Source of the DNA: Promethearchaeota archaeon
GTDB taxonomy: Archaea > Asgardarchaeota > Lokiarchaeia > Sigyniarchaeales > SOKP01
DNA length: 31,128 nt
Direction of reading: 5' to 3'
Assembly: GCA_008080735.1 (NCBI GenBank)
Contig: SHMW01000050.1
Span: 1 to 31,128, forward strand
Part shown: positions 1 to 31,128 of the stretch, one piece after another
Position numbering within the stretch: position 1 is the first letter of the stretch
Layout: every line of letters begins with the position of its first letter
Translations under genes and position numbers: made by a program
The notes under the pieces: generated by a model
Seen by the model: the letters and a program-made list of their open reading frames with translations, nothing else
What the model was told of the DNA's origin: nothing
Database searches by the model: none

Positions 1-75
1 CGTTGAATTGCTGATTTCCGATGCGATTCATCTTATCCCTTAAGGGATGCGTTTTCTCGCATTTTCAATGATAAA

Positions 76-1860
76 TTAATTATAGATTTCTCGCAGTTCT
101 CGTTTTAAAATCTTACCGATAACTGTTTTCGGAAGTTCAGGTAAAATTTCAACAATCCTGGGATATTTATATGGGCTGATGTTCTCTTTACACCATTCTA
201 AAATTTCTTGTTCCGAGATCTTTCCTTTAAATTCAGGTTTTAATGAGATAAATGCTTTTATATTCTCCCCAGCTATTGGATCTGGCGCTCCTACGACGGC
301 CACCTCGTCCACTTTTTCATTCATATAAATTAGTTCTTCTACTTCTCGTGGAAAAACGGAATGTCCCTTGTATTTTATCATGTCGCGTTTTCGATCTTTT
401 AATCGTAAGTATCCATCTTTATCAATACATCCAATATCACTCGTGTAGAGCCATATTCCTCCGTCAGGTTCACTTCTCAGTGCATGCTGTGTTGCCTCTT
501 CTCGACTTAAGTAGCCCATCATAACTTGCGGACCTTTAATGCATACTTCTCCGATAAATTTTTGCTCATCCATTCCACATTCTTCACAACTCTCTCGAGT
601 ACATTGCGGGAGAATTGATACGCCATCTTCAATGTTAACAATTTTTACTTCTGTATTTGGTAGGGGTAATCCAACAGTGTTAATTTTCGTTCTTTTGAAA
701 GGATTAAGTGAAACTACAGGAGAACATTCTGATAACCCGTACCCTTCAAGGATAGTTGCTTCAGTTATATTCTCAAATTTTTTCTTCACTTCCTTTGGTA
801 ATGGAGATGCAGCACAGATGCAGGCTATGAGAGAATCCAATTCTCCTTTATATTTTTCACAATCCGGATCTTGAATGAGTTTAATGAATAGAGTTGGGAC
901 ACCGGGCATAAAGGTGATATCTTCTTTCTTTACAAATGCGAGCAATTTGGAAAGGTTTTCAGGAGGGCGAGGAATTAATACATTGCTCCATCCTTCTAAA
1001 ATCGCTACTGTCATACCGATATTACCGTAAGAGTGTGCGAGCGGAACAACTAAAAGCATCCCTCCCTTTCCTTTCACCTCATTCATTCGCTCTAATTGTG
1101 TGGAAGCCCAATAATCGGTTTGCTGAGCATTAACAATCAAATTATAATGGGAAGTTTTAACTCCTTTGGGGATACCTGTCGTACCTCCAGTATAGATCAG
1201 TACTGCTGGATCTTTTTTCAGATCAATTTCTATCTCGGGAACTTTAATATCTTGTTCAGCACATAATATATTCTGAAATGCTTTAAACTCTATATCTTCA
1301 ATTCTTTTCGGCCAATTTTTCATAGTTGGCACTTTTCCTAAGAGTTTTCCAAGAAAACCTTTAACTTTTGGCAAATATTCAGTCAATTTTGTAAGTACTA
1401 TCGTCTCTAATGAATCCATTTTAGAAAGATCCTTTCCATCTAGATATTCTTCATAAAGATAGTCTAATATTATTAGAGATTTTGCTTTTGAATCGTTGAT
1501 TTGATGAACTATCTCCACATATCTGTTAACGGGAAGAATGGGATTTGAAACAGCTCCAAGACGCAGAATAGCAAAATGCGCGATTATGTACTGTGGAATA
1601 TTTGGCATATCTATGGCGACAACATCACCTTTTTCAATACCTAATTGTGCTAAGCCCGTAGCAAATTGGTCTACAATCGTATCGAGCTCACTATACGTCA
1701 TGCGAAACCCTTTAAATAATAGAGCTTCCGATTCTGGATATATTTCCGCAGTTTGCCTTAATAATTCCCCTAAACTCATCTCTTTATAGTCGATATGTTT
1801 AGGAGTTTCCTCGGGCCAGCTTTTGTACCAATATTTTTGAACTTCTTCAATCATTTTCAC
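76..1860 (-). CDS. fadD: Long-chain fatty acid--CoA ligase (AMP-binding, FadD-like)
   Basis: YTGGTTGIPKG ATP/AMP loop, EGYGLSE, YTSDIG, DRKRDMI, and PKTVIGKILK with the catalytic Lys. Start is GTG 1860 or ATG 1854. Confidence 0.93.
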   Translation of the reverse strand: MKMIEEVQKYWYKSWPEETPKHIDYKEMSLGELLRQTAEIYPESEALLFKGFRMTYSELDTIVDQFATGLAQLGIEKGDVVAIDMPNIPQYIIAHFAILRLGAVSNPILPVNRYVEIVHQINDSKAKSLIILDYLYEEYLDGKDLSKMDSLETIVLTKLTEYLPKVKGFLGKLLGKVPTMKNWPKRIEDIEFKAFQNILCAEQDIKVPEIEIDLKKDPAVLIYTGGTTGIPKGVKTSHYNLIVNAQQTDYWASTQLERMNEVKGKGGMLLVVPLAHSYGNIGMTVAILEGWSNVLIPRPPENLSKLLAFVKKEDITFMPGVPTLFIKLIQDPDCEKYKGELDSLIACICAASPLPKEVKKKFENITEATILEGYGLSECSPVVSLNPFKRTKINTVGLPLPNTEVKIVNIEDGVSILPQCTRESCEECGMDEQKFIGEVCIKGPQVMMGYLSREEATQHALRSEPDGGIWLYTSDIGCIDKDGYLRLKDRKRDMIKYKGHSVFPREVEELIYMNEKVDEVAVVGAPDPIAGENIKAFISLKPEFKGKISEQEILEWCKENISPYKYPRIVEILPELPKTVIGKILKRELREIYN

Positions 1861-2421
1861 TAAAATAATTTAAGTTATACACTATAAATCTTCGTTTATT
1901 TTGTTAGTATTGTTCAAAAACTGAAATTAAATATAAAATCTGCAATATGAATGAAACTATCAACTATTAAAAATTGGAAACATATGGAATTTTTAATTAT
2001 AACAACTCCCAATAGGAAAAATAGTATTAAATTCACTCTTCGAGAGGATTTCTGGAATTAGACGATTTTTATTGAATTTTGATCTAAAGGAAAAGCCAAT
2101 TAATCTAATCTTAAGGATTTTCTAATAAAAAATATTGAAAATGTGTAAAAAGATAAATATGAAGCAATTTTACATTAATGTTCAAAAATATGGCTTATTA
2201 GATAATATTTTAAAATAATAAAAAAGTGAGGCGGATAGTATGAAAAAAGGTCTTATGATATAACAGAATCAGGTTTCGTCTCTTTATGCTAACCTAAATT
2301 CGTTTTTGAACTATGAGAAAATTTAGAATTATATTGATATTAACTTCTATAATTTTGATGATAATAAAAAATAAATGAATTTTATATAGATTAAAAAGAA
2401 AAAATAATGCTTTAGTTTTTT

Positions 2422-4149
2422 TTAATCCGTTTTTCTTAGCACTTTCTTATCTATCTTACCTACTGCTGTAAGAGGAATTTCTTTTGTGAATTCTATGATT
2501 TTTGGTACTTCATATGGGGCGCAATTTTCACTAGCGTATTTTTGGATTTCTTCTTTTAGATCCCCTTCAGATTCATATTCATAGCTCGGATCAACTTGGA
2601 GATAGGCTTTCACAATTTCAGAACCTGGTCTATCAGGATTAGGAACGCCTATTAGCGCTATTAAGTCGACAGCGGGATGCTTAGATAATACATCCTCAAC
2701 CTTACTGGAAAATACTTTGTATCCACTCACGATAATCATATCTTTGGTACGATCGACAATTCTTAAGTATCCCATCTCATCGATTATTGCCACATCGCCA
2801 GTATGCATAAACCCTTCTTTATCAATTGCTTTCTCAGTCTCTTGCGGTTTATTATAATATCCCTGCATGACCATGGGTCCTCGAACTAAGATTTCACCTG
2901 CCTCCCCAACTGGGACCTCCTTATTGGTCTCGGGATCCACTAATTTGAGGTCAACATTTAAAATGGGAAGTCCAATATGACCTAGCTTCTTTTCTCCCTT
3001 GCTCGGATTCATTACAGTGAGAGGAGAGCATTCCGTCATCCCATAAACTTCCAGTAATTTACCTTCTCCAACAATCTTCTCTAATTCTACTTGTGATTCT
3101 TTTGGAAATGGTGAGGCCGCAGAAATGCATACATCTAAACTTGAATGATCGAGTTCGGCAAACTTAGGTTCTTTTAAAAGAATCTGAAATAACGAGGGGA
3201 CGTTTACGAGAGCAGTGGGTGTATATTTTTCTAATTCATCGCAAATATGTTTCGTATCCCGCGGATTTGGAATAAGGCATTGCCCCCATCCTAAATATAA
3301 ACAATTTTCACAGAAAAATAAGCCCGCGATATGAAAAAAGGGAAATCCTGACAGTGCGTAATAATTTCCTCTTTCCCAATTCAGCCAACTCTGTACAATC
3401 AGGAGATCCGAAACGGCATTACGATGAGTAAGCATTGCACCTTTCGGGGGTCCCGTAGTTCCACCCGTATATTGGATATATGCCAAATCATCCGGCGTTA
3501 CCTTTATATCTGGTCTCTCAGTAGGATAGTTATTTAAAATATCTTTATGAAACTCGATAACGTTTTTACCCGGAAGGGTAATTAATTTTCCTTTGGGAAT
3601 CTTTCCAATAAGCTTTCCTAAAACTTGTTTGATTTTGGGTAAAAATCCTCCAACACTTGCTCCAACTACTAGTTTGAGTTGTGGGATCTTATCCGCTATC
3701 TTGGTGATATGGGCTTCGAAAATAGCATCTAACGTTACTAGAGCTACTTTCTTTCCCTTAGCTCCTAAATCATTCAGTTGATATTCTATTTGCATAGCAG
3801 ACATCAATGGAGAAACTCCAGATACAATGCAACCTGCTTTATGAGTACCAACTAAAGCAATCACGTATTCTGGAATGTTTGGGAGATTAATTCCTACAAC
3901 ATCTCCTTTCTCAAATCCATTATCGATGAGCATATTGGCAAATTGATTGGAATACTCCTCTAATTCTCCAAAAGTTATCTCTACTCCGAGAAAAGCTAAG
4001 GCGATTTTTTCACTATCTTGTTCGAACGATTTGCGTAAAGAATCTGGAAATGATTTTTCCCATACACTCGGGTCTAAATCCTTCAAACCGTCATCCCAAT
4101 TCTTTTTCCAGAATTTATTAGCATATTTTGATGCTTGTTCTTGTGTCAT
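2422..4149 (-). CDS. fadD: Long-chain fatty acid--CoA ligase (AMP-binding, FadD-like), paralogue of the neighbouring gene
   Basis: YTGGTTGPPKG, EVYGMTE, HTGDVA, DRTKDMIIVSG, PLTAVGKIDK. Confidence 0.93.
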   Translation of the reverse strand: MTQEQASKYANKFWKKNWDDGLKDLDPSVWEKSFPDSLRKSFEQDSEKIALAFLGVEITFGELEEYSNQFANMLIDNGFEKGDVVGINLPNIPEYVIALVGTHKAGCIVSGVSPLMSAMQIEYQLNDLGAKGKKVALVTLDAIFEAHITKIADKIPQLKLVVGASVGGFLPKIKQVLGKLIGKIPKGKLITLPGKNVIEFHKDILNNYPTERPDIKVTPDDLAYIQYTGGTTGPPKGAMLTHRNAVSDLLIVQSWLNWERGNYYALSGFPFFHIAGLFFCENCLYLGWGQCLIPNPRDTKHICDELEKYTPTALVNVPSLFQILLKEPKFAELDHSSLDVCISAASPFPKESQVELEKIVGEGKLLEVYGMTECSPLTVMNPSKGEKKLGHIGLPILNVDLKLVDPETNKEVPVGEAGEILVRGPMVMQGYYNKPQETEKAIDKEGFMHTGDVAIIDEMGYLRIVDRTKDMIIVSGYKVFSSKVEDVLSKHPAVDLIALIGVPNPDRPGSEIVKAYLQVDPSYEYESEGDLKEEIQKYASENCAPYEVPKIIEFTKEIPLTAVGKIDKKVLRKTD

Positions 4150-4614
4150 TTTTTTTCACGTTTTTTTTTTATATTTTTGTATAAATTCGATTTTCTTTCG
4201 TTGACTTAAATATTTGTCTTTTGGATTAATAAATCCTTCTTCAAAATATGTCAAGTTTTAAAAATCAAAATGCCGTAATTCAGATTGAATTCATATAAAA
4301 ATGCAGAAAAATGAAATAAAAACCATAATTTTTCATAAAATACCCATTTGTTAGATGATAGATTGAGTTATTAGCCCAAATATTCAACCTCGTTTTTGGG
4401 AATATCTATTAGAAAGGATAAAAGCAAAACAAAAGGTTATTTAAAACCCTCTTAAAGGCGACATAAATCCTCCCATTACCTATATCGTGAGGTTCTACTT
4501 GCTTTAGGTTGTTAATTTCTTCCTTGTTTATTTTAAATAAGAAATCTTTTAGGCGGTATAGCAAAATTAGCGAAATTAAAGAAAAATAAATAAAATAGTT
4601 AATTTTTTCTAAAA

Positions 4615-5940
4615 TTAGTCATCTCTGACCAAATTCTTTCCGTTAGTTAAATACTCTGTAAATCTAATTCTCGATGGACAAACATAGGAGCATAATCCAC
4701 ACTCGATACAGTCCTCCACATGCAATTTTCTTAATCGATTGGCATCCTTCTTCTTTTCTGCCTCCATTATTAGTTGCGGATAAATATAGACAGGACATAT
4801 GGTATTACAATATCCACAACGTATACAAGGTAATGGCTCTCTATATGGGTCAGGTTCATTTGGGGTAAATCCCGTTACTGCGGAAGTTGCTTTTAGGATT
4901 GGATAGGAAGGATTTGGGATCGTTGGACCCATCAATATTGAGCCCAAAATGATTCGCTCATATTGGGTGGGTGAGTCTCCAACAAACTTAAGAATATGGT
5001 CAACTGGAGTGCCCATACGAACCCATAAATTCTTTCCCCCTTTCTCTTTTGAATAATATGTAAGTCCACGAGATACCAGAGGTTCTCCTTTTTCTATCGC
5101 TTCCTCAACTGCATAAGCCGTTGCTACATTATGCACTAACACCCCAATATCTGGCGGAAATTTACCAGAAGGAACCTCTTTATCTAAGACCTCTTTTACT
5201 AGCAATTTTTCACTTCCAATAGAATAATTTGGACGCATGCGTTCTAAACTTATTTCATTTTCTTCTAAAAGCGCTTCAAATTCGGGAGTCTCACCTTCTT
5301 GAGTCCTTGTTGCGAAAGTAATCTTTTTAACTCCGAGTATTTTTGCCATTATATTTATCCCGTTGATAATCTCTTTCGGTTTTTCCATCATCAAGCGACA
5401 ATCACATGCAATATTAGGGTCGCTTTCTTTAGCATTGATAATAAGGTGAGAAATCTTTTGAGACGTGTTAAGTTTTACATGGGTCGGGAATGATGCTCCC
5501 CCTAATCCTACGATCCCAGCTTCGCGAACTCTTTCTAAAAGGATATTGCGTGACTCCTTCTCGGGATCTAGAGGCTCATAAAATGGTTCTTGATTATCAT
5601 CCTTGGTTGCTATTATTACAGCTTTTTCGATTTTTCCAGAGATAGGATTGAGCATTTCTATCTCTTCTTTTATTGTTCCCTTAACGGGCGAATGTATAGG
5701 AACCACCATTGGTCCAGCATCAGGATTATCTCCAATTTTTTGACCATAGCGAACAGATTCTCCTACATTAACGACCAAATTCGTTTCAGGTCCAATATGT
5801 TGCTTGAGAAAGACAATCATCTCCTCGGCGGGCGGTATAGTGGAAAAAGGGTCCTCTAATGCATTCATCTTGATATCGATATCAACATTAAATCTCCCCT
5901 TTTCTATGAACTTATACTCATTTTTCTTCTTAAAGAGCAT
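4615..5940 (-). CDS. rnfC: RnfC/RsxC-like NAD(H)/FMN-binding, 2x[4Fe-4S] subunit
   Basis: LKQHIG, IHSPVKG, AGIVGLGGASFPTHVKL, and two ferredoxin motifs CIRCGYCNTICP and CIECGLCSYVCP. ATG at 5940 is preferred over GTG 5949 because GGAGGTG (SD) lies just upstream. Confidence 0.9.
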   Translation of the reverse strand: MLFKKKNEYKFIEKGRFNVDIDIKMNALEDPFSTIPPAEEMIVFLKQHIGPETNLVVNVGESVRYGQKIGDNPDAGPMVVPIHSPVKGTIKEEIEMLNPISGKIEKAVIIATKDDNQEPFYEPLDPEKESRNILLERVREAGIVGLGGASFPTHVKLNTSQKISHLIINAKESDPNIACDCRLMMEKPKEIINGINIMAKILGVKKITFATRTQEGETPEFEALLEENEISLERMRPNYSIGSEKLLVKEVLDKEVPSGKFPPDIGVLVHNVATAYAVEEAIEKGEPLVSRGLTYYSKEKGGKNLWVRMGTPVDHILKFVGDSPTQYERIILGSILMGPTIPNPSYPILKATSAVTGFTPNEPDPYREPLPCIRCGYCNTICPVYIYPQLIMEAEKKKDANRLRKLHVEDCIECGLCSYVCPSRIRFTEYLTNGKNLVRDD

Positions 5941-5941
5941 A

Positions 5942-6964
5942 TTACCCACCTCCCTCTGATTCCCTATGGCCGAATGGAGTTCTTAGTATTGGTTTATCTA
6001 GCAAGGGTGTAGCAAAATTCAAAATAATCAAGGCAAAAATCGATCCCCCAACAATGTTAAAAAGTTGGAAAATGAACGTAAGTACTGCAATAGAGATTCC
6101 AAAAATGTATTGTGAGATTTCCGGCATCGGAGTCGATTGGGGTTCAGTAGCCATAAAAAATATCATAAAGATGAAACTTCCCGTAAATACGTGGAACGCA
6201 ATTCTTCCAAAAGGGTCTGGACCTACGATTAAACCAATTCCAATTGATAGTAATGTCATTGTAATTAGCCCTGAGATAATAATACGCCATTTATATCTAA
6301 GCCAATAAGCAGCGATCGAACCTACGATGAGAACGGTGATACTACTAGCTCCCCCGATCCAACCATGCTGTTGCCAGAGAATTAGACCCCAAGGTGCCGA
6401 AAGTTCTATACCTAAGAATGGTATAACCTTACCATCAAATATATACATAGAATCATTGAAACCTTCTGCGGTTAAAAGGTTTAATACTGCATGATGTTCG
6501 TGCAAAATTAGTCCGTTGAGAAGAGGATCCTGTAAAAAGACCATCAAAGATAATAGCACCCATAAAAACGATTTCGAAGCTGCTGCGGGGTTAAGATATT
6601 TTCTTTTGAAAAATTTTCCTTGCCCATACTTAAAAACCAGTATCATTAGAAATGCGACTATTGCGGTTATATAATAAGGCGCTGCTATAGGCATAGCTAA
6701 TCCTACAATCAGACCTGCCACCATAGACGATGCAGGTGTTTCATAGGTATAATCTTTTCCCTTTATTTTTTGATATGAATGGATCGTACCATGTACTATA
6801 AGGACGGTTCCTAATGCGATGAGTATATGGTTTAAAGCTCCCTGTTCCCACATAACAATTACCGAAAAAATTGCGATAATAGACATCATCAAAAAGGTCT
6901 TAAGCATGAGCTCATTCTTCTCAAATCCTATATATAAATGGGGTGGATTTACGACTTTATACAC
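5942..6964 (-). CDS. rnfD: RnfD/NqrB-family integral membrane subunit (divergent)
   Basis: N-terminal PPHL, LNPAA, GWIGGAS (cf. GSIGETS), FFMATEPQSTP (cf. FMATDPVTSP), NFATPLLDK; multiple TM segments; abuts rnfC. Confidence 0.85.
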   Translation of the reverse strand: MYKVVNPPHLYIGFEKNELMLKTFLMMSIIAIFSVIVMWEQGALNHILIALGTVLIVHGTIHSYQKIKGKDYTYETPASSMVAGLIVGLAMPIAAPYYITAIVAFLMILVFKYGQGKFFKRKYLNPAAASKSFLWVLLSLMVFLQDPLLNGLILHEHHAVLNLLTAEGFNDSMYIFDGKVIPFLGIELSAPWGLILWQQHGWIGGASSITVLIVGSIAAYWLRYKWRIIISGLITMTLLSIGIGLIVGPDPFGRIAFHVFTGSFIFMIFFMATEPQSTPMPEISQYIFGISIAVLTFIFQLFNIVGGSIFALIILNFATPLLDKPILRTPFGHRESEGGG

Positions 6965-7412
6965 TTGCTTATCTTTTTTATTTGTATTTGTAATTTTAAA
7001 TCGCCAAAATTCGCTAATTTGATTTTTATATATCTAACAATATTTCTGAATCATTTTTTTAATAGTTTGCCATTATTTTCTATTATTTTTCCTAAAATTA
7101 ATTCATATCTTCAAATAAAAGAATTTCGAAATTTGCTTTCTCTGCCGTAAATAAACCATTTTCTAATTTATAGAAATTTTAATATTGCTGTAATATGGTT
7201 TTTTGTCGGCATAATAATCCCATCGACTAATCGTGTCTATCTCGGCTTTACTTTTAGTTACCTCCCTCTCTCTCTATATAATTATCTTCCTTTTAACAGA
7301 AACGAGATTACTACAAATATAAAGGGGAATTCTTTGAATCATCTCCAAAAGAAGATTATCAAAAATTGTCGGTCTTGTGGGTTTTTATTTTCGGGCTTAA
7401 TTATGTAGTATA

Positions 7413-8168
7413 ATGCAGTTTGATTCCGGACTTGGAGTATATTATAACAATAAAAAACAACCTCCCATCTCCACTGGAGATTCTACACTTGATGAATTAT
7501 TAAAAGGAGGGTATCGAAAAGATCTCGTCCATCTTCTCTACGGCGATCAAAATAAAACCACGAATATATTGCTTACCACCTCTGTAATTGTCCAGAAAGC
7601 GTTTTTTAATGGTGGATTAGGGGATGGAATTCGTGTGGCGTTTATCGACGGCAATAATCGGTTTAATCCGTATACTGTAAGCAAATTCGCAGCATCAAAA
7701 AAACTCTCACCGCGAAAAGTTCTAGAAAACATTATTATCGCCCGCGCATTTACGTGGGATCAGATGACAGAACTATTAGAAAACCGCCTTAAACGGTTGG
7801 AAGACGTAAAACTAGTCTTAATCTCAGGTATTACCAATCTTTTTCCGGCCTATGAAAAACATACATTTGAGGATTTGCTAAGATCAATAAGCGGTATTAA
7901 AGCGATTCTCTCTAAAAATAACCCATTGATAGTGATCACCGCACAGCTTCACGAATCCTCTCAATTCCGACCGAAAGGCGGAAAAATCCTCTCTCATTTT
8001 GGAAATGTACTTGTAATGATTAAAGATGATGAGCGATTTACAGAATACACTCTGATTCAGCATCCTTTTCTCTCTGAAAATCAACTAAAAAAGTGGAAGC
8101 CTCGTGAACCTAAAAGGAATTTGGGGAATCAATCCAAAAATAGTACTCTGGATATGTGGATGAAATAA
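7413..8168 (+). CDS. Inactivated RadA/RecA-fold paralogue (iRadA; ImuA-like), PolB2-associated
   Basis: RadA hallmarks ISTGDSTLDELLKGG, FIDGNNRF, LENIIIARAFT, PKGGKILSH. Walker A is degenerate (YGDQNKTT) and Walker B lacks Asp (LVLISG). No N-terminal HhH domain. Confidence 0.85.
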   Translation: MQFDSGLGVYYNNKKQPPISTGDSTLDELLKGGYRKDLVHLLYGDQNKTTNILLTTSVIVQKAFFNGGLGDGIRVAFIDGNNRFNPYTVSKFAASKKLSPRKVLENIIIARAFTWDQMTELLENRLKRLEDVKLVLISGITNLFPAYEKHTFEDLLRSISGIKAILSKNNPLIVITAQLHESSQFRPKGGKILSHFGNVLVMIKDDERFTEYTLIQHPFLSENQLKKWKPREPKRNLGNQSKNSTLDMWMK

Positions 8169-8225
8169 GAGAAATAAGGAAAAAGAGCAGTTATTCCAAA
8201 GAATTTTTACTTGGGAGCCCTCTTA

Positions 8226-8621
8226 TTATGCTCGTCGAAATAAGTCAGCCGCACATTGCTGGAGTTGATAAATATCTGCGTTATCAAACGCATTGCTGAT
8301 TAGTTTTTCTTGATATTCACTCTTGATGATGTCAAGATATAATTGAATTTTTGATCTCATCTCTTCAGAGATATCATGAGCGGCATAAATAACTGATAAG
8401 GTCTCATCTTTTTCATAAGAGATCTCAATATCTCCATGTTCAATGAAAAAGGTTGAATTATTTGCGAACATATTTAAGAAAGCGGCCATAGTGGAAAAAT
8501 ATTCAGAAATAACTGCTTTCGAGATTTTATTCCCATCTTGGAGGAAGTCCATGACAAATAAGGGAGTTCCCCCCTTAACCACTGTTAAATATAATATATT
8601 TTGTATACTTTTCAATTCCAT
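8226..8621 (-). CDS. Stand-alone longin/roadblock-like domain protein (Asgard-type)
   Basis: 131 aa. ILYLTVVKGGTPLFVMDF hairpin, helix ISEYFSTMAAFL, three strands, then C-terminal helix with EYQEKL; pattern recognised by eye. Confidence 0.6.
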   Translation of the reverse strand: MELKSIQNILYLTVVKGGTPLFVMDFLQDGNKISKAVISEYFSTMAAFLNMFANNSTFFIEHGDIEISYEKDETLSVIYAAHDISEEMRSKIQLYLDIIKSEYQEKLISNAFDNADIYQLQQCAADLFRRA

Positions 8622-9034
8622 TTGAAAAAAGCCCCGTGACTGATTAAGGATTACTTTTGATTTATGATATATAAACCAAAATTCCTAAGTTATAGTAAAA
8701 TTGTCTGGTATTTAAATGTATTTTCTTCTTGATTTTTCCCGCGAAAAAAGTGAAAAAATAAGAGATATTTTGATTCTTTGTTGGAGATTCTTTTCGAAAG
8801 TATTTTTGTCCTTCTTAAATTTATCTTTTTTCCTAGGAAAAAAAGGAAAAAACACTTAGAGATTTTCTACTTGGAAATGTGAAAGAATTCAGAAGAATAT
8901 AAATATTGTTTAGAACTTTTCGAATTGGAATTTGAAAAAAAAATGGGGTTGAGAATCTCAAGCAATTTGGTGAGGATTTGTCACTGTTTGAAGACATTGA
9001 GTCTTTAATCGTGAAACACTTTCTTTAGAGTCTT

Positions 9035-9451
9035 TTATTTCTTATTAGACTTTTTTTTGTACATGGATTCATCTTTATTCTCTAAGGTTAACGGATCTCC
9101 GCCATATTGTACTTTTTTAGCTTGGTAATAAAGCTTCATTTTCTCCTCCACCATTTCATTCCATTTAACAATCCCTAGCTTTTTCATCATCACAGAATTA
9201 TACACTTTAGAATTATGGGGGAGGAAAATCTCGAAATTTACGATTGGTTGAAGTTTTTCGCACGGGAATTCCTCACATTTATAACAAAAGTTAATCCCTT
9301 TTTGAGTGACGCATTCATAGGTTTCACAGATGGGAAAATCTTTAATTTGTCCTTTTTCTTCACGGCATCCTCTACATCCATATGCTTTCACTCCCGGACA
9401 CATCTTGCAATAGATTCCGCATGGGGCATGGTCTTTATAATATGCACTCAT
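9035..9451 (-). CDS. DUF3795-type Cys-rich metal-binding protein
   Basis: APCGIYCKMCP...CRGCR...CETYEC...FCYKCEEFPC. Start moved to ATG 9451 (GGAAGGT upstream); the longer ORF would overlap the divergent gene. Confidence 0.8.
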   Translation of the reverse strand: MSAYYKDHAPCGIYCKMCPGVKAYGCRGCREEKGQIKDFPICETYECVTQKGINFCYKCEEFPCEKLQPIVNFEIFLPHNSKVYNSVMMKKLGIVKWNEMVEEKMKLYYQAKKVQYGGDPLTLENKDESMYKKKSNKK

Positions 9452-9606
9452 ATAACAATACCTTCCAGACATTCTTAATTTAATATTACTTTTACCATAA
9501 AAAAGATTTTCGACAAAAATCAGAAAATTAGTAGTCCTTCCTTCTTTAAATGGATTTATGTTTTTATTATAGTGAGTTGGATAACGAATGGAACAAGGAG
9601 GAAAAT

Positions 9607-9876
9607 ATGGGACGCACAGTACCATCTTTCAGACCCGCACTTGAGGAGGAGATAGAAAGCTGGAAAGATTTTAAGCGAGCACTTCGTCCAGATGATCAAA
9701 AAATCTTTGATAAATTGATGAATTATGCCCGAATTCATGCAGATGCGGGAAGCTTAGCCGCTCGTCCGATGCTTTCCGAAATCTTATTTATGTCATATAC
9801 CATTGAACAAGAAAAGAAAATTGAAGCACTTCAAAAAAGAATAAAGGAGTTAGAAAACAAAATTCGCGAGAAATAA
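9607..9876 (+). CDS. Small helical partner of PolB2 (PPB2-like), 89 aa
   Basis: MGRTVPSFR...WKDFKRALRPDDQKIFDKL signature of the small gene preceding archaeal polB2. AAGGAGG SD before ATG 9607; stop lies 2 nt before the polB2 start. Confidence 0.8.
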   Translation: MGRTVPSFRPALEEEIESWKDFKRALRPDDQKIFDKLMNYARIHADAGSLAARPMLSEILFMSYTIEQEKKIEALQKRIKELENKIREK

Positions 9877-9878
9877 TC

Positions 9879-12284
9879 TTGACGCTACGGCATGAGTTTG
9901 ATGGATGGCTATTGGATGTTTCCACTTCCAGCAATGGGATGTATCTCTGGGTAAAACGAGCAGATAATCGCAAGGTTTTAAAACTATTTCAAGAATTTCA
10001 TCCAGAATTTTTTGCGGTTCCGCGTGAGAAGATTGACCACGATTTTGAGCGTTTAAGAACCATCTTAGAGGGACATCCCAATGTAAAAGACGTGCGAATC
10101 TGCGAGAAATATGTGAAACTTGAAGACGATTCCAAATCAAAAGTATTTGGGATTTCTGTGGAAAGACCTTCTGTATTCAAACAAACCATTGGAGATATTA
10201 AAAAACTTGATCTTTTCATTCTATATAACACAGATCTTCCGATCGCCCAAATGTATTTTTATGTAAATGATTTGTTTCCGATGTCGTTCTGCCATTTTAC
10301 CGTGGAAATTGACCCGCATAAACGACGACGAAGACTTTTCTCTCTTGAATTAAGGGATGATAATGAAACTTTGTTTTATGATTTACCACCGCTTACTGCT
10401 ATTTGGCTAGATATAAAAGTCCAACAGCAGGGGTTGAAATCTTACTTCAATGAACCAATCTCCTATGTAGAAATCAGTATTATTGAAAATGATCGCAATT
10501 GGAACGTCCCGAGAGCGGATGGGGCGATCAAAAAGAAAAAGATCATCATTGATAAAGCTGATGAAGTAGAGAATCTCAAAGCAATAAGTAAAGTCATCGA
10601 AAAGGTGGATCCAGATATTATTCTTACCAAAGGAGGGGATGAATTTATCTTTCCTTATCTTATCGCGAGAGCTTCCGTGAATCATATGGGAAAAGAACTT
10701 TATTTTGGTCGAACAAAAACGCCTCTCCATTATTGTTTATTTGATCTCTCAGGTGGACCTGACCACTACTTCACCTATGGAATCATTCGTCGTCGCTCAA
10801 AATCACAGGTATACTTCACGGGTAGGTTCCATCTTGATACTACTACGTATGGTAGCTTGCATTTTACGGAGGGAAATATCCCCGGAGTAATTGAAGTCGC
10901 AAGAGTTTCTCGGGTACCTCTTCAACGCTTATGTCGGATCACCATCGGCGGTGCTCTCCAATCCATTCAATATTATTATGCCTATCAACTAGATCATCTC
11001 ATCCCCCCCTTTAAGAAGAGCCCAGAAGATTTTTCCTCTGCAATGGATCTGATACGGAGCGATCGCGGTGGGCACATTTTTGAACCGATTATCGGTGTGT
11101 TTGACAATGTTGCTGAGCTTGATTTCTCTTCGATGTATCCCTCCCTTATGGCTAATTATAATATTTCATCGGAAACAATAAACTGTAAATGTTGTGCAAA
11201 AGATGGGACTGGTATAAAAGTTCCTGGATTAGACTTTCATATATGTTCAAAGCGAGAGGGAATCATAGCGAAGTCAATAAGCTTACCACTAAATAAACGA
11301 CTAAAATGCAAAAAATTTGTGAGGGAAACTGGGGATCTTCGATATAAATTCACCGATATTGCACTTAAATGGGTATTAGTAGTTAGCTTCGGTTATTTGG
11401 GTTTCAAAAATGCGAGATTTGGGAAGATTGAAGCTCATCAAACGGTTTGTGCGTTTGCCCGCGATTTTTTGATGAGATCCTCTGAAATCGCAAAAAAATA
11501 TGGGTGCAAAATCATTCATGGGATTGTTGATTCGTTATGGCTCCAAGATACCAAAGATAGAAGTAAAGAGGAATTTGCCCGAATCACAAAGAAAATTGCC
11601 AAACAAATCACTCAAGAAACGAATATTCCAATGAGTTGGGATGGGATGTTTAACATCATTGCATTTCTTCCTTCGCAAGCGGAGCCTGATGTACCCACCC
11701 TTAATCATTATTGGGGGATCAAGACAGATGGTTCTACAAAGGTAAGAGGGATCGAAATACGTCGGCGAGACAGCCCAATGGTAATTAAACGAGCCCAAAA
11801 AGATTTTATCAAGGTATTTAAAGATGCGAATTCCGTAGAGCAATTTAAACGGAAAATACCTGAGGCTAAACGAACATTCGTAGAATATGTAAAAAAAATT
11901 AAAGAAGGTTCACTTACCAAGGAAGAACTCACGATAAGACAGCGAATTTCACGTAAACCATCACAATATAAGGTCAATTCATACCAAGCCGTCGCAGCGA
12001 GACAGGCCGAACGCGCGGGTCTCATTATGACTCCAGGAAAAAATGTTCGGTATATTATATTAAATGCAGATGCTGATCCAAATTTTCCGAATAAGAAAGT
12101 CATCCTTACTGAATTATACGATAAAAGTATTCATTTCTATGATCAAGAAAAGTATTTAGAGCTACTCAAGAGAGCATTTGAAAATATTTTCCCCTTTGAG
12201 TTTGACGACCTTGACGAATTGTTAGATCACATTTCTACTGAGAATACGGTACAAACGAATCTGCGGTCTTTTGTTAAAGAGTAA
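9879..12284 (+). CDS. polB2: Family B DNA polymerase, PolB2 (Dpo2-like) group, proofreading-deficient
   Basis: Motif A LDFSSMYPS, motif B LKWVLVVSFGYLG, motif C HGIVDS (instead of YGDTDS), KVRGIEIRRRD. Exo motifs are eroded (LDIK, GGDEFIF). TTG start. Confidence 0.9.
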   Translation: MTLRHEFDGWLLDVSTSSNGMYLWVKRADNRKVLKLFQEFHPEFFAVPREKIDHDFERLRTILEGHPNVKDVRICEKYVKLEDDSKSKVFGISVERPSVFKQTIGDIKKLDLFILYNTDLPIAQMYFYVNDLFPMSFCHFTVEIDPHKRRRRLFSLELRDDNETLFYDLPPLTAIWLDIKVQQQGLKSYFNEPISYVEISIIENDRNWNVPRADGAIKKKKIIIDKADEVENLKAISKVIEKVDPDIILTKGGDEFIFPYLIARASVNHMGKELYFGRTKTPLHYCLFDLSGGPDHYFTYGIIRRRSKSQVYFTGRFHLDTTTYGSLHFTEGNIPGVIEVARVSRVPLQRLCRITIGGALQSIQYYYAYQLDHLIPPFKKSPEDFSSAMDLIRSDRGGHIFEPIIGVFDNVAELDFSSMYPSLMANYNISSETINCKCCAKDGTGIKVPGLDFHICSKREGIIAKSISLPLNKRLKCKKFVRETGDLRYKFTDIALKWVLVVSFGYLGFKNARFGKIEAHQTVCAFARDFLMRSSEIAKKYGCKIIHGIVDSLWLQDTKDRSKEEFARITKKIAKQITQETNIPMSWDGMFNIIAFLPSQAEPDVPTLNHYWGIKTDGSTKVRGIEIRRRDSPMVIKRAQKDFIKVFKDANSVEQFKRKIPEAKRTFVEYVKKIKEGSLTKEELTIRQRISRKPSQYKVNSYQAVAARQAERAGLIMTPGKNVRYIILNADADPNFPNKKVILTELYDKSIHFYDQEKYLELLKRAFENIFPFEFDDLDELLDHISTENTVQTNLRSFVKE

Positions 12285-12471
12285 TATTTCAGAAATCAAT
12301 ATCTTTTTTTTAATATTTTGTCGGTTATCACTATCGTTAATTTCCCTTTCAGCGAGTTTAAATCCGTAATTCGAGGTCTTTATTAAGTTAATTATCAACA
12401 TAATAATTCTGATATATCAATAAATTAACACCCTCTTTGAATTTTTATTTTTGAAATGAGGTATTATATAT

Positions 12472-12636
12472 ATGTCAAACGCAGAGGTTTCGTATCTCGA
12501 TTGGGAACTTTCTTTTAAAAATCACGAACCAAAAAAAAAAATTCAAAAAAAGAAAGAAGATCTTACTTCTTTGGGAATTCCTAAGGAAGAATTTCGAGAT
12601 TATGTTCGAAAATGGGAAAATAGAAATCTTAAATAA
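12472..12636 (+). CDS. Small hypothetical protein, 54 aa (MSNAEVSYLDWELSFKNHEPKKKIQKKKEDLTSLGIPKEEFRDYVRKWENRNLK)
   Basis: Read by hand, below the ORF-track cutoff. GAGGT SD upstream; fills the gap and stops 9 nt from the convergent kinase stop. Confidence 0.6.
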   Translation: MSNAEVSYLDWELSFKNHEPKKKIQKKKEDLTSLGIPKEEFRDYVRKWENRNLK

Positions 12637-12645
12637 ATCTTTTTA

Positions 12646-15303
12646 TTAATCCCTCGGTAAATATACTTTAAATGTGCTCCCTTTATCTCGACCTCTTGAT
12701 TCAACCGTAATTTCTCCACTATGCATTTCAACAATCTTCTTTGAAATATAAAGCCCAAGTCCAGATCCAGAGATATCCAAATATTCCAATCCCTTCCCAT
12801 ATCGTTCTATTTTGCCAAATTGCGTAAATAATTTATCAATCTCTTCATCTGTAAACCCTATACCATTATCAATTACTAATATTTGAATATAATGTTTCGA
12901 TTTTTTGACAGATAGACGTATAAGTCCACCCGGAGGAGTGTTTTTAATCGCATTTGACAATAAATTCATAATAACTTGTTCAATTCTAATTTTATCAACT
13001 TCGAGTTCTATATTTTTTGGTATATCAAGGTTTATTTTCAAATCCCGATCTCGTCGGAGATATTCCATTTCAGCACAAACCTCTTTAATAAGGGTGCAGA
13101 TATTACATTTTTGTTTTGCTAAGTGTATTTTTTGATAGTTGATTCTGCTTATATCCAATAAGTTTTCAATTAATTTTTCCAACCGAGATTCATTTGAGTC
13201 AATCATTTTCAAGAAGTCGATTGGCTCATCCCCCAGCTTATCTCCATAGGTTTCCAATAAATATTCCGTTGCGCCACTAATTGCCATTATTGGGGTTTTA
13301 AGCTCATGTGAAACTCTGGAAATCAGATCACGTCTCATATCATCAATTTCTTTCAAACGCTTTACTTCTTCCTTGATCATCTGCTCAGCTTTTTTTCTCT
13401 GAGAGATGTCTCGAATAAATATAGCGACTTGATTATTTCCATAATAAAGCAAGCGGGCTTCATAAAAGCTTTCAATCTCATTGATTGGTAAGCTATAATC
13501 AATTATTTCTTGCTCTTTAGTTTCAAGAGCTCTTTCCACAGCATTTTTGGCTTTTTCCCCTAAATCTCCGGGTAGCAATTCATTCATTTTTTTGCCAAGA
13601 AATTCTTCTGGTTTTAAATAGAGTTTTTCCCGCTTTCCTTTATAATCTATAACTCTTGTTTCGGAATCTACCAAGAAAAATAAGTCTGGAATTGCCTCAA
13701 AAATATTTCGAAACTTTTCTTCAGATTCTTTTAATTGCTGTTCAGCTTTCTTACGCTCAGTAATATCGATTATTGAAGTTAGATCAGCCTCCCCTCCTTC
13801 ATAAGGAATAGTTTTGGAAAAAACTTCCACCCAGATGATCTCCCCGCTCTTTTGAACTAATCGAAATTCAAAATTCTTAATCATTTCAATTTCGCCCATA
13901 TATTTTTGATAAATTTTCTCTTTTAATTCTACTCTATCTTGCGGATGAATAATTTTAAAGAATTCTTCAGCTTCCCAACTCTCAATTTCACTCCTTAGAT
14001 ATCCTGTAATGTGTAAAAATCTGTTATTAAAATATTTAATTTGATAATCTTGAAGGATTAAAATCCCCATAAAATGCTGTTCAGCTATGGTTCGGAATTT
14101 TTCTTCTGATTCTTTTAGCTGTTCTTCAGCTTTTTTTCGTTCAGTGATATCAATCAAGCTAATAAGATTCGCGGGTCTACCTTGATAAGTAAAAGTTTTA
14201 GAAAATACTTCCCGCCATGCTATATCACCCTCCTTAGTCACTATACGAAATTGATATCTATTAATAACATCTTTATCTCCTTTTTGCTTTTTTGAAGCTT
14301 GAGTTATAACAAATTCCCTGTCCTTTGGGTGAATATGCTTTAGGAAATCTTTATATGTCCAATCTTTCATTTCTGCTTTTGAATATCCTAATCCAGCTCC
14401 TAAATGCTCATTCTGATACTTAATAACATCATCTTGCAGAATAACGATTGTCATAAGGTCTTGCTTCCCTAAAATCTCAAACTTTTCCTCAGATTCTTTC
14501 AACTCTCTCTCAGTTTTTTTATGGTTTGTTATATCCACTACCTGAGCGACTGTTTTTACCCCCCCTTTCAGATTTTTTGTGATCGTGGAATTAATTCTTA
14601 CTCTTCTTGTTGAGCCATCACTTCTTCTTATGTCAAATTCATATATTTTTTCAACTTCCTCTCCTCTTTGACGTCTAATGTATCTTTCTACAACCTTCTG
14701 TTCACTACTTTTTGTCAAGAATTTTCTAAAATCTTTTCCAATAATTTCTTTTACAGGATATCCTAAAATCTCACCTAACTTCTTATTTACGTAAATAAAA
14801 CGATAATCATCATCAACAATAAATACTCCTTCATGAGAATTTTCTATTATAGTATTGAACCGTATTTCATTTTCCTTTAATCTCTCTTCGGTGGTCCTTT
14901 GATTGGTTATATCTCCAAAATAAGTAATGAACTGGCGTATTTTACCATTTTCTATGATGGGATTGATATTAATCTCAAGAAATTTGTTTCCATATTGATT
15001 TATGTCTAATCCACTCAGTTTTCCAAATTCCCGAAGACTGATTTCCCCTATAAAATCAATACTCTTTCCTCCCTTCAGATCTTGAAGATTTGATGAAGAA
15101 ATTTTGATATGATCAAAAAGATTTAATTTTTTTATCTCTGGTGGGGAGGAAAGATTCCATAATTCTATAAAAGAGAGGTTTGCCTGAATAAAATTACCTT
15201 TTGAATCGAAGATAGCGATCCCAAGAGGATTTTTTTCATATAAATATTTGAAAAGTTTTTTATTATCTAATTTGTCAATGGAGTCGCTATCAATTGATTT
15301 CAT
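12646..15303 (-). CDS. Soluble multi-PAS (about 5 domains) sensor histidine kinase
   Basis: Repeated DIT..K.AE..LKESEEKF linkers; H-box VSHELKTP, N-box NLLSNAIK, G1 DNGIG, G2 GSGLGL; no TM segments seen. Confidence 0.93.
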   Translation of the reverse strand: MKSIDSDSIDKLDNKKLFKYLYEKNPLGIAIFDSKGNFIQANLSFIELWNLSSPPEIKKLNLFDHIKISSSNLQDLKGGKSIDFIGEISLREFGKLSGLDINQYGNKFLEININPIIENGKIRQFITYFGDITNQRTTEERLKENEIRFNTIIENSHEGVFIVDDDYRFIYVNKKLGEILGYPVKEIIGKDFRKFLTKSSEQKVVERYIRRQRGEEVEKIYEFDIRRSDGSTRRVRINSTITKNLKGGVKTVAQVVDITNHKKTERELKESEEKFEILGKQDLMTIVILQDDVIKYQNEHLGAGLGYSKAEMKDWTYKDFLKHIHPKDREFVITQASKKQKGDKDVINRYQFRIVTKEGDIAWREVFSKTFTYQGRPANLISLIDITERKKAEEQLKESEEKFRTIAEQHFMGILILQDYQIKYFNNRFLHITGYLRSEIESWEAEEFFKIIHPQDRVELKEKIYQKYMGEIEMIKNFEFRLVQKSGEIIWVEVFSKTIPYEGGEADLTSIIDITERKKAEQQLKESEEKFRNIFEAIPDLFFLVDSETRVIDYKGKREKLYLKPEEFLGKKMNELLPGDLGEKAKNAVERALETKEQEIIDYSLPINEIESFYEARLLYYGNNQVAIFIRDISQRKKAEQMIKEEVKRLKEIDDMRRDLISRVSHELKTPIMAISGATEYLLETYGDKLGDEPIDFLKMIDSNESRLEKLIENLLDISRINYQKIHLAKQKCNICTLIKEVCAEMEYLRRDRDLKINLDIPKNIELEVDKIRIEQVIMNLLSNAIKNTPPGGLIRLSVKKSKHYIQILVIDNGIGFTDEEIDKLFTQFGKIERYGKGLEYLDISGSGLGLYISKKIVEMHSGEITVESRGRDKGSTFKVYLPRD

Positions 15304-15533
15304 TCTTTAGCACATGAATATAAAATATGTATTGGTATTTAACTTCCAAAATAGAAAAATGATTGTTGGTTAAAATTTTTTATTTAACCTAGTGAAAATC
15401 TTTTTATTTTTCTCATTTCTCAAAGATCTCGCTAGATTTGTTCATAAAGGGTCAAAAATACCCCTAAACTATAGATTATTTAAGAAATGTAGCTTATTTT
15501 GTACATTATTAGTCGTTTCTCTGTTTAAAATCC

Positions 15534-17459
15534 CTAATCTTCTAAAAATAATGGAACTAATTCTCCCTTTTGGTCATCCCATAGTCCGAGGTCGGTCACC
15601 TTAGGTCCTGGTACCGAAGGAAGTGAAAATACTACAAAATGTAAGAGCGGATTTGAAGAATCTAAGCCAAGGTTATCAAGTGCATTTCTGTATTGCTTAA
15701 TTGAGTTTGAGATATTATTAATTGGAGCATCTGACATCAATCCTCCAATCGGGAGCCCTATATGAGCTAATTTGTTTCCATTTTTGAATGAAGCGATCCC
15801 TCCTTTAGAGTCGATAACAGATTTCGCTGCTAATAACATATCATTCGGATTAGAACCGATCACTGTAAAATTATGGGAATCGTGAGCGACAGTACTCGCT
15901 ATTGCGCCATTCTTAATGGAAAATCCTTTAATCAGCCCTTTTACCGCTTTATTAGATTTACCGTAGCGATTTATTACACAAATCATCGTATACCCAGAGG
16001 TGTCTAATGTTCCGTTTGCTATTGGAATATCTTCTTGAGTAAGCATTGGTAGAGGGAATGCCGACTTTTCGGGTACTTCCAAAATTCTAGTGAGTATAGT
16101 TGGTTTATCGGTTTTAGGACTTTGGATTAAAAATGTATCCTCAGTTATTTCCGGGATATCGATCGTATTTAATGCTTTAGGTTGTATCTTAGCTTTTGGA
16201 ATGGTAGATATGCATTTTCCCTCTTTTGCAACAATCTTCCCTTCGTTTATAACGATGTCAACATCGAATTTTTTCAACCGCCCTTTTAAAAGTACAACAT
16301 CAGCTACCATACCTGGTGCAATAGCACCTAAAAGTGACATATCTTTAATACCTTCACGAGAAAGTCTTTGGGCGTTATTTAGGGTGGCGAATCTTACAGC
16401 ATCAATGGGATCTAATCCATATCCCACCAATTCTTTAATTACTCCTATCATTGCGCCATCTTGAATCAATTCATCAAGCCATACATCATCGCTGGTGATC
16501 CCAATAGAATCTTTATACCTAAGTCTGTTTACCGATTCTACTAATAATCCACCTAAATCTGAGAGAGGATGTTTTAATAGAATTCTCATTCCATAATCTA
16601 ATTTTATCTGTAATTCTGGTCCGATATTCTCATGATCACTAGTTTCTCCCAAGGCAGTTAAGTAAGCATTCAAGGTTGAATGGTCGAGTTGGCGCATCTT
16701 CCTGATTAATATCTTCGTCGGCAAGCTGTTGAAATGTCTCCCTTTTGTTATTTTCGAACCAATTAAACCTAAATATACCCCTATTTTTTCTCTGAAATTC
16801 AGCATCTCAAAAGCTTGTGATAAATCCAGAAGAGGATAATGAGCATCTCTCGGGATATAATTTTTCCAACCAGTTTTAATTATATCCGTCAAGATTGGAT
16901 CGCCTGAGACAATATCATCAATGCTCATTAATTCTCCCAGTTTTGACGCACCCGATTCTATCATTCTGGTGACTTGGTCTGCACGAATATCTGCTCCAGA
17001 TGATTCTGCGCCCCTTTTCGATGGAACACAAGTAGGGGCATCAAAAAAGAATCTTACAGGAAGATCTTTTGAATTATTTTTCATCAAATTAAAACCTTCG
17101 ATCCCCACAGCGTTCACAATCTCGTGCGGATCCGCAAATACCGTACCTGTTCCTTGTGCGGCGATAATTCCCGAATATGCATTTGGCAAAACCATAGAAC
17201 TTTCTATATGTACATGCGGATCGATAAACGATGGAACTGCAATCTTTCCCTTCCCATCAATATTTTCATTAGCTTTAAGACTTTCATCAAATAATCCAAC
17301 AATAAAACCCTTATGAATCCCAATGTCTCCCTCTAAAATTTCTCCTGTTATTACATTAAGGATTTCAATTTTTCGGATTGCTATATCTAAGGGTATTTCC
17401 CCTCGAGCTGACTTAAGAAGTTCATCATAATAAGAAATACGTTTATCTAAAAGACTCAT
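15534..17459 (-). CDS. ade: Adenine deaminase (AdeC family, amidohydrolase superfamily)
   Basis: FIDPHVHIESSM, FADPHEIVN, LGELM, DAH, SDHE, SDD, and IASTVAHDSHN in the C-terminal domain. Confidence 0.85.
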   Translation of the reverse strand: MSLLDKRISYYDELLKSARGEIPLDIAIRKIEILNVITGEILEGDIGIHKGFIVGLFDESLKANENIDGKGKIAVPSFIDPHVHIESSMVLPNAYSGIIAAQGTGTVFADPHEIVNAVGIEGFNLMKNNSKDLPVRFFFDAPTCVPSKRGAESSGADIRADQVTRMIESGASKLGELMSIDDIVSGDPILTDIIKTGWKNYIPRDAHYPLLDLSQAFEMLNFREKIGVYLGLIGSKITKGRHFNSLPTKILIRKMRQLDHSTLNAYLTALGETSDHENIGPELQIKLDYGMRILLKHPLSDLGGLLVESVNRLRYKDSIGITSDDVWLDELIQDGAMIGVIKELVGYGLDPIDAVRFATLNNAQRLSREGIKDMSLLGAIAPGMVADVVLLKGRLKKFDVDIVINEGKIVAKEGKCISTIPKAKIQPKALNTIDIPEITEDTFLIQSPKTDKPTILTRILEVPEKSAFPLPMLTQEDIPIANGTLDTSGYTMICVINRYGKSNKAVKGLIKGFSIKNGAIASTVAHDSHNFTVIGSNPNDMLLAAKSVIDSKGGIASFKNGNKLAHIGLPIGGLMSDAPINNISNSIKQYRNALDNLGLDSSNPLLHFVVFSLPSVPGPKVTDLGLWDDQKGELVPLFLED

Positions 17460-17546
17460 TTTATATCGATTAAAAAGTGTGATTATTCTTATAAAACTCT
17501 ATTTGCATTCTAGTATAAATTGCTAATTAAATCTTAATGCTAAAAT

Positions 17547-20500
17547 CTAAATCAAGTTAATAAGGAATTGAAGATAGAAAATCAAAAGCGTAATTATCAA
17601 GATGATTATAAAGAATAAAGTTAAGTAAAACCTCCACTTTATTGAAATCCCTTCTTTCTTTTCTAGATAATAGATATAAGGCAGAAAAATCGCACCTAAG
17701 ATAGTCAATGATAGAAATAACGCGAGTAAATAAAATCCCATACCGATATAATTGAAGATGATTCCTAAAGTGCCTGCCCATATCGATGATAAATAGATGA
17801 TTCTATATTTTAATAACAAATTTGGGTTAAGATTTTTGAATATCTGTGCGATAACAAAATAAATGAGAAAAACGACGATACCAAAACCCACTAATAAGGA
17901 ACTAACCAGATTTAATCCTAAATAGAAAAATGTCAAGATAAAAACCATTCCTCCAATAAAAACACTAGTTAGTTTCCAAAGAATTACCCAATTCTGTTTA
18001 ATAAATACTTTTACTTTTTCTAATAATAATTTGATGTGAAGCTTTAATGAATGTATAAATTGGGCAATTTTGTTTATTAGGTTATTAAAAAAATCTTTTA
18101 AAATCTCCAACAAGAACACAAAGGGAAAAACTAATATAGAAATGATAAAGAGTGAAAGGCTAATTGCGAGTGAATAATATGTTAGTTGGTAGGTTATCTG
18201 AAATAAAAATGCGCTAATGAGTAGAAATAGAACAATCCAAGATATAAATGTAATCTTTGAGCTTCTTTGGAACAGATCTAGAATAACAATATAAAAAGCG
18301 AATAATACTAAAAGGGAGAGATTTAAACTAAGAAATAGAGTCACAAAGGCATATAGTGGCTTCATATAAACTTCCAAGAGAATGAAGAGATCCAAGCTTA
18401 GAAGATGGATAAAGATAAAAGAACAATAGTAGCTAAGTTTTTTCCGGAGATTTTCTCCCATAAAATACGAAATATTATTTAAAAATCGTAGAATGCCTAA
18501 AAATATGATAAGGGAGAGAAGGAGGAGATTGTAATTTAAAATTAAGTTTGATGAGAAGAAATAGATTGGAAAGGTGACAAAATCGAAATAAAGAATTCCA
18601 AATAATATCCTCTTGATATTGAATTCATTTTTTCTAATAAAACTCAAAAATTTGGAAAGGAAAAGAAACCCAAATAATTCTAAATCAATTAAAAGAATGA
18701 CAAATGGGATGCTAATAATTGACAAATTATACAAGTATAGAAAAAATAGATTAAAGAGGAGTATGTTTGAATCGACCATTATAATTATCCAAGCTATTAG
18801 TCTTAAATAATTCCTAAGATGTTTTAAAAATTGAAAAACAAACTCATCAATATAGGTAAAAGCGAATAAGATAACACTTAAAATCAGAAGCTGAGAGAAT
18901 AAATCTAATAGAAATAAGCTTTCTTGTATTAAATATAATATCGAGAGGTACCACAATATTACTAATACGATATTTATCCTTTCATATAGTTGGACAAATT
19001 TTTTTGAATTGAAATAACTTTCAGAATCTTCTTTATATTCCCAGGCTTTTTGTCGATAGCCATAAAAGAGATAATTAGCTAAGAGCAACATACTTATAAA
19101 GAAAACCATAGTTAACTTTAGAAGGATAAAAGACAAATATAGATATTTTAACAGCACAATAGATCCAAACACGGAGAGACTAATAACTGATGGCGCTAAT
19201 AGAGCTCTAGATACATTTTCATCCAATTCATTGAATACCGTTATATCTAAAATGAAACTGGAGATTAAAATTAGATTTACCACTAATAATGATTCTTGTA
19301 TTCCCAAGAAATTTGAAATAAAGAAATAGGAAACAACCAAAATTTGTATATATATAGCATAGGAGAGATAATTCAATAGCTTTTTTGTAGGAGTTGAGAA
19401 TTTATCCCTCAAAGCAAAAATATTCGCATTATTTATCGAAATATAAAGAAGGAATAATTCTAATAGCAAAACTAAATTGATTAAGAAGAGATTTATGAGA
19501 TTATATAGGATGAATATAATCATCAAATTAGCGGGTAAAAATATAATAATTCCGGTTAGAAAGAGGTCCTTAGCAGTTTTATAGGTAGATTTTATTTTAT
19601 TAACTATAATCGAACTCAAAACAAAGCCAGTAATGGAGAAATATAATAATATCATGATTATATAATATATAGGATTTGTCTGTAATTCTATCAATAGAAA
19701 TAAAGTAAAATCACTTATGGATAATGAAATAAGCGAACATACAGAGATTAAACTCAATAAATCAAAAAATAATTCCAAGAAGTTAATAATTCGGCTTTTA
19801 CCGAAACCTAAAATAGTTTCAGCTACTTTAAGCGTGATAAGATTCAATATAGCGAAAAAAGTGACAAAGATTCCAATTGCTAATGGTAAAGATAATGCAG
19901 AAAAATCAACTAATAAGAATAATATTAGAGATGGCGTTAAATAACTTAATAGAGATAATAAACAAAATCCAAATCGTACCTTTAATTTTAACTCTAATAG
20001 TTTTATACTATAAAAGTCAATTAGAAGCTCAAATAAAAATAAAAAGACGATTAAGTGAGAAAGATAGATAATATTATAGAGCAATTGTATATTTAAGAGT
20101 AAAATTCCTATAAAGAAAGCTAATGATATTATTAGAGTACTATAGAATATTAAGCCAAAAGAAGTAGTATATCTTTCTGGAGATTTGACACCTATTACTT
20201 CACTATTTATTCTGAAATAATAGATGACCAAAATATTCAGAATTGAAAGGAAGAGAATAAACAGAAAGATTCGATATAGGAAAATTGGAGAAAAAATATA
20301 GGCAAATATTAGAGAAAGAAATATCGAATTTGATATGAAACAAATTAGATTTATCTCTTTAAATAATTTGAGATTAGAAAGATAATTATAGAGACCATAT
20401 TCCTTTTCTTGGGGTTTGATATATCTCTTTCCTAAATTAATTAATAATTGAAAAGTAATAATATATATAACCGCCCAAACTAATAAAAGAACCTCGCGAA

Positions 20501-23500
20501 TTAATAACAGGTAATTGAATACACTAAGTGATATAAAGGCTAACGAGATTGGATATAAGAAGAATAAGACGAATTTATATCTATATAAAATGCGATGTAT
20601 AAAAAGGATATTGATTATTGTAAAGACACTCATTAAAATCCATATTCTTTCTGGTATATATATTGCCAATAGGAATGTGGCTGCCAGAGACACACTTACT
20701 CCAAGGGGCAGCCAAAAAATCCTGACCTTTATTTTTCGTACTAAATATCCAAAATTATTAAAAAGCAATAGAGAACCAAAGAAGATTGAACAAGCGAAGA
20801 AAATGGCAAAAATATGATAGTTAGTTATTAAACTAAAGCTAAAATAAACAAGCAATGAACTATTTATCACAAGAATAAGCGATATAACAAATTTCATTAT
20901 TGGCTGATTAATCTTTAGATATTTTGAGCTAAATAAGCCTCCTGCAATCATCATAAAGGTTAAATTAAGCGAGATGAAAGGATTTATAATAATTATAAAC
21001 AAGATAGAGAATATAACCAGAAATAACCCAACAAAAATTATAAAATATGAGATGATCAAAATTATTCCATAGGACCTTACATTAGGAAACAATGAATAAA
21101 TCATTAAGAATATACCTGCAGCGATTAGCGTCAATCCAATAATCCAATCGATACCAAAAGCTAGGGTACAGAATAGGTAGTTAACAAATCCTACATTGAT
21201 AGACGCTAAAAGAAACCATATCAATGAAAATAGTTTCCAAAATTTCAATCTCCAAAGTATTGGCATTAGAAGGAAGAGAGATAGGATTCCGAAAAATAAA
21301 CTTGAAAGAATGACATTCTCAATAAATAAATTCTGGCTGATCCAATAAGTTAAAGCTAATGATTCAGACCATATTACTAATAAAACGATATTAAAATACT
21401 GTTTTAATTTAAGATATAACACGGGTAAATAAAAGAGGGAACATATAACTAACGTTATTATCAGCGAACCATTTATATCTAGAATGCCAAAAAAACTTAA
21501 TGCACTTGTTAATATATCTATTCCTCCAAAAAGATTATAGATAAGATAAAAATTGATTAAAGGAACAAATAACCACAACCACCATCCAATTTTCCAAATT
21601 ATCCATGAGATTTCCCACTGATAAATACCAATAGATATATAAAATAGAACTACGGTGAGATTGAGCATTATGATAATTAAGATTGGATTAGAATATGAAA
21701 ATCCGAAATATGAGATCAAAAGAGCATAAAGAAACCCAGGTGAAAAAATTATAAACGAGCTTAAGGCTATCAAGAAGGTAATTTTTCTTAACGAATAAGG
21801 GAGCTCATTAAACAAAATGACAAAACAAATACTTGTAATAGCAGTAGTCAAGCTGAAAGTAAGAATTATATTGTAAAATTGATATCCTGGATTGATGAAA
21901 AGTAATGTATAGGATATCCAGCTACTCAGATTAAATACCAATAGCAAAATTCCTGGTCTTATGAACCATTTGTATTTTTCATTCTCTCTTAAGTAAAAAT
22001 CAAATCCTAACAAGAAAAATAAAACTAAAATCGATATGGTAATCTGATAAATTAGAAAAATATCGGCAAAACTAATTAAAGAGAGAAAGGTAACCGTGGA
22101 AAGAAGAGAGTAAATGGAGTATCGTTCTATGAGGTTCTCAACTTCCGAATATATCGCAATTGAGAGAGCAAATATAATAATAAGGTGAATTAAATATAAT
22201 ATTATTTGAAACCCAAATGGTAAGCTTAAAACTAATCCCAAGACATCAAGCAAATCAAAGAAAATATATGTTTTAGTAAAACCTATTACGCTGAGTAATA
22301 GATATATTTCAAATTTTCTAAGATGATCCTCGGGTCTTTCATATAATAAAACTAAATATAATATTAAGATGCTAAATAACAGAAATTCAGCTGTGTTTAA
22401 AAAAATGCTAAACAGAACGATATTTAGCTTAAAAAAGGTAAGATAATACGTTTTGAGAAAAGAGTTCCCCTCGATTATCCTTATTTTGGATTTTATTAGA
22501 AATTCGATTACGAAAAAGGAAAGAAGGCTTAGACCAATCGCAGAAGAGAGGTCCAGAGGGAGTTTTTCTAAGAAAAACAAAGTCCAGAAATTTTCTATAT
22601 AAAGATAGCTTAAAAGGCCAACATTTAAGAGAAATACAATTGTCTGTGAATAATTGCTTAACCATCCAATTTGATAATTTTCTTTACGCTTATGGAATTT
22701 TAGCTGGAGAGGTAATAGAAGAGTAAAAAATAACGCGAATAATATGAAATATTTTATTATTTCCTGAAATTGATAGAAGGAAGTTAATAGATTAGATATG
22801 AGGATTATTGAACTTAATATGGACGATAAAATGAGGAAAATTCCATTAACATTGATCTGCTGGAAATTATCATATATTCTTCCTAGAATTGTTTTCATTT
22901 TGTCTTTTTGGGAGATATATTCATAATTTAATATGTCTTTGATAAGCCAGAGGGTTATTATATTTGAGAGAAGAAATATTAGAATTGGAATTGCCATTAA
23001 CAGTAAGTTCATAAAAAAATTATATGGCATGAGAAAACCAGAGAAAAGCTCCAAAATTATCAGAGTAGAAACAATATTGATTGCGAGAGAATCAAGGATT
23101 TGGATAAGTTTTGATAGCGCGATTATTTCAGAGGAGACTTTCGATTCTTGCCCAAATATGTCAATAAATTTGATAAATACAAATAGAAGTACTAAAGTAG
23201 GTAAGATTATGTAATAAACATGGACAAAATAACCAACTTTTACTAATTCCAAACCAATAAAAGTTGGGATAGAGATTATAAATACAGATAAGAAAAGAGT
23301 GTTTATTAGAATCAAATATTTTATAATATCTCTACTAAAAAGGGATTTACTATAAGAGAATCCAAGAGGAAGGAAAAGAAAAGTCGATGTAAGAATCAGG
23401 GGTACAATCAAACCAATAAAAAACCCGGATAATAAGTTATTTGAATAATAGAATACAGTTGTTCCCGCAATAATACATTCAATTAAAACTTGGACTTTAA

Positions 23501-25961
23501 GGATATTATTGGAAATATTTTCATCCAAATCTTTCTTTTTCAAAGCTAAATAGAAGAATACTAAAATACCATAAAAAATATATAAACTATAGTTTATCGT
23601 GTTCATAATATCAAAATTTTGTCCAGCCATAACAACCTCCGCATTAAATAATCCAGGAAAAGCTATAATTAGACCGGATAATATAACATTGTTTATCCAC
23701 ATCAATTTTATTATGAGCTTTTGATGATAATTCTTCTGTAAGAGATAAATCAGAGCAAAATTAAATCCAATACAAAAAAAGAGCAATGGAACATTAAATA
23801 TGTAAAATGTATTTAAACTTAGTAAAAAAAATCCATAAAATAAGATTAAAGCGAAATAGAATAATACAGTAAAATTTAGTAATATCTTGAATGTTTCATT
23901 TTTAATTTCATTTATCGAAACCCCAATGTTTACTATAATGGTGCTTAACACGAGGGATATAAATATTGAAAGAAAGAGATTTTGAAAGATGAAGAAATTC
24001 GAAACTATCAAACTTAATGAGAAAAAGCTTAGAGATATCAATACCAAATCAATATTACTAGCGTTAGAATAAAGATCCTCCGAGAATTTTTCTAAATTAT
24101 AACCATATTTAAGCTGGAGTTGTATAAAACTGAATAAAATTATAATATCCAAGAGAATAATACTAATTGAACTTATAAGGAGGATTATATCTTGACTTAA
24201 TATCCACGGAATTGTTAGGCTAGTAATGAACATAAATAAAGACGAGATTAATCCCCAGTTAAGATAAAAGTAGTAAATAGAAGGCTTTTTTATGATGTTG
24301 AAAATCGAATTAATGTAGATAAAGATAATGAAAAGAACGAAAAATAAAACAATTGAAAAACACAATATTGGTAAAAAGATATCAACAGTGAAGAGTAGAA
24401 ATATACGATAATTAAGGTATGTAAAAATAAGCAAATCTAAAAGACCAAAATTCAAGAATAGGGCCTTCTTGAATATTTTTTGCTTCTGTTCTCGAAAATA
24501 GACGGAATACAGTCTATAAAATGATATGAGTAATGTAAATAGGAATATGATTAAAAAAATAAAGATTCTGGAGATAAAAAGAATCTCGATAATTGAAGTA
24601 AATAAAAGCTCTTGCGTTATAATGAGGGGATATATGGAATAAGTTATCGAAAAGAAAGCGATTATTGCGATAATATTCTGGATAATTAAGATATTTTCTT
24701 CTTTAAAACTCTCACGCCGTTTAAATATTTCTAAAGTGAAATAGAGAGATATCGTGAATATTGCGAGTTGAAACTGAAAACTTAAGATGGGGAAATAAAA
24801 TGGAAGAATAAAAAACGATAGAATGAAGATGGGGGTGATTACCAGGGTAAAATAGAAATATTTTAATAGGTGGTTAGAAATATAATCAGATTTTCCTTCA
24901 AGATATAAATCATAAAAAAAGAGGGGAAAAAAGAAGATTGAAACAACTATGAGTTCCATAAAATACAAAGTGCCTACAATACCTAAAAATAGCAAAAGAG
25001 TTATAATAAAATTGTAATTTGTATAAGCTGTCCGCGATTTATTGTTAACCTCCCTTAATTTCCAAAAATAAAGAGATGATACTAACCTTAATTTCGTATA
25101 TAGAAGACAAAAACACAGAATTAGTAATATATTACTAACAATTGAAAATATTTCTAAACTGGAAAATGGTATTTGGAAAATTAGATTTTGGGCTGGTATT
25201 AAAATCATTATTCCGACAATCAGACTTTCAATTGAAATTACAAACTTGTTTTTGAATATTGTCAATCGTTTCCCGAAATATTTCTCAGTTTTCTCATTTG
25301 GGCTAAAAGACGCTCGTTCAGAATCAGTATAAAACCATAAGTATAGCCAGAAAATAGAATTTAATGCTAAAATCGCACTAAGTGAAGTAATCAAATATTG
25401 TGTGCTGAAAAGCAGAACAATCAGATGAATAAACCAATTCCCCAATAAAACAAGATTATGCGGTTCCTTAATCCAAATCATAACATTAATACCATAAAAT
25501 TTTTTCTCATCCGGTCTAAACATTTCAATTGGTTTTTTATAAGAAAAATAGAAGATATTGAGATTAATAGTTCCATAATAGAGTGCGGGGAGGAATTTTA
25601 AAAAAGGATCCTCTGGAATGAGGAGTAGAAAAATCAAGGGAATTACTAAGGATACTAAAGGAATACCGAAAATAAGAAACAATCTGGCATTGAGATTATT
25701 CTTCTGGTTATTAAATATTTGCTTATTTCTATATTGATCGTATTTTGTATAAAGCAATAATTGAGTAGTTACAAAAGGCGGGATGGAATAAGCGATGGAT
25801 GCATTCGTTCCCAACCCAAGGTTGAATAATACAAAATAAAAAATTACGAAAATTATTGATGAAATTATAATCAGATAGAGAAAAAACCACCAAATCTTCC
25901 ACATTAAGTCAGTAATTTTTTCTAATTTATCTTCTGAAGAATTATTCATTGGATTCTCCAA
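17547..25961 (-). CDS. Giant polytopic membrane protein of unknown function (2804 aa)
   Basis: 8.4-kb uninterrupted ORF. I/L/F-rich hydrophobic segments separated by short Lys-rich loops along the whole length; no recognisable soluble domain. Confidence 0.85.
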   Translation of the reverse strand: MENPMNNSSEDKLEKITDLMWKIWWFFLYLIIISSIIFVIFYFVLFNLGLGTNASIAYSIPPFVTTQLLLYTKYDQYRNKQIFNNQKNNLNARLFLIFGIPLVSLVIPLIFLLLIPEDPFLKFLPALYYGTINLNIFYFSYKKPIEMFRPDEKKFYGINVMIWIKEPHNLVLLGNWFIHLIVLLFSTQYLITSLSAILALNSIFWLYLWFYTDSERASFSPNEKTEKYFGKRLTIFKNKFVISIESLIVGIMILIPAQNLIFQIPFSSLEIFSIVSNILLILCFCLLYTKLRLVSSLYFWKLREVNNKSRTAYTNYNFIITLLLFLGIVGTLYFMELIVVSIFFFPLFFYDLYLEGKSDYISNHLLKYFYFTLVITPIFILSFFILPFYFPILSFQFQLAIFTISLYFTLEIFKRRESFKEENILIIQNIIAIIAFFSITYSIYPLIITQELLFTSIIEILFISRIFIFLIIFLFTLLISFYRLYSVYFREQKQKIFKKALFLNFGLLDLLIFTYLNYRIFLLFTVDIFLPILCFSIVLFFVLFIIFIYINSIFNIIKKPSIYYFYLNWGLISSLFMFITSLTIPWILSQDIILLISSISIILLDIIILFSFIQLQLKYGYNLEKFSEDLYSNASNIDLVLISLSFFSLSLIVSNFFIFQNLFLSIFISLVLSTIIVNIGVSINEIKNETFKILLNFTVLFYFALILFYGFFLLSLNTFYIFNVPLLFFCIGFNFALIYLLQKNYHQKLIIKLMWINNVILSGLIIAFPGLFNAEVVMAGQNFDIMNTINYSLYIFYGILVFFYLALKKKDLDENISNNILKVQVLIECIIAGTTVFYYSNNLLSGFFIGLIVPLILTSTFLFLPLGFSYSKSLFSRDIIKYLILINTLFLSVFIISIPTFIGLELVKVGYFVHVYYIILPTLVLLFVFIKFIDIFGQESKVSSEIIALSKLIQILDSLAINIVSTLIILELFSGFLMPYNFFMNLLLMAIPILIFLLSNIITLWLIKDILNYEYISQKDKMKTILGRIYDNFQQINVNGIFLILSSILSSIILISNLLTSFYQFQEIIKYFILFALFFTLLLPLQLKFHKRKENYQIGWLSNYSQTIVFLLNVGLLSYLYIENFWTLFFLEKLPLDLSSAIGLSLLSFFVIEFLIKSKIRIIEGNSFLKTYYLTFFKLNIVLFSIFLNTAEFLLFSILILYLVLLYERPEDHLRKFEIYLLLSVIGFTKTYIFFDLLDVLGLVLSLPFGFQIILYLIHLIIIFALSIAIYSEVENLIERYSIYSLLSTVTFLSLISFADIFLIYQITISILVLFFLLGFDFYLRENEKYKWFIRPGILLLVFNLSSWISYTLLFINPGYQFYNIILTFSLTTAITSICFVILFNELPYSLRKITFLIALSSFIIFSPGFLYALLISYFGFSYSNPILIIIMLNLTVVLFYISIGIYQWEISWIIWKIGWWLWLFVPLINFYLIYNLFGGIDILTSALSFFGILDINGSLIITLVICSLFYLPVLYLKLKQYFNIVLLVIWSESLALTYWISQNLFIENVILSSLFFGILSLFLLMPILWRLKFWKLFSLIWFLLASINVGFVNYLFCTLAFGIDWIIGLTLIAAGIFLMIYSLFPNVRSYGIILIISYFIIFVGLFLVIFSILFIIIINPFISLNLTFMMIAGGLFSSKYLKINQPIMKFVISLILVINSSLLVYFSFSLITNYHIFAIFFACSIFFGSLLLFNNFGYLVRKIKVRIFWLPLGVSVSLAATFLLAIYIPERIWILMSVFTIINILFIHRILYRYKFVLFFLYPISLAFISLSVFNYLLLIREVLLLVWAVIYIITFQLLINLGKRYIKPQEKEYGLYNYLSNLKLFKEINLICFISNSIFLSLIFAYIFSPIFLYRIFLFILFLSILNILVIYYFRINSEVIGVKSPERYTTSFGLIFYSTLIISLAFFIGILLLNIQLLYNIIYLSHLIVFLFLFELLIDFYSIKLLELKLKVRFGFCLLSLLSYLTPSLILFLLVDFSALSLPLAIGIFVTFFAILNLITLKVAETILGFGKSRIINFLELFFDLLSLISVCSLISLSISDFTLFLLIELQTNPIYYIIMILLYFSITGFVLSSIIVNKIKSTYKTAKDLFLTGIIIFLPANLMIIFILYNLINLFLINLVLLLELFLLYISINNANIFALRDKFSTPTKKLLNYLSYAIYIQILVVSYFFISNFLGIQESLLVVNLILISSFILDITVFNELDENVSRALLAPSVISLSVFGSIVLLKYLYLSFILLKLTMVFFISMLLLANYLFYGYRQKAWEYKEDSESYFNSKKFVQLYERINIVLVILWYLSILYLIQESLFLLDLFSQLLILSVILFAFTYIDEFVFQFLKHLRNYLRLIAWIIIMVDSNILLFNLFFLYLYNLSIISIPFVILLIDLELFGFLFLSKFLSFIRKNEFNIKRILFGILYFDFVTFPIYFFSSNLILNYNLLLLSLIIFLGILRFLNNISYFMGENLRKKLSYYCSFIFIHLLSLDLFILLEVYMKPLYAFVTLFLSLNLSLLVLFAFYIVILDLFQRSSKITFISWIVLFLLISAFLFQITYQLTYYSLAISLSLFIISILVFPFVFLLEILKDFFNNLINKIAQFIHSLKLHIKLLLEKVKVFIKQNWVILWKLTSVFIGGMVFILTFFYLGLNLVSSLLVGFGIVVFLIYFVIAQIFKNLNPNLLLKYRIIYLSSIWAGTLGIIFNYIGMGFYLLALFLSLTILGAIFLPYIYYLEKKEGISIKWRFYLTLFFIIILIITLLIFYLQFLINLI

Positions 25962-26143
25962 ATATGACCAATTTGAATATTGAAAAAATATTCTTCTATG
26001 CTATTAAATCTTTTTATCAAATGAACTGAGAAAATACGTGTGGAAAATGGTTTAGCCTGATGATAAAATGCTTTAGAATTACTAAAAAATATATAAAAAA
26101 TATGGAAAATTAAAGATTTCCGAATTATCTCAAGGCAAATTCT

Positions 26144-27463
26144 CTAGCTAAAATTCGGAAGTAAACCTTTTTGTTTTTCCATCATTTCATCAAAAATTTT
26201 CTCGGCCATCTCAAAACTTCCGCAGTTTGGATCTATTGCCAGAGATATTTTTGCGAGTTTCTCAGATTTCTCTAAAATTGCTTGAACACAAATATCTTGG
26301 ATCGTTGCTTCTATACGTAGAAGCGCGGCAATATTCCTTGGGATCTTTCCAAGTTTAATTCCATGGAGTCCATCTTTATCCACCTGGGCAGGGACTTCTA
26401 CTACTAGATCTTGTGGAAGATTTTCTATAATTCCATCATTCGGGATATTAACGGAATTTTCATAGGTATTTTTATCTTCTATTATCGCTTCAATTATCGG
26501 GACTGCTCTTTCTCCAGAATCGACCTTATATAACATTCCTTTACTAGGATACCGCTCCTTTTTAAGTCTCCTATGATATCTCTGTACTCGTTTATAGATC
26601 AATTGATTATATCTGTCAGTTCTATTTATCCAATCGATCATATCTTGAGTTTCGGTAAATTCCTCTCCAAATTGGATATATTCTCCTAAATGGTTGTCTC
26701 CAGGATGGGGAAAGTATCCAAATCGTTGATACACTTCAAAAGTTAACCTAGAGAATTCAAATGGATCCTCATGTTCCTTAAAAAAAGCTATTGCGTGTTC
26801 ATTAAACTTGGGCATAAGATCTTTATCGCTCTTTTCATCTTTCAGATCCAATAAAAATCCAAAATGATTTAGACCTGCTACGGTCATTTTCAAATCTTCT
26901 AATTTTTTATCAAGCATCCTAGGGATGTCTCGTTCTAAGAACTGTATTTGATGACAAAGACCCACGAAATTAATATTCGTTGCTCGCTTGATTGCTAAAC
27001 ATACTCGAGACATAGGATTTGAAAAATTTATTAAGAACGCGTCTGGACATATACGTTCAATATCTTTTGCAATCTCTAAAATAGGTGGTATAATCCTAAA
27101 CGCATGAAAAGTTCCTCCTGGCCCTCCACATTCTCCTAATACTTGAGTTGAACCATGTTTTCGAGGAATCTTATAATCTTGCCACCATAATTCCATTCTA
27201 TCACCAACTTCTATCGAGTTTATAATGAAATCTGCCTCTAAAAACGCTTCCTTACGATCAGTTGTTCTTTGGAGAATAAATTTATTTCCAGCCAATTCAT
27301 TCTCCTTTTCCAAGAGTTCATAAATCATTTCCAGTTTTTCTTTATTAGTATCGTGTAAGACTACCGTTGAACCTTTTAGCAGATCACTCAGATATAAATC
27401 GCTGAACATAGAGGGACCAAAACTTGTTGATCCCGCACCGACCAGTACTATTTTTTTATCCAT
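26144..27463 (-). CDS. Family 4 glycoside hydrolase (NAD+-dependent alpha-galactosidase/glucosidase-like)
   Basis: KIVLVGAGSTSFG Rossmann motif, GECGGPGG, NFSNPM, GLCH, AGLNHF, VVEVP. Confidence 0.92.
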   Translation of the reverse strand: MDKKIVLVGAGSTSFGPSMFSDLYLSDLLKGSTVVLHDTNKEKLEMIYELLEKENELAGNKFILQRTTDRKEAFLEADFIINSIEVGDRMELWWQDYKIPRKHGSTQVLGECGGPGGTFHAFRIIPPILEIAKDIERICPDAFLINFSNPMSRVCLAIKRATNINFVGLCHQIQFLERDIPRMLDKKLEDLKMTVAGLNHFGFLLDLKDEKSDKDLMPKFNEHAIAFFKEHEDPFEFSRLTFEVYQRFGYFPHPGDNHLGEYIQFGEEFTETQDMIDWINRTDRYNQLIYKRVQRYHRRLKKERYPSKGMLYKVDSGERAVPIIEAIIEDKNTYENSVNIPNDGIIENLPQDLVVEVPAQVDKDGLHGIKLGKIPRNIAALLRIEATIQDICVQAILEKSEKLAKISLAIDPNCGSFEMAEKIFDEMMEKQKGLLPNFS

Positions 27464-27581
27464 TTTTTCATATTTCCTTTAAAACTGAAATTTAGTTAGA
27501 TAAATAAATCTTTAAAGGTTAAAGAAGTTTAAATTATCGTCAGAAAAATTCTTCTCTTTATGTGAATAATTATAATTCTAA

Positions 27582-27597
27582 CGGTAAAATTTAAATA
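27582..27597 (+). promoter_or_regulatory. Putative archaeal BRE/TATA promoter of the leader-peptide transcript
   Basis: CGGTAAAA followed by TTTAAATA (27590-27597), 26 nt before ATG 27624, the spacing expected for a leaderless mRNA. The background is AT-rich, so the match alone is weak. Confidence 0.45.
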
Positions 27598-27623
27598 ATC
27601 TTATTGAATTTAATGATATAATA

Positions 27624-27710
27624 ATGATCTCAAATACTACTACTGGTAATACATCGGAAGAATTCTTATCCGAGTTAGATTTAGGTGTAGTGGTAGTAGT
27701 AGTATTATAA
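27624..27710 (+). CDS. Putative leader peptide, 28 aa (MISNTTTGNTSEEFLSELDLGVVVVVVL)
   Basis: Hand-translated. Six consecutive Val codons (27687-27704) then Leu and TAA, directly before a structured region. Confidence 0.5.
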   Translation: MISNTTTGNTSEEFLSELDLGVVVVVVL

Positions 27711-27711
27711 G

Positions 27712-27864
27712 CAAGAGAACATTTCCGACCAACCTTTTTCTTATGAAATGCTTGCGGGGTGTTCTCTTGGTGTGCGAGTCAATTTTATTCGAGAAAGGTT
27801 CTTGAAATGTTTTCCGCTTTTCTGAGATCTGGATATATATTAAAATAAACAGAAAGGAGGAAAA
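27712..27864 (+). promoter_or_regulatory. Structured cis-regulatory RNA with alternative helices and an SD-sequestering hairpin
   Basis: Pairings by eye: 27712-27725/27756-27769; 27731-27740/27791-27800; 27743-27756/27773-27788; 27715-27725/27804-27814; 27792-27798/27817-27823; 27810-27824/27850-27864, which covers AGGAGG. Confidence 0.6.
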
Positions 27865-27866
27865 AA

Positions 27867-28004
27867 ATGACAGTTATTCGAGAGCAAGATATTGAATTTA
27901 AGCCTATTGAGATTGACAATTCAAAGGAAATTATTAAAATGTTGGATTATTGTAATTTCGGAATGCCAGGCGAATTCTTTATCCATAGTGAAATGGCTTG
28001 GTAA
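27867..28004 (+). CDS. Small hypothetical protein, 45 aa (MTVIREQDIEFKPIEIDNSKEIIKMLDYCNFGMPGEFFIHSEMAW)
   Basis: Hand-translated. Strong AAAGGAGG SD ending 6 nt before the ATG; protein-like composition. Confidence 0.6.
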   Translation: MTVIREQDIEFKPIEIDNSKEIIKMLDYCNFGMPGEFFIHSEMAW

Positions 28005-28238
28005 TATAAAAAATCAAACTATATTTTATAGTAAATCATTTCTCTTGTTATTCCATTTTATAAAATCTTAATGATTTTTCGCGCTTATAATAAATTCTTT
28101 ACCTAATTTGATATTTTTCATATAATTCTCCATTTAATTTCAAAAGACTTAAATATCCTCTTTTGTATCAAATATAATGGTGGACAAAGAATTTTTGATC
28201 TTAAATTTTGAACTTCAAACAAAAAACTGAGCTGGCAA

Positions 28239-28448
28239 ATGAATAAACAAATTGAAAGGACATTTAAAAAAATATCTGTAAAATATATTAAAAATTTTCA
28301 GAGAGAAAAAGAGGATAAGGCAATCGCACCTGATGAATTTTACACTACTATTGTAAAGGATTCAGAAATACGACAGGAAACCCTTGAGAATGAAGATGAA
28401 CTCAAGATGGGACGATTATGGAATAAATATAGTAATTTTAGAAGATAA
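28239..28448 (+). CDS. Small charged hypothetical protein (69 aa)
   Basis: Non-overlapping ORF filling the gap, convergent with the aminotransferase; no motif recognised. Confidence 0.55.
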   Translation: MNKQIERTFKKISVKYIKNFQREKEDKAIAPDEFYTTIVKDSEIRQETLENEDELKMGRLWNKYSNFRR

Positions 28449-28513
28449 AATTATGATGATGAAATCTGAACTCTTTCCTCTATAGTTTTAATTTGGTTCT
28501 AATGGGAATATAT

Positions 28514-29698
28514 TTAAAGAACATCTTCCACACGTTCAAGGGCTTCTTTTATTCGATCAATTGGTTGTGTCAAAGCAAACCGTACAAATCCTTCTCCAAA
28601 TTTACCGAATCCAATTCCTGGCGTAATAATTACTCCCACATCAATTAATTTTTTGACAAATTCCATGCTATCCCTTTCTTCAGTTGGAACCTCGGTCCAC
28701 ACATAAAAAGTTGCTTGCGGTTTCTCAGTTTTCCAACCGATTTTATTTAATCCCTTGATAAGCACATCTCTTCGTTTTTCATAAATATCAATATTCTTTT
28801 GGATAATCGAAGGCTTTTTCCTATCCTTATACTGCTGTAATCCCTTTATGACTGCTTTTTGGATGAAGATAGGGCACCCTGAATCTATTTGAGACTTAAC
28901 TTTTCTCAATCCCTCTATGAGATGAGAATTTCCAGCCGCCCATCCACATCGAAATCCCGTCATACAAAACATTTTGGAGGCGCTATTTATTTCGATATGC
29001 TCTTGACTAATTTCTAATAGAGAGGGGGCAATATAATCTTCATAGGTAAATTCAGAATATGGATTATCATATACAATAAAGAATTTATAATCTTCCGCAT
29101 AATCAACGGCTTTCTTGAGATATTCTTTCGGAGCAATTGCACCTGTAGGATTATTTGGATAATTTAAATACATCATTTTTGCCTTCTTTAAGACGTCTGT
29201 GTCTATTGCTTCTAAATCTGGCAAGAAATCATGATCCTTCATTAACGGCATTAAATGTGGGATCCCATCACACAATTTAGTCGCTCCATTGGCATAGACG
29301 GGGTATCCTGGATTAGGACAAAGAACAATATCTCCTGGATTAATGAATGCCCGGGCAATATTCGCAACTCCTTCTTTCCCTCCGATTACGTTGGTAATTT
29401 CAGTTTCCATATCAAATTCTAAACCAAATCGAGTCTTATACCAGCGAGCTACTTCACTTCTAAAATCCTCCTCTCCCATACTTGTAGGATAATTCTGATT
29501 AACTGGGATTTTAACTTGATTAATCAACTCATCGACTATGATTTTTGGAGCTGTTAAATCGGGATCCCCAATTCCTAAAGGAATAAAATCTACGCCTTCT
29601 TTTTTCTTTTGCGCTTTCAGTTCCTCTATCGCAGCAAAAATATATTTTGGTAAACGACCAATCCTTTCTGCATACTCTATTTGAATCTTTAACACCAA
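28514..29698 (-). CDS. PLP-dependent class I/II aminotransferase (LL-diaminopimelate aminotransferase-like)
   Basis: LGIGDPD, GGKEG, PGYPVY, NYPNNPTG, DNPYSE, SASKMFCMTGFRCG (PLP Lys), TPGIGFGKFGEGFVRFAL. Confidence 0.9.
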   Translation of the reverse strand: MVLKIQIEYAERIGRLPKYIFAAIEELKAQKKKEGVDFIPLGIGDPDLTAPKIIVDELINQVKIPVNQNYPTSMGEEDFRSEVARWYKTRFGLEFDMETEITNVIGGKEGVANIARAFINPGDIVLCPNPGYPVYANGATKLCDGIPHLMPLMKDHDFLPDLEAIDTDVLKKAKMMYLNYPNNPTGAIAPKEYLKKAVDYAEDYKFFIVYDNPYSEFTYEDYIAPSLLEISQEHIEINSASKMFCMTGFRCGWAAGNSHLIEGLRKVKSQIDSGCPIFIQKAVIKGLQQYKDRKKPSIIQKNIDIYEKRRDVLIKGLNKIGWKTEKPQATFYVWTEVPTEERDSMEFVKKLIDVGVIITPGIGFGKFGEGFVRFALTQPIDRIKEALERVEDVL

Positions 29699-29876
29699 TA
29701 TTTTCTAAATATTTGAAGAAATGTAAGATACATCATTAAAAAAATGATAAAAATCTTTCGATAAATAAACTAAAAGTACTTGACGTTATTCAATCTGAAC
29801 AATTTTATCAGATAAAATAAGTATAAGAAGGAAAAAAAAGAAGATTATAATGTTAAATCGATTTTTGCACTAATGT

Positions 29877-31128
29877 TTAATCTAGTTTTCCGATTTTATC
29901 GGGTAATTCATATTCTTCTTCTGGCATGATTAAAAATGGAATAACTCCAATATTTGAAGTTAATGCTAAGAAGATGAATAGAACTCCAAATATAAATACA
30001 ACTTCTGAACCTTCTAATACACCGAGAATTATATTCGTGAATATTAGACCAATAACCGTTCCTATATTCGCAAATGAATTACAGGTCGCATAATAAGTAC
30101 TATCTACCTCAGGGTATTGGGTTGAAATTTGTCCGATTACAGCAGAGAACCCGCTATTCCTCCAGCCATTAGTAGAACCCACTATAAGCGCAAAAATCAA
30201 CAGTATCCAGAAAGGTGCTTGAATTAAGAACAATAATAACGCAATCGTGGTGATTATTAAAGATGTATACACGCTTAGTTTACGAGATTTTAGATCTGCA
30301 ATATACCCTCCTATCACCGCTCCAATAATTACGCCCAGACCAATGATTAAATTAATGATAGCATTTGTTCCGTAAAGCACTTGATCTTCAATTCCCTCTT
30401 CAATTGCTCCAGTACTGATTTCACCGCCAACAAAATTAAGAAAACCTCCTTGGAAAAGGATATACAGAGCGATAAACAAAAAAATAACTCCATCTACGAA
30501 TGCGTTAAATAATGCAAAAGAAAACACAGTCCAATTTTTCTTTTTCCCGAAAACAGTTTTCAGATTTTCTTTTACTCGTACATTTTCAATAGTTCTTATT
30601 TCTTCTACAAGTAACACTAAAAAAGAGGTTGCGATCACCACAATTCCATATCCGACAAAAATCCATTCGATATTAATTCCTGATACATAAAATACTAATA
30701 CCAACAATGGACCTCCCGCGATTATCCCTACAGACCGAAATCCCCAACAAATTCCTTGTACCCTGCCAAGTTGCTTCTTAGGGCAATTATCAAGAATTAA
30801 TCCATCAATTGCCGTATCCGCCATCGCTATTCCAAGATAAATTAATAATCCTCCGATGGCAAATAGAGTTAAAACAATATTTGGATTAATTGCCACAATT
30901 AAAGGTATTATTATCCATACTATTCCCGCCATAGTTAGTGGTCCAATAATCCAAGGTTTTCTCCGTCCTAATTTTCTAAAGGAATATTTATCACTCAATA
31001 TTCCATATATAAATTTTACCGCAAAAGGCAGTAATACTATTGTACCTAATGTAGCTATGTCTGTAGCTTCTAACACATCTAATTGGATAATAACATATAA
31101 CGGAACAATTGTAGTGAATAAACTCTGA
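29877..31128 (-). CDS. MFS transporter, AmpG/acetyl-CoA transporter-like (5' end beyond the window)
   Basis: PFAVKFIYGILSD, GRRKPWI, DTAIDGL, GGYIADLKSRK. The frame stays open upstream of GTG 31076 to the window edge (QSLFTTIVPLYVIIQLD). Confidence 0.85.
   Translation of the reverse strand, partial: QSLFTTIVPLYVIIQLDVLEATDIATLGTIVLLPFAVKFIYGILSDKYSFRKLGRRKPWIIGPLTMAGIVWIIIPLIVAINPNIVLTLFAIGGLLIYLGIAMADTAIDGLILDNCPKKQLGRVQGICWGFRSVGIIAGGPLLVLVFYVSGINIEWIFVGYGIVVIATSFLVLLVEEIRTIENVRVKENLKTVFGKKKNWTVFSFALFNAFVDGVIFLFIALYILFQGGFLNFVGGEISTGAIEEGIEDQVLYGTNAIINLIIGLGVIIGAVIGGYIADLKSRKLSVYTSLIITTIALLLFLIQAPFWILLIFALIVGSTNGWRNSGFSAVIGQISTQYPEVDSTYYATCNSFANIGTVIGLIFTNIILGVLEGSEVVFIFGVLFIFLALTSNIGVIPFLIMPEEEYELPDKIGKLD

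Follow-up and report, generated by a model that had tools for sequence, protein, structure and literature searches.

A probable ribosome-read amino-acid attenuator upstream of a microprotein gene in one family of Promethearchaeota

The leader of a 45-aa microprotein gene in a Promethearchaeota archaeon is very probably, as judged by comparison of its sequence with those of its relatives, an amino-acid attenuator read by the ribosome, a type of control known from bacteria. The window referred to throughout is the whole analysed stretch of DNA, 31,128 nucleotides in length. The leader contains a short upstream open reading frame (uORF) ending in a run of Val and Leu codons, followed by a helix (A) and a rod-like helix (B) that compete for the same RNA. 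The best explanation overall, to which we give an even chance, is an attenuator that would sense charged tRNA-Val and tRNA-Leu, control a starvation-induced microprotein and act through an output of the type of aCPSF1/FttA, an archaeal protein homologous to CPSF73, the nuclease of eukaryotic 3'-end formation. Amino-acid-sensing leader peptides are a textbook mode of control in bacteria. For archaea, no published leader peptide of this kind was found in the open literature, most subscription papers being outside the coverage of the search.

Layout and conservation of the leader

All the elements listed in the initial annotation, namely the TATA box, the 28-codon ORF, helix A, rod B, the anti-SD and the 45-aa ORF, were verified in both letters and coordinates (Table 1). 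The locus is flanked by a divergent GH4 glycosidase gene on one side and a convergent class I/II aminotransferase gene on the other, indicating from their orientation that neither is the target of the leader. Other genes of the window include a 2804-aa multi-pass membrane protein of high hydrophobicity, for which Pfam gave no match at E<=1e-5 (17547-25961, minus strand), an RnfC- and RnfD-like gene pair (4615-6964, minus strand), a RadB/Rad51-like gene (7413-8168, plus strand) and a family B DNA polymerase (9879-12284, plus strand).

Table 1. Coordinates of the leader elements in the window and of further leaders in the genome (G000)
Feature	Position	Strand	Remarks
TATA box TTTAAATA	27590..27597	+	archaeal; transcription would begin close to the uORF ATG, giving a leaderless transcript
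Leader-peptide uORF (putative sensor)	27624-27710	+	28 codons; six Val codons, one Leu codon, TAA
P1, uORF self-hairpin	27633-27652/27686-27706	+	Thr/Asn codons pair with Val/Leu codons; P=0.98
Segment 1	27712..27725	+	5' arm of helix A and helix D; within the footprint of a ribosome at the stop codon
Segment 2	27731..27756	+	candidate site for aCPSF1/FttA; loop of helix A and 5' arm of rod B
U-tract	27735-27739		within the loop of helix A (segment 2)
Segment 3	27756..27769	+	3' arm of helix A
Segment 4	27773..27800	+	3' arm of rod B; contains the proposed 'decoy' 27792-27798
Segment 5	27803..27824	+	partner of segment 1 in helix D; alternatively acts as anti-SD in this genome and some relatives
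Helix A	27712-27725/27756-27769		14 bp, -17.0 kcal/mol
Rod B	27731-27756/27773-27800		-23.5 kcal/mol
Helix D	27715-27725/27805-27815		segment 1 with segment 5; extends rod B; P=0.84
Decoy pairing	27792-27798/27817-27823		7 bp, -4.4 kcal/mol; P about 0 unconstrained
Anti-SD:SD duplex	27810-27824/27850-27864		-15.1 kcal/mol
Shine-Dalgarno (SD) GGAGG of the 45-aa gene	27856..27860	+	strong SD in 24/24 microprotein leaders
45-aa ORF	27867-28004	+	acidic microprotein, Promethearchaeota-specific
69-aa paralogous microprotein	28239..28448	+	BLASTP to fusion P0144, E=1e-7
ilvE leader L053	G000:C3:33216-33302	+	P1/A/B layout, Ala-rich uORF, 135 nt upstream of ilvE
leuA leader L055	G000:C4:16918	-	poly-Leu uORF, then a single hairpin
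Leader L054	G000:C1:127026	-	Leu/Val/Ile-rich uORF and strong hairpin before a pyruvate/ketoisovalerate:ferredoxin oxidoreductase operon
Ile-rich uORF with adjoining helix	G000:C12:46911	-	before a citramalate-synthase-like gene (putative name)
Phe-rich uORF with adjoining helix	G000:C55:4846	-	before a pheS-like gene (putative name)
Trp-rich uORF with adjoining helix	G000:C74:18404	+	before a trpB2-like gene (putative name)

A total of 26 homologous leaders were gathered by DNA and protein searches, and a covariance model built on these 26 matched 119 of the 134 genomes of one Promethearchaeota family and 0 of 24 genomes outside the family. By such comparison, the TATA box, the uORF, helix A, rod B and the 45-aa gene are conserved within this one family. 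No Rfam family matched the leader, the best being caiA with 24.8 bits against the 55.5 needed (E=0.16). The region 27600-27880 folds with z=-5.2, none of 200 shuffled sequences being as stable, and the uORF, helix A and rod B are kept in the homologues with compensatory changes, so that the structure is beyond chance.

The spacing between the TATA box and the ATG is 28-37 nt in 81 leaders, with a mode at 33-34 nt, from which we infer that the leader mRNA is leaderless. On the minus strand, TTTAAATT is located at 27595-27588, overlapping the plus-strand TATA box. A minus-strand reading of the region was rejected, the TATA box, ATG, frame and SD all being conserved on the plus strand. An internal promoter before 27867 was likewise not accepted as conserved: the TATA-like word of this locus, which may still serve as a promoter in this genome itself, occurs in only 1 of 24 orthologues.

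Among the 93 leaders examined for frame, 81 carry a TATA-defined ATG (the first ATG 24-43 nt past the TATA box), and in 80 of these 81 it is in open frame with the stop that adjoins helix A, the leaders having been selected with a model whose training set was 26 of these, and the stops chosen near the expected position. The frame assigned initially to the uORF is therefore conserved among the homologues. The two alternative frames across the uORF carry stops in 93 and 83 of the 93 leaders, respectively, and the length of the uORF ranges from 20 to 35 codons. The uORF is probably a real coding feature, that is, a conserved, leaderless and translated leader peptide.

Codon runs and the genes that they precede

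The final eight uORF codons of the initial 26 leaders comprise 106 Val, 82 Leu and 2 Ile codons among a total of 208. Within this run, GTA represents 80% of the Val codons (31% in the genome) and TTA represents 70% of the Leu codons (39% in the genome). The Val codons peak at positions -7 to -3 of the uORF, and the last codon is Leu in 100% of the microprotein, IlvE and acyl-CoA dehydrogenase (Acd) leaders. The run described initially as poly-Val is kept in the orthologues as a codon run, but its residues are Val and Leu and not Val alone, and the predicted sensor reads both amino acids rather than Val only.

The identity of the run changes with the downstream gene. The most common target of the scaffold is LeuRS (about 37 of 93 leaders), and the same RNA scaffold also precedes 56-68-aa microproteins. 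Within the last 10 codons, Leu accounts for 61% in the LeuRS leaders (archaeal- and bacterial-type), Ala for 46% and Val for 24% in the IlvE leaders, Ile for 45% in the leaders of an FrhB-like protein, Val for 60% in the Acd leaders, and Val for 44% and Leu for 42% in the leaders of the 45-aa gene. The case for amino-acid sensing is strongest in this match of run and target on one and the same scaffold; with the 45-aa gene the link between the two is indirect, only the Val/Leu-poor composition of the protein connecting them. We consider it highly probable from these codon patterns that the leader is a leader-peptide sensor of amino acids, read by the ribosome.

The C-terminus of the uORF product is hydrophobic in most classes, and the Val/Leu codons double as one arm of the hairpin P1, so that part of the codon choice at the 3' end is tied to this pairing, which counts against sensing. 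In addition, the leader codons of Streptomyces coelicolor ilvB are dispensable (PMC1262725). These points would agree with a leader that senses no amino acid, its uORF either encoding a hydrophobic micropeptide with a function of its own or arising as a by-product of a cis-regulatory RNA structure to which a protein or ligand binds. This alternative is nevertheless improbable, because Ile, the commonest aliphatic residue of the genome (9.9%), supplies only the 2 codons among 208 in the 45-aa class and is dominant in the FrhB class, because the runs become Ala, Leu or Ile runs where the target differs, and because the peptides of some leaders are not hydrophobic and comprise 16-18 different residues. 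Furthermore, the run is kept in genus g11 despite the loss of P1, and the leader has no Rfam match.

Aminoacyl-tRNA synthetase genes are induced by a shortage of charged tRNA, as in the E. coli pheST attenuator and the T-boxes. Since LeuRS genes are among the targets, the analogy with bacterial synthetase control points to a leader that is ON in starvation; given an amino-acid sensor, this polarity, which the initial annotation had also proposed, is likely, with the LeuRS paralogues and the Val/Leu-poor target as its grounds. The reverse polarity, ON with plentiful Val and Leu, would imply either catabolic control or a shunt-like translational coupling across the rod. Some targets may indeed be catabolic (acyl-CoA dehydrogenase, IlvE), and the fold of rod B plus helix D puts the uORF stop near the downstream start, but the commonest target, LeuRS, is shortage-induced by established logic and the microprotein avoids Val and Leu, leaving this reversal very improbable.

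The genome of the window carries the paralogous scaffold with an Ala run before ilvE, and leaders of simpler build with cognate runs before leuA (Leu), the citramalate-synthase-like gene (Ile), the pheS-like gene (Phe), the trpB2-like gene (Trp) and the 2-oxoacid oxidoreductase operon; among these leader targets, gene identity was confirmed by profile for leuA, ilvE and the 2-oxoacid oxidoreductase. The ilvE leader (L053 type) is kept in at least 8 genomes, and at the leuA loci (including L057-L086) the Leu run and stop are followed 0-5 nt later by a hairpin in 29 of 30. Additional short Ile-rich and His-rich ORFs precede other genes at G000:C76:16089 (minus strand) and G000:C66:418 (plus strand), perhaps by chance. 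Elsewhere in the family, Ile/Val-rich leaders (L125, L143, L150, L159, L162 and L168) precede the FrhB-like Fe-S protein, which carries a C-terminal TrmB-type HTH and for which a role in Ile or branched-chain metabolism is suggested. In genus g5 (L129, L130, L133 and L153), a bacterial-type LeuRS is placed under the leader shared with the archaeal-type LeuRS elsewhere. The uORFs with 16-18 different residues precede 56-68-aa microproteins (L155, L156, L157, L163, L167, L169, L171, L173 and L174), and in G114:C84 and G133:C40 such leaders occur as tandem copies spaced by about 640 nt; this group is a candidate for a general sensor of amino-acid starvation.

The 45-aa gene was found in 36 of the 134 genomes of the family. 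Its product has 120 homologues, the named ones being Asgard 'hypothetical protein' entries, mostly of Promethearchaeota/Lokiarchaeia, which supports the Asgard origin proposed initially, and no match in Pfam, PDB or the named Atlas clusters; a SUMO2 match was disregarded (E=2.2). The AlphaFold model is a single helix (pLDDT 72, pTM 0.30), too small and weak for a fold search. The 45-aa proteins contain 1.6% Val and 4.9% Leu, against 5.1% and 9.9% in the genome, and only 2 of the 45 residues of the present protein are Val or Leu (p=0.027). The 45-aa and 60-69-aa families are fused elsewhere into two-repeat proteins of 105-114 aa (P0133, P0143, P0144 and P0151), indicating the kinship of the two families; no relation emerged when the profile of the 45-aa family was compared with one 65-aa protein. 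The 45-aa protein and the neighbouring 69-aa ORF appear to be two repeats of one motif. One two-repeat fusion gene carries the same leader, and members of the microprotein family have the leader directly upstream in L011, L136 and L155-L174, while in genus g2 (L040-L043, L051) some copies of the 45-aa family have their own TATA box and no leader. Most simply, an acidic, Val/Leu-poor small protein induced by starvation would be a regulator that binds another protein.

Alternative helices, ribosome position and output

Helix A starts 0-2 nt past the stop in 80 of the 86 leaders. It shows two-sided changes at 10 of 14 pairs, with 84.5% paired (0 of 500 shuffles), and is the best among slid registers; the core of rod B is 85.4% paired with 26 two-sided cells (1 of 500 shuffles), and this conserved core pairs exactly the U-tract. 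In a swap test that depends little on alignment, each arm was scored with its own partner and with partners taken from other genomes. The native score was below the swapped one in 77 of 78 leaders for helix A and 73 of 78 for rod B, against 31-40 of 78 for the control pairings; the leaders are kin, so that p-values overstate, and the control pairings behave as nulls. Helices A and B, both proposed initially, are thus real by covariation among the homologues.

Two further helices, P1 and D, were absent from the original description and dominate the full-length fold. P1 gave native below swapped in 73 of 86 leaders and is likely a pause hairpin or a once-only hairpin that blocks re-initiation. 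The count for helix D was 24 of 26 in the first leader set and 52 of 78 overall, and was not significant in the LeuRS leaders. A possible helix P0 between the uORF start and 27822-27830 is weak (P=0.03 here; swap test 53 of 86). In genus g11, P1 is replaced by a pairing of the 5' part of the uORF with segment 1 (-13.5 versus -4.2 for shuffled sequences), which would resemble a classical 1:2 protector.

The footprint of the archaeal ribosome extends 15-16 nt from the P site (PMC7261190), so that a ribosome on the stop codon would cover about 9-10 nt of segment 1 and abolish helix A. The predicted score of helix A is 0.10 with the ribosome on the stop, 0.33 on the last codon and 0.82-0.90 at three or more codons upstream. 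The fall from 0.90 to 0.10 with 10 nt masked supports the earlier proposal that the choice between helix A and rod B depends on the position of the ribosome. At equilibrium, rod B beats helix A once segments 4-5 exist, mask or no mask. Helix A is a transient, co-transcriptional fold only, indicating that the choice is probably made during transcription.

The initial annotation had placed the output in translation, with the decoy capturing the anti-SD when helix A forms and the SD being sequestered otherwise. This part was not supported. When helix A was enforced in this sequence, the decoy had P=0.00 and the anti-SD:SD duplex P=0.88, much like the 0.89 with a ribosome on the stop; the SD was relieved in the B+D fold only (0.54). 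In the swap test the decoy pairing gave 40 of 78, close to the control pairings. The pairing of anti-SD with RBS also gave 40 of 78 when pooled (p=0.0015), and was significant within no target class (11 of 24 in the microprotein leaders, p=0.12). In this genome, opening of the SD costs 5.0 kcal/mol in the free RNA (B+D) and 7.7 kcal/mol with a ribosome on the stop. Across 24 orthologues, however, the masking check proposed earlier gave no consistent flip of SD accessibility with ribosome position (opening energy 9 up, 10 down, p=0.75); a flip hinted at by the crude unpaired probability was dismissed after opening energies with chimera and shuffle controls showed none. Leaders of the g11 lineage have no anti-SD, and a strong SD is present in 1 of 34 LeuRS leaders, the other 33 being without one. 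Sequestration of the SD would be, at most, a lineage-specific second lock.

The same observations bear on a purely translational switch with the same sensor and polarity, in which a ribosome on the stop would free segment 5 to sequester the SD (OFF) and a stalled ribosome would leave segment 1 to hold segment 5 in helix D (ON). The strength of the anti-SD:SD duplex and the rise in opening cost in this genome fit such a switch, as do the rise in 8 of 13 leaders of the 60-68-aa class (p=0.01), the covariation of helix D in microprotein leaders and the precedent of the mycobacterial leaderless polyCys uORFs (10.1101/834739). We regard it as unlikely, since neither the 24 orthologues (p=0.49-0.75) nor 30 LeuRS leaders showed a consistent flip, anti-SD:RBS covariation appeared in no class, and both the g11 leaders and nearly all LeuRS leaders are without the required elements. 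A translational switch also leaves unexplained why the transient helix A is the best-conserved element, and P1 should impede the repeated translation of the uORF that steady-state control needs.

An output mainly by co-transcriptional termination or cleavage appears to us evenly balanced against the other possibilities, and among such outputs premature termination of the aCPSF1/FttA type is the favoured candidate. No terminator-like site of the intrinsic type (GC-rich hairpin plus U-run) was detected in the window, and a U4 tract follows within 12 nt of rod B in 6 of 86 leaders and of helix A in 3 of 86. The loop of helix A is the one place where a U4 tract is conserved; it is 76% pyrimidine and contains at least one U4 tract in 83 of 86 leaders and at least two in 56 of 86, a count that is partly circular because the leader anchor required U3. 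aCPSF1 binds U4 tracts, the Loki orthologue likewise in vivo (PMC8716108), and FttA engages nascent RNA at nt -1 to -36, with U-richness at -30 to -36, and threads the RNA directly out of the exit channel (PMC11616081). aCPSF1/FttA is encoded in the genome (TIGR03675 above cut-off). Together, the U4 tracts in the loop, the presence of the factor and its binding to U4 and nascent RNA lead us to propose an FttA-gated termination.

In the proposed course of events, the ribosome would load on the 5' AUG during transcription, P1 synchronising the loading or making it a once-only event. Under starvation, it would stall on the Val codons (-7 to -3) and leave segment 1 free, and helix A would form as segment 3 emerges, drawing the pyrimidine-rich RNA at the polymerase exit into its stem, so that aCPSF1/FttA could not thread and read-through would follow (ON). 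The read-through RNA would then refold into rod B plus helix D, by which the U-tract would be hidden and, here, the anti-SD kept off the SD. In fed cells, the ribosome on the stop would block helix A, segments 2-3 would be single-stranded and the transcript would be cut or terminated (OFF); transcripts escaping in this state would form rod B without D, and the freed segment 5 would, in this lineage, act as a further lock on the SD. Some points count against this scheme. U-richness at the FttA positions (-30 to -36, with U at -23) gives several modest peaks, none of them sharp or decisive at the point of choice by helix A, and in both states the U-tract passes through a single-stranded phase, which leaves the FttA step an analogy. 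The OFF state also requires that the ribosome linger on the stop for the time taken to transcribe about 45-60 nt.

Sensing codons that run up to the stop also fit the opposite geometry, still ON in starvation, with helix A as the OFF fold. A stall on the last codons would then cover segment 1 and block helix A, rod B hiding the U-tract (ON), whereas a fast-terminating ribosome would depart and let helix A show its U-tract loop to aCPSF1 (OFF). Consistent with this geometry are the constant terminal Leu codon of the microprotein, IlvE and Acd leaders, the precise pairing of the U-tract by the rod B core, the pyrimidine-rich loop with its U4 tracts, and the mycobacterial polyCys leaders, in which stalled ribosomes open an inhibitory structure (10.1101/834739). 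However, a ribosome at the Val peak has its footprint short of helix A, six codons without a sensing role separate run and stop in the Phe leader of this genome, the hairpin of the Ile leader begins 9 nt past the stop, and the protector pairing of g11 fits helix A as the stall-dependent fold. Moreover, the threading of RNA by FttA from the exit channel (PMC11616081) would be poorly served by a loop that a stem closes off, and we consider the opposite geometry unlikely.

Relation to known attenuators and implications

Like the enterobacterial attenuators as generally known (trpL, ivbL-ilvBN, leuL, pheM-pheST), the present leader has a short uORF with a cognate codon run, an alternative helix a few nt past the stop and a hairpin inside the leader ORF, and the targets include aminoacyl-tRNA synthetase and biosynthetic genes. 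Unlike these, it has an archaeal TATA promoter, a leaderless uORF and no GC hairpin with U-run terminator; the mutual exclusion of its folds is mainly topological, the run extends to the stop, and the target is a microprotein. The conserved leader ORF, the cognate run and the mutually exclusive helices of the classical trp/leu/ilv type are thus found here, but the intrinsic terminator is not. The layout is closest to that of the mycobacterial leaderless polyCys sORFs, the 'Cys ribulon', in which a stalled ribosome blocks an SD-sequestering duplex (10.1101/834739). Both have a leaderless uORF with the sensing codons at the 3' end, occur at many loci in a genome and lack an intrinsic terminator; in contrast to the Cys ribulon, SD sequestration is not conserved here and the conserved switched element is the U-tract. 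The sensing uORF of translational attenuators (polyCys and ermC type) is present, but not their conserved flipping anti-SD:SD, the duplex here being limited to this genome and some relatives. Since the intrinsic terminator is absent and the anti-SD is not conserved, the leader is filed apart from both the classical and the translational types.

The predicted actinobacterial leaders of leuS, ilvB and leuA (LEU element) likewise carry Leu or Ile/Val/Leu runs upstream; compared by description, they differ in having terminator hairpins with poly-U or Leu codons that pair with the SD (PMC1262725). On mutation, the ilvB and leuA leaders of S. coelicolor did not behave as classical attenuators, so that support from this side is ambiguous (PMC1262725). 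The proposed output resembles that of Rho-dependent attenuators as generally described (tnaC, mgtL), in that the position of the ribosome would decide the loading of a factor on unstructured pyrimidine-rich RNA. The functional analogue in archaea would be aCPSF1/FttA (PMC8716108, PMC11616081), which, unlike Rho, is a nuclease and not a translocase. As for aCPSF1/FttA terminators, U4 tracts in the nascent RNA (83/86, partly circular) and the factor itself are present. No paper describing FttA-gated attenuation was found.

A wider reading, which we put forward tentatively as somewhat less than an even prospect, is that leaderless attenuators operate genome-wide in this Asgard family, the ribosome gating aCPSF1/FttA, with one scaffold re-coded for each target. 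Different copies of the scaffold would respond to Leu, Val, Ala or Ile, or to almost every amino acid together, and would control LeuRS, branched-chain amino-acid enzymes and a novel group of regulatory microproteins induced by starvation. The covarying family, present in about 120 Asgard genomes, provides comparative evidence for a coupling between translation and RNA folding during transcription, and such coupling would be in the lineage closest to eukaryotes. The leader provides a short, portable element for testing whether and how the ribosome excludes FttA/aCPSF1 from nascent RNA, and it assigns a putative regulatory input, shortage of Val/Leu or of amino acids in general, to an unannotated family of microproteins.
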